DNA of 64,000 nucleotides, from contig NC_086108.1 in NCBI RefSeq assembly GCF_963921235.1, positions 90,088,001-90,152,000 of the forward strand. The letters run 5' to 3'. A program made the position numbers and the translations under genes. Numbering within the stretch: position 1 is the stretch's first letter; every line of letters starts with the position of its first letter. This document shows, piece after piece, positions 1 through 64,000 of the stretch. Source of the stretch: Mobula hypostoma. Lineage: Eukaryota. Below the pieces are notes generated by a model. It had not been told where the DNA came from, did not search any database, and saw nothing but the letters and a program-made list of their open reading frames with translations.

Positions 1-2830
1 TTTAATGTTATAGGCTAGCTTACTTTCGTATTCCATCTTTACCTTCTTATTGACCTTTTTAATTGCCTTCTATCAGTTTTTTAAAACTTCCCAATCCTCT
101 AATTTCCCATGAATATTTGCTCTATTATATGTCCCCTCTTTGGCTTTTATGTTGACTTTGATTTCTCTTGCTAGCCACAATTCTGTCATCTTGCCTTTAG
201 AATACTTCTTCCTCTTCAGGATGTATCTATCCTGTGCCTTCCGAATTGCTTCCAGAAATTCCAGCCATTGCTGCTCTGCCGTCATCCCTGCCAGTGTTCT
301 TTTCCAGTCAATTCTGGCCAAATCCTCTCTCATGCCTCTGTAATTCTCTTTACTCCACTATAAGACTGATACATCTGACTTTAGCTTGTTCTTAAATTTC
401 AGGATGAATTCGATTATATTATGATCACTTGTCCCGAAGGGTCCTTTTATCTGAAGCTCTCTAATCAATTTTGGTTCATTGCACAACACCCAATCCAGAA
501 TAGCTGATCCCCTTGTAGGCTCATCTTCGAGATACTCCAAAAAGCCATCTTATAGGTACTCTAGAAATTCTGCCCTCTTGGAATCCAGCACCAACCTAAT
601 TTTTCCAATCTACCTGCATATTGAAATCCCCCATGACTACTGTAACATTCCCCTTTAAGCATGCATTTTCTCTCTCCCATTATAATTTGTAGACCAGATC
701 CTTACGACTGTTTGGTGGTCTGTATATACTTCCTATCAGGGTCTTTTTACCCTTGCAGTTCATTAGCTGTATCCACAACGATTCAACCGTCTGACGCTAT
801 GTCACCTCTTTCTAATGATTTGAGTTAATTTTTTAGCAACAGAACAATGCCACAACCTCTACCTTTCTGCCAGTCCTTTCGATACAATGTGTATCCTTGG
901 ACATTAAGCTCCCAGCTGTAATCTTCCTTCAGACACAATTCAATGATGCCTACACATCATACCTGCCAATCTGCAAATGTGCGGCAAGTTCAACTCCCTT
1001 ATTCTGTATATTGCGCACTTTCAAATATAACAGCTTCAGTCGTGTATTCACCTTCTTTGATTTTGTCCATCTTTTACATTGCAACTCATCCTGTTGACTA
1101 TGACTTTGCCCACTCATCAACCTCTCCTTGCTAGGAGTCTCACTACACATTGCCTCTGTTTGTAAACCAACTACCTTTTACTCAGCACTATCACTTGGGT
1201 TCCCATTCCCCTGTCAAATTAATTGAAACACACCTTAACAACTATAGCTAAACTGCCTGCAAGGACATTGGACCCCTTCCTGTTCAGATGTAACCCTTCC
1301 TTATTGTACAGGTCATACCATCTCAGAAGAGATCCCAATAATCCACAAATCTTAACCCCTGCCTCTTGCACCTCAGCCAAACATTCACTTAAGTTATCCT
1401 ATCCTTACCCTTGCTAGCCATGGCACAGGCAGTAATCAGAGATTACTACCCTGCAGGTCCTGTTTTCTCAACTTTCTACCTAGCTCCCTAAAATCTCTCT
1501 TCAGGAGCTCCTCACCATGTCGACCTACATCATGTGTGCCAATATGTATCTAGATATCTGGCTGCTCACCCTTGCCCTTGAGAATGCAATGGACCCAATC
1601 TGAGAAATCCCTGATCCTGGCAGCAAGGAGGCAACATACCATCCAGGCGGGAGGAGAAGGTGGCGGCGCGACGCAGCCCGCAGCGGCCACGCCGGTGGTG
1701 ATGTCTGTTATTTGTCAAGTAGGATGCTGTGCACAATCCTGATTTGATGGAGATGGACTTGAGAGCACAGAGGAACATCTGGTGAAACTTCTGAAATGCC
1801 TGCTTTGCTGCTGCTGCTACTGTGTGGTCCAGAATCTCTGGAGGAGAAGGCCCTGAGTCCTTGGCTTTGCTTGTTGCTCGGCGGCCGGGGCGGGGTTGAA
1901 GCGCTCGGCAGAGGATGGTGCTCGGAGAGGCTGTGTCAGAGGGGCAGGTCGGAGGCTCGAAGTTTTCAGATGGACTTAGAGTCCACTGCGGTCGGGTGCT
2001 TCCAATGGTGCTGCATCGGCAAGTTGGCGGCACTTGGAGGTTCACGGCAGGGAGAGTTTCTCCCTTTTACCGTCTGCGTTAGATGATGAGTCTATCGGGA
2101 CTTTGAGACTTTTTTTTTACCGTGCCCGTGGTCTGCTCTTTATCAAATTATGGTATTGCTTTGCACTGTTGTAACTATATGTTATAATTATGTGGTTTTG
2201 TCAGTTTTAGTCTGGGTTTGTCCTGTGTTTTCTTGTGATATCATTCTGGAGGAAAGTTGTATCATTTTTTAATGCATGCATTTCTAAATGATAATAAATG
2301 AGGACTGAGTGTCCTCATAATCTAATCTAATCTAATCTAATCTAATCTAATGTGTCTACTTTGTCCACAGAACCTCACCTCTGTTCCTCAGATTATGGAA
2401 TCTCCTATCAACACTCCAGTCTTCTTCACCTCTCTGCTCTTCTGAGCCACAGCACAAGACTCAGTGCCAGAGACCCACTCACTGTGCCTCCCCTCAGTAG
2501 GTTATCCCCTCAATAGCATCTAAAGTTGTTTAATTATTATTGAGAGGAATGGCCACAGGTGTACTCAGCACTGACTGTGCATTTCCTCTCCTCCCCCTGA
2601 CAGTCTCCTGCAACCCAGGGGTGACTACCTCCCTGTAGCTCTTGTCCATCACTTTCTCATTCTCCCATATGAATTGAAGGTCATCGAGCTACAGTTCCAG
2701 TTCCTTAATACGTTCTCTCAGGAGCTGCAGCTCGGTGCACCTAGTGCAGATATGTTTCTGGAGGTCTCCCAGACTTCCCACATCCCGCACAGAGTACAGA
2801 AGACTGCCCCTGGAGCCATTCTCACTGAAC
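1..2830 (-). mobile_element. Degenerate CR1-clade LINE, 5' half (ORF1 remnant and ORF2 AP-endonuclease N-terminus), truncated by the window edge and interrupted at about 1647-2350
   Basis: Minus-strand fragments LKLLYLKVRNIQNK..GRYDV, EPTRGSAILDWVLCNEPKLI..GTSDHNII and IDWKRTLAGMTAEQQWLEFLEAI are CR1 endonuclease motifs. The region is collinear in reverse with the plus-strand copy at 31255-34830. Many stops and frameshifts. Confidence 0.85.
1647..2350 (+). mobile_element. Non-coding, probably non-autonomous LINE-mobilised element with (AATCT)n tail, inserted into CR1 ORF1
   Basis: GC/CpG-rich start (AAGGTGGCGGCGCGACG), AATAAA, a short GAGGAC/GTCCTC hairpin, then (AATCT)n to about 2350. CR1 ORF1 sequence resumes on both sides. 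No RT motif. Confidence 0.65.
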
Positions 2831-3021
2831 TACTGAACACTAAAAAATGCTGAATGAACAAACGAGAACAGAAAGAGAGTAACTTATGAGATACTTTACC
2901 TCACCCAAGCCTGATTTTGCCTGCCTGATGAGCCAAAGCCACGCTAAAGAATGACACACACAAAAGAATGGTCACTCCACTTCCACCTGCGTTACTTGTA
3001 TTCTCCCTTTCTAATGGATAC

Positions 3022-3412
3022 ATCTTGCTGATTGGTTACTCTTCAACACATAGAAACTGCAACAAAATTCTGCCTTTAAAATCTCTATCACTGTCCTGAT
3101 TAAAAGAGAGGGTGTTTTTTTTTTCACAAAGCTCTGGCTTTGATTGTCCACCTCAAAGAAAACTGCCACAAAGCTCTGCTTTTTAAATCTTGAACGGGGA
3201 CCTGACTGAAAAGTAGCTCTCTTGCTGATTGGTCGCTCCTCAACTCAGAGAAACAGCCACGAAACTCTGCCTTTAAAATCTTGATCGCCATCCTGATTAA
3301 AAGGTCGCTCTTATTACACAGCCCTGACTTTGATTGTCCTACTCAGAGAAAACTGCCATGAAGCTCTGCTTTTTAAATCTTGAATGCAGACGGGACTGAA
3401 CGGTAGCTCTTT
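3022..3412. repeat. Tandem duplication of a ~195-bp unit with internal sub-repeats, probably the 5' UTR of the adjacent CR1
   Basis: TCTTGCTGATTGGT...AAACTGCCA..AAGCTCTGCTTTTTAAATCTTGAA...GTAGCTCT occurs twice in register (about 3022-3218 and 3219-3412). Confidence 0.75.
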
Positions 3413-3482
3413 TTACGCACTGCCTGTATACAATAGAATAAATGAGGTTCGTCCATAGACATCGATGAAGACCTCAACACCA

Positions 3483-3624
3483 TTAGTACTTTTTACGAGG
3501 TTGAGTTGCTAGTTCGATGCTCAACCCAGCACAGATGGACAGCAGGCACGGGAGCCGGCCGGATTCGAACTCTGGACCTCTCACCCCAAAGTCCAGCGCT
3601 GATGCCACTACGCCAGCATCTGGC
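3483..3624 (-). mobile_element. tRNA-derived SINE (short or truncated) nested in the RTE-derived element
   Basis: Minus strand has a Pol III A box TGGCGTAGTGG and B box GAGTTCGAATCC in a tRNA-like head, followed by a non-tRNA body ending in an A-run. Confidence 0.8.
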
Positions 3625-3972
3625 TTGGTGGTGTTGAGACTAGTGCCTGATTTGGATTTAAGTGAGGGAGAGTTGCGCAGCGTCAGCCTCACTCTCTCTT
3701 CCCAATTCCCATCTGGAACCAGTGGCAAGACAAGAGTTGAGACGGCTGGAGATGGGACTAGGCGCAGTGGATGAGCAGGAAATCTTCTGTGTCTTGTCCT
3801 GCTCTACACGTTCCACGACACTTGCAGAGACCACCTTCTTGACCGTTGGACCTTCCATTGGTCTCGTCTGCTCAATCCTCCGGAGACGGTCTTCACATGC
3901 TGGGATAGACAGCGCCCTATCTCACCAAGGCTTTGCATGCATAGTTTGACTTATATTGCACATTGGTTACCA

Positions 3973-4163
3973 TCACCTGATTTAGCCGGCTTGTCGAAGC
4001 CGTTGCCCGAGGTGTGGCTGATGTCGCATGCAAACAGCTACAGGGAGCCACAGGTGAGAGCTGAGTGCCAAGTGGGGACCAAAGGTGGACAAACTGCCTT
4101 GAAAAGGACGCGACATGTTCCCCCACCAGAGGTGCTACCCCTCCCTGACACCCCATACACCCC
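3973..4163 (-). ncRNA. HDV-like (double-pseudoknot) self-cleaving ribozyme, predicted
   Basis: Minus strand: P1 GGGGUGU (4163-4157) with ACACCUC (4015-4009); P2 UCACCUG (4057-4051) with CAGGUGA (3979-3973); P3 GGC (4049-4047) with GCC (4018-4016); L3 starting UCC; GGG after P1' for P1.1; P4 CGGCUU-cgac-AAGCCG (4002-3987); J4/2 GCUAAAU with the catalytic-position C at 3985. Confidence 0.8.
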
Positions 4164-4174
4164 AGAATAAATGA

Positions 4175-4760
4175 AAAACTACATACAAATACTGACAAGC
4201 AACCAATGTGCAAAATAAGTCAAACTATGCATGCAAACAAGCAAGCAATAAATAAATAAATAAATGATTGATTGATTGATTGATTGATAGATAAAGAGAT
4301 AGATAAATAAGTGCTGACAATATGAGTTGTATAGTCCTTGAAACTGAATCCATAGGTTGTATTCAATGATCAGTTTAGTGTTGTGGTGAGTGAAGTTATC
4401 CACCCTGGTCAGGAATCTGATAGTTGAAGGGTAATAACTGTCCCTACACTTGGAGCTGTGGGACCTAAGGCTTCTCTACCTCCTTCCCAATATTATTAGC
4501 TGGAAGCGAGCATGGCCTAGTTGGTGGGGGCCCTTGAGATTTGATGCTGCTTTCTCATGGCAACACTCTGTGGATGTGCTCAGTGGAGGAGAGGGCTTTC
4601 CCTATGATGGACTGAGCTGTGTTCACCATTTTATGTCGGCATTTCAGTTCTTGGGCATTGGTGTTTCCATACTAGGCCATGATGGAACCAGTCAAGACAT
4701 TCTCCACTGTGCGTCTATAGAATTTTGTGTAAGTTATAGCTGACATGCTGAATCCATACA
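4175..4760 (-). mobile_element. Old Rex1/Babar-like LINE 3' fragment containing a compound tetranucleotide microsatellite (about 4237-4310)
   Basis: Similar to the 3' ends at 12485-13325 and 20976-21595 (GGAATCTGAT..GAAGG..CTGT..C, GGCTTCT.TACCTCCT.CC). Runs of AAGC/AAAT/GATT/GATA. Confidence 0.65.
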
Positions 4761-6374
4761 TACATCTCGTAGTGAGAGGGTTAATGAATGGTCATCAGCC
4801 AGGCAGTCTTGCCAAAGTTGCTGAATCTACTGAGTACTTCCAGCATCTTCAGCTTTTATTTGCAAGTTCCCTGTTGTACATTGCCATCAACGAATTTAAA
4901 CCACTATCTCCATTTTGTTTTGTCTCCTACTGTATGCAGCATCCACACTTCATTATTCAGATTGCAAGCAAACTGACTTAATTTTGGAATGAAATAAAAT
5001 GTGCGAATCTGTCCCTTCAAATTACTTGTGACCAGTACAAATTCACATGGAGAGAAGCCTACTCCTTCAGCTAATACGGCGCATATCGCTGTTGACTTAA
5101 TGGTCTACCATTCAGAAGAAGGAAGATTTATTTCACCTTCCTATCATTATGTCCGTCAGCCTCTCTCCATGAATGTGAATGCACCAGCTCAACAGTCTGA
5201 AACACATATTTTAAAGGAATTAATTCAGAACTTCACATCCAAGGCTGCAGATCATTTATTTTATAATGAGGCATTTAAATTCATTCTGAAATGTGATTGC
5301 TGAATTGCTGTCAGAATCTGCATCGATTGAGGTTTATAGGAAAATGCAGAACCACCTTTCAAATAATATTTTTACAGTATAATGCTAACATTTTAGTAAC
5401 AGCTACTTTTATCGGTGGCTATTAAAATAGGACACATTTAAGTCTGGATCAGATCTGTAAAACAGAAATTCCGAGGAAATGGTACATGTGACTTTTAGGA
5501 GATAAACCATAGTTTCTTTACTGAAGAAGAACTGCTAGTCATTTGTTCTGAATTGGCTGGATATTCATTTGCTTAATCAACACTGTTTGAGTTAATTTAT
5601 TTTCTCTCCTTCCCCAGTGTATGGATCTGCCATATTGTTCCAATAAATACAAGGATCTATTATTGGTGATGGTATGAAAATTTTCCTTTACTTTAAGCTA
5701 ATTAATACCATGCCTACTGTGTAGGAAAAAAAGCAGGACCTTCGATGTATGTTAATTGCATTGTCAAAACCTTAAAATGCAAAGAAGTAAAGTCTCGTAT
5801 TTTACTGATGTTCATTTATCCATTCCTGTGGGGGATGATCAGTCCCAACAGTGCTAGCCATAAATAAGTACTACATCGGCACTTTCTGCCTACTCTGCAC
5901 CACTCAGAGCTACTTCACAATAAAATATAGCAAATAATTTGGACTGTGTAATAATGTAAAGCAGGTGGTTTCAGATCTCTTATTGCTGTACAACTCATGA
6001 ATGTTATAACTGTGTTGATTTCAAAGGCAATAAGGTAAATTGGGAGAGATGAAAAATTAGCTTCCGATTTTCTATCCCCTTTCACAATACTGAACCAAGC
6101 CACTATCACACCCTTAGAATTTCAGCTTGATCTGATACAATCTGATGGCTAAACTGAAGGACGGCTGCATCTCTGCTGGCATCACAGAGGCTCTGTGGCG
6201 ACAATATTATGCCCTTATGTTGTCTCACCTGCAATGTAATCGCCAGCCCGTACAATGTCAGTTCAGCAGCCAAAACTCATTTCAATCTAATATTGCTGTA
6301 GGCTAAAGAGTTGAGCAACCATTTACGGCTGGTGGATCAAAAGACTGAAGGAAGTGTAGAGTGATCAAAAACTC

Positions 6375-7050
6375 TTCTGTGTGTCATAGAGTTGTGCAGC
6401 AGAGTAAAAGGCCCTTCAACCCATATGTTTCCATGCTGACCAAGATGCATATTCAAGCTAATCCCATTTCCCGGCACTTGGCTGATACATCTGCTATAAC
6501 TATCCACACACTTCTGAAATGTTTCTAATGTACCTGCCTTAACTACTTCCTTGGCAGCAGCTTCCACATGTCTACCACCTGCTGTTGAAAAATGCTGCCC
6601 CTTGGGTTCTAGTTAAACCATTCTTCTCGAATTTTAAAACTATATTCTCTTGTTTTTGCTTCCCCAAACTTGGAAAAAAGGCTCCTCATCCGATTGATTT
6701 TGAATATCTCTTAGTGTCCTACACGCTGTGGTGTAACGGCCCAACCTGCCTAACCTTTCCCTATAACTCAGTCCCTTGAGTCCTGGCAACATCCTTGTAT
6801 TTTTTTTCCCCCTCACATTCCAGTTTAATCATAACTCTCCTCCAGCAGGGTGACCAAACCTAAACCAAGTACTCCAAGTGTGGCCTCACCAACATTTAAT
6901 ACAATTACAACATAACCCCCCAATTCTATATTCAATGACTGAAGAAAGTTAGCACACCAGAAGCCTTCTTCAATTCCCTGTCGAGCCACGAGTCCATTTT
7001 AAGGGAAACAATGCACTGTAGTCCAAGGTTCTTCTACTCTACAATACCCA
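6375..7050 (-). mobile_element. Old CR1 LINE 3' fragment
   Basis: GTACTCCAAGTGTGGCCTCACCAA encodes the LVRPHLEY motif on the minus strand; the ORF fragment EVVKAGTLETFQKCVD matches the CR1 ORF2 C-terminus. Confidence 0.75.
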
Positions 7051-7464
7051 GGTGCTTCTGCTGAATGCAAAGGTTTTACTTTAATATGTCATTCATGAAT
7101 GTACACTTCACACTTATTCACACTTATTTCCACTTACTTGCATTTTCCTGAATTACATTCGTCAGCTCACCCACCTAGCCAGAAAACCCAACCATTATTT
7201 CAAGAAAGAAGGGAAATTATCTGTTCTTGGGGAATAAGGAAGATAAGCATCTACAGGTATTCTCGATCTTTCATTCTATTACTATTTTGTTTCTTTCTGT
7301 CATATTATTCTTATATTTTTAGGAGATCTAAACACGACATTTTCTATATAGAAGACAGTGGTTATCAGGAACAAATCTGCCAGAGGAGGTGCTGGAGACA
7401 GACATGATTCTAATGTTTATCTAATTCTAGGAGAAGTACTTGTTTAAGTATGCCTCATGATTAG

Positions 7465-8353
7465 TGTAACCGGGTGACCATTGGATCTTATTCAGTTTCG
7501 TTGAAAGTGTACTTAGGCATCCATCTGGGTAATGCTAGAATAGTTGTCTGTGCCTTTAAGGGAGATGGTGATGTCATTACGCATGCGTGGGATAGTGGGG
7601 AGACCATTCTGCTTTCTGCTGAAGACGTGGTAAGGCATTGGAATTGGGTTCCTCCCGAGACTGGGCATGGTGAGGAAAGGTGAGCATTAAATTGACAATA
7701 TCCATGTGAATTTGTTTATGCTTGTTGACGGATCGTGAATATCGGTAATTTGGCATGTTTTACATGTGAATGCTTTAGATTTCCACGAGTGAAGAAATCA
7801 ACGCTGGGTAGCGTGGCTTGGGCAAAGTTCCTCACCATCCAAGTAGGTCAGTCTTCCTGTAATTCAACTACCAGGCAATACCTTGCAAAAGTTGTGCCAA
7901 AGTGTACCTTTTGTCTAACTTTCTTGTATCCGGACTGATTGTGCATGTAACCGTGTAACGTGAATGTTTAGTCTCTGTTCGGAAGTTCAGCACGTGTGTA
8001 CGTCTTACATGAGATGTATTTGCTTACATTTTTCACTGTTATGTATGAAATGCAGGGTGGGTGGGATTCTAATGTTGTTTGTATTGTGTCCCTTCAGGAT
8101 TGCCACCACCCTATTTGTACCATATTAGTACTGTATTAGTTCTGGTATTTTTATACTACATACGTAATTCTGTTCATTCACAAGGGTGTGGATCGAAAGT
8201 TAAACTGAGATTGTAACGGCAAGAACTGGTTGTAAATTCGTTCGTTTTGTTTCACGACCCTCTTCTGGCACTTAAATATCGAAATCCGATAGAGGAATTA
8301 AAACCTGAAAAAAGTCTTTGTTGTCCTGAGTGTGTACTTTTCCCCAGGCTACA
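7465..8353. mobile_element. Solo LTR, probably Gypsy-type
   Basis: Starts TGTAACCGGG, ends CCAGGCTACA (TG...CA, imperfect inverted termini), with 4-bp TSD TTAG at 7461-7464 and 8354-8357. 889 bp, non-coding. Confidence 0.75.
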
Positions 8354-8639
8354 TTAGCATGAACGATTTAGGCTAGAAAGGCCCACTAGTCTACAATGTG
8401 TTTTACCATTCTATGTTCCTATGATTACAGTATCAGTCTTTTTTTCAATTACCTATTTAACGAAAGATTCAGGCTGAAACCCTATCTTCTTTTTATCCTC
8501 GATGAAGTAAAGTGTCGTGGCCCAAAATACCGACTGTTTCTTTCCTTCCATAGTTGCTGTCTGAATTGCTGAGTTTCTCCAGCACTTAGCGCATATTGCT
8601 TCTTTTTACCCCAAATGACTGTTATTTGATTTTAATATT

Positions 8640-9640
8640 TTCTACTTTTGGCTTTGCTTTGACAGCTTAAGCAATAAAATGATGTTCATTAGAAGAAAGG
8701 TTAAATAAACTGTAATTTAAAAGTGTCACCTGAGTCTGCATCCCTTATAGATTTTCATATTGAATTCCACAGTTTAGGAAGGTAGTTTATGAAAGCTGAT
8801 CTGCCAACTATCTTCTGAGGGAGAATGTTTAAATTTAAGACACAGGTGGAAGAAGAACCGATAGCTTGAGCAGGATTATAAAACAAAAGTGATTCTGTGA
8901 TATACTCTGGTCCCGGAACATTGAAAGTTTTATAAGAAAGTAAGAGAACTTTAAAATCAATTGTAAAATATACAGGAAGCCAATACGGAGTAGCTAGGGT
9001 GGGACAGATATACTTCCTCAACCTGGTTTTAGTGAAAAGTCTAGCAGTGGTGTGCTGAATAATTTGAAGTTTGTCAACAGATTGCTTTGGAAGGCCAGTA
9101 AAAAGTGCATTGCAAGTAACCTAGTATATGAAATATAAAGGCGTTAACTGATTTTTCAGCATCATTGCCTTTGCAATATTTCTTAAGTGCAAAAGTGTTC
9201 ACTTTCTTCATGTGAGCATTAATAGTCAAATCTGAATCAAGGGTAACACCCAGCTTTATTACTTCTGATCTTGCAAGGGGAGCCAAGTTCCCAAGTTTAT
9301 CAAGAAGTTTATCTCTAATGGTTTTGGGGCCAACCGGAGGTATTTCAGTTTTATCTTCATTTAGTTTTAGGAAATTGTTGCTCATCCATTTGTTTATTGC
9401 AGCCATATCAGAAGTCAGAGAACTACTGACACAATGAAGGAAGCCCTGAACACGGCCAGAGATGGAAGGCTGGCCTAAGCGGCAGCAGCACAATGGGCAG
9501 TAGAGAGAGACTAGAAGCCAGAGAAGATAGGGCATTATCATCATCAGGCTCAGGTGCCATTAGCATAACTGTGGAAATCAGTTTTCTGCTCTTTAATGAT
9601 GTGTCCTAAAAGGAGCGAGCGTAAGGAGACCAAGACAGAT
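8640..9640 (-). mobile_element. L2-clade LINE ORF2 3' fragment, degenerate
   Basis: Fragments FHSYANGT (YADD-equivalent), INKWMSNNFLKLNEDKTEI, KLGVTLDSDLT and YWLPVYFTIDFKVLLLSYK..GPEYI..PKLWNSI are typical of L2 RT and its C-terminus. Confidence 0.8.
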
Positions 9641-10369
9641 TCCCTGATTTGAAATATTAAAATGGAGATATTATTATAATTGAACCAATCTAAGGTATAG
9701 TGGATAAGTAGAACAACTATAAAACTTCCATTGATCATATTGATTTTTGACCCATATTTCCAAAAATAGCCAGAAGCCAGCCACAATTCGATTTCTGCAC
9801 AACACACTGCAATGCGTCAATATGGAAAGCAATGGAGGTCAATTACTGATCCTGACCTCCAGCCCCACTTCATCTAGAATTGTTTAATAATGTGCTGAGC
9901 TGAGGAAATGGATGCATTTCATATCTGGCTCCTTATCCTTCCATTATCTGCTGTAGCCAGGCCTGTTACACATGGGAGGGATTGCTTGCCTTCACTAAAC
10001 TAGTGAGTGAAAGTTAATTCATATTGATGTTTAAATGTACTTTCATGGATGTTTGTGGGTCTAAATTTCAAAATGTTTTATTTTTCAATAATTACTAAAA
10101 CAGATTTTAGTGATTTTGTTAGTCATCATTAAAGATGCTTAGAAGCAAGGAATAGGCCCCTGACTGTATGACTTATCAGAAGGCCCTCAAGGTGATCCAT
10201 GGGAAAGGGCTTTGTTGCCGTCTGTGGCCTGGCTGCTGCTTGTGAACTATTTATCTCACAGAGAGCCCACAGCAGCAGGACTGCCGGAATGCTGGGAGCT
10301 GCATTGCAGAAAGAAGTCACTTAAGCAACCTTCAAGGCACAATCCAGCCCCTTGTAGGTATTTTAAATA

Positions 10370-10612
10370 TTTATTTAGAGCTACAGTACGGTAACAATCC
10401 CTTCTGGCTCACTGTGACCGCACCGCCCAGTTACACCAACGTGACCAATTGACATGCTAACCCATATTTCTTTGGAAGTAGGGAGGGCACTGAAGTACTC
10501 AGAGGAAACCCACCCAGTAGTGGAGAGGACGTAGAAACTCCTTAATGACAGCAGCATGAATTGAACCCGGATCGCTGGTGCTGCCATTACACTAACTGCT
10601 TGCTACCGTGCC
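10370..10612 (-). mobile_element. V-SINE-like tRNA-derived SINE
   Basis: Minus strand GGCACGGTAGC head, GGGTTCAATTC B box and a V-domain-like GGGTGGGTTTCCTCTGAGTACTTC..CCCTACTTCCAAAGA. Confidence 0.7.
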
Positions 10613-10659
10613 AAGGTGCATTGCCTCTCTTCCTAACATCCAGGGCCCCAGACAGATAT

Positions 10660-11896
10660 TTATTTTTTATTTTTTACTTAGTGATTCAGCACAGGACAGG
10701 TCTTTAGGCCCAAAGAGCCGCATTGCTGAGCAACCCACCTATATAACACTAGCCTAATCATGGGACCATAAGACCATAAGACACAGGAGCAGAATTAAGC
10801 CATTCGGCCTATCAGGTCTGCTCCACCAACTCACCATGGCTGACCCATTCACCTCCCAACCCCATTCTCCTGCCTTCTTTCCTGACGAATCAGGAATCTG
10901 TCAACGTCAGCCTTAAATACACTCAGTGTTCCGGCCACCACAGGCACCTGTGGAAATGAATTCTACAGATTCACCACCCTTTGGCTGAATTTCTCCTAAT
11001 CTCCTATCTAAATGCACATCCCTCTATTCTGAGGTTGTGTCCTCAGGTCCTGGACTCCCTCACTTTCGGAAATATGCTCTCCGCATCCACTCTCTGTAGA
11101 CCTTTGAACATAGGATAGGGTTCAATGAGACACCCATTATTCTTCTAAATTCCGGTGCGTTTAGCCCGAGAGCCATCAAACCTCCTCATACATTAAACTT
11201 TTGATTCACGGAATCATTCTCATGCAACTCCTCTGGACCGTCTACAAGGCCAGCACATCTGTTCTTAGATAAGGAGTTTTAATTCTTTCTTTCATTTAAT
11301 TACACCCACAGTAATTACAGCAGCCAGTTAAGGCCTCACAACACTCCAAGTGAGGCTTTAGCAGTGCCTAATAAAGTCTCAACATTACATTCTTGTTTCT
11401 ATATGCAACACACTCAGCAGGCCAGGCAGCATCAATAGAAAAGAGTACAGTCAACATTTCAGGCCGAGACCCTTCAGCAGGACTGGAGAAAAAAAGATGA
11501 GGAGTAGTTGTGAAATGAATGCTATCACTGCATTTACTTTCCTCACCACCGGCTCAGCCTGCAAATTAACCTTTAGGGAATCATGCATGAGTACTCCAAG
11601 GTCTCTTTGCACCTCAGATTTCTTACTTTTCTCCCTGTTTAGAAAATAGTCTATAAGACCATAAGGTATAGGAGCAGAATTAGGCCATCTGGCCCATTGA
11701 GTCTGTTCTGCTACTTACAATGACCAATTAACCTACTAACCTTTATGTCTTTGGACTGTGGGAGGAAACCAGAACACCCAAAGAAAACCCACATGGTCCC
11801 GGAGAGAATGCGCAAACACCTTACAGACAGCACTGGATCTGAACTCCGAACTCCGGAACGCCCTTGCACTATATGCTACGCTACCGTGGCGCCCAT
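10660..11896 (-). mobile_element. V-SINE split by a minus-strand CR1 3' fragment (about 10766-11715), which itself contains a Penelope-derived insert (about 11405-11505)
   Basis: SINE tail at 10660-10765 and head/V-domain at 11715-11896 (GTCTTTGGACTGTGGGAGGAAACC on the plus strand). CR1 tail repeat ACCATAAG at 10766 and a second at about 11652. Confidence 0.7.
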
Positions 11897-12484
11897 GAAA
11901 AAGAGTAAGCTTCTTGCAGGCATTCAAATTAGCATTTAACTTACTGCTGACAATGCAATTTTCTTTTACTCAAGAGCAACTAATTACAGAATAAGTGTTT
12001 GATTTGTGTGGCACCTCCACTTATTCTGCAAGCTGACCCCAGGTCTCCAGTTCTGCAATTTTTATAAATAGTATGAGCGCAGTTTTACTCTGACCTCTGT
12101 TTATGGTCTCTTTTCCTATAATAACAAAGCTCAGAAGCAATATTCCATTTGTAGATCTGACAACTTTCAAAATTCCACAGCTTTGAATTTGATTTCCTCT
12201 CGAAACAACAGCTATTGGTAATGACTTACTATTGCTTGTATTACATTCCCTGGTTGCAGTTTCTGTTCCTTTACTTATTACATTACAATTCCATTTTGTC
12301 ATACACTCTTTTACCCACTTAATTTCCACCCTATCAATGTTTCCTTTCCATACTGCTCTCTGTCCAACCTACCCTGCTTTTGTGTTTGTATAAAACATGT
12401 TACAACTCTAAATTTAGTCATTCCCAATGAGAGTTCCTCAACTTCTCATCATTAATGTCTCCTTCTAAGCATATGTGGTTCAGT

Positions 12485-13325
12485 AATCAGAATCAGGTTT
12501 ATTATCATTGGCATGTGACGTGAAATTTGTTAACTTAGCAGCAGCAGTTCAATGCAATACATAATATAAAAGAAGAGGAAAAATATAATAATAATAATAA
12601 ATAAATAAGTAAATCAATTACAGTTTACTTATACTGAATAGATTAAAAAGCATGCAGAAAAAACAGAAATAATATATATTTTTAAAAGTGAGGTAGTGTT
12701 CAGGGGTTCAATGTCCATTTAGGAATCGGATGGCAGAGGGGAAGAAGCTGTTCCTGAATCACTGAGTGTGTGCCTTCAGGCTTCTGTACCTCCTACCTAA
12801 TGGTGACTGTTAGAAAAGGGCTTCCCTGGGTGCTGGAGGTCCTTAATAAAGGACACTGCCTTTCTGAGACACTGCTCCTTAAAGGTGTCCTGGGTACTTT
12901 GTAGGCTAGAACCCAAGATGGAGCCGACTAAATTTACAACCCTTTGCAGCTTCTTTCAGTCCTGTGCAGTAGCACCTCCCCCCACCCCACCCCACCCCCA
13001 ATAAGTTTTTGCGTGTATTTGTTGACATGCCAAATCTCTTCAATCTTCTAATGAAGTATAGTCACTGTCTTGCCTTCTTTATAACTGCATCGATATGTTG
13101 GACCAGGTTAAGTCCTCAGAGATCTTGACACCCAGGAACTTGAAACTGCTCACTCTCTCCATTTCTGATCCCTCTATGAGGATTGGTATGTGTTCTTTTG
13201 TCTTACCCTTCCTGAAGGCCACAATCAGCTCTTTTGTCTTACTGACATTGAGTGCCAGGTTGTTGCTGTGACGCCACTCCACTAGTTGGCATTTCTCGCT
13301 CCTGTATGGCCTCTCATCTCCATGC
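12485..13325 (-). mobile_element. Rex1/Babar-like LINE, 5'-truncated
   Basis: ORF fragment WRHSNNLALNVSKTKELIVAFRK..ERVSSFKFLGVKISEDLTWS; the 3' tail reads AATAAACCTGATTCTGATT on the minus strand. Confidence 0.85.
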
Positions 13326-13578
13326 TCTGTATTTGCACTATGCTCTGAATTATTGAAAATATTTCATTGGTAACACCATGTCAAACAATTGACATGGAGA
13401 CAGATTCATGCAATGTAGAAACAGATCCTCTATCTGGGTGGCTTCAGTCAACAACATAGTGTAGATACAGAGTTACACATTGACTGGAGGAGTTAAAGTT
13501 GGCCACTTTCCTCTCTTTAAGGTTATTAATAAAACAGACAGAATCTTGAAACAAAAATCTACTAGGCTTTATGATTAT

Positions 13579-13988
13579 TGTAGGAGCCATGTATCTATTT
13601 TCTCTCTGTATTGTATTTTGTGATGTACATTTAGATTTCAGTAATTTGTCACCTAGTTTGGGTCATGGTAGTTACGTATTATTGCTTTGTCCAAGTCAGA
13701 TTAATTAAGAGGGAGTGAGCCGGTGGGGGAAGGGGGGAAATTATTTATTTTTGTTGACCACTTAATTATGTTAATTTGAATACTAATTACTCTTATTCTG
13801 TTACATTGTTAGTATAGTTTATTTAATATCTAATATATCTATAAGATTGTTCATCTTTGCTTTCATAATAAAGGATCTCACACACTTTTTTCGACTTGGA
13901 ACCCAGTTATGTGGGAGCACGTCACACAGTGTCAATTCCCGTACTCGTTCTCTCAGCACTATCGGGTTGTTTTCAAGTAACCACTGTA
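13579..13988 (+). mobile_element. Putative small solo LTR inserted into an old SINE (host about 13480-14140, minus strand)
   Basis: Starts TG, contains AATAAA, flanked by ATTAT at 13574-13578 and 13989-13993. It ends TA rather than CA. The flanks join into one SINE-like sequence with a B box (GGATTTGAAC on the plus strand). Confidence 0.45.
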
Positions 13989-16039
13989 ATTATCATGACT
14001 GAGGCCAATTGTTGTTCAGCCAAATTTTCAATGATTAACCAAATTTAAATTCCCAACTGCTATGGCAGGTTGGATTTGAACTTGGGGTTCTGGATTTAGA
14101 TCCCCTCTCTGGATTATTAATTCAGTAATTTAGCAGCTGTACCTTGTTTGCTTGCAAGATCATGCAGAGGCATTAATATTTTTGAATGATTTAAATTATT
14201 ATGTTGCTAATGACCACAGGGAAATGTTATTGTTGCAGGATAAAGAAAGGAGTAGTTTTCCACAAGTCCTGGTGTATCAAGAACAAGTTTTGTACCCATA
14301 TCTGTTGCAATCTGTAATACACAAGTTCCATGCACTTAATGTTCACAAACTCTAAAGTACATAATAAGACACTAGCATTAAAATCTGTAGTTAACTAATT
14401 AAAAACTAACAAAAATGCAAAGAAAAATCATTTTATCTGACAGCAATTGAACATGGAGTAGTTGTATAATACTAAAGTAATTATTTCCACACTTCCGATA
14501 TCAATCTTTAAAACACCAAATAAAAACATTTCTAATTCTATCTGATTTTTTTCTGACATAAAAGTAGGGATTTACAAGCAAGTGTAAATTTGCAAACCTT
14601 CTCTACAATTCCAATTAACTCGTACTTGACCTCAGGGTTTCCAGTGTAGCAAGTGATGACACTTGCTGGACTAAAAATAAAAAGAATCAAATTAAACACA
14701 ACTTGAGTTACAACACCTTATGTTTCATAAGGTTCCTTCTATAAAATGGTGCAGTATTTGATAGATCATGACCACTGTCTCAGAGTTGCAGTGCTTTTTT
14801 AAAAAAAGAAATGAAAGCAAAGAAATTGTGAAATTAATTCTGGAGACCAGCTAATGTGAGGGACAGGTAAAACGTGGAAAATCAGCTTATGCCAGTATTC
14901 TGTTTTCATATGAACTGTCTGCTATATTTTCTAAACCATGCACCGTCTGTAATTTGTTTTATTGTTTCATGACGATGAATATACTTATGACAAAATGCTC
15001 GCTGATCTTTAATGAATTTTGGCAATCAAGCTGATTAATCTTGACAGATTGTAACTGAGGAATATACGAACACAAGACAAAAAAGAATAAATAGACTTTG
15101 GCAGAGCTAACATGGTGTCATTGTAGTTTGAAGATGTGTCGGCACAATGATTAGTCTGACAATAACTGATTGGTCAGACTTAGATGTGCCATGACCTATC
15201 CCAGTTCAACAAACTCCCAGCAGCATCTGTGTCAATAGCATGTGTTCAGCCTACAAAATAGCACTACGTTTATTGCTGATTTTTTTTTACACTAACAGAT
15301 CTAGTTTAACAACCTGAGTCCACATCCTATCTGTATTGATTGCTAAAAAGGCAATCTCAACGGAACTAATAGAAGTCATAGGGTAACGCTTACCTTCAGA
15401 TAGCACTACTAATATTGTATTTCTGCCTTATCAGTGATAGTACAATATCACCAGCAAAAGGTCAATGAATCTCAATTAAAGTACAAACCACATCTGCAAA
15501 TTTCAAAGTAAGGTCATTTCATGTAAAGGACGTTTTAGAATCAGCCCTTGCGTGATTAAGTTTACTTTTCAGAACATTAATGTTGTTTTTAATCTATAAC
15601 TTTGGTATACTGCATCATGCAAGAGTTTTTATTTTACTTCCAGGTTAATATTTTTTTCTCTTTCCCATTGGAGTTTTTCTGTATAAACAGTGATTATTAT
15701 TAACAGGAGAGAAGGTCACTGGTCATTACAAGCAATCAGGGACAGACTTCAACTTTCACTTCTGGACAGACTGTTTAGTGTTGATGGATTGGCTGGTTGC
15801 AGTACAGGTAAAAGCCATAATTAAGAACTTGGAGATGATATGCAATAGTGAGGAAGAAAGCAGGAAGATATCAATGATCAGGGGGCAGTAAACTAACAAA
15901 TGAACTGCAACCCAGAGAAGTATGAGATAATCCATTGTGGATGGAGGGATTGGCAAAAGAAGAAATGGAATACATAATAAATAGCGGAACATTGGGGGTT
16001 GTGAAAGAATAGAAGGAGGTTGGAGGACAAATCCATAGA

Positions 16040-17975
16040 TTCAGTTATACATGCAGTGGATGGAATAAGGTAGATGATCTCTAACGCAGATAGAGATTGG
16101 TAGGTGTGACGCAGTGGGCATCACTGAGTCGTGGCTGAAAGAAGAGCATAGATGGGAGATTAATGTCCAAGGATACACATTTTATCAAAAGGACAGATAG
16201 GTAGGTAGAGAGGGGTGGGGTAGCTATGTTGGTAAAAAAAATGAAATCGAATCCTTAGAAGGAAGTGTCATAAGATCAGAAGATGTAGAATCCTTGCGGG
16301 CAGAGTTAAGAAACTGCAAGGATGGGAGTTATATGCAGACCTCCAAACAGTAGCCAATATATGGGCTACAAATTACAATGAGGGATAGAAAATACATGTA
16401 ATAAGAATAAAGATGCAAGATGGATATATCGCAAAGTAGAAGAAGAAATCTAAAGGCAGGATACCACAACTGTGGCTGACAAGGGAAGCCAAAAACAACA
16501 TAAAAGCAAAAGGAAGGGCATATAATAGAGCAAAAATTCATCGGAAATTAGAGCTTTGGGAAGCTTTTAAAAATCAACAGAATGCAACTTAAAACCCATA
16601 TGGTGGGAAAAGATGAAATACGAAGTTAAGCTAACCAATAATATTAAAGAAGACACCAAAAGTATTTTTCAATTATATAAAGAGTAAAAGAGAAGTGAGA
16701 GTAGATATCAGACTGCCGGAAATGAATGCTGCGGAGGTATTAATGGGTATAAGGAAATGGAGAATGAACTGAATAAGTATTTTGCATCATTCTTCACCAT
16801 GGAAGACACTAGCAGTATGCCAGAAGTTGGAGAGTATTGGGGGCAGAAATGAGTGAAGTTGTCATTACTAGGGAGAAGGTGATTGGGAAGCTGAAAGGCC
16901 TGAAAGTAGATAAATCACCTGGACTACAGCCCAGGGTTCTGAAAAAGTTAGCTGAAGAGTAATGATTTTTCAAGGATTCCTAGATGATGGAATAGTTCCG
17001 GAAGACTGGAAAATTGCGAATGTCACTCTACTCTTCAAGAAGGGAGAGAGAAGAAGAAAGGAAACTATAGACCAGTTAGTTTGACCTCAGTGATTGGGAA
17101 GATATTGGAATCAATTATTAAGGATGAGGTCTCAGGGTACTTGGAGGCACATGATAAAATAGGCCATAGTCAGCATGATTTCCTCAGGGAAAAACTTGCC
17201 TGAAAAATCTGTTGGAATTCTTTGAGGAAATAACAATCAGGATAGACAAAGGAGAACTAGACTCCCCCATCATGGGAAACAGCTTTGCCACATCCACTCT
17301 GTCTATGCCTTTTAACATTCAAAATGTTTCTATGAGGTCCCCCCTCATTCTTCTAAACTCGAAGGAATACAGTCCAAGAGTGGACAAACGTTCCTCATAT
17401 GTTAACCTTCTCATTCCCGGAATCATTCTAGTGAATATTCTCTGTAAAAGCATTGAATATTTTCTAAACTGGCAGAGAATTCAAATATCTGAGGTGCAAA
17501 GGGACTTGGGAATCCCCATACAGAATTCCCTAAATGTTAACTTGCAGGTTGTTGATGGTGAGGAAGGCAAATGCAATGTTAACATTCATTTCAAGAGGTC
17601 TAGAATATAAAAACAAGGATGGAAGGCCTAGATAGAGTGGATGTGGAGAGAATGCTTCCTTATAGTGGTGGAGTCTAGGACCAGATGGCACAGCCTCAGA
17701 ATAGCGGGCATCCATATAGAATGGAGGTGAGGAATTTCTTCATCTAGAAGGTGGTGAATCTGTAGAATTTGTTGCCACCAGCAGCTGTGGAGGCCAGGTC
17801 ATTGGATGTATTTAAGGCAGAGGTTAATAGGTTCTTGATTAGTCAGGGTGCCAAAGGTTATGGGGAAAAGGCAGGAGACAGGCGTTGAGATGGAAAATGA
17901 ATCACCATGATGAAATGGTGGGGCAGTTTTGCTGGGCCGAATGGCTTAATTCTATTCCTATCTCTTATAGTCTCA
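16040..17975 (+). mobile_element. Degenerate, internally deleted CR1 LINE ORF2 through 3' tail
   Basis: Encodes VGITESWL, VPEDWKIANVT, NYRPVSLTSV, LEFFEEITIRIDKGE and SEVQRDLG. Ends with the CR1 tail GGGCCGAATGGCTTAATTCT..TCTTATAGTCT. Confidence 0.9.
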
Positions 17976-18187
17976 TGAATGAGGTGCAGTCGGTTGATGA
18001 GGCTGTTAAAGAGGTAGTCAAGACTCGTTCCATTAGATGAGAGTTGAAACTCTGCAGTTCTGCTCACAGAAATAGCTGGCAGATTTTAATGTGTAAGGGA
18101 ATAGAGCTGGAATTTACACTAACAGTAACAACCTGGGCTTTGTTTCAACAGAACCATTTAATTCCCCTCTAGTAACTGAATGAATAC

Positions 18188-19061
18188 TGTTACGTACCCC
18201 GTAACTGGGTTGCCAAACCAGCAGAAATGGATCACTCAGTTGGAGTCTGGATTACTAGAACTAAGAAAGTTTTATTAAAGAAACAAGCAACACAGTACTC
18301 TAATCAAAAGGATAATGAATGCAACAGTTCAGCAATGATAAACATACATGTACACAGAATTAAGATAACAGGATCAATCAAGCTCTATCGTTGTCTAGGG
18401 GTAAATGACCAGTTTCAAAGTGACGCAAAGTTCAGTTCAATTTAGTTCAGTTCAGTTCGCAGTAATCACTGCCGTGGCGATGGACAGTGGGGGGAAGGAG
18501 AGAGAGAGCAAAAACGAATGAATATTCAAAACGGCTTCCACACAGACCTTCGCAGTCAGCTTTCGGGCGAGTCCTTTGTGATGTCATCTGAGGTCACCGA
18601 CCGTGACCTCTCCGTTTCCAGATACGATCATTTCCCTGCGGTGAACCCAGCACCCAGGCAAGGGTGGACACACCCCAGGTTCCCGCCGATCGTGCCTTTC
18701 CACCCTGAGCGTCTATGGCTTGATTCCGCGATCAGCCGTCCAAAAGCTTCCCACCGACTTGTGAAAGGCGCACCGCTTCCAGGGTCTCGTTACCTCGGGT
18801 GTCGTGTGTGTCCTGCCTTAGCGAACCTGTCCCTTTTTATCCCCCTGCTGGGGTATCGCCTATCCATCACTTCAAACAGTTCAGGGTTCAAAGGGGGAGC
18901 CGATCTTGACAGCTCTCCTTCCCTCCATTAACATCTCCAAATGCTGCTCCATTGTTTTCCTTATCTCTCTCTCTCCTGAAGACAGGTGGCAGACCAACTG
19001 CTGATCCCACCGGTGCCAGCACAGGACAGCTAAATCTTAATCTATGTGTATTCTTGTCACA
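18188..19061 (-). mobile_element. Solo LTR, probably Gypsy-type and relatively young
   Basis: TGTTACG...GTCACA termini with 4-bp TSD ATAC at 18184-18187 and 19062-19065. 874 bp, CpGs retained. Orientation inferred from a minus-strand AATAAA near 18275. Confidence 0.8.
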
Positions 19062-20484
19062 ATACATAAACACAAGAGATTCTGCAGATGCTGGAAACCC
19101 ACAGCACACACACAAAATGCTGGAAGAACTTTGCAGGTCACCTATGGAGAGGAAAAAACAGTCGACATTTCGGGTTGAGACACTTCCTTCCCGGTTAGAA
19201 GATTAAGTCTTGCTCCTGAAACTTGATTACAAAATGAACACCACCACTTCTGTGCAGTCAGAGGTCCTTAAATTCAGGGATGATGTTAAACTGTCTGTAA
19301 CGTCAGGTGAACTTAAAAGGATTGTATGATAGCTTTGTTGAAGGCAAGAGAAATTATCTTTGTCGCGGCTAAAATATATACTTAGGCAAAACTAAGTAAG
19401 TGAAATAGCTGGTTGTCTTTTTCTTTCTATTGATGTTGCTTGAAGTATTAAGTATAGCTAAAACACAAGGTATAATCTCTCTCACGTTCTAATATTCATG
19501 AAAGCATCTTGTGAATTCAGAATGGGTTGCTATTACAGCAAATTCATTCCAAACTTATTTTATTGGTTATAAAATCTTTTAAATTATTCTGAGGTTACAA
19601 AAGACACGATGTACATCTGACCCTTTCTTTTTTTTAACTGGAAGCAGTCTATCTTTCCTTGAAGCACGATGTAGAAGGGTGCTGTGCATAAAATTTACAG
19701 GTGCCTTCTAAAATTTCAGATTATTGAATTTGGCAAGGAGTTAAGAGCTTTGTGTATGGTTCTGTCAATAATCTTCTTATGGAACCAGATTCAAGAAGTG
19801 ATAGTGAAGCCCCACACTTCTACAGCATGGCACTACATCACAATGGTCTAGTGGCCTAAACCTGCAATGGCGGTCAAATTTAAATTCAAATGTTTAAGTT
19901 AACATGTAATTAAGAATCCAATAACAGTAGCCACAAAACTACTAGATTATTATAAAATTCCATCTGGGTTTCCAGTCCATAGCGGGTCTGTTTTATTTAT
20001 GACTTCAGACATTTGAAAGTGGCTCACTTTAACTGCTGCATAGTATAGGGGTGATTAAGGATACATAATAAATCCTGGTCTCCAATGCCTGACGTCAACA
20101 ACGAACTTTCAAGGAGTCTCAAAAAAAGTTTGGAAACAATTATTGTACAAAAATAGTTCAAAGTTTAAAGCAAATTTATTATCAAAGTATGTATGTGTCA
20201 CCAAATACTACCCCGAGATTCACTTTCTTGTAGGCAGGATAGTAATTAATAATGAGAGTAATTAATACATTGATTAACATTTTGAGGGGATGAAAAACAA
20301 GGTGTTGGATTGTAAGTGCACATACCTAATTTAAGGTAAGGGAGATCACAAAGATAGGTAAGACTATTTGGAGGATCCGAACACAGAAAATGGTTGAAGA
20401 AAGTATGTCTCTGTACATTTATCATTGTCAGGGATAGGGAATTGTTCCTACTTGAGAATAAATTCCATTAATCAGAATCAGAAA

Positions 20485-20975
20485 CGCAAACACGAGGAAT
20501 TCTGCAGATGCTGGAAATTCAAGCAACACACATCAAAGTTGCTGGTGAATGCAGCAGGCCAGGCAGCATCTCTAGGAAGAGGTACAGTTGACCTTTCAGG
20601 CCGAGACCCTTCGTCAGGACTAACTGAAGGAAGAGCTAGTAAGAGATTTGAAAGTGGGAGAGGGAGGGGGAGATCCAAAATGATAGGAGAAGACAGGAGG
20701 GGGAGGGATGGAGCCAAGAGCTGGATAGGTGATTGGCAAAAGGGATATGAGAGGATCATGGGACAGGAGGCCCAGGGAAAAGGAAAAGAGGGAGGGGGGG
20801 AAAACCAAGAGGATAGGCAAGAGGTATAGTCAGAGGGACAGAGGGAGAAAAAGGAGAGAGAGAGAAAAAGAATGTGTGTATATAAATAAGTAACAGATGG
20901 GGTACAAGGGGGAGGTGGGGCATTAGTGGAAGTTAGAGAAGTCAATGTTCATGCCATCAGATTGGAGGCTACCAA
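20485..20975 (-). mobile_element. Penelope-like element 3' end/pLTR with hammerhead motif
   Basis: Reverse complement of the element type at 30225-30950. Includes the end of the GIY-YIG ORF (LVASNLMA/GMNIDFSNF frames) and CTGACGA..GAAA at 20585-20621. Confidence 0.8.
20585..20621 (-). ncRNA. Minimal type I hammerhead ribozyme motif (Penelope-type), core intact, stems I and III imperfect
   Basis: Minus strand AGUC CUGACGA AGGGUCUCGGCCU GAAA GG UC AACUG. Confidence 0.6.
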
Positions 20976-21595
20976 ATCAGAATCAGTTTTATTGTCACTG
21001 GCATGTGACGTGAAATTTGTTAACTTAGCAGCAGCAGTTCAATGCCATACATAATCTGGCAGAGAGAAAATAAATACATAAATAAATAAATAAAATAAAA
21101 CATAATAATAAATAACCAATTAGATCAATTATGTATATTGAATAGATTATTTAAAGATGTGCAAAAACAGAAATACTGTATGTCAAAAAAAGTGAGGTAG
21201 TGTCCAAAGTTTCAAAGTCGTTTCAGGAATCAGATGGCAGAGGGGAAGAAGCTGTTCCCGAATCACTGAGTGTGTGCCTTCAGGCCTCTGTATCTCCTAC
21301 CTGATGGCAACAGTGAGAAAAGGACATGCCCTGGGTGCTGGAGGTCTTTAATAATGGACGCTGCCTTTCTGAGACACCGCTCCCTAAAGATGTCCTGGGT
21401 ACTTTGTAGGCTAGTGCCCAAGATGGAGCTGACTACATTTACAACCCTCTGCAGCTTCTTTCAGTCCTGTGCAGTAGCCCCTCCATACCAGACAGTGATG
21501 CAGCCTGTCAGAATGCTCTCCACGGTACAACTATAGAAGTTTTTGAGTGTATTTGTTGACATGCCAAATCGCCTCAAACTCCTAATAAAGTATTA
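20976..21595 (-). mobile_element. Rex1/Babar-like LINE 3' fragment
   Basis: Highly similar to 12485-13000 (GGCATGTGACGTGAAATTTGTTAACTTAGCAGCAGCAGTTCAATGC; GATGGCAGAGGGGAAGAAGCTGTTCC). Confidence 0.85.
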
Positions 21596-23934
21596 TTAGT
21601 ATTAAAATATGGAAACCTCCATGTTTATCAGACCATTTTCTTCTCAGGTTAGTTACAACATTACGCTCAGTGTTAATCCTGAGCTGAGCTTCTTGCCAGT
21701 GCCCTGTCACAATGGTTGCTTGCCTTCACATCTCAGCATTTGCCTATGTTTCTCCGCTCTGAAGCTTTCATCCTAGAGGTTGCTAACTCTGACCTATCCT
21801 TGACTGGCCTCCTACAACTTGCCTTCCATAAACTTCATCTAAGCCACTGCTGCCTTCCTGGTGAAAGCACTTCCATCATGCTGTTGATGGGGTGTCCTGG
21901 GATTTAAGCTCAGCAGCAAATAAACGATGATGATAAATTTGCAAAGCCTACAGAGGAGTTTGCAGGTAGTGATGCTCGTATGCATCTGCTCCGCTTGCCT
22001 TCCTTGAGGACAAAGGCTGAACTGAGGTCCGTGCTGTTAGATTAGCCTCGGTGAGTAACTTCAAGATTCAAGATCCAAGACTGTCTTTCTTCAGTACATG
22101 AGTGTAAAGGAGAATGAAATGATTGTTAGTCCAGATCCAATAAAAAAAACACAAGAAGCATTAATAACATACACGTGCATTTTGTACATGGTACACATCG
22201 TACGCACTGTGCACCAGTGCTGGAGGAAGCGAATATTTAGGCTGGTGATTGGGGTGTCAATCAAATAATATTAAATGCTTTGCGTTGGATGTGAGATGAT
22301 AAAAATTTGATAGATCTTATTTCACATCACTACTTAAGTATAGCTATGACAAATGAAAGCTAAGCAATGAAGATTGACAGATGCCTATTAAAAGGGTTTT
22401 AAGCAGGGTGACTTGTAATGTTGTTAGAGGCATTTTAATATGTTTTCTGGGTAAGGAGAGATGCAATTTTATTTTGGAGCTTACAAGGACAGGTGGTCGG
22501 ATCCACGATGCAGTGACGGAGGAGCGCTTCCCGTACAGATGTGAGATTGTTCATGACTATGTGGACAAGAGCAACTTCTACAAGGTAGGTGAACAAACTA
22601 CCCAGAGTCACATTGTGATACAGGGGGTGATTAAAACGATAGGAATGAAAAGAAAGAGAAGCAGAGAATACCATGAACACACAGAAGGGTAGGCGTCTTC
22701 TGTTTTTGTTTTAGAGTTCTAGCATTGGCAGATTTTGCTTCAAGGACTGAAGTGGAATTTTGTAATAGTAGAGTATAGCAGAGTCACAAAATTGGTAATC
22801 ACTCTCCCAGCCATGACCAGAGTTCTTCAGGCTGTCTTGCCTGCTTTGAGGTATTTTTATTACCATTCTTACTCAAGAAGAACACAGAATGGTAGGGAGA
22901 AGATAGACCATGGAAGAATTGACAACTTAAGTTAAATTAGGAATGCGGTTCTGGCCAGAAAATTTAAAGAGATGGAGTCCAAATTGAAATACAGAATCTC
23001 ATTAGTAATAATCTTTGAATTACTATTTTATCCATTCATAGTTTCTATCTTGTGAATGATGTTGAATCTGGGTTGATAGTTAATACAGAGAAGATCAACG
23101 TTCTTTAGAATTCATGAAGGAGAGTCAAGTTGAGGTGAATAAAATGCTCACCTAATACATATACAGGCAATGGAGCTGCTGGAGAATCTGGAAGGAGAAT
23201 CTACTTAATGAATCTCTGTTTTCTAGTTCAGCTCTACTCACTTGCATTACAGGGGACAACCAGCGACACAGCCGAGTACACCAGCGATGAAACTTGCAAT
23301 CACACCATTGTCTATAACCATTCAGATTTGTGGATGGTTATACACCATGAAGTGATTGCAGGATTAAGTGGCGGGGGTGGGGGGATAATGGTGCTGTGAT
23401 TGTCAGTGTATCAGTATTTAAAGCTGTTGGTGGAAACCAGCATGAGAACATTTACAAAATCAACTTTTAAGAGAGAATGTGATTATTTTAAACTCGGTAG
23501 ATCCACAAAGGGTCTTTCAATTTGCTTTGTTAGCTTTTCTCATTTAGATGATCATGCTGACCATTTATTCACTGCCACTCTTTGGCATGGACCGTGTATC
23601 ATGTTATTCTCTTAACATCTAGAAACTTCTCAATGGCTGTCTTGAATACACTCAGTATCTGCACTTCCACAGCCCTCTTGGATAGAGAATTCCAAAGATT
23701 TACCAGCTTCTGAGTGAAGAGATTGCTTCTCATATCTGTCCTGAATTGTCAACCCAGTATTTGGACAATATTGATTCTGCATTTCCTTTTAGTTTGACAT
23801 TGTGACCAAGTGATGGTGTTGATAAGACCATAAGATATAGGAGTAGAATTAGGCCATTTATCCTATAGAGACCACTCTGCCATTTCATCATGGCTGATCT
23901 ATTTTCCCTCTCAGCCCCAATCACTCACCCTAAC

Positions 23935-24215
23935 CATGGACTTTTTACTCTCTTCCCATCCGGTAGGTGCTACAGAGGTTCTACCCTGAGGCTGTGACCC
24001 TGCTGAACCTCACATCACAGCGCTAAGCAGTATTGCACCCATATTGTACTGTCTCAGTACTTTTATACTTGTGTGCTGTAACACTTACTTTTTATTCGCA
24101 GTTATTTTGTAAATAACACTATTCTTCGCATTTCTGGTTAGATGCTAACTGCATTTCATTGGCTTTGTATCTGCATTTGGCACAATGACAATAAAGTTGA
24201 ATCTAATCTAATCTA
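23935..24215 (+). mobile_element. Rex1-like LINE extreme 3' end with (AATCT)n tail, adjoining old CR1 3' fragments (about 23600-23930)
   Basis: Encodes FTLFPSGRCYR and FYPEAVTLLN-like termini; ACAATAAAGTTGAATCTAATCTAATCT tail. Confidence 0.65.
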
Positions 24216-24489
24216 AATCTGCTAATCTGCTAATCTTCTGATTAGCAACAAGAGAAGGCAAGAGGGAAACCATTGGTGATTGAGAAACTGTCCTTGTTAT
24301 TTTTTGTTAGTACAGTGTGATGACCTAGCTTTGGACAATATAGCCAGGTAGGGATGTAAGTTTCAGACTGCGTATTGAAATATATTGGCATAAAAACCAT
24401 TAAATATCAAGAGCTGTATAACAAATTTACACTTCCCTGCCTTTCAGAAAGATGTTTTGGTCAGAGCGCTGACCAAAAGCTACTCCTTT

Positions 24490-24670
24490 TTAAAAGATTG
24501 TTCTAGGATCTTTTCTGCTCACCAGGAAACTGAAGGAATCTCAATTTCATATCTCATATGAATAGTGGCATTTTCAATGGTGAAATATTCCTGAACACCC
24601 TTCAGAATCATATCAGTGTCAATTCTTCTCTTTAGAGTGGGACTTGAAGCGACATACTTTAGCTTCACAA
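24490..24670 (-). mobile_element. Ancient DeuSINE/AmnSINE-like SINE relic
   Basis: GGATCTTTT..CACC..ATCTCATATGAATAGTGGCA..AGAGTGGGACTTGAA resembles the Deu domain plus B box; heavily diverged. Confidence 0.45.
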
Positions 24671-24914
24671 AACTCCCCTCAAAACCATGGCTGGCAAGTA
24701 ATATTATAGTAATGCCTTAGAGAAATTCACAGAATATTGTTGCATCTCTTTAAAAGAATTATATTCGATAAGTGCATGAAAGGTCGCAGAGAATATGTCA
24801 TCCCTATGGATTCTTGATGTATGGTATGGATGTGGTAGGCCGAAGGGCCTGCTTCTGTGCTCCATGACTCTATGACCTTAAATACACAGGAAATATAGAT
24901 CTAATACAAGCCCT

Positions 24915-25445
24915 AATTGGCCTGGTATGAAAACACCAAAGCTCTTGAATGGAAAATGCGACAAAATGTAATGGATTCAGTACATCACAGGTAAAGCCCT
25001 CCCAACCATTGAGCACATCTGCGTGAAACACTGTCATAGAAAAGCAGCATCCATCATCAAAGATCCTCACCAACCAACCCACACTCTTTTCTTGCTGCTG
25101 CCATCAGTTAGAAGGTACAAGACCCTCAGGACTTAGACCACCAGTTTCAAGAACCGTTACTACTCCTCAACCATCAGGCTCTTGAACAAAGTTGATATCT
25201 ATATTAACTTGCCATTCTTTTAGATGTTCCCACGACCAGTTATCTTACTCTAAGGATTCTTTATCTTGTTATCTATTGCTATTTATTTATATTTGTATTT
25301 GCATGGTCTGTTGTCTTCTGATCTTTCATTGATCCTGTTATGGTCACTATTCTATAGATTTGCTGAGTATGCCCGCAGGAAAATGAACCTCAGGGTTATA
25401 TATGGTGACATATATGTACTTTGATAATAACATTTACTTTGAATA
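24915..25445 (+). mobile_element. Rex1/Babar-like LINE 3' fragment
   Basis: Similar to 42650-43190. Ends GGGTTATATATGGTGACATATATGTACTTTGATAATAACATTTACTTTGAA. Confidence 0.8.
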
Positions 25446-26269
25446 GTAAGACATGTTAGATAGCCCGAATGGCCAACATCTGTGGCTAGGATTTTAAGTG
25501 AATTCTGTAACCATGACTTCCTATTCACATTCTCTTTTAGCATTAGCTAAATTTAGCAATAGCTGCATGTGGGATAAGTCTAGTGGTCATTTCTTTTGGT
25601 CATTTGTCACAGGAAGAATCACCAATAAAAGGAAACTACAAAATTAACCAGCATTATAATGGGACATGCTAGGATTCCCTTGTACCTGCTGGCATTTCAT
25701 AAGTCTTCTTAAAGCAATTTGTTTTGCAGAATTCAACTGAAAGCAAAATGCAAAATTTAGTGCAATTATGATCGGATGAATGTGCAGGACCAACCATCTA
25801 CCATCAGACACCAGACAAGATAAGAATTTTAATGATCTTTAAATTAGTATGCAATGTACTTTCATTACCTCTGTGCCCAATTATTTATTTCACGCACAGG
25901 AGAATTGGACACAGCAGTGAGTGCTCTGAAGGTAGGAACAATTCATTTCTGCAGCCTATAATTTTTAATTGAAATGATCTCACAAAAACATTTATTTTTG
26001 TGCTTGGATTCCATTCCTTCTGAAAACCAATGCTGGACTCTTACTAACTGAACCTGTAGATCTCATATCAAGGCATACATTTATATCCTGTGAGAAATAA
26101 GGTTTTCTATGCTTTTGTGCACGCACAAATTAATGCATTGCGCCGACTCATTTCAGAGCAGCCACAGCATGCATCACAGAAGGAATTTACATTTATACAG
26201 CTCATTCACAGACTCAGGAGATCCAGGAACTGTAATGTTGAACTATTGTTACTATTGCAAAATAGGTAA

Positions 26270-26550
26270 ACCATGCAGCCAATGTGCAGGCTGCAAAGTC
26301 CCAACAATCAGATAAATTGTTTTATACAGTAGGTATTGCTGGAAGGATATTTGTTAATCGGGATGTCAGAAGTGTTCTCCAAAACCTCTTCAAATGGTCA
26401 AAAGGGAGACTTGAACCCCGCAGCTTTGTTAAAGACCACATCTGAAAGATGGCAGCAGCAAGAATGCGGCCGTCTCTTTGCATTGCATAGATAATATGTC
26501 CAAATCTGACTTCCTAACATTGTGATTGAGACACAGGAGGAGCACTACTG
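26270..26550 (-). mobile_element. Ancient DeuSINE/AmnSINE-like SINE relic
   Basis: GCAGCCAAT..GCA..GCAAAGTCCCA..CTCTTCAAAT..CATCTGAAAGATGGCAGC resembles the Deu domain; heavily diverged. Confidence 0.45.
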
Positions 26551-27220
26551 ATAGATATGGGGATATCTTTAACCCTAATACTGTCTTCACCTCTAGTCTT
26601 TAATTATTAGAATATAGGCAAGCAGGTTAGGCATCGTTTGTCTTTCCTTCTATTATCCTGCTACTCACGTGGCAGAGACCTCCACCATGACGTTGAACTG
26701 TCTACAGAACTCAGCTCACACCAGAATCTTCCTGCCCTTGTAGTGGCAGATGACCTCTCCTACTGGTGACCATTGGGGCATCTGGATTGCTCAAATAAAG
26801 AGAGTCACATCCTTGCCTTCTGGCTATTGAAACCAGTCTGTCCTGGTCTCAGAGATGGGCTTCTTTGGATTTAATTCTGAGTATCCCACACTGTTGTGGA
26901 CCCAGGGACTGGCAGAATAGTTATAAACATCAAAAGAATACTCTTATGTGTCCGTGGTGTCATTCCTGCATGTGAGTCACAATATTGTTCAGCTGATCCC
27001 CAACATACAGCTTATATCCCTGGCTATCCTGGAGTTGTGGGATCATCAAGGTAGATTTCTCAAAGCCCAAGATAGAAACTTTGAAGCTGAAACCACACCA
27101 TACTGTATTACCCTGCTGGTTTTGATTCTACACTGATTACTTTCATCCCATGGAGCATTTTTTTTTGTTTGTGATTTGGGACAGAGATAACAGCACAATT
27201 CAATTGGCATTAGTAATTTC

Positions 27221-28231
27221 CACTGGATACAACAACAAAAACAAACTGAGATCTTATTAATATAAAGTATAAACTGGTACAGGAAATGAAGAAATGCTAT
27301 TAGTGACCCCAGAAGAAGTTGGGGGTTAAATACTTGCTATTAGTGAAATTACAGAATCTTGAGCCCAATACTTCTGTCACTTTTCTTCCTCTCTGATTTG
27401 TCATTGAATGACCTGGTGCACTTAAGTTACACTAGCCATTTTTTTTCAAAAGTGTTGCTTCCTCAGAATTTTGTATTATTTATGATAGACCACTTGAAGC
27501 AGAACACAAATAAAATTTCAGGCTACTTGTATCACATAGGAATTTGGAGAAATAAGAAATTAGCTTTTATTGGATATAATACATTTAATTGCATTACGGT
27601 CCTGATGCTTTGCAATAGTTCAACTAAGCTAAAGACGTTTTGTTGATTATTTTCATTTGTATTCAGTGTCTGAGGCTTCTCGCTTAAGTGTCCAACAATA
27701 ATCAGCCAGTATTGATGGATTCCAGTTGCCCTAATACAGTTTCTCCATGACCACAATGTCCTGGTGAAACCTTTCACCATGCTCATCATTGATAGCGCCA
27801 AGATTTGCAGGGAAGAAGTCTAAATGGGATTGCAGAAAATGAACCTTTAGTGATTCTTGCACTTCATGATTTTGTATGCCTGAAGTATTTTGTCAACCAG
27901 CTGCATGCAGTTTGGAGCTCAGTAGCTGCAAGAAAATTTTCAACAACATCCTTGAGTGCCTTCCATGCAATTTTCTCCGGTCCCATTAGAAGTTCTTCAA
28001 ATTGCCTGTCACTGATGACCTGTTTGATTTGTAGAACAACAAAAATGCCTTCCTTAATCTTGTCATAAGTTATTCTAATTTGAATTGTGAATTGAAATAA
28101 CAAATATAGGCGATTTCGAAATAAAAGGTGAGTGATAGGGAAATTTCTTGGTGATTTATTATGATCAACTGCCCAAAATCTGTAAGATACACTCAAAAAT
28201 ATACAAAAAGCAAAATCTTTGTTGTCCAGTG
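27221..28231 (-). mobile_element. Internally deleted DNA transposon, Chapaev3-like (CMC group)
   Basis: Termini CACTGGATACAAC / GTTGTCCAGTG followed by TTA. Minus-strand transposase remnants KIKEGIFV.LQIKQVI.DRQFEELL.GPEKIAWKALKDVVENFL and DEHGERFHQDI.VMEK...G.WNPSILADYCWTLKR. Superfamily assigned from memory of these motifs. Confidence 0.6.
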
Positions 28232-30224
28232 TTATTAAAGCAGCTGAAAACTTACCCAGGTACTGCTGTTTACCACTTGCTAGGTTCGCCAGCCAGTGAA
28301 CCTTGGGCAGGACCACATCAGTTTCAGGACCATCTGGAGCAGAACCAGCCACTTACTAGAGTCAATCTCGTGATTAGCATGAAACTGGCCTTCCTTCGGA
28401 GGACAGAGCTCCAAACCACACTGGTCCAATAGCAACAATCAATGCGCTCAGGTAGCTTATTACTCATAGAAGATCTGATCACATACTTTAAATAGGGGGA
28501 GGGGACACAACGATAATCCCTGTAAATGTTATACAGTGCTAAAACAAGAATCTCTCCTAAATAATAATATTCTGGTAAAGTCTGTTATTAAGAATTAAAA
28601 GTTCCAAGCCTAAGTTTTGCAAAATGCTAAACTCAAACTTCTTTCCAAATCAGTTTTGTTAATGAGAGCAACAATGTAATAATAACACAGAATTCAATAA
28701 AAATGAACTCCATGACATTGCAAATCAATACCAAATATCAAAACCAGTCCTGCCAAATGGTCTTTGCCCGAAACGTTAACTGTACTTTTTTCCATAGATG
28801 CTGCCTGACCTGCTGAGTTCCTCCAGGATTTTGTGTGTGTTGTTTGGATTTCCAGTATCTGTAGGTTTTCAATTGTTTGTAGTTTTCTTAAACAATGTTT
28901 GAGAGTGTCAGGAGCTAAGTTTAATGCACTGGGACTGGTATTGCACAAGAAAATATTTGTATGAAAATTATTTGAGGACATATTAATAGCAATTATATAT
29001 GGATAATTGATCTTTTTTTGTAAAATTGAACATTAAGAATTTAAACATTGGTTTGTTAAGGATACTTATACTGAGGATCAATGCCATAATATAGGTCTAT
29101 TCATAAAATAAAAGAATATAGAAATGTACATTGCAATCCATCTTCCATATTTTTCGATTAGTCCCTTTATTTTAACAGTTAAACCTGAAGAAGAAAATTC
29201 AGTATGTGAGCTGGTGAAAAATTACAGTTATGTATCAACCATCTATTATAACCTACGCAATTTTTCTTTTCAAAGTAACATCCTGAACTCAGCATCAACT
29301 GACATGCATGGGAATCTTACCGTCAGAACCCTTGACCTGTGCCATATAAACCCAGCAGATTTTATTTAATTAACATTAATCTAATCATTCAATAATTAGC
29401 ATTTTTGATATGTTAGAATATATGTCTAATCTCTTTGCAATCCTTTCATTCTTTGGTGAAGGCATATATAATGAAAATATTGGAAAATTGAGGTGGGTAA
29501 AAATACGAGCTATATTGTAAGCAGTAAGAGTTTTATTTCCTGGTTTCCAATATTTTGTATTATCTTCAATACCACAGAAGCTTGCTCCTCAATTTAAAAT
29601 TGCTGAAGTAATAGTAGGGAGATACGTTTCCTAAATCCATTAAGATGAAAAAGTTGTCCAGGAGTTCCAGTAGAAATACTGTTGAAACAACCACTGTGCA
29701 CAATGTTCAGATCCAGAAATTAATAACAAGTTTGACATTTTCACCCATGAACAGTTTTCACTAATGTAGCACTCCTCCACAAGTAACACTCTTCTGCAGC
29801 CTCCTCTGAAATATTCACAGAAAGAAAAAAAACAGTAAATTAGTAAAAACTACAGTGACTTGCAAACTCATCCTTCTATAGAACATGCTAGAAATATTCT
29901 TTTATTGCATTTTATTGCATTATTCTTTTATTCATTCTTTTATCAATGGTGCATTAATATATAACCCTATGGTTCAAGAAATAATTTGTGTATGTGGATT
30001 TTAACTCCCTCATGTAAATATTTCCAAATATATTTTAGAGATTGGTAACTTATTTATTATTGTCATATGTACCAAGATACAGTGAGAAACTTTGATTTGC
30101 ATTCCATGCCTATAGGTAATTTCAGAATGAATGTACATTGATATGGACCAAGGGAAAAGCAATAAGAGAATGCACAAATGCAGGGTTACAGATACAGGAA
30201 AAGCCCAGTGCAGATAGATAATAA

Positions 30225-30950
30225 GGTACCAGAGGTTTCTGTATCTGGTGCTCCACTGTGGTCTCCTCTACATCGCTGAGACCCAATGTAGATTGGCACA
30301 CTGCTTCATTGAACAGCTTCACTCTGTCCGCAGCAGGCAGGATTTTAATTAACTATTTTAATTCTAGTCCCCATTCCCATTCCCACCCAAGGCCTCCACT
30401 ACTACTACGATGAGGCCAGTCTCAGGTTGGAGGAACAACACATCGTATTCTGTCCGGGTAGCATCCAATCTGGTGGCATGGACATTGATTTCTCTAGTTT
30501 CTGGTAATTTCTCCCCTCCCTCCCTTCTCTCATCTTTCCTTTCCACATTTTAGATCCCCCCTTGCCCCTTCTCTTCTCCTCAGTTGCATTATCACCTCCC
30601 TTTGGTGCTCCTTCTCCTTCCCTTTCTCCCATGGTTCACTCTCCACTCCTATCAGATTCTATTTTCTTCAGCCCTCTTACCTTTTCCATCTATCATCACT
30701 CTCAACTTCTCATTCTTACCCCTCCCCCACCCACTTACCTTCCCCCGGACCTAGCCTCACCTACCAACTCCTAGCTTGTACTCCTTCTCCAACACGGACC
30801 ACCCCCCCCCCCCCCGACCTTCTTATTCTGGCTTCTTCTCCTTTTCCTTACAGTGCCGATGAAAGTCTCAGCCCTAAATGTCAACTCTTTATTCCTCTCA
30901 ATAACTGCTGCCTGGCCTGCTGAGTTCCTCCAGCATTGTGTGTGTGTTTC
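30225..30950 (+). mobile_element. Penelope-like element 3' part: GIY-YIG endonuclease remnant plus pLTR with decayed hammerhead
   Basis: Encodes CGLLYIAETQCRLAHCFIEQLHSVR and GLHYYYDEASLRLEEQHIVFCPGSIQSGGMDIDFSSFW*, then a pyrimidine-rich tract, CCGATGAAAGTCTCAGCCCTAAATGTC and the GCTGAGTTCCTCCAGCATT end. Confidence 0.85.
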
Positions 30951-31254
30951 TCAAGGTACACTGTGAAGTCAGGCATTCAGCATACAAGAGATCCAGTCAA
31001 TCATCTTATAACAGTGAGTTCGTAGCTATCCTTTTAACACCAAAGTTCAGATATTTTATTCTTAAAACATATTCAGAGCCACAAGAGACTGCAGATGCTG
31101 GAACCTGGAGCAATAAACAAGCGTTGGAAAAAACTTGGTGGGTCAGGCAACATCTGTGGAAGGAAATAGCAGTCAACGTTTCGAGTTTAACCCCTTCAGG
31201 CTTGATGGGTGATACTAGATGAGCAAATACCAGGAGAAGAGAGGAGACTAAGCT

Positions 31255-34200
31255 GTTAGTGCAGGGTTCCCCGTTGCCATGTCCCTCAGCAACAAGTATA
31301 CCCCTTTCGTTATTGCTGGTGGAGGGTGGTGGTGGAGATGACCTATCAGGGTACAGCAGCAGCAGTCAGGCCAATGGCACTATGATTGGGTCTGAAGCTT
31401 AGCAAGGAAGTGTAAAGTCAGGCAGAGTCATAGTGATGGGGGGGTGGGGGGGAACAGACAGCAGATTCCGTGGCCCTGAAAGAAAAGCCAGTATGATGTG
31501 TGCAAGGCTTCATTATGTCTCAAGAGGGAGGATGAGCAGCCAGATGTTGTGGTGTACATTGGCACCAATGACATAAGTAGAAAATGGAAAGAGGTCCTGC
31601 ACAGTGAGTATAGAGGGTTAGGGAAAAGGCTGAAGGATAAGGTTTGTTCCCAGTGACATGTGATAGTCAGGGCAGGAACAGGACCATAGTACAAATGAAT
31701 GGATGGCTGAGGAACTGGGGCAGGGGGCAGGGTTTCAGATATGTGGGTCACTAGGATCTCTTTTAGGGATTGTTTCTCCTGTGCAAAAAGTATGGGTTTG
31801 GCTGAACCTGAGTGGATCAATAACCTTGCAGGTGGGTTTGTCAGGGCTGTTGGGTAGGGCTTAAACTAATTTGGCAGGGAGATGAGGTCTAGAGTTATAG
31901 AGCTGAGGATGGGGCAATTGGTATACAAGTAGATACAGCGTTTAGTGAGACTGTGATGACGGACAGGCAGATGACAGAGCATAATTACTGTCCATGGGAA
32001 AAGATAAGGTGTGACCTGGGGATAAAATCGAAAATGGGGATGAACACAGGACTGGAGATATTATATTTAAATGTGCACATTACAGAGCATTTGTAGCAGA
32101 GTTGAAGATTTACAAATATGATGTTGTGGGCATCACTGAGTCTTTGCTGCAAAAGCATCATAGTTGGGAGCTTAACACCCAAGGATTCACCTTGTATCAA
32201 AAGGACAGGCATGTAGGCAGAGGGGGTGGGGTGTCTCTGTTGGTGTAAGATGAAATCAAATCCTTAAAAATGGTTTTAACCAAATCCTTAAAATAAATTT
32301 CTTAACTCTGCCCACAAGGATTCTACCTCTTCTGATCCTGGATCGGAAGAGATAGAATCCTTGTGGGTGGAGTGAAGAAACCACAAGGGTTAAAAGACCC
32401 AAATTGGAGCTATAGACAGGCCTCTGAGCAGTAGCCAGGATGTGGAATATAAATTACAGTGAGAGAGAGAAAAGGAATGTAATAGGCCAATGTTATGATA
32501 CCCATGGGTAATTTCAATATGCGAGTAGACTGGCAAAATCAGATTGGTTCTGGATCCAAGAGAAGGAATTTGTAGAATGCCTACAAGATGACTTTTTGGA
32601 GCAACTTCTGGTTGAGTACACTAGTATTGGATATTGAATAATGAACCAGATTTGATTAAGGAGCTTAAGGTAAAGGAAATCTTAGGAAAGATATGATATG
32701 ATAGAATTCATTCTGCAGTTTGAGAGGGACAAAATAATGTCAAATGTATCAGTATTACAGTAGAGTAAAGGGAATTACAGAGGCATGAGAGGGGAGCTAG
32801 CCAAAGTTGATTGAAAGGGAATACCTGCAGGGGCGGCAGCTGAATAACAATGGCTAGAACGTCTGGAGGCAATTCCGAAGGTGCAGGATAGATACATCCC
32901 AAAGATGAAGGAGTATCTATAGATGGCAGAGGGTATATAATGTAGCAAAAATTAGTAGGAAACTAAAGGTTTGGGTAGCTTTTAAAAACCAACAGAAAGC
33001 AACTAAAAAGCCATAAGGAGAGAAAAGATGAAATATGAAGGTAAGGTAGCCAATGATATAAAAGAAGACACTAAATTATTTTTCTTTTAGATACATGAAG
33101 CGTAAAAGAGCAGTGAGACTTGATATTGGACCCTTAGATGTTGAGGCTGGAGAGGTAGTAATAGAGGACAAAGAAATAACCGACAAACTTAATAAATATT
33201 TTGCATCAGTCTTCACAGTGGGAGATACTAGCAGTATGCCAGAAATTCAAGAGCGTCGGGACAGGTGTGGGTGTAGTTACTATTACTAAGGAAAAGGTGT
33301 TTGGGAACCTGAAATGTCTGGATGTAGATAAATTACCTGGACCAGATGGACTACACTACAAAATTCTGGAAGACGTAGATGAAGAGATTGTGGAGGCTTT
33401 AGTCATGATCTTTCAAGAATCACCAGATTCTGGAATGGTTCCGGAGGACTGGAAAATTGCAAATGTCACTCTACTCATCAAGAAGGGAGGGAGGTAGAAG
33501 AAAGGAAATTATAGGCCAGTTAGCCTGACATCAATGGTTGAGAAAATGATGAGGTTTCGGGATTTTTGAGGCACACAATAAAATAAACCAAAGTCAGCAT
33601 GGTCTGCCTTACAAATCTGTTGGAATTTTTTGAGGAAATAACAGGCAGGAGAGAAAAAGGAGAATCAGTGGATGTTGTTTATTTGGATTTTCAGAAGGCC
33701 TTTGATAAGGTGCCATAAGGTTGCTTAACAAGATAAGAGCCCATGGTATTATTACTGGAAAGGTACTAGCAAGGACAGAAAATTAGCTGACTGGCAGGAG
33801 GCAAAGATTAGGAATACAAGGTGCCTACTTTGGTTGGTTGCCAGTGACTAGTGATTTTCCGCAGGAATTGGTATTTTCACATTATATGCCTCCAATCTGG
33901 ATGATGGAATTGATGGCATTGTGGCCAAGTTTGCAGATGATACAAAGATAGATCAAGGGGCATATAGAAGGACTTAGACAGATTGAGACAATGGGCAAAG
34001 AAATGGCAGATGGAATATAGTGTAGGGAATTGCATGATCATGCACTTTGGTAGAAGGGATAAAGAAGGAGACTATTTTCCCAAACAAAGAGAAAATTCAA
34101 AAATCAGAGGTGCAAAGGGATTTGGGAGTCCTCGCAGAGGATTCCCTCAGTGTTAGTTTGCTGGTTGAGTCCAAGGTAAGGAAGGCAACTGCAAAGTTAG

Positions 34201-34830
34201 AATTCATTTCAAGAGGACTGGAATATAAGAGCAAGGATGTGATACCGAGGCTTTATAAAGCATTGACCTGACTGCATGGAGTATTGTGAGCAGTTCTGGG
34301 CCCTTTCTCTCAGAAAAAAATGTGCTGGCATTGGAGAGGATCCAGAAACGGTTCACAAGAATGATTCCAGGAATGAAATAGTAAATACATGAGGAGCTTT
34401 CGATGGCTCTGGACCTGCACCCACTGGAGTTTGGAAGAATGAGAAGGGGATCTCTTTGAAACCTATCAAATATTGAGAGGCCTACATAGAGTGGATGTGG
34501 AGAGGTTGAATCCTATAGCAGGTGAGAATAGGACCAGAAGGTATAGCTTCAGAATAGAAGCCAAGCATTTAGATCAGAGAAGAGGAGGAATTTCTTTAGC
34601 CAGAGGGTGGTGAATTTTTGGAATTCATTGCCATGGACAGCTGTGGAGGTCAAGTCATTGGGTATATTTAAAGCAGAAGTTGATAATTTCTTGATTAATT
34701 AGGGCATTAAAGGTCATGAGTCAAGGCAGGAGAATGGATTTGAGAGGGATAATAAATCAGCCATGATGGAATGGCAAAGCAGACACAATGAGCTGAGTAG
34801 CCTAATTATGGTCTTATGTCTTATGGTCTT
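31255..34830 (+). mobile_element. Near-full-length degenerate CR1 LINE (esterase-type ORF1, ORF2 APE-RT, 3' tail)
   Basis: ORF1 EQPDVVVYIGTNDISRK (SGNH-esterase GxND block). ORF2 YDVVGITESLL, LNKYFASVFT, PGPDGLH, VPEDWKIANVT, VYLDFQKAFDKVP, KFADDTKI. Tail ATGGTCTTATGTCTTATGGTCTT. Confidence 0.92.
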
Positions 34831-35904
34831 AGGTATTATCAGGACTTATGATATATCTGCTTCTAACTTTTACATATGTAAGTTCTAATTTTTATTTGGT
34901 AACCCTTTAAATGTCAAAAATATTAGCTAATAGCTATTTCTTTTCCCTGCCTGGCTTGTTGTTTGTGAGAACATGACTGGCTACTCAGCCAGCATTCATT
35001 GAAGGATCCCTTTGAAGTAATGACTGACAGCAACCAACATCAGAAACGGTGAAGCTCGCAGCACAGAGAACGCTGGGTGTTTGCTCATCACTTTCCTCAA
35101 GGCCAACAGTGACTGAATCATTTTGACTCTGATCACAGGAGCCAATTTGATGCTGCAATTCAGTGGTTCTAAAAAAAAATCATGTGAATAATCTATTATT
35201 TTTAAACCTATATAAAATCTCTGTCCATCATTCATTTTATCTACCATGCTGGATCAAGCATGACATCTTTGGTATCACAACTGCAATCATGCAACTGATT
35301 GGTTTCCCTTTAAGGAATATGAGCTATGAATCAATCATTTCTAAATTCACAAAGAATATGTGATTCAGGTATGAGGAAAGGCTATCAAGGAAGAGCGAGT
35401 AATAAATTCTTCAATGAAGTAGAGAACAATTCAATAAATGAATAATACAGAAGCACTAACTCCTTTACATATCATGCCCCTGTTTGCACATAGAAGTTCT
35501 GAAATTAACTGTTGTTGTAAAGACAAACAAGAGAAAATCTGAAGATGCTGGAAGTCTAAGGAAAACACACAAAATGCTGGAGGAAGATGCAGCAGGCCAG
35601 GCAGTATCTATAGGAAAGAGTAAACAGTCGATGTTTCAGGCCAAGACCCTTCAGCATGTTGTCTAGTGCCATGAAAGGTGCTGTTGCTGACTCTGAAACC
35701 TGAAGTTATTCTTATTCAAATGCAGATGTAATTACTACATGCATATCGAAACATACAGTAAAATGGAGCTACAAACAAAATTTTTAACATTTTATAATAT
35801 TATTTCCAGCAAGGTCAAACATTTTGGCCCATTTCACATTCAAGGAATTTTACCTTTTTTTAAAAGAGCAACGTGGCAGAAAAAAATATATATATAAAAT
35901 TATG

Positions 35905-36380
35905 TTTGATGTGGAAGCTTCAGAGTGGTCGCAGAGAAGATTTACCAGGATGCTGTCTGGATTAGAAAGAATATTATATGATGAGCAAGCTGGGGCTTTT
36001 CTCTTTGGAGTGAAGGAGGATGATAGAGGAATGAAAGATGATAAGAGGAACAGATCCAGGGATAGCAGAGACTTTTTTTCCAGGGTGGAAATGCCTAATC
36101 TGAGTGGGTGTAATTTTAAGGTAATTGGAAGAAAATATAGGAGGGATGCCAGAGGAAAATCTTTTACACGGAACTTAGTGAATGCATGGAAGGTGCTGAC
36201 AAAGGGTGGTAGTAGAAGCAGATACATTAGGGACATTTATGAGACTCTTAGATATGCACATGGATGATAGAAAAATGGAGGGCTATATAGGAAGGGAGTG
36301 GTAGATCTTAGAGTAGGTTAAAAGATTGGCACAAGATCATGGACTGAAGGGCCTGTACTATGCTGTCATGTTCTATGTAG
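35905..36380 (+). mobile_element. CR1 LINE 3' fragment
   Basis: QRRFTRMLSGLE..FKVIGRKYRRDARGKSFTRNLVNAW; tail GAAGGGCCTGTACTATGCTGT..TGTTCTATGT. Confidence 0.85.
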
Positions 36381-37309
36381 AATTCTTGATCTAATGAACT
36401 TTCTTCATTGCTGTTTTAATTCAATGTTTTAAAACTTTGAAAGCAGATACATTTAAAATATACTTTAACCATATTCTGACATTAAGAACACCTTTTCGCC
36501 AAAGAAACTTTTATAAGTATCGTTCAATAATAATTACTAATTATACTTCACGGACTATGGTGTCATGGGTCCATGAACTGCAGCACAGACCCAGCCCTTT
36601 TGGCCCACTGAGTCTTATAAACAAGCATCAAATTACTTTCATCTTCCCTTAATCCTTTTTAATTCTCCCATGTTCCCATCAGTCAGCCCAGATGAAGGAA
36701 CTCAACCCAAAATATTGACTGCCTCCATCCCTCTACTAATGTTCCCTGAGTTCCTCCAGCAGTTTTTTTTTCATTCTGTACTGCAGCATCTGCAATCTCT
36801 TATGTCTGCCATCAGCTCAACCCAGACGCCACCACTCAGCTACACATTGGGGGCAATTGACTGCCACCAATTAACCTGCCAATCCGCATGTCCTGGGGAT
36901 GCACATGCAAACTCCACACAGACAGCAGCTGAGGTCAGCATTACACCTGGGACGCTAAACCAACACAGCTAATCATAGCAGCTGAATAACACATTGTGTC
37001 ATGAGATCCCTGGTAATTTCTGGTCTTTATTTAAGCAAACCATATTTTTGACTGGTGTTATGTAACTGTGTCTGAGACGTGCTGGTAAAAATGATACATT
37101 TGGCTATTTGAACAAATTAACTCTGCAGCTGTCTCAGATATTACTTGAGAAGATTTCAGCAGAACATATATCTTAATATCATTTTTATATGCATATTCAA
37201 ATTGGTTGCAATTAAATTGTTTATTGTCATTTATAATGAGCTAGTAACATGAAATTGCATTGATACAATTTTCTAAAGTGCTTTAAGTTCTGTTCCCTAA
37301 ATACAAGTA

Positions 37310-37794
37310 TACCCAGTGGCTATTTTATTAACTGCACCTGTACACCTGCTTGTTAATGTAAATATCTAATTACCAAATACCAAACATGTAGCAGTAACTC
37401 AATGCATTAAAGCATGCAGACATTGTCAAGAGGTTCATTTTTTTTTTTGTTTAGACCAAACATCAGAATGTAGAAGAAATGTGATCTCAGTGATCCTGAC
37501 CATTGAATGATTGTTGGTGCCTGACAAGATGATTTGAGTATCTCAGAATCTGCTGATCTCCTAGAGTGGTGTGAAAAACAAACATTTTTCTGTGGGCAAA
37601 AAAAATGCCTTGTAAATGAGAGAGTTCAGAGGAGAATGGCCAGCCTGGTTCAAGTTGACAGGAAGGCGGCAATAATTCAAATAACCCTGCATTACAACAG
37701 TGGTGTGCAGAAGAGCATCTCCAAGCGCACAACACTTTGAACCTTAGAGCAGCAGAAGATCATGAGGAGGTACCTAACAAGTGAACACTGAGTG
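37310..37794 (+). mobile_element. Internally deleted Tc1-family DNA transposon
   Basis: TA-flanked imperfect TIRs (TACCCAGTGGCTATTTTATT / AACAAGTGAACACTGAGTG). Transposase N-terminal remnant SISESADLL..WCEKQ..KCLVNERVQRRMASLVQVDRKA..QITLHYNSGVQKSISKRTT. Confidence 0.8.
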
Positions 37795-39139
37795 TACATC
37801 TTCTAACCCGACAGTTCAAAAGCGGAAAGTATTCATTTAACTGAAATTGTGTTAGAATGTTAAATAATAAACATTATTGACAATTGTCACCTTAATTAGA
37901 AAGGTATAAGGAATTCTATTTTTTTAATCTATTTTGTTATCTGACCTTTTATTCTTTGCACTAGCAAAATGCTTTGTAGAGGGTTAAGTAATAGTTTATT
38001 TGATTTTCACCAGTTCAGAAAAAAAGGCTGCCTACAGCTGGCTACTGGTTGTCAAGGCAATGAAAAACTACAAGGGAATAACTGAAAGGGCATCTTTAGT
38101 TGACTGAGCAAAAGTTATAATCAATAGTTTTACTTTCGGGTATTGATCTAGTAATATATGTGTAGTGACCTACAATTTTCTCATTAATAGGTTATCTGTT
38201 AAGCCTTTAGGGTTCAGGCAATAAATTAGTTGAAAGAAAAGTGGAATCTTAGAAGAAGTTGAGAATCTCTCAGAGCCGCAACAATTTGTGACTAGAATGA
38301 AATGTATCCTCATTTCTGAAAATTGTTCTTTACTGTATTAATTTTAAGTGGTAGAACTGGCCAGCTGTTGATCTTCTTCAAATGTTGCCTTTTTTAGAAA
38401 TCTAAAATTGAAGTTTTATGTACTATATACTTTGCATCCAAATCTCTACATGTCTCTTTCTTTACAGCGCGATAAAGGAAATTCAAAATCATTTCCAAGT
38501 TAAAGATTAGGGGAGAAGCAATGGATTCCATCTGGTGACCACTGAGAAGAATTATTCTCAGCATCATAATCCAGTTGTTCCAGAAGTGAGGGTTTAGCAG
38601 ATTGACCTTATGAATTAATAGTTCATTGTTATGAACCAAGCTACATCAATCTTGAGGTGATTGGCAGTATTCCGTGTTGCTTTGTACAGAGGCGTTGCCC
38701 AAACTACTAACCATCCAGTACTCATCAGACAATAGTTTTGATTTTTCAAGCTGCAAAGTTCTTCCCAAAGGGAACAGGCTTTATTTAAACAGATGTTGCT
38801 TGGTAGCTGATGGGAGCAATTGCAAAGTACAAGCTAGCAGCAAAAGTTCAGCTCTAATTATTGTATATTTCAAAGATTTTAATTAAGACCTTTTTCAGTA
38901 CTTGGGCATCATTTATGTTACCATTTTCCTCATGGAATTTTGTTTCACTCGTGCTCCCTGCATCAGTTATGATCTGCATCTTGTTTAGAAGTGTTAGCAA
39001 TTATGAAATGTTGATTTCCAGTTCCAGTTTAAGATGCTGCTCCCATAGGCACATGACTGCTTAGTGGTAGATCGAAAGGCAAGAGATTTCACTAAAAACA
39101 TTACTTATAATATTCTTTCTGAAGCAAGTTGTGGTGAAC

Positions 39140-39850
39140 TATCACTGCAGACAGGGAGAAGGCAGGCGGAGACGATGTGCTGGGGCATTGTGAGGTGCAA
39201 TGTGCGTGAACCGGGGTTGCAGACGTAGTTCATATTGCTACCGAAACTGGAGTGAGTAATCTGGAGAGGTGTCGATGTGGAAGCAATTTGATGCCTGTCT
39301 GCCTAACCCAGGTGTGAGGTTGGATTGCTCTAAGTGCTGAGCTGATTTGGTGAGATTGAGTATAGCTTTGGGCTGGGTGGTGTATCGTGGCACGAGCAAG
39401 GAACTACCCGATGCTTGGACAACTTAAACACCAGCTCAGATAGTCTGGACGTCTAAGTATCAGGAATGGAGGCAAAGGTCAGACTGATTTGCTCACTCTC
39501 TCACAAATGTTCATTCCTTTCTCCGTGGTGCTGAGGCTGAGAACTGATTTGGCTGCTTTGTGTTTTTGCCCCGCTGTTGTGATGAGCTGGGACCAAGCTT
39601 GAGGCCTACTCCGGCTGCTCCGGGAGCAGACCTGATGCTCAGTCTGTTTCGGAAAGCTGCTGGCTTGCTTCTAATGTTTGCAGTATTTGTGTTTTTTTCT
39701 CTCTCTCATTGTTTACCCAGTGGGTTTTGGTCTTACTTTTTAAAAATTTGGTTGTTTGGGTTTCTTGCTTCGTGGCTGCCCGTAGGCAGACAAATTTCAA
39801 GGCGTCTAACTTATACATTCTTTGATTGATTATATGTGTGCTTTGAATCT
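39140..39850 (+). mobile_element. Old non-coding LINE-derived element
   Basis: GC-rich 5' part, T-rich 3' part and a CTTTGAATCTTT tail like the Rex1 tails in this window; no RT motif. Confidence 0.45.
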
Positions 39851-40700
39851 TTAAATTAATTGTAAACACAGTCTGACTTTCATGGGGGTGAACCCACAAA
39901 AAGCATCCGGCCCATAGAGGAAATCTGGCCAAGTACTAAAGATCTGTGCTAATCAACTGGCTAGTGCATTGACTGAGATCTTTAACCTCTCACTTCAGCA
40001 GTCTGAGGTACCCACTTCCTTCAAGCAGTCTTCAATTATACTTGTGCCTAAGAAGAATCTGGTAACCTGCCTCGATGACTATCATACAGTAGCACTTACA
40101 TCCACAGTTATGCAGGGTTTTTAGAGGTTTGTGACGTAACGTATCAACTCATGCCTGAGAAGCAGCTTGGATCCTCTCCAATTTGCCTACTGGAGCAACA
40201 GGTCCACAGCAGGTGCCATCTCGTTGGCTCTTCACTCAACCCTGGAACATCTGGACAGCAAAGATGTTTACATCAGGATGCACCTTATCAACTACAGCTC
40301 AGAATTCAGTGTTGTCATCCCCTCAAAACTAATCAATAAGCTTCGAGACCTTGACCTCACTACCCCTTTGTGCAATTGGATCCTTGATTTCCTCACTTTT
40401 GCAGATTCCGGTCAGTTTGAATTGGCAACAATATTTCCTCCATAATTTCCATCAGCACAGGTACGCTGCAAGGCTGTGTGTTTAGCCCCCTGCTCAACTT
40501 ATTATGACTGTGTGGCTAAGCACAGCTCCAATATTCAAGTTTGCTAATGACATTATGGTTTTATTAGATTCTTGTTTGGTCAGGGCTTGAAGGGATATGG
40601 GGGAAAGGCAGCAGAATGGGGCTGAGAGGAAAAATGGATCAGCCATGATGAAATGGTGGAGCAAATTCTGTGGGCCAAATGGACTAACTATGTTCATATA

Positions 40701-42275
40701 TAGCACCTCTAAAAATATTCCCCCCCCCCCACCCCAGGAAGCTTTCAATTTTTACAACATTGAATCACAGTGGATTTAATTTAGCTCTTTAACCGCTGAT
40801 CAACAGAAAGAAGCTCTTTCATGTCAAAGTGAAAACAGATCTCCACAAAGTGATCTAAATTGCTAACAAATATAAAACACAAAATAATTGATTGCATAAG
40901 TATTCAGCCCTTCAAGTCAGCATTTAGTAGATGCTCCTTTGCAATTATAGCCTTGAGTCTGTGTGGATAGTTGTCTATCAGCTTTACACATCTGGGCACT
41001 GCAATTTTTCTCCATTCTTCTTTACAAAACTGCTCAAGCTCTGTCAGATTGCATGGGGATCATGATGGAACAGCCCTTTTTAAGTCCAGCCACAAATTCT
41101 CAATTGGATTGGGGTCTGGACTCTGACTTGGCCACTCCAGGACATTAACTTTATTGTTTTTAAGCCATTCATATGTAGCTTTGGCTTTATGCTTGGGGTT
41201 ATAGTCTTGCTAGAAAACAAAGCTTCTCCCAAGTCGCAGTTTTCTTGCAGACTGCATCAGGTTTTCCTACAGGATTTCCCTGTATTTTGCTGCACTCATT
41301 TTACCCTCTACCTGCACATGCCTTCCAGGGCCTGATGTGGTGAAGTGTTCCTATAGCATGATGCAGCCACCACCGTGATTCATGGTAGGGATGGTGTATT
41401 TTTGATGATGTGCAGTGTTTGGCTTATGCCAATCATAACATTTAGTCTGATGGCCAAAAAGCTCAATTTTGGTCTCATCAGACCATAAAACCTTCTTCCA
41501 GCTGACTTCAGAGTCTCCCACATGTCTTCTGGAAAACTCTAGCCAAGATTTCAAGTGAGTTTCTTTTTCAACAGTGGCTTTTTCTTTGCCATTCTCACAT
41601 AAAGCTGCAACTAGGGAAGAACCCGGGCAACAGTTGTTGTATGCATAGTCTCTCCCATCTCAGCCACTAAAGCCTGTAGCTCCTCCAGAGCTGTCATAGG
41701 TTTCTTAGTGGCCTCCATCACTAGTCCCCTTCTTGCAAAGTCATTCAGTTTTTGAGGATGGTCTGCTCTAGGCAGATTTACAGCTGCACCATATTTTTTC
41801 CATTTCTTGATGATTGACTTAACCATACACCAAGGGATATTCAGTGACTTGGAATTTTTTTTTGTATCTATCTCCTGACTTGTGCTTTTCAATAACCTTT
41901 TTGCTTGGAGTGTTCTTTTGTCTTCATGGTGTAGTTTTTGCCAGGATACTTCAATCAATTGAAAAACCTTGATGGCACATGGTGATATCAATTTAACTAA
42001 TCATGTGACTTCTAAAACTGTTTTGCCGCACCAGTGATGATTTGGTGTGTCATAATAAAGAGGGTGAATACAAATACAATCAATTATTTTGTGTTTCACA
42101 TTTATAATTAATTTAAATCACTTTGTAGAGATCTGTTTTCACTTTGGCATGAAATTGTTGTTTTATGGTGATCAGTGTCACAAAAATGCAAATTAAATCC
42201 CCTATGATTCAATGTAAAACAATAAAACGTGAGAACCTCCGGGGGGGTGGGGGTGAATACTTTTTATAGGCACTG
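40701..42275 (-). mobile_element. Full-length Tc1-family (IR/DR type) transposon with a frameshifted transposase
   Basis: TA at 40699-40700 and 42276-42277; ~210-bp TIRs (right end GGTGAATACTTTTTATAGGCACTG) with an inner repeat of the terminal motif. Transposase fragments SKSLNIP..VKSIIKKWKKYG...NLPR, KKVLWSDETKIELFG and GGGCIML. Confidence 0.92.
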
Positions 42276-43189
42276 TATCTTATGGTCTTATTATCATTGT
42301 CATATGCCAAAGCAAAGGTTGTGATGAATCAGCATATAGGAGTGAGATTGAAAATCTGGCTGGGAGGCTCCATAATAACAACCTCTTACTCAGCATCAGC
42401 AAGCCCAAGCAGCTGATTATTGACTTCAGGAGGAGGAAATCAGAGGTCCATGAGCCAGTGCTCATCAGAGATGGAGAGGCTCAGCAACTTTAAATTTCTC
42501 TATGTTATTGTTTTGAAGGACCTGTCCTGGGCCCAGCATATAAATGCAATTACGAAAAAAGCACAGCTCCTACTTGCTAGGAGTTTGCAAAGGTTTCGCA
42601 TGACATCTTAAACTTTGACAAAATTTCTGTAGATGTATAGTGGAGAGTATACTGACTGGTTGCATCAGAGACAGATATCAAAGCATCAATGCCATCGAAT
42701 GGAAAATCCTACAATAAAGCAGTGGATGCAGCTCTGTCCATCACAGGTAAAGCCCTCCTCACCACTCAGCACATCTGCACAAAACAGTAACGCTCATCAT
42801 CAGAGACCCCCACCACCCAGGGCATACTCTCTTTTCATCACTTCAGGAAGAATGCACAGTAGCTTCAGTTCTCACACCACCAGCTTCAGGAACAACTATT
42901 ACCCCTCAATCATCAGAATCTTGCACCAAAGAGGATAACTTCACTCAAATTCACTTGCTCCATTATTGTAATGTTCCTGTAATCCATGGATTCTCTTTCA
43001 AGGATGTACATGTCATGTTCTACCTATATATATTGCTTATTTATTTATTATTATTTATTTCTTTTTGTATTTGTACAGTTTGTTCTCTTTTGCCCATGGG
43101 TTGAATGCCCAAATTGGTGTGATCTTTCATTGATTCTATTATGGTTATTATTGTATTATGAATTTATGGAGTATGCCTAGAAGGAAATA

Positions 43190-44300
43190 GAAACATAGAA
43201 ACATAGAAAACCTACAGCTCAATACAGGCCCTTTGGCCGACAGAGTTGTGCCGAACATGTCCCTACCTTAGAAATTACTAGGCTTACCCATAGCCCTCTA
43301 TTTTACTAAGCTCCATGTACCTACCTAAAAGTCTCTTAAAAGACCCTGTCGATCCAACTCCACCACCGTTGCCGGCAGCCCATTCCACGCACTCACCACT
43401 CTCTGAGTAAAAAACTTACCCCTGACATCTCCTCTGTACCAACTCCCCAGCACCTTAAACCTGTGTCCTCTTGTGGCAGCCATTTCAGCCCTGGGAAAAA
43501 GCCTCTGACTATCCACACGATCAATGCCTCTCATCATCTTATACACCTCTATCAGGTCACTTCTCATTCTCTGTCGCTCCAAGGAGAAAAGGCCGACTTC
43601 ACTCAACCTATTCTCATAAGGCATGCTCCCCAATCCAGGCAACATCCTTGTAAGTCTCCTCTGCACCATTTCTATGGCTTCCACATCCTTCCTGTAGTGA
43701 GGCGACCAGAACTGAGCACAGTACTCCAAGTGGGGTCTGACCAGGGTCCTATATAGCTGCAACATTACCTCTCGTTTCCTAAATTCAATTCCGCAATTGA
43801 TGAAGGCCAATATACCATACGCCTTCTTAACCACAGAGTCAACCTGCGCAGTTGCTTTGAGTGACCTATGGTCTCAGACCCCAAGATCCCTCTGATCCTC
43901 CACACTGCCAAGAGTCTTACCATTAGTACTATATTCTGCCATCATATTTGCCCTACCAAAATTAACCACTTCACACTTATCTCAGTTGAACTCCACCTGC
44001 CACTTCTCAGCCCAGTTTTGCATTCTATCAATGTCCCGCTGTAACCTCTGACAGCCCTCCACACTTTCTACAACACCTCCAACCTTTGTGTCATCAGCAA
44101 ACTTACTAACCCATCCCTCCACTTCCTCATCCAGGTCATTTATAAAAACCACTAAGAGTAAGGGTCCCAAAACAGATCCCTGAGGCACTCCACTGTTGAC
44201 CAACCCCCATGCAGAATATGACCCGTCTACAAACACTCTTTGCCTTCTGTGGGCAAGCCAGTTCTGGATCCACAAGGCAATGTCCTCTTCGATCCCAAGC
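43190..44300 (-). mobile_element. Young 5'-truncated CR1 LINE (RT C-terminal half, few lesions)
   Basis: ORFs 43982-44311 (SGVPQGSVLGPLL..FINDLD..SKFADDTKVGG) and 43325-43834 (LYRTLVRPHLEYCAQFWSP..FFTQRVVSAWNGLP); (TTCTATGT)n tail at about 43190-43210. Confidence 0.95.
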
Positions 44301-45049
44301 TTGGATCTCATGTTTGTATATCATGACATACATGCACTTCGATAATAAATTTACTTTGAACTTTGGACTTAACGTAGAGTGTGATGTTGTCCTGCAAATA
44401 CATCCTGTAAATTTTGACCAACCAAAATCCCCTCTGAGATCAATTAAATGTGGTTCCTCCAACTGTTGTGATTTCAATTTAGAAGATATAGTTTCAGGTA
44501 AATTATATTTAGAGTATACATGATAACCCTTCAAAAATAATGCAACTAGATTCACCTGTAACATAATGTCTTCAAAATTTGCTAACATCTTCTTCCACAA
44601 TTTTTGTACCACAATTCCCAGTGAAATAAGCATTTAAGTACATTTCCATTGGTGCTAAACTGGTATGGACAATTGTTGATTTATGCAAAAGCAGTCAAAA
44701 GTGCTCCTGTACAGAAATATCTAAGTAAGGTTGAAACCCTAAAATAAAATACTGCAGATGCTGAGCATCTGGATTGAAACAGGAAATGCCAGAAATACTC
44801 AGCAGGCCAGACTGCTGACTCGAAGGGTTAAATCTGTTTCTTTCTCTATACATGCTACCTGACCTACTGACTACTTTCAAAATATTGCTTTTATTTTAAA
44901 TAATATTAAACTACGAAAGCAAAGCTTACAAAGAAAACAGTGATTGTGTTGAACAGAGAAAGGACAGATTCACTGAATAATTGAAGCACCATTTTCATGC
45001 CAGAAGAGGTTGAATGGGGGAAGGGTGGTGGTGGGATGATTTAATGGCC

Positions 45050-48000
45050 AAATCCGCCGATTTGATTTGGATTTCTGAATCTCTCTCTTGTACGTAGTAT
45101 TTTGACTTACCGATTAGATTAGTCATCACACTCGCGAAAACGAACAGCGCCCATTATTCTACGGGTCTGTGAGAAATGCAGTGCTGAATCACCCCGCTTT
45201 CAGTGAGCAAGCTGGGAAGGAGGGAGGTTAAACGCCAGCCGACTGTAACGGGGTTTGTACAAAGGAGCATAACTGATGTCCAAGCAGCCGCACTTAGTGG
45301 TTGGAATCAATACTGTATTTCCCGTAGAATGCAAGACTGATGATCAAATATTGACAAAGTGGACGTTACATATGAGCGCCTTAAATTATTTGTATCTGAG
45401 CGTGTAAGAGATTTCATTTCATTTGTGTTCCCAATCAGGACCTTGTAAGCAGTGAGTAAGATGTGCGCCCTAATTAAGGATTGGGCTGCAACCGGTTCAA
45501 AGCATACATGACCTTATCTCTTTAGCTCGCGTAAGTTTCGGAAACTATTGATTTTATTGATTGGGAGCGCGCTTCATCCAACTGCTATGTTTTCTTTTCA
45601 CCGGTGTGGTTATTTCTTCAGTGGGGATGTTAGCGTGCTGTGTGTCAAATGATCGTTTTAATACACCCTCCCACCCTAAAATAAACAGGGGCGCGTCAGG
45701 CCACGCGGACTGTGGACTCGGGAGGCAGGAGTTAGATTTTGGTGATAGCTGTGGTGCGTTTACGGGGTTAGGCTTACAGCAGAGTTAACCGTAGTTAGTA
45801 ACTAAATTGCGAAAATGCAAGACAGCTTTGGCATGGTTTTAAAAGGTTTTCTGCTTGCCGGCATCGCATGGCATAACGAATGCACACCCACCCATTGAAC
45901 ATACCGAGTGCGTTGACCTGTGTTGCATCGATCCCACTACTCCACAATGTAAAGCAAGTCATGAATGTAAATTGATTTATGGTCCAATCATTAGTACCGA
46001 CTTCTGAAATTCTAAACTGATGAATGCATAATGGCAGCTAAATGGACACAAAATAGAAAGTTTTATTTTCTCTATGTCATTATATCCCAGATCGTTGTAA
46101 ATATTAGTAAAACGATTTCGTCTTCTGTCGCCAGTCAGGAGAAATTCAAAAAGCAGAGAGACATTCTGCAAAACTGTTAATGCTGGCTGAGAAATAGATC
46201 CTGTTAAACAAACACAACTGGGTCTGGCGCCCACATTATTTCAAAGACGACTGCTTAAGTAGAATATTTTCGCTCGGCTACGGTCTTCGAGTAAACAAAC
46301 TTTCAGGATTAGCTGCAGAATAAACGGAAGGTAAAAACAGAAACGGATTCTGGGGAGTGATTATAAACGTCATTTTAATACCCAGTGAGTATATATTTTG
46401 CATGAATGAAGGCATACTCAACAGTATTAGTATCACATATAGTTTGTGAAATACTTTGTCATACACGGCATTAAAAAAATAAAACTGGGTACTAATGGGT
46501 AATTTTGTTCGCTATGTCTAATTGAGCGATCTGTATCGCTGATCAAAATTGTCAGTCAGTGTTCCTCTCGGGGATTGCTGGATTACTGTAAGGCAGTACG
46601 AGTGCTGGAGTGCGTGTGTAAAAATGTCCCTTCATAGCGACAGTGCAACCAGGAAGTTGAATGATCTCCCTGGGCGGGAGTTATGCGCATTCCCCATGCT
46701 TTTGAAAATCCGGTGAATAATCCTCTTGTTTGTCTACGCAAAGCCCCAATTCACATTCCATTCCACCTAACTTCTCTTCGCCACCCTCATCTTCAACCTC
46801 AAATTCTTCTAAGTAATGTTTTCTATCTGTTTGGTTCCCGTGTATTTTCTCCCCTCTCGGCATGTCTTCAACTCGCATTACCGCATTGAAATGTAGTGCT
46901 GTTGACATGTCTGCTGCTGCCTTTACAGCAGATTTAGCACTAGTGAATACTTACGATGCTCGTAACACAGCCCAGAGGGGTATTTTGTGTAATATTTATT
47001 GGTAATAATGATTGACACCTTTCAATACAGAAAATAGGAAGTCCCCCTTCCCTTTGCATACCAGGCCTCGAAGTGAGTAAGTGCCGTTTTAGCCTGACCT
47101 GTCAATCACAGCATCAGGAGATAAACAACGCTGGATGAAAGCTGTTATATGCTGGAGTGTGGGATAAAATAGACATTTCAGAATAAAGTAACAAGCGTTG
47201 TTTGCTCGCAGCGAAAATCCAGAATCTTAAAATATAAACGTATTTACTCTTAAATTGTCAAGGAAGAGGAGACTCAAAACGGTTAGCAACTATACTGAGA
47301 ATTTCTACTCTTTGTGATCTATTTCAACGGTGCAATTATAGTTTTGCTTTTATTCTGCAGGCTCAAACTTCTTAAGGCAAAACACACATAAAAATGGATA
47401 CTAAAGGACTTCATCACTTTAATTTGTTTTGATTGTAAACGAAAAATTTCTGAATCTTTTTGCCACAACATCAGTCTCAGAAAGCTAAACGCATCTGCAG
47501 GATGACTTTAAAGTGGTAAGGCTCTTCTACTGAATGTAAACTGGCCATTGCCTGAAATGTTATCGTATACCTCCTATTGAGTACAGCATCTTTTAATGAG
47601 CGCCTATTAATCCCGTAACGTGTGATTTTATTTTGCAGCCCTGTATGCGTAAGAAATGTAGAATGTGCTAAGAAAAGTAAGTTATTATTCTTCGACATAC
47701 ATTAGAGGGAATTCTGATTCTTGTCTTTCACGATTATAACTTAAACCAGTTAGATTTTTGGAATAATGTCTTGAGTTAAATTTGTAAACTCATATATTCT
47801 TCTGAACCAGAACAGTTTTAAATGTTATTGACTCCGTGTGATGGGATGCATTGTGAGTGAGAATGGCTGTTCTCTCCAATACATAATACCTTGGCTGAAA
47901 GTTTTAAATAAAATTATTGAAATGGTGACGGCGTGAGGACTTCCTTTGTTAATATAGCCATCATTTGTACAACTGAATCACTTAATTAGCTTAGAAGTAA

Positions 48001-51000
48001 CAACTCATCGACTAAGTAATGTTTTGTAATTAGTGATTTCATCTTCTCTGCTGTCTAGCGAATAACATGTTAACTTCATAGTTAACATGTACATTAAAAT
48101 ACTTTTATTTTACTCACGTAATGATGTGCTAATATGTCATCCTAAATCAGAGTAAGGAATATAAAAAACAATCTTTTTTTTGCTGCAGTCTTTCAGGATT
48201 GAGAGGAAATGAATGTGGCTGATGCGCTGTCAGGAGGAGTTCCGGTTGTTTTCAGCCTTGTGTTTAAGCAGCAGGTGGCGCCCGTGATCCATCTGATAAA
48301 AACATCCTGGTTTGGCCACTTCAGAATTTTATCCTTAAATAGCCCCATTCCAATTCGACAGAAGAATCCAAAATCAGATCATAAAATACAATAGCTTATT
48401 TTATTAAACGTTACTTCAGATGTACATTCCATATTTGTGCTTAGGTTATGTTAATGGTTAAATAATATTGTTCCTTGTAGCTACAATGGATATTAAAGCT
48501 TCTGTGTTAATTTATTATATTTAATATCTAATAAAGGTGTGTTCAGCAGAATATTACTTCTATGCACATATGTGAGGAACGGGGAATATTGGTGTTTTTT
48601 GGTTGTTTTACATATTGCAATTTGCGTTTTGACGATAATCTTAATCTAAAATAATCCAGATACAGTTTAATGCAGCAGTTAGTCTTTGATCATTCCATAT
48701 CATATGTATTTGCCTGCAAAGAGCTTTGTTCACCCACTCTTTGCATGTACTGTTCGGGCTATTCATACTTGGAAGGTGGGATTCAACAGAAACAAGGAAA
48801 GAAGATTCGAGAGAAAGATTGAATAATTTATAAACTAACTAATATTTTGATGCTCTAATTGTTGTTCGCCTTCAAAAGAGTGTAAGTTATCCCAAAAGGC
48901 TTATACAGATTGCTATTGTGTTCGTGGTAATTGGAATGGACCCGAACAAACTAGTCCATCTTTAATGGGCGATGGATCAAGAAAATCTTACTATTTCTTG
49001 GATCGATAGTCGGAACCTAATGACCGATAACGGAGGGAAGGATGACACCAATTTAGTTGGAAATTGTAGAGTTGCCAAAGCGCGTTGCGAAGTATAAATT
49101 AGACGATGTCACCGGAGCTTGTGTAAGAACACCTCCCCATATCGCTTAAACTAGAGGACAATTAATCAAGTGCTTTTGGGGTGCTTGCTTCTAGTCTAAA
49201 TGTACACTATAACATAGCAGATTCAATAGCATAAATCAACGCTTATTCAATTCCAAATAATGCTGTAAATGTTAACAAATTAATTCGATTGTCTGAATAA
49301 AAAATCAAAATGTGAATATTGCTTATAACATTACTGGAAGCCTATAATTATATTCATATTTTAATCAGATTATTTTTGCTTTAAATTTAATCTAAATAAA
49401 ATCACATAGTTTTCAACATTTTACAAGGAATGATGAGATTTCTAAACCCATTACAAATATTCAGCAAGACATGCAGCCTCTGTGGGGAGAGAGACATTGC
49501 TGATTAAAAAAAAGTGACCCGAAGTGTTACCTCCCTTCCTCTCTCCAGGCAGACTACCTGGCCAGCTGAGAATTTTCAGAATTTCCAGATTCCCAGCGCA
49601 ACACTGTTTTGATATTGTCACCATTACATCCCGTGTTTGTCAGAATAATAAATCGACTTCAAAACATGTCATCTTCCCAAGTAAAAGAAACAATATGTTA
49701 AGTTGGTGGAGGGTTGACATAAATATACTGAACGCATTCGCGGTTCAGAATTTTCAATGCAATTGTTAACTCGGTCAAGCGAAAAACAGTGAAAAAATAT
49801 AAACTTGGCCTGCAGGTGGCAGCAGTTCGACGTGAGTGGCGCCTGGCAGGAATAAGGCAGCCTGTTGGTTCACATCTAATAAAGGACTGAAGCAGGAAGA
49901 TTTTGTTAATATGTTGCCCATTAGAACTGAAGATCCGGAGCTCAATTAAATTACTAAATGTGCCCTTTGCTGTATTGTTAACTGCAACAATTGCAATAAA
50001 AATTGCGGATTTCCGCTCAACCTGCAATATGTATAAATGACCGCCTCTGACGATGAGTTTCTGAAGCGTCGGCTGGATGTGAAAAGCAGAACATAGCAGG
50101 TGGCAATGGGCAGAGCGCTCTTCTGGGGCTCAAATTGAAGTCGAATTGTCAGGGGGACCGTGAAGAGACTGTAACCGCTTACAGTCTCAGAAGGATTATT
50201 TAACTGTCGTGGATGTACAGAAGGTGGTGGGATGTTGCTTATGAAAGGCGGGGTGGGGGGAGGTGCGCTGCGGGCCGGGGGTTGAGAGCAGGACACCCAA
50301 CGTCCTATTTTACCTTCCTTTAATTTTCAACAATCCCACCAGGAAGCGAAGGTTTTTTTTTAAACATGTTTTACCGATCCACATCCTCAACCAGACGGTC
50401 AGTGTAATGTTAATGAGTTTCTGTCTGGGTGAATTTAAGTGTCGTGAAACAGACGTGAACAAATACCGCAGTATTAGTTGGGGATAGATACCTCTGCCAA
50501 ACTGCTCTACCTGCTTAATGCCTCTGGTACCTGCTGTCAAATCACTGTTCTAAAGAATTAAAACAATTTTGCATGCATCCATTGTGTTTCTGCGTCCACT
50601 CAGAACAGTTTAAGGGTTTGTTCCGGAGTTGCAATTGTGAGTTTTGCAAAACAACAAATTAATAATAAGTTTGGCAAATGGCGCACATAAAAAGTAAATC
50701 GAAACTTCAAGGCTAGTTGAAGGGTCTCTTTTGGCAAACAGGTAAACCGCCATCTTGATTGTAATGTGAATTGTATTTTCAAATTGGAGCATGACATGTA
50801 CATTAACATACATGAAATAGAATCAAATAATTGGTGGTAAAATTTACCTTGAAAGCACCGGCATCACAAACATATATTCTCTTTTCCATTCAAATGTGAT
50901 GGCACGCAAAATCAATCGAAATTATCAATTGCCAGCTCATTGCTCGGAGGTCCGAGATCCCCCTCCTTTCAACCCCCAAAAGTCAGAAACTCATCCCATT

Positions 51001-54000
51001 GCACAACTGAGATGCAAAATCTGCGGCGTCAACCCGAGTGAAATTATCTAGCGAGTGGTTTGTTAGAAGTCTATTCTTTGGGGCCCAATTATTGATTCGT
51101 ATGCCCCTTCCCAAGAAAGAACAAAAAAAATCGCCTCATTTTTGGATCAAATATTTGAAATAGACACGGTATGATAAGAGGATTAGATACAACACTAACT
51201 TTTTAAGAGATCACTCGCTCCATATAATGATGATAAAATATCTCTTTATATTTATTAAACTTCAGCTGCCATGTGTCAGCGCTTGGATATAACTGGAATC
51301 CTGATCTTTAAGTCACTAGCCGCCTTTCACTGCACACAGTATATATATGAACAGCGTCCCAAAGGTATTAAACGTCTCCTACTGGGAACTCATGAATAAG
51401 AGACTATGAAGTAGTCGCGTCAGATCTTCCTCAATTAATCCACCATTAGCATGTTTGGGATCCACGTATTATGTTAAATGGTGCCTAGATCTAATCACTT
51501 TATCTGGCAAATAAACCCTGTGCGGATCTGCTACCCAACTAATGTTTTTTTTGGTATCGAGTTACACTCATTCGTTGTGGCAGGCGACAACTGGTCGTAA
51601 TTGTTTCACTTTGATTAGATATTTTTGCAAACATCTCTGGTGCCGCGTAGACCCCAGAGCGGAACAGTGTTGCATTAAAAAAATTGTTGAAAGGGTGGGG
51701 GGGTGGGTTGGGTGGGGGCTCCGGGAAGAACCTTTTACCCGAGGCTTGGAGCTGTAGTCAGCCCCCGCATCGTCCACCCCCATTCTCCACACCCCTCCCC
51801 CTCACAGAAAGCAACCTCGATACCAGAGGTAGAGAAACACATCGATACCGCGTCTCGACCCCGCAGGAGAGTGCCTTTGAACCTCCATTGAAAAAAAAGG
51901 TAAGCGGTGTCTTCAGAGGGGGGAGTTAAAAAGAGTGGTGTCAATAGCAACACGGAGTTTCATCTTCCGTTATTTTTTTTTAAACCGCTGCTGTTCAGCG
52001 GTGCACTAAGATTTTCCGCCAGTCATCTATTTTCATCTGTTGTCAAGTGTGTGAAGGCGCAAATTATGTGGACTCATTTAAATTACAGTGTTCTTTTTTT
52101 TTTGTTTACCGATTAAGTAACATAGTCAACGTTATTTTTTTTTCTGCAAAGGGTCCTGTTAAATGGGAGCCACAATCCCGAACCGCTGTGGATCATTGCA
52201 AAACAAGAGGACCTGACAAAAGGCTGCTCAGTATGCACGAATATGTCGCGAGAATGAGTGAAATGCAGCAGGATTATGCTGTGGGTACGTTCACTTCGAA
52301 TGAAATGTGAATAAAAATCTACTCGTAATGGCTAATCGAATTATTGAAGGGTAATTGCAATGCTATTTTGACTAGATGCAACGTGGGAATCAATGAACAA
52401 AGGTATTTAGCATATGATGTGTCTTGGCTGATGCTGGGAGATATTTCAGTGTTCGCACGATGTAACACAGGGTTTGTGTGCTCTGGTTGACAGTGCCCTG
52501 CACAGTCATTTTTAGGAATACCATAGCCTGGGGGAGGGGGTGGGGTATGAATATGCACCCAGAGGCATCGGTCTCATAGGAAATGGTGCTAGTAAGTAGT
52601 TCGCCTGGTTCAGATTCGATTCACAAGAGCTTTTGTTGCGCTGAGCATCAGTGTCGCTCCTGCGTGCGTCTCTTAGGATTGAGCTGTCCGTGGTGCTGAA
52701 ACCATTGACTCTTCCAGGGTAAGATTTGTCTGTACTTTGTTGAATATATTGACTAGCCATTGCAATTTGGATGAAAGCTTTAAACATTTTTTTTTTCGGT
52801 AGCTGGTATCTTGGATAGTCGAGTACATGCGCATTTCATAATTTGATTGTCGTATTACTACGAGCCGTGGTAGATGCTGTTGGTCTCTTTCCTATGATCA
52901 TCTGGCATAAGAAAGGAATTGTACACATATCTTCATATCAGGGAAACCTGCGCAATAAATTGATTCTTTTTATTTAATGCACTGATATAATTGTTATTAT
53001 AAATATTAAGCCGAGAGTGCTATGACTGGTGTAATGGGCGCAACCAAGGTAACAGCACGTTGGCGGAGTTGAAGGTCTCGCCTCGCATTTAGAGAGGGGA
53101 AAACTGTACTAATTTTGGAAACTATGAACAACAATACTTAAGATAAAACATTTTTCAAATCAGTTGTTTGGAATTTCAACCAAGAACACACCAGTATTCG
53201 TAGTGTTGTGGAGGCAGCTGCCTCTAGCCGATTATGAAATTCGGCATTCAAGATAAGCCCCTTACTGTTGGTTTTTTTTTGTCAATCTCATCCGCCATGG
53301 AGATTTCGGGATACTGGGTAGTATTCAGTAAAACCCATAAGCAGTCTTATTACAATACTTGAAGAATGAAGTAACCACACAGGGGGAAAAACATCTTCTG
53401 GCTCTCTTTTTCCTGGGGTCCAACCCTTTCATTGGGGAGAAAAAGGAAATACGAAGCTCCGGATGCACTGATCACCATTCAACAAACAACATCTGAGGAA
53501 TTACATTAAAGCAGAATTGTAGTCTTTTCTTCTTTGCCTTTATGGGAATGTAGTTAAGGGATTATATGTGAAGGCCTGCAATGGTGTCTTCGCCTCAGTT
53601 CATCGTGCTTCCCTCTGCCCTTACCTATCGATGTGGACAACCGCTCTGGTAGATTCATTTTTTTTTCACAAATGACTATTGGATCGTTATTTTTCCACAG
53701 TTGTTTAGTAAAGATTATCTTTGAATATTTCACATTGATATTCCGTCATCAACCTGTAATACTTACCTTTCCTCTCACACACAATCTTTCCCACTCACTG
53801 TTGTTCCTCCTATGCCTAAATTATTTAAAAAGAAATGCATAACTGGATGAAGGCGTTCATAACAAACAAATTAATTAATGTTTTCCTTCCTTTGAACTTC
53901 CACATCCCCACACCCTTCCCAGGAACTTAACTTTTGGGCGTATTCCGATTAAATGATCAAGGGAATGTTAACAGTTCAGAATGAAATGTGGAGAATGGAA

Positions 54001-57000
54001 GAATACTGCACGACATTCCGTAAACGCTCTGCTGCTTTGGGCAGGTGAGTTGGCGTCCTGAGCGTTACATTTTAGGATCTGTCCTTTCTGAGAGGCTATA
54101 ATTTCAAATGGTGTACTTTTGGGAACAGAAATCAAATGGTCACAAAATACGCACAAAACCATGTACTTCAAAATGCATTTTATTCATTTCCCTTTGCAGA
54201 GTGGCATTGCTGGGACCTCGCCTTGAGGGGACGACTACTCAGATTCATTCTTTGGAACCCGTCTTTGTTGATGATAGGTGTGGAATTTTTATTTGGCATT
54301 GGCTAGATGTTGCTAGATTTATTCAGACTCTCTTCGGTGACGGGTATTCTTGGGTGTATAATACGGATTACGTTGTTATTGCTTAAGAATACGCGTAGTC
54401 GAGGAGAGTACACTCTACGGCACTTCAATGGACTAAAACCAAATGCACAGTTTTACATAAAGAAATTGAGGGTTTCTGATGTCCGACAACAGCTCTTCAT
54501 AAGAAATGGTAACGTGAGCACGAGACGCGCGCCGGTGCTATTATTCGAGTCGCGTTTCTATTATTTAAGATATTTGCATTGCATATCAACAATAGGACCC
54601 CGCCTCCTAACCTTTGGAGCGATCTGTTGGAGAAGGAACCAACTCCAACGCTTTGTGTCATTTGCTAAGGATACCAACTGTAAGTGCGACCATGCGACAC
54701 CAGCTAAATGAATAGGGGAAGAAATCAACTTTCAAATACTTACGCCGGTTCGATTTTTTTAGAGCATGTAGGTTGGGGGACGAATAGGAATGACTACTGC
54801 AGAGCGTAATGTGGCGTTACCACCGTGTCTTGAAAGAACTGTGCTTTCTTTTATGTTCGTGTTCAATAGATTTATTTCTATGGGATGTATGTTTCATGTG
54901 GTTGTAGCATCAATTTGCTATTGAGGCGTTGCTACAGAACCAATCAGACAAGCAATATGTGAATATGGGGACCAAGTAGTAATTCTTAGGCTTGTCCTAT
55001 AGTTCTGTATCATGAAGAAATAAAACTTCAGAATACAGATTGACACTAGCAACAGCAAGTTGCTGTTTTCTCAGCTTCCGAGTGATTTTAAAAGTAAATT
55101 TACAGTAACGTGGCAATGTGTTTTCTTCTATTTGAAGTATCAGTGGAATTAATGCAGGTTCATACCCCAAGCTTTACTTAAACTAAGCATCTGTTTCACC
55201 TATTTCTTTTAAACGGCCAAGAGGAACTATTTTCCAGACTGGATTTCGGGCGAATCACTCAATTAAAGCCACTTCTTGACAAGATGTTCGTGTTGTTCCA
55301 TTATCAGTGGGCAAAACAACGGCAATCTAATACATATCCTAAAGGGATTACATGGTTGCACCGTCTCTGAGCCCGGCCCTAGCCGCTCCTTCCCATGTGC
55401 CTGCTCAGCTAATTTGCTCCCAATCACCCTGGAACCCCCTCCATCTCCACTTTCGCCATGCTAGGGTTAATAAATGGGATTGTTAAGAGGTTCACATTTA
55501 CACCGCAGTTTGCAATCGCTTCTTGTATATTCCACTCAAAGAAACATTGTAGCTTTATTCACAATACTGCCGGTTTATCAATATGGCATTGGACATACTA
55601 GCTCTGCGTTACATGTTTTGCGGAGTTACTTTTCTCCCCCTTTTATATTCTGGCCGGATCGTGAGTGTATTGTAGGTGCCGAATCAAGTGGGCCGCTGTT
55701 GAAAGCAAAATGGCTTCCGATAATAGCCGGGAAGTAATTGATGTAATACTTTTATTTCTCCATAATGAGACCTCATCAACCAGAAAGAGCAATTTCGTTC
55801 TTTCGCCCTGTAATAAGAATACAATAATCCCCCATATATTTTACCATGTATACACCAGAAACTCGTAGCTAATCACTGCTCATATTTTATTAAAGGGAGA
55901 TTAAGTTGGCGTAGTGCTGATAACTACAGAATGCACAGGAGATTGCATGGCACAGTGACAGATTGTTTCCAAACTAACTGATTCAAATCTTTTAGTTTTC
56001 CATGTCCTTGCTTTGTATAGATCGGTTCGGCGCTTTTTGATGATGGCGTTTTTTAAACTATAAATATTTTCTAGGAAATGCGTATCAAAGTGACACCCTC
56101 TTGCTACATTTTATTATGTAGAAAACATGTTGCGCCAAATACGGGTTTCAGTAGAGATGTTAAAAGTAGTATATAGCGTAAGATTAATTAGTGGTATGTG
56201 TTTTTTTCCTGGTGATACATACTTTGCTGTGTGCCACACCCAAAAGTAACATATCACCGCGGAAGCAGAGCGAAACTACACGTTATACTGCCTTCTTCAT
56301 ATCCAAATCTAAACCTTGAGCAGCTTACATCGGGGATAGGCCTGGCAACAGTTGTGAGTGGAAACAATTGATATTCACATGCAATTGCCTTGTGTTGTTT
56401 GTTTTGAATGCACAAAATAGTATTAATTACAGGTCTATAATAGCTAAAAGTGTTTAACTAATTAAAATAATGTCCCGCTAATACCTACTATTGATCGTGC
56501 AATGCATTTCAATCTGGGGCACTCAGATGTTGAAACGGTGACACTAAATCAAGCTATTATTTCAATGAAGGAACGTTGGATTTACTGGATACTTGATATA
56601 AAACAAGTATCTTAATAATTCTAAGTAAATTGATACCAGTAACTGCAAAATGGCTTTCGAAAACGACAATGGACGTCTCGTTCGCCATTCCAAACAGGAG
56701 ATAAGTTACACAAACTTATTTTTTCGCAAGATATATTTCGGAAATAACCACGTGCTTCCACACATACCGAGGTGAAAGGTCGCATCATGTATTTGTTTTC
56801 AATAATTACATGAGTTTTGTTAAAATGTAGTGCTTACCCAGTGCCCCTAAACTCCAATGTGTTTCATGGTGATCTATCAACCCCACTTAACTGAGCTCCT
56901 GTCCTGACCAATAATTTACTAAGTGACATAGGTGGCAGCATTGCCTCCAATTTATTTCAGTATGCATAATATACATTTGTAAAGCACTATAGGATATTGA

Positions 57001-58100
57001 CATTAAAAATGAACAAAAAAAAGTAAGTTTTAGAAAACGTAATTTAACTTTTCGTAGACTGTGCAATACGGAAGTTTAGAATATTGGGACATATATATTT
57101 CCCCAGATGAGCGCAGATGCGCTTCGAAAATAATTTGCGATTATAATTTTGGAACATATAAGAAAATTGCTCGTTAGTATTAGCAATTACTCTCATTCCC
57201 TCTCTCGCACCCTCTATCTATGCAATTATTTGGGGAACTGATCTCACGCACAGTTCCATTGTAACTTGAAAATGGTGAAATACATTATCCTTGACCATGA
57301 CAATGCTGTCAGAAACAAATAAAGCAAAAGATTGGCCTGCACACAAATATATCGTTTACTAGTATTATCCCACGGCAAGTTTCCTTAATTACCGTGACCC
57401 TGTTGATCTATGATCTTAACTTTGCACCATGGCGAGAGTTAAATGAAAAAAATCGCCCTTCTTTATACATTCAGACTAATCTCGCAGAAAACACACGCAT
57501 ATTGGTGGTCAGTGAATCACAGGAATCCGGGTTAAAAGTAATGGATTACCAAAATATGGAATGGTGAATAAGTAAGCAAGGACAACCGCAGGTGGCCTCT
57601 GCCAACACATTTCTGTTTAAAATCGCGATGACTGAATTGTTATAACTAACTTCAAGTATCTCGACATTGGTGGATAGAACTAAAGATAAATGAAGATTTT
57701 ATTGAGCTTCGAATTTTACATTAGGAACGCGCTTTTCTGAAGTGACAGTGCCTTTATTTCAATGTCAGAACAAATGTCACCGCTGCCTCCACAAAATGAC
57801 GATAATGATAATTGTAAAGAATGCATTGCCGAAGAAAGAGAATGATAGTGAAAGCTTTGCCCTTTGAGGGATGCCATAGAATTTCAATAACCGGATATAA
57901 ATTATGAAATCATTTGCTGTTTGTTCAAAAGAGACAATGAGTTAGGAATTTCCTTACTCTAATTTCGACTTGACATCATTTATATATTGTATATATGACT
58001 GCAAATTTCAATGGATTTCGGTACTATATTGTTCAGTAGATCAGAATGAACCAAAGGCCTATCCTAGTTGATAATTTACGTGCATCGCGTCGGTATCACT
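45050..58100. promoter_or_regulatory. Transposon-free, CpG-retaining non-coding domain (candidate non-methylated regulatory domain or CNE cluster)
   Basis: No recognisable repeat between about 44.9 and 59.8 kb. CpGs are visibly frequent (CTCGCGAAAACGAACAGCGC, GAGACGCGCGCCGG) despite moderate GC, unlike the CpG-depleted flanks. Judged by eye, not computed. Confidence 0.65.
49806..49824 (+). promoter_or_regulatory. CTCF-like binding motif
   Basis: TGGCCTGCAGGTGGCAGCA closely follows the CTCF core consensus; motif match only. Confidence 0.5.
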
Positions 58101-60219
58101 GTGCTTCCATAAAACAAGATTTTCAACATTCCAAATATACTGTCTTAATTAAATCAAACATGACGATTACATTTCAGGTAACTAATCTAAATTAGATTAT
58201 AACATAACAATCGTGGCATTCAAAGATACTATTCAAAATGTTGTTGATTGCTTTTATACTTTTCAACTTTATTGAAGATTATAAGCAGCAAATGAAATTT
58301 TGCAATATCAATATGATTCCTTCTTGAAGCAAAAACATTGAAATACTAGAGATATGCATAAAATATTTGCTTGACATCATCATATATGAATTTAAAAGAG
58401 CAGAACAGAATAAAATTGAAGAGCATCAAATTTCTCATCCATATGCTTGTTACTAAGGAGGTAGTGCTCTAATGTGATTCTATAATACTGATAATACTAA
58501 TTCTATAATGTCATGATTTTCCTTTTGAATTTGACGTAAACAATGTTTATCATATAGGTAGGAAAAAACAAGGGAAATAAAATATTTTTTTTCTTTAATT
58601 TTAATGGTTACTATCCTTTGTAGTATGAAATGCTGTCATTAGATGACTCAGACATTTTCATAGATGCAATCAGATTATTAGGACTCTGCATTTACCTGAT
58701 ACCAATGCATATATTTTTGTGACCGGTAGGAAAATGCAGCTTTCAGTTAAAATGTATAGTGAGGTAATTAATGTAAGAATTAATTAATTAAGGTAATTAA
58801 TTACAACAGTCACAATAATTTGGGAAAAACTTCCTACAATAAAGGAATCAATATAATTTAATAAGTCAGCATAAAGTTTTTTTTAAATTGCTGAATTTCA
58901 ATCCAATCTTCTGCCCAAATTATAGATTATTATTTCTTATTTCACAACAATAGTATGATTTTGTAATTAATCATGTAGCTGTTTATTTCTTTTGAAAAAA
59001 AATTGGAACTATTAATTGATACAAAACTCTTTCATGTTTGTGCTCAGTTTCCATTATCCCATATGTAATTTACTATTAAGATAGGTGTACTTTGAAATTA
59101 AAATAGTGATGAAAACTTTTTAGCAGGTTTTCATTACTCTTCTCACTTTATACTATGTCTAGCATTAAGATACTGGAGAGTCAGAACATATAGATCAGTG
59201 AAAAGTATTCACTTCAGAAGAGTTAAAAAATTTTAAAAATCACACATACCTAAAGAGTATGGGATTCCAGGAAAGCCTTATCTTGAGCAGCATAAAATTC
59301 CCTCTTTTCCAATTAGGACACTATTTCTGGAAGTACATAAACTAACACAGTTCTTTTAAAATCTGTGAACAGCTGGAGATTTTTTTTATCAAAATGTTAA
59401 AAAATAGTATCTTAAAAATGGTTTGATTCTGTGATGGTTCTTTTAAAGATTGAAGTTTTCTAGAGGTTGCAATTGAGTATTTATGATATGTTGAATTATT
59501 TGCATCTTTGAATGGATAGGAGTATTTTGAAAGGATCAAGAAGATATTTATAGAATGTAGAATGATTATTCTTACAGCTTTAACATGCTTGCTGCATTAC
59601 GCGTGTTTAGTATACATGCATATTCAGACATTCAAGACAAAAATAGCATTTCTTGAAATACATCCTTCATAATTGCGGCATGTTCTTCGGATATCTTCAT
59701 CAAAAAGCTTAACCTATTGCAATGTTGTTTGAACTTGGCAAGCACAACTTTTCCAGAAGTGTAACATTTTTGCTAAGTAGAAGGTCACAGGAATAAAATG
59801 ATAAGACAACTGATTGTCTGATGAGATTATCTAGATTGATGAAAGGTTATTAGCTGAAAATTAACTCTTTCTCCTCTCTTCCTAGATGCTGATTGGTCTG
59901 CTGAGTATTTCAAGCATTGTTAGTTTATCAGTGTTTAATTTGTCACTTAGCTAGGTGACTTTCTTTGAAGCTGTTAGTATGGTCTTTTTAGAAAGTTGAT
60001 TTACAACGAATTTTCCCAACATCAAAATGCTCACGTATTTTGAAGTTGAGTATAATGCACACTGCAGTTTCAATCATGTCCGACAATGAGAAAATGCCAT
60101 TTTGATTTGATCATTAGACATTCGCTATATAAAGTGTAAAGAAATAAAGAAGGAGTTTTATCTCAGCAAAATGAATTTATTCTTTGGGTCTATGCAGTGC
60201 TGTGATAAATGTTATAGAA

Positions 60220-60460
60220 CATCGTTAGCATAGCACTTAAGATAATTCTTTTACAACACCAGCAATCGATTTTCACTTCTACCACTGTATATAAAGAGTT
60301 TGTACATTCTTCCCAGTATTGAGTGGGTTTACATCGGGTGATCCAGTTTCCTCCTGCCTTCCAAAGATGGGTTAGTAGGTTAATGGTCATATGGGTGTAA
60401 TTGGACAGCATGGTCTCATTGGGTCAGAAGAAACTGTTACTGTGCTGTATAACTAAATGA
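60220..60460 (+). mobile_element. Old V-SINE-like element
   Basis: GAGTTTGTACATTCTTCCC..GTGGGTTTACATCGGGTGATCCAGTTTCCTCC..TCCAAAGA V-domain-like segment and a CR1-like tail. Confidence 0.7.
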
Positions 60461-62914
60461 ATGATAAATCTATCCTGTAGATTTACTGAAGTTCAAGAAA
60501 ACTACCTCTAACAGTTAAAACTTTTTATGTGACATCTACCTGACAATTCTTCCATAAGACCATAAGGCATGATAAAGCAAGTAGCATTCAAAATAAAACA
60601 CTGTAACACTAAAGTTTTTTTTTTCGCTGCTGAAAAGAGCAGCTGTATACGTTTAGATTCTGCAATTGTAGAATTATAAGTTTGTAAGATGACATCCATA
60701 AACATGTCAAAGAGTGAAAAAAAACATTCTTCCAAAAGTTATAATCTTTCTACATTCCTAAATCTATTCCACTCCCAATCACTCTCTTGTAACCTTAGGG
60801 TAGCTTCTTAGATTGTAATCCCAATGTATTTTTTTTTTTGAAAATTCCCCATTGGATCTGTTTCTGTTAGTTTCTTTCACATTTCATATCTCTCTTTCCA
60901 ACACAGTTGAAACTATTTCCTCACACCTGTGAAGCCTTCCAGGTTTTTGTTCATTTGCTCAGTTCCTTTATGTCTGCCTTATTATCTACTGCTGTGACAC
61001 TCACAGGTTTCATGATCTTCCTTCTGGCCATGGAACAAAACTATATCCAGCACACCAGATTTGTTTTCAGGGTTCATCTCTAATGAATACTCCAAAATAT
61101 TAGGCCCTACATCTTATACTTAATGTTCCAGAAAGGTATTAAGGGTCTGATTTCTCAGAATCTAGTTTCTTTTATATTATTTCCAAGATACCTTTATAAA
61201 TGTTGACTTACAATTTTATATTCAGCCCTGTTTTGTTGATGGTTTTTGCACCAAAGAGTTTATGATTCAAAGTGTGTACGTCTCTCATGTATGAGGGTCA
61301 TGTTCAGATGAGGGCAGAGAATACAAAAGTAAAGAAAAATAGTGTTGGAATAGAAATAGTATCCAGAATATATTGCTCAAAAAGATGTATGGTTGGCAAA
61401 ATGAAAAAGAACTATGGAAAATGATGAAAATCTGTTTTTACGTTACTGTGACAAAACAGCTAAAGGATGCTGCTTGGATGGTGATGATTTCATGATCCAA
61501 AAGTTCTTCTGAAGAATGGGGCAGAAAACTTGTTTCTTGTAATCGTTTTATGAAATGTTACAAGAGCAAAGATGAAAGGAAAAAGTATGGCAAGAGACAA
61601 AGGAGAACAGAAAAGTGTAGAACAGGGAAAGAGAAAGACTCAAAGTAGTGTGATCTTCTTATACCCAACTACTGATAACAGAAATTCCATTAATGACTCA
61701 AGTAATGTGGCACCTACTACTGAAACCAAGAGGTTTTCAGAAATATACAGAGGCAACTGTAAACACTGAAAGCTTACATGCATGTAGCAGATTATATAAA
61801 AATACAGAAGGTTATAGAAAGTTAAATTACAAGAAAATAACAATCCTACAGCCCAATCCAACAAAGTATACTTTAACATTTATGTTATCTAATTAGTAAT
61901 TGAAAAGAGCATGTTTATGCAAGTCAAATTAGAATTGTAAGAGCTCTTATGGTGGTGTCCATCACTTGTGCATTCAGTGATCCTGGTGTCAGCTATCAAT
62001 TTTACAAATCTATTTAAGAAAGGTAACAACTTACTTCTTCAAGATACATTCATCGGAATTGTATTAAAAAAGGATGAAATACACAACGTAAACAATGATT
62101 AGTTTTTAGTTTTCCTGCTAAGTTTCTTGAACAAAGGCTTCAAACATTATTTCAGTTTGTCCAGACATGAGTGCTGTTGTTATATGTTTTATCTCCGAAA
62201 GTCTGTGATGTTTCTTAAAAGTTATGAGGCTTATTTTATTGTGCAAACAGGATCATCAAGTTATAGAAGTACCAAGTTCTCCTTTGATGAATCTATTCAC
62301 CATAATATTTTTGTCTTCTTTACTGGAATTTTCATAAACTAATTGATCTTCAATTTTATTTTACCAAATTATTGTTCTAAAATTATTTGACAGCATTGTT
62401 AGGCAGATGGTTATTGACTAGACTTAAATGTTGAAGGGAATTTTTATAATGCTATTATATTAAATAACTCAAGAAAGGGAATTAACAATAATATCTCTAC
62501 TGGTTTCTTCTATTGCTGTATGAACAACAAGTGGTGGTGCCAATAGTAAAATCTGCTTGGAGAACCTCATGAGTTTATCAGTAAAAGTAAACACACTCAA
62601 AATGTATTGAAGCATTCATCAACTTGGCTGTTTCAGGAACATCCTGAAGGACCTTTGTGTTCAAATATTTGGCACAGTCTCACCAATGTCTTAAGAATGA
62701 CTGATGAGGGAAATAACAATGTTTCCAGTAGTATGGTAACATTAATTTGTCATGAAATTACAACCAGTTGAATGAAGTAAATTTAAGGCTGAACTAAAGT
62801 GCTTCATTTGGGTCTCGTATAACCATGAGTTAGCTTTTTCTTTCCATTGTGATTGAAATCACAAAGTATTATAAATATTTTATACTATTCCTTACCCAGC
62901 TCATTAAGATATAG

Positions 62915-63090
62915 AGTCATAGAGCAATGCAGCACAGAAACAAACTCCTCAGCCCGTACAGACCATGTTGAAGTATAATTCTGTCTATCCCCATCAACTT
63001 GCACCAACCATAGCCCACCATAGCCATCCCATTCATTTACCTATCCAAATTGCTCTTAAATGTTGAAATCAAACCTGCATCCGCTAGTTC
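62915..63090 (-). mobile_element. CR1 extreme 3' fragment
   Basis: AGAGTCATAGAG..CAGCACAGAAACA..CAGCCC..CCATTCATTTACCTATCCAAATT.CTCTTAAATGTTG matches the other CR1 tails in reverse. Confidence 0.65.
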
Positions 63091-63205
63091 TGGGTTCGAT
63101 TTCAACAATATATGGATGAAAGCTGGGCTAATAGTAACAGGGATTGAGTGACCATTTCCAAAACAATGTAAGAAATCAAGATTAGTTAAGAATCAATTAA
63201 GAAAT

Positions 63206-63300
63206 CAGTCCTGGCGAAGGGTCTCGGCCTGAAACGTCGACTGTACCTCTTCCTATAGATGCTGCCCGGCCTGCTGCGTTCACCAGCATTTTTATGTGTG
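63206..63300 (+). mobile_element. Short Penelope-derived repeat beginning with a minimal hammerhead motif (63206-63243)
   Basis: CAGTC CTGGCGA AGGGTCTCGGCCT GAAA CG TC GACTG: perfect stem I, GUC cleavage triplet, one core substitution. Followed by the same GATGCTGCC.GGCCTGCTGC.TTCACCAGCA end as the 20485 element. Confidence 0.75.
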
Positions 63301-64000
63301 TAGTAAGCAATCAAGAAGTTACTTGGCAGATTTATGAGCTACTTCCAGAATTTCCTAATTAAAAATGAATTATGGAAGTGGCTGTAATATGTAGAGACAT
63401 CAAGATCTCCACCTGAAACTACCTCCTGTTTATTTCAGGGGAATTGATAAACTGGATTTGCAACAATGTTGTACAGTGACAGTAATAGATGTTACTGATT
63501 TTAATATTTTCATTTTTTTTAAAGTTCTAGGTTTTTTAGAGATTGTCATCATCAAAGGAACATCGTAAACAGTGTGTTTTGTCTGCAAAACAAGCTATTG
63601 CACCTGTAATGTTTATATTTAATCTTAAGGAGATCCTGCATTAAATAATACAATGTAAATATAAAATAATTAACATGAAAGTAATTTAATATTTTTATGC
63701 TGTGATCAAAATATACTGTAGTTTGTGAAATTGTAGTTTTAGGTACAGTAAAGTGAACAACATGTTCTTTCCATTTTGCTCTTTGATTTGGGGCCATTGT
63801 GACATATATCATATGTCAGTCTTCCACTACTGAGATGTTAATATATCAATGCGTTATGATGTCATTAAGAGTGGATCTGATATCAAACAACTGGTCATTA
63901 TTCCCAATAGAACTGTAATGTAATGTAACTGTAATGTAGATTACATGGATCCTTTCACATTTCAGACTGTCTTCCAGTTGTGACGTGCCAAGGATACAAA

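Follow-up and report, generated by a model that had tools for sequence, protein, structure and literature searches.

A non-coding RTE-derived element with a predicted 5'-terminal HDV-like ribozyme and predicted pairing of its 5' UTR with its 3' end

A 718-base insert on the minus strand (3446..4163) of the window, the whole 64,000-nucleotide stretch of Mobula hypostoma DNA analyzed here, raises the question of where an element of this kind comes from, what fixes its 5' end and how it reaches new sites. The analyses revealed a slightly worn copy of a repeated non-coding RTE-derived element. It is an internally deleted derivative of a 4.1-kb RTE of the same genome; its RNA would probably be cut from host read-through transcripts at G4163 by the predicted ribozyme and copied to new sites by the protein of the parent. 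This reading is supported by the observed parentage, the join between 5' UTR and 3' end, the variable target-site duplications (TSDs), the 5' ends at the first G of P1, the conservation of the fold and partial covariation.

Boundaries, parent and family of the insert

The insert is bracketed by an exact 11-nt direct repeat, as the initial annotation had described, with one copy at the 3' end of the element (3435..3445; family D8, 100%) and the other (4164..4174) adjoining the first G of P1 at 4163, which thus lies at the insertion boundary. There is no long open reading frame; in the six frames, the longest Met-started frame has 85 amino acids and the longest stop-free stretch 129 amino acids. 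ARAGORN returned no tRNA genes over the window. Beside the element, at 3023-3410, a unit of ~190 bp is duplicated in tandem with 79% matches.

The autonomous RTE sharing both ends, whose existence had been predicted, was found in the same genome (RTE-B). One copy of it, L227, has 4,095 bp and an open frame of 1,109 amino acids with the domains PF03372 and PF00078 (endonuclease-RT), and aligned with the window element at 87% over bases 1-538, gaps counted, and at 89% over bases 672-717. Parent and element have the first ~516 and the last ~47 bases in common, and several full-length parent copies showed 92-95% identity to the short-form consensus over ~520 nt. With a parent common to both ends and a 5' end at the predicted cut site, the proposed assignment as a non-autonomous, RTE-derived element was upheld. 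The RTE clade label itself is suggested by the single APE-RT frame and by the by-eye similarity of the UTR to segments of RTE-3_AMi and RTE-1_PSi in the supplement of Kojima (2018). Two other candidate parents were rejected: RTE-A (L151-L210, L230), which has a related tail and 77% identity over part of the UTR, lacks the ribozyme and has a different end helix, and the family L041-L060, whose ends are unrelated. The latter is a further abundant RTE-like LINE family (9,458 candidates, 150 scored).

The element retains more of its parent than the ribozyme and the 3' tail, to which the initial annotation had reduced it. Following the predicted ribozyme (3973..4163, minus strand; ~190 nt, the 5' part of the element), there are ~330 further nt of the parent's 5' UTR, of which ~500 nt are present altogether; the remainder of this UTR (3626..3931, minus strand) resembles by eye RTE-3_AMi 147-292 and RTE-1_PSi 27-196. 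It is followed by the head (135 nt) of an independent tRNA-type SINE (3490..3624, minus strand), with A- and B-box-like motifs by eye, and by the parent's 3' end (3446..3492, minus strand), which carries a terminal stem-loop (3472-3451) with one pair broken in the window copy. This stem-loop is likely the RT recognition site. Just 3' of P2, the element sequence is replaced by a 37-nt inverted copy (3932..3968) of the flank 4201-4237 (97%), which is absent from the other aligned copies of the family.

Searching the first 189 nt of the element against its own genome gave 2,483 candidate matches, which are not copy numbers; the 40 that were scored had 95-97% identity, the query itself apart. Among 29 other copies examined, 26 were of a ~558-bp form, two were as long as the window copy and one ended early, while a query with the 3' part gave 40 matches of a ~700-bp form, 30 of which were examined. 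The window copy thus belongs to the long form of F1, a family of bipartite, non-autonomous RTE elements. Mean divergence from the consensus was 3.2% for the short form (26 best matches, hence biased low) and 5.7% for the long form (16 copies). TSDs of 7-17 nt were present in 25 of 40 copies, as compared to 42 of 1,560 mismatched-flank controls, and the upstream flanks were unrelated between copies, so that F1 consists of dispersed ORF-less copies with variable TSDs, as in other bipartite non-autonomous RTEs. The family was also present in contigs of sequencing runs from four studies; viral contigs showed neither a pattern match nor a related protein. One copy (L025) is flanked by LTR-retroelement or retrovirus-like pol frames.

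The initial annotation had set the size of the element at about 540 bp without later inserts. The tRNA-like piece proved to be a subfamily mark, not private to the window copy, and the long form is not the ~558-bp form plus a later insert, since the long subfamily retains ~8 more bases of the parent's 3' end. Because of these extra bases and the SINE head between the two parts, the long form likely arose separately, by template switching. The same head occurs outside F1 with other tails (L223, L194, L192). The element does not have the small-RNA-derived 5' head of a Pol III SINE, the tRNA-like piece being internal and missing from the short form.

The same 5' fold was found in further lineages. 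A metagenome pattern scan gave 30 matches, of which 28 were unrelated and dropped; the two retained records, L125 and L136, are full-length RTEs with endonuclease-RT frames of 1,109 and 1,096 amino acids. Queries with their proteins recovered four related RTE families from the own genome. The same 5' fold is carried by RTE-C, by RTE-D and by F2, a short family of greater age, for which no parent was found. In 12 of 30 F2 copies (L091, L093-L096, L098, L104, L107, L110, L116, L119, L120) both flanks are shared, mostly without the first three G of P1, and a single F2 copy was therefore likely amplified as a passenger inside another repeat. RTE-A is abundant in the same genome, and the ribozyme is missing in 29 of its 30 loci, indicating that the clade can spread without it. 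In RTE-A (L151-L180, L230:291-524), there are several open frames of >1,000 amino acids and variable G+C-rich 5' ends in place of the ribozyme, and in one variant a 78-codon piece matches Pfam Glyoxalase_4 (E 8.7e-11), which looks like captured host coding sequence.

The predicted ribozyme fold and the 5' starts

On the minus strand, the 5' part of the window copy folds into P1 (4163-4157/4015-4009; 7 bp including one G-U), P2 (4057-4051/3979-3973), P3 (4049-4047/4018-4016), P1.1 (4045-4044/4008-4007) and P4 (4002-3997/3992-3987), in the order of the HDV-like nested double pseudoknot. All helices were found where the initial annotation had placed them; what it had overlooked is that L3 has 28 nt with an inserted hairpin (4020..4038, minus strand; one pair broken in the window copy), in contrast to the canonical 7-8 nt. 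This long L3 with its hairpin is common to six lineages. The stem proposed for J1/2 is present and bigger than described, forming a structured domain (4063..4153, minus strand) of P1.2 (4153-4144/4072-4063) and inner helices, with two two-sided changes and a pair probability of 0.98. A second copy of the P1 5' strand (4148..4154, minus strand), mostly within the J1/2 stem, provides a predicted alternative cut site.

The key bases are U 4046 and G 4041 of L3, predicted to form the reverse wobble, the predicted catalytic C 3985, and A 3982. The U and G are five apart; the G is replaced by A in a minority of copies (a CpG site in RTE-C), and an eight-copy RTE-C consensus has A. In J4/2, the catalytic C and the conserved A are invariant across the six lineages. 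The base after the catalytic C is U or C here; the descriptor of PMC6326823, in the part available, has a purine at this position, and the Rfam HDV-F-prausnitzii consensus has U. The L3 hairpin is placed on the 3' side of the two bases, U and G, whose reverse wobble is known from characterized ribozymes, so the active site could be intact. In the window copy, none of the 25 core pairs is lost and the key unpaired bases are retained, but the L3 hairpin, the P2 extension and the 3' stem-loop are each interrupted; this copy may thus still cut, although a role as source copy is unlikely. The loop of the L3 hairpin (4025-4033 in the window, and its homologues) holds a palindromic hexamer in four lineages and another palindrome in L125, with no palindrome in RTE-D and most F2 copies; such palindromes could mediate dimer contacts.

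A relaxed HDV descriptor matched only this element in the 64-kb window, in the two registers G4163 and G4154, and none of 3,000 dinucleotide shuffles of the 718 nt, a count that is not a blind P value because the descriptor was composed after the sequence had been seen and was relaxed to fit it. With L3 restricted to ≤8 nt, the same descriptor gave no matches. Rfam models gave four chance-level matches in window positions 1-10000, none on the element, and the only match to a 281-nt consensus-like copy was HDV-F-prausnitzii (13.2 bits, E 4.6, versus a gathering score of 44).

Conservation was analyzed in an alignment of seven rows, comprising one near-consensus representative of each of six lineages and the window copy. 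Of its 314 cells, 96.2% were paired, as compared to 36-49% in slid controls, and the helices are therefore conserved across RTE lineages. Two-sided changes occurred at five pairs (one in P1, two in J1/2 and two in P4) versus 1.5 in shuffles (0 of 500), and consensus rows showed three two-sided pairs in P4. The covariation sought in P1-P4 was thus obtained for P1 and P4 and was missing from P2 and P3, which are almost invariant and so provide none. The L3 hairpin was 93% paired in all six lineages, with one-sided changes only. Over the six lineages, invariant columns made up 17 of 18 in P2-P3-UCC, 6 of 7 in J4/2 and 10 of 11 in the 3' strand of P2, and outside the core 30 of 95 in J1/2 and 34-44% in the downstream UTR. 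RTE-C has a mismatch at P1 pair 7. Among near full-length long-form copies, the core was fully intact, with every pair and base, in one of 15, as expected from decay after insertion.

Start positions were counted in sets not selected by their 5' end, the long form having been collected by its 3' part and RTE-B by its endonuclease. The starts clustered at base 1, the first G of P1, as anticipated. Long-form copies (n=29) began at base 1 in 11 cases, at bases 2-5 in five, at 9-12 in one and further in in 12; RTE-B copies (n=16) at base 1 in four, at 2-5 in two, at 6-12 in two and further in in six, two having no 5' UTR match; RTE-C copies (n=23) at base 1 in three, at 2-5 in four, at 6-8 in four, at 9-12 in five and further in in one, with six lacking a match; and RTE-D copies (n=11) at base 1 in five, at 2-5 in two and at 9-12 in one, with three lacking a match. 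The TSD adjoined base 1 in 17 of 30 TSD-bearing copies and was separated from it by 1-4 extra bases in 13, and the base preceding base 1 varied with the target. The starts around base 10 are consistent with use of the second P1 strand, in agreement with the duplicated-P1 model for R2 (PMC3774820, in part), but microhomology could have the same effect. The base before base 1 was T in 34 of 47 copies (three of them misanchored at base 10), versus 38% T in the flank. Two copies (L024, L029) carry a repeat of the element's initial 7-9 bases upstream of base 1; the doubled P1 strand may have originated in this way.

Other explanations of this conserved 5' end have to be weighed. Precise 5' starts can also be set by internal promoters, as established in L1-type LINEs, and an internal RNA polymerase II promoter could define the end here, the fold being non-catalytic or vestigial and serving RNA stability, protein binding or translation. 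The non-canonical insert in L3 and the spread of RTE-A with GC-rich replacement 5' ends fit such a promoter. It is nevertheless unlikely, given that six lineages conserve the very unpaired bases that are relevant to catalysis, namely U and G in L3 and C and A in J4/2 (Yamagami, 2018, in the portion available), and that the start coincides with base 1 of P1, a minority of starts lying in the second P1 register at bases 9-12 (5 of 23 RTE-C loci). That the region acts as a promoter in DNA and as a ribozyme in RNA, without dependence on read-through, is somewhat less improbable and still doubtful. Both functions are described for Pr77 of L1Tc/NARTc in the accessible part of PMC4035085, and the dispersed candidate matches, which number in the thousands, suggest that source copies are readily transcribed; against this, R2 SIDEs depend on co-transcription according to the part of PMC3414825 consulted. 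A chance HDV-like match in a G+C-rich repeat would agree with the folding z-score of the element, only -1.37, and with a descriptor relaxed to fit, but is very improbable in view of the 0 of 3,000 shuffles, the two-sided changes across lineages and the position at the exact 5' end.

Predicted pairing between the 5' UTR and the 3' end

In the short F1 copies, the junction between the two parent-derived parts forms a hairpin of 12 bp; in the parent, its two arms are separated by ~3.5 kb. In the window copy, the corresponding predicted helix has its 5' arm at 3629..3638 and its 3' arm at 3473..3482 (minus strand), with the SINE head in the loop. The pairing was examined in six autonomous lineages (consensus sequences for four, single records for L125 and L136) by comparing the 32 nt behind a conserved 5'-UTR motif with the 32 nt before the 3' stem-loop. 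Duplex prediction showed pairing in all six, at -13 to -26 kcal/mol, and 1, 11, 0, 0, 0 and 0 of 2,000 shuffles, respectively, were as good. The arm sequences differ widely among lineages, and the cognate 3' arm was the best partner in five of the six, the exception being RTE-A, whose arm is like that of L125. By eye, this pairing can also be traced in the Repbase segments of RTE-3_AMi and RTE-1_PSi given in the Kojima supplement, with one two-sided change between the two. When duplexes were scanned over the whole element in three copies of the parent, the energy rank of the end helix was 73 among 380 windows, 132 among 378 and 18 among 377; the support for it therefore comes from position and covariation and not from strength. 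The terminal stem-loop next to it, described for plant RTEs in the consulted part of PMC6007223, folds in all six lineages with compensating changes. Matching changes in both helix arms of the window copy were rejected as covariation, as they are CpG sites that occur separately in other copies, and a reading of the F2 junction as a hairpin in its own right was dropped after comparison with RTE-D and L136.

The junctions of short derivatives map to the loop in most F1 copies and in L296, to the interior of the stem on both arms in L282, and to the base in L281, L283, L290 and L299; on both sides the deletions end within about 25 nt of the end-helix arms. Several loop variants exist within F1. 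What appears to be new here is this 5'-UTR segment, complementary to the 3' end ~3.5 kb away in six autonomous lineages and lineage-specific in sequence, together with deletions in or at the base of the predicted helix. In the full-length parent, the pairing would bring two conserved motifs together, and the short forms likely derive from the reverse transcriptase skipping across the helix. The same clustering could also arise by selection, if only short elements with both flanking motifs amplified well and no skipping occurred. This possibility deserves serious consideration, as forms that join both motifs directly without the helix were also amplified (L281, L283, L290, L299, and F2 by analogy); it is nonetheless less than probable, as the junctions fall in the loop, in the stem of both arms or at the base, always close to the arms, and the loop varies within F1. 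The helix is not needed as such, since several short forms without it have also spread.

Tentatively, and with slightly less than even confidence, we propose that RTEs of this group are clasped end to end, the covarying helix forming a composite protein site with the ORF looped out, and that their RNA is headed by an active HDV-like ribozyme whose architecture, with a hairpin in L3, is new and is missed by standard models. By letting the reverse transcriptase skip the loop, such a clasp would explain why RTE, unlike most LINE clades, repeatedly yields bipartite elements and SINE bodies. The RTE-derived 5' and 3' parts of CoeSINE4 and SINE2_Gav (Kojima, 2018, supplement) also meet, by eye, in the loops of short hairpins, a hint that other RTE groups may share the end helix.

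Proposed mobilization and relation to known elements

Under the favored reading, a host transcript would read through a source copy, the predicted ribozyme would cut 5' of base 1, the protein of the parent would bind the joined 5'/3' structure and the copy would be inserted by target-primed reverse transcription. Self-cleavage and transcription from host promoters would both be part of this process, and mobilization in trans is suggested by the 3' stem-loop common to parent and derivative and by their similar copy divergence.

The type of element is already known, both as bipartite non-autonomous RTEs and as the ribozyme-headed SIDEs of R2. Bipartite ORF-less RTEs include RTESINE1/2, WALLSI3, MAR4_MD, RTE-N2_Lch and Bov-A, and a 5' ribozyme is predicted for several RTEs (Kojima, 2018, PMC5786205, in the portions covered). 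Like these, F1 joins an RTE 5' UTR to a 3' end, and its body and tail resemble RTE-3_AMi and RTE-1_PSi by eye; neither a ribozyme fold nor a 5'-3' pairing is given for them in the same portions, where the bias of internally deleted derivatives to few LINE clades is called unexplained. HDV-like ribozymes at RTE 5' ends are credited to Ruminski (2011) in the accessible parts of PMC5786205, PMC6765202 and PMC7761336, and twister variants are described, in the part of the source available, as heading the RTE Perere-3.

Among ribozyme-headed elements, NARTc, RIME and SIDER are likewise non-autonomous LINE derivatives that begin with an HDV-like ribozyme, whereas their Pr77 is a compact 77 nt and belongs to the L1Tc/ingi clade, in contrast to the ~190-nt F1 ribozyme with its large J1/2 and L3 inserts (PMC4035085, in part). 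The closest likeness in J1/2 and P2 noted here is to drz-Agam-2-1, which has a structured J1/2 (P1.2) and an extended P2 (12 bp, as compared to 11 predicted here); unlike in the F1 ribozyme, no L3 hairpin is described for it in the portion of Webb (2016, PMC4908430) covered. The literature search, mainly of open articles, brought up no paper that describes an HDV-like ribozyme with a hairpin in L3, or the F1 family in sharks or rays. It returned none on 5'-3' UTR pairing in RTE, at mostly title level and with 13 of the 15 parts of the Kojima supplement covered by five motifs only.

If an HDV-like ribozyme with an L3 hairpin is active, the descriptor of the family would have to be widened, and many copies in animal genomes would have been missed by Rfam-type searches. 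A conserved 5'-3' helix, if true, would offer a testable answer to the question of Kojima (2018) concerning the few clades, and would bear on RTE-based gene-insertion systems, in which both cognate UTRs are placed on the template RNA (PMC13708176, in part).

F1 resembles the R2 SIDEs and the R2/R1 hybrid SIDEs in being short, internally deleted and headed by an HDV-like ribozyme (Eickbush and Eickbush, 2012, PMC3414825). The ribozymes of R2 SIDEs were shown to self-cleave, and these elements are mobilized by the protein of their parent, according to the part of that article available. R2 is site-specific in 28S rDNA, whereas F1 is dispersed, has TSDs of 7-17 nt and derives from an APE-type RTE. 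A hybrid form comparable to the R2/R1 SIDEs was observed in 13 of 20 short copies of RTE-D type (L284-L288, L291-L295, L297, L298, L300); the donor of their tail was not found, and their ribozyme-bearing 5' portion, the first ~385 nt, continues into another body and another tail, the ends being of (ACG)n type.
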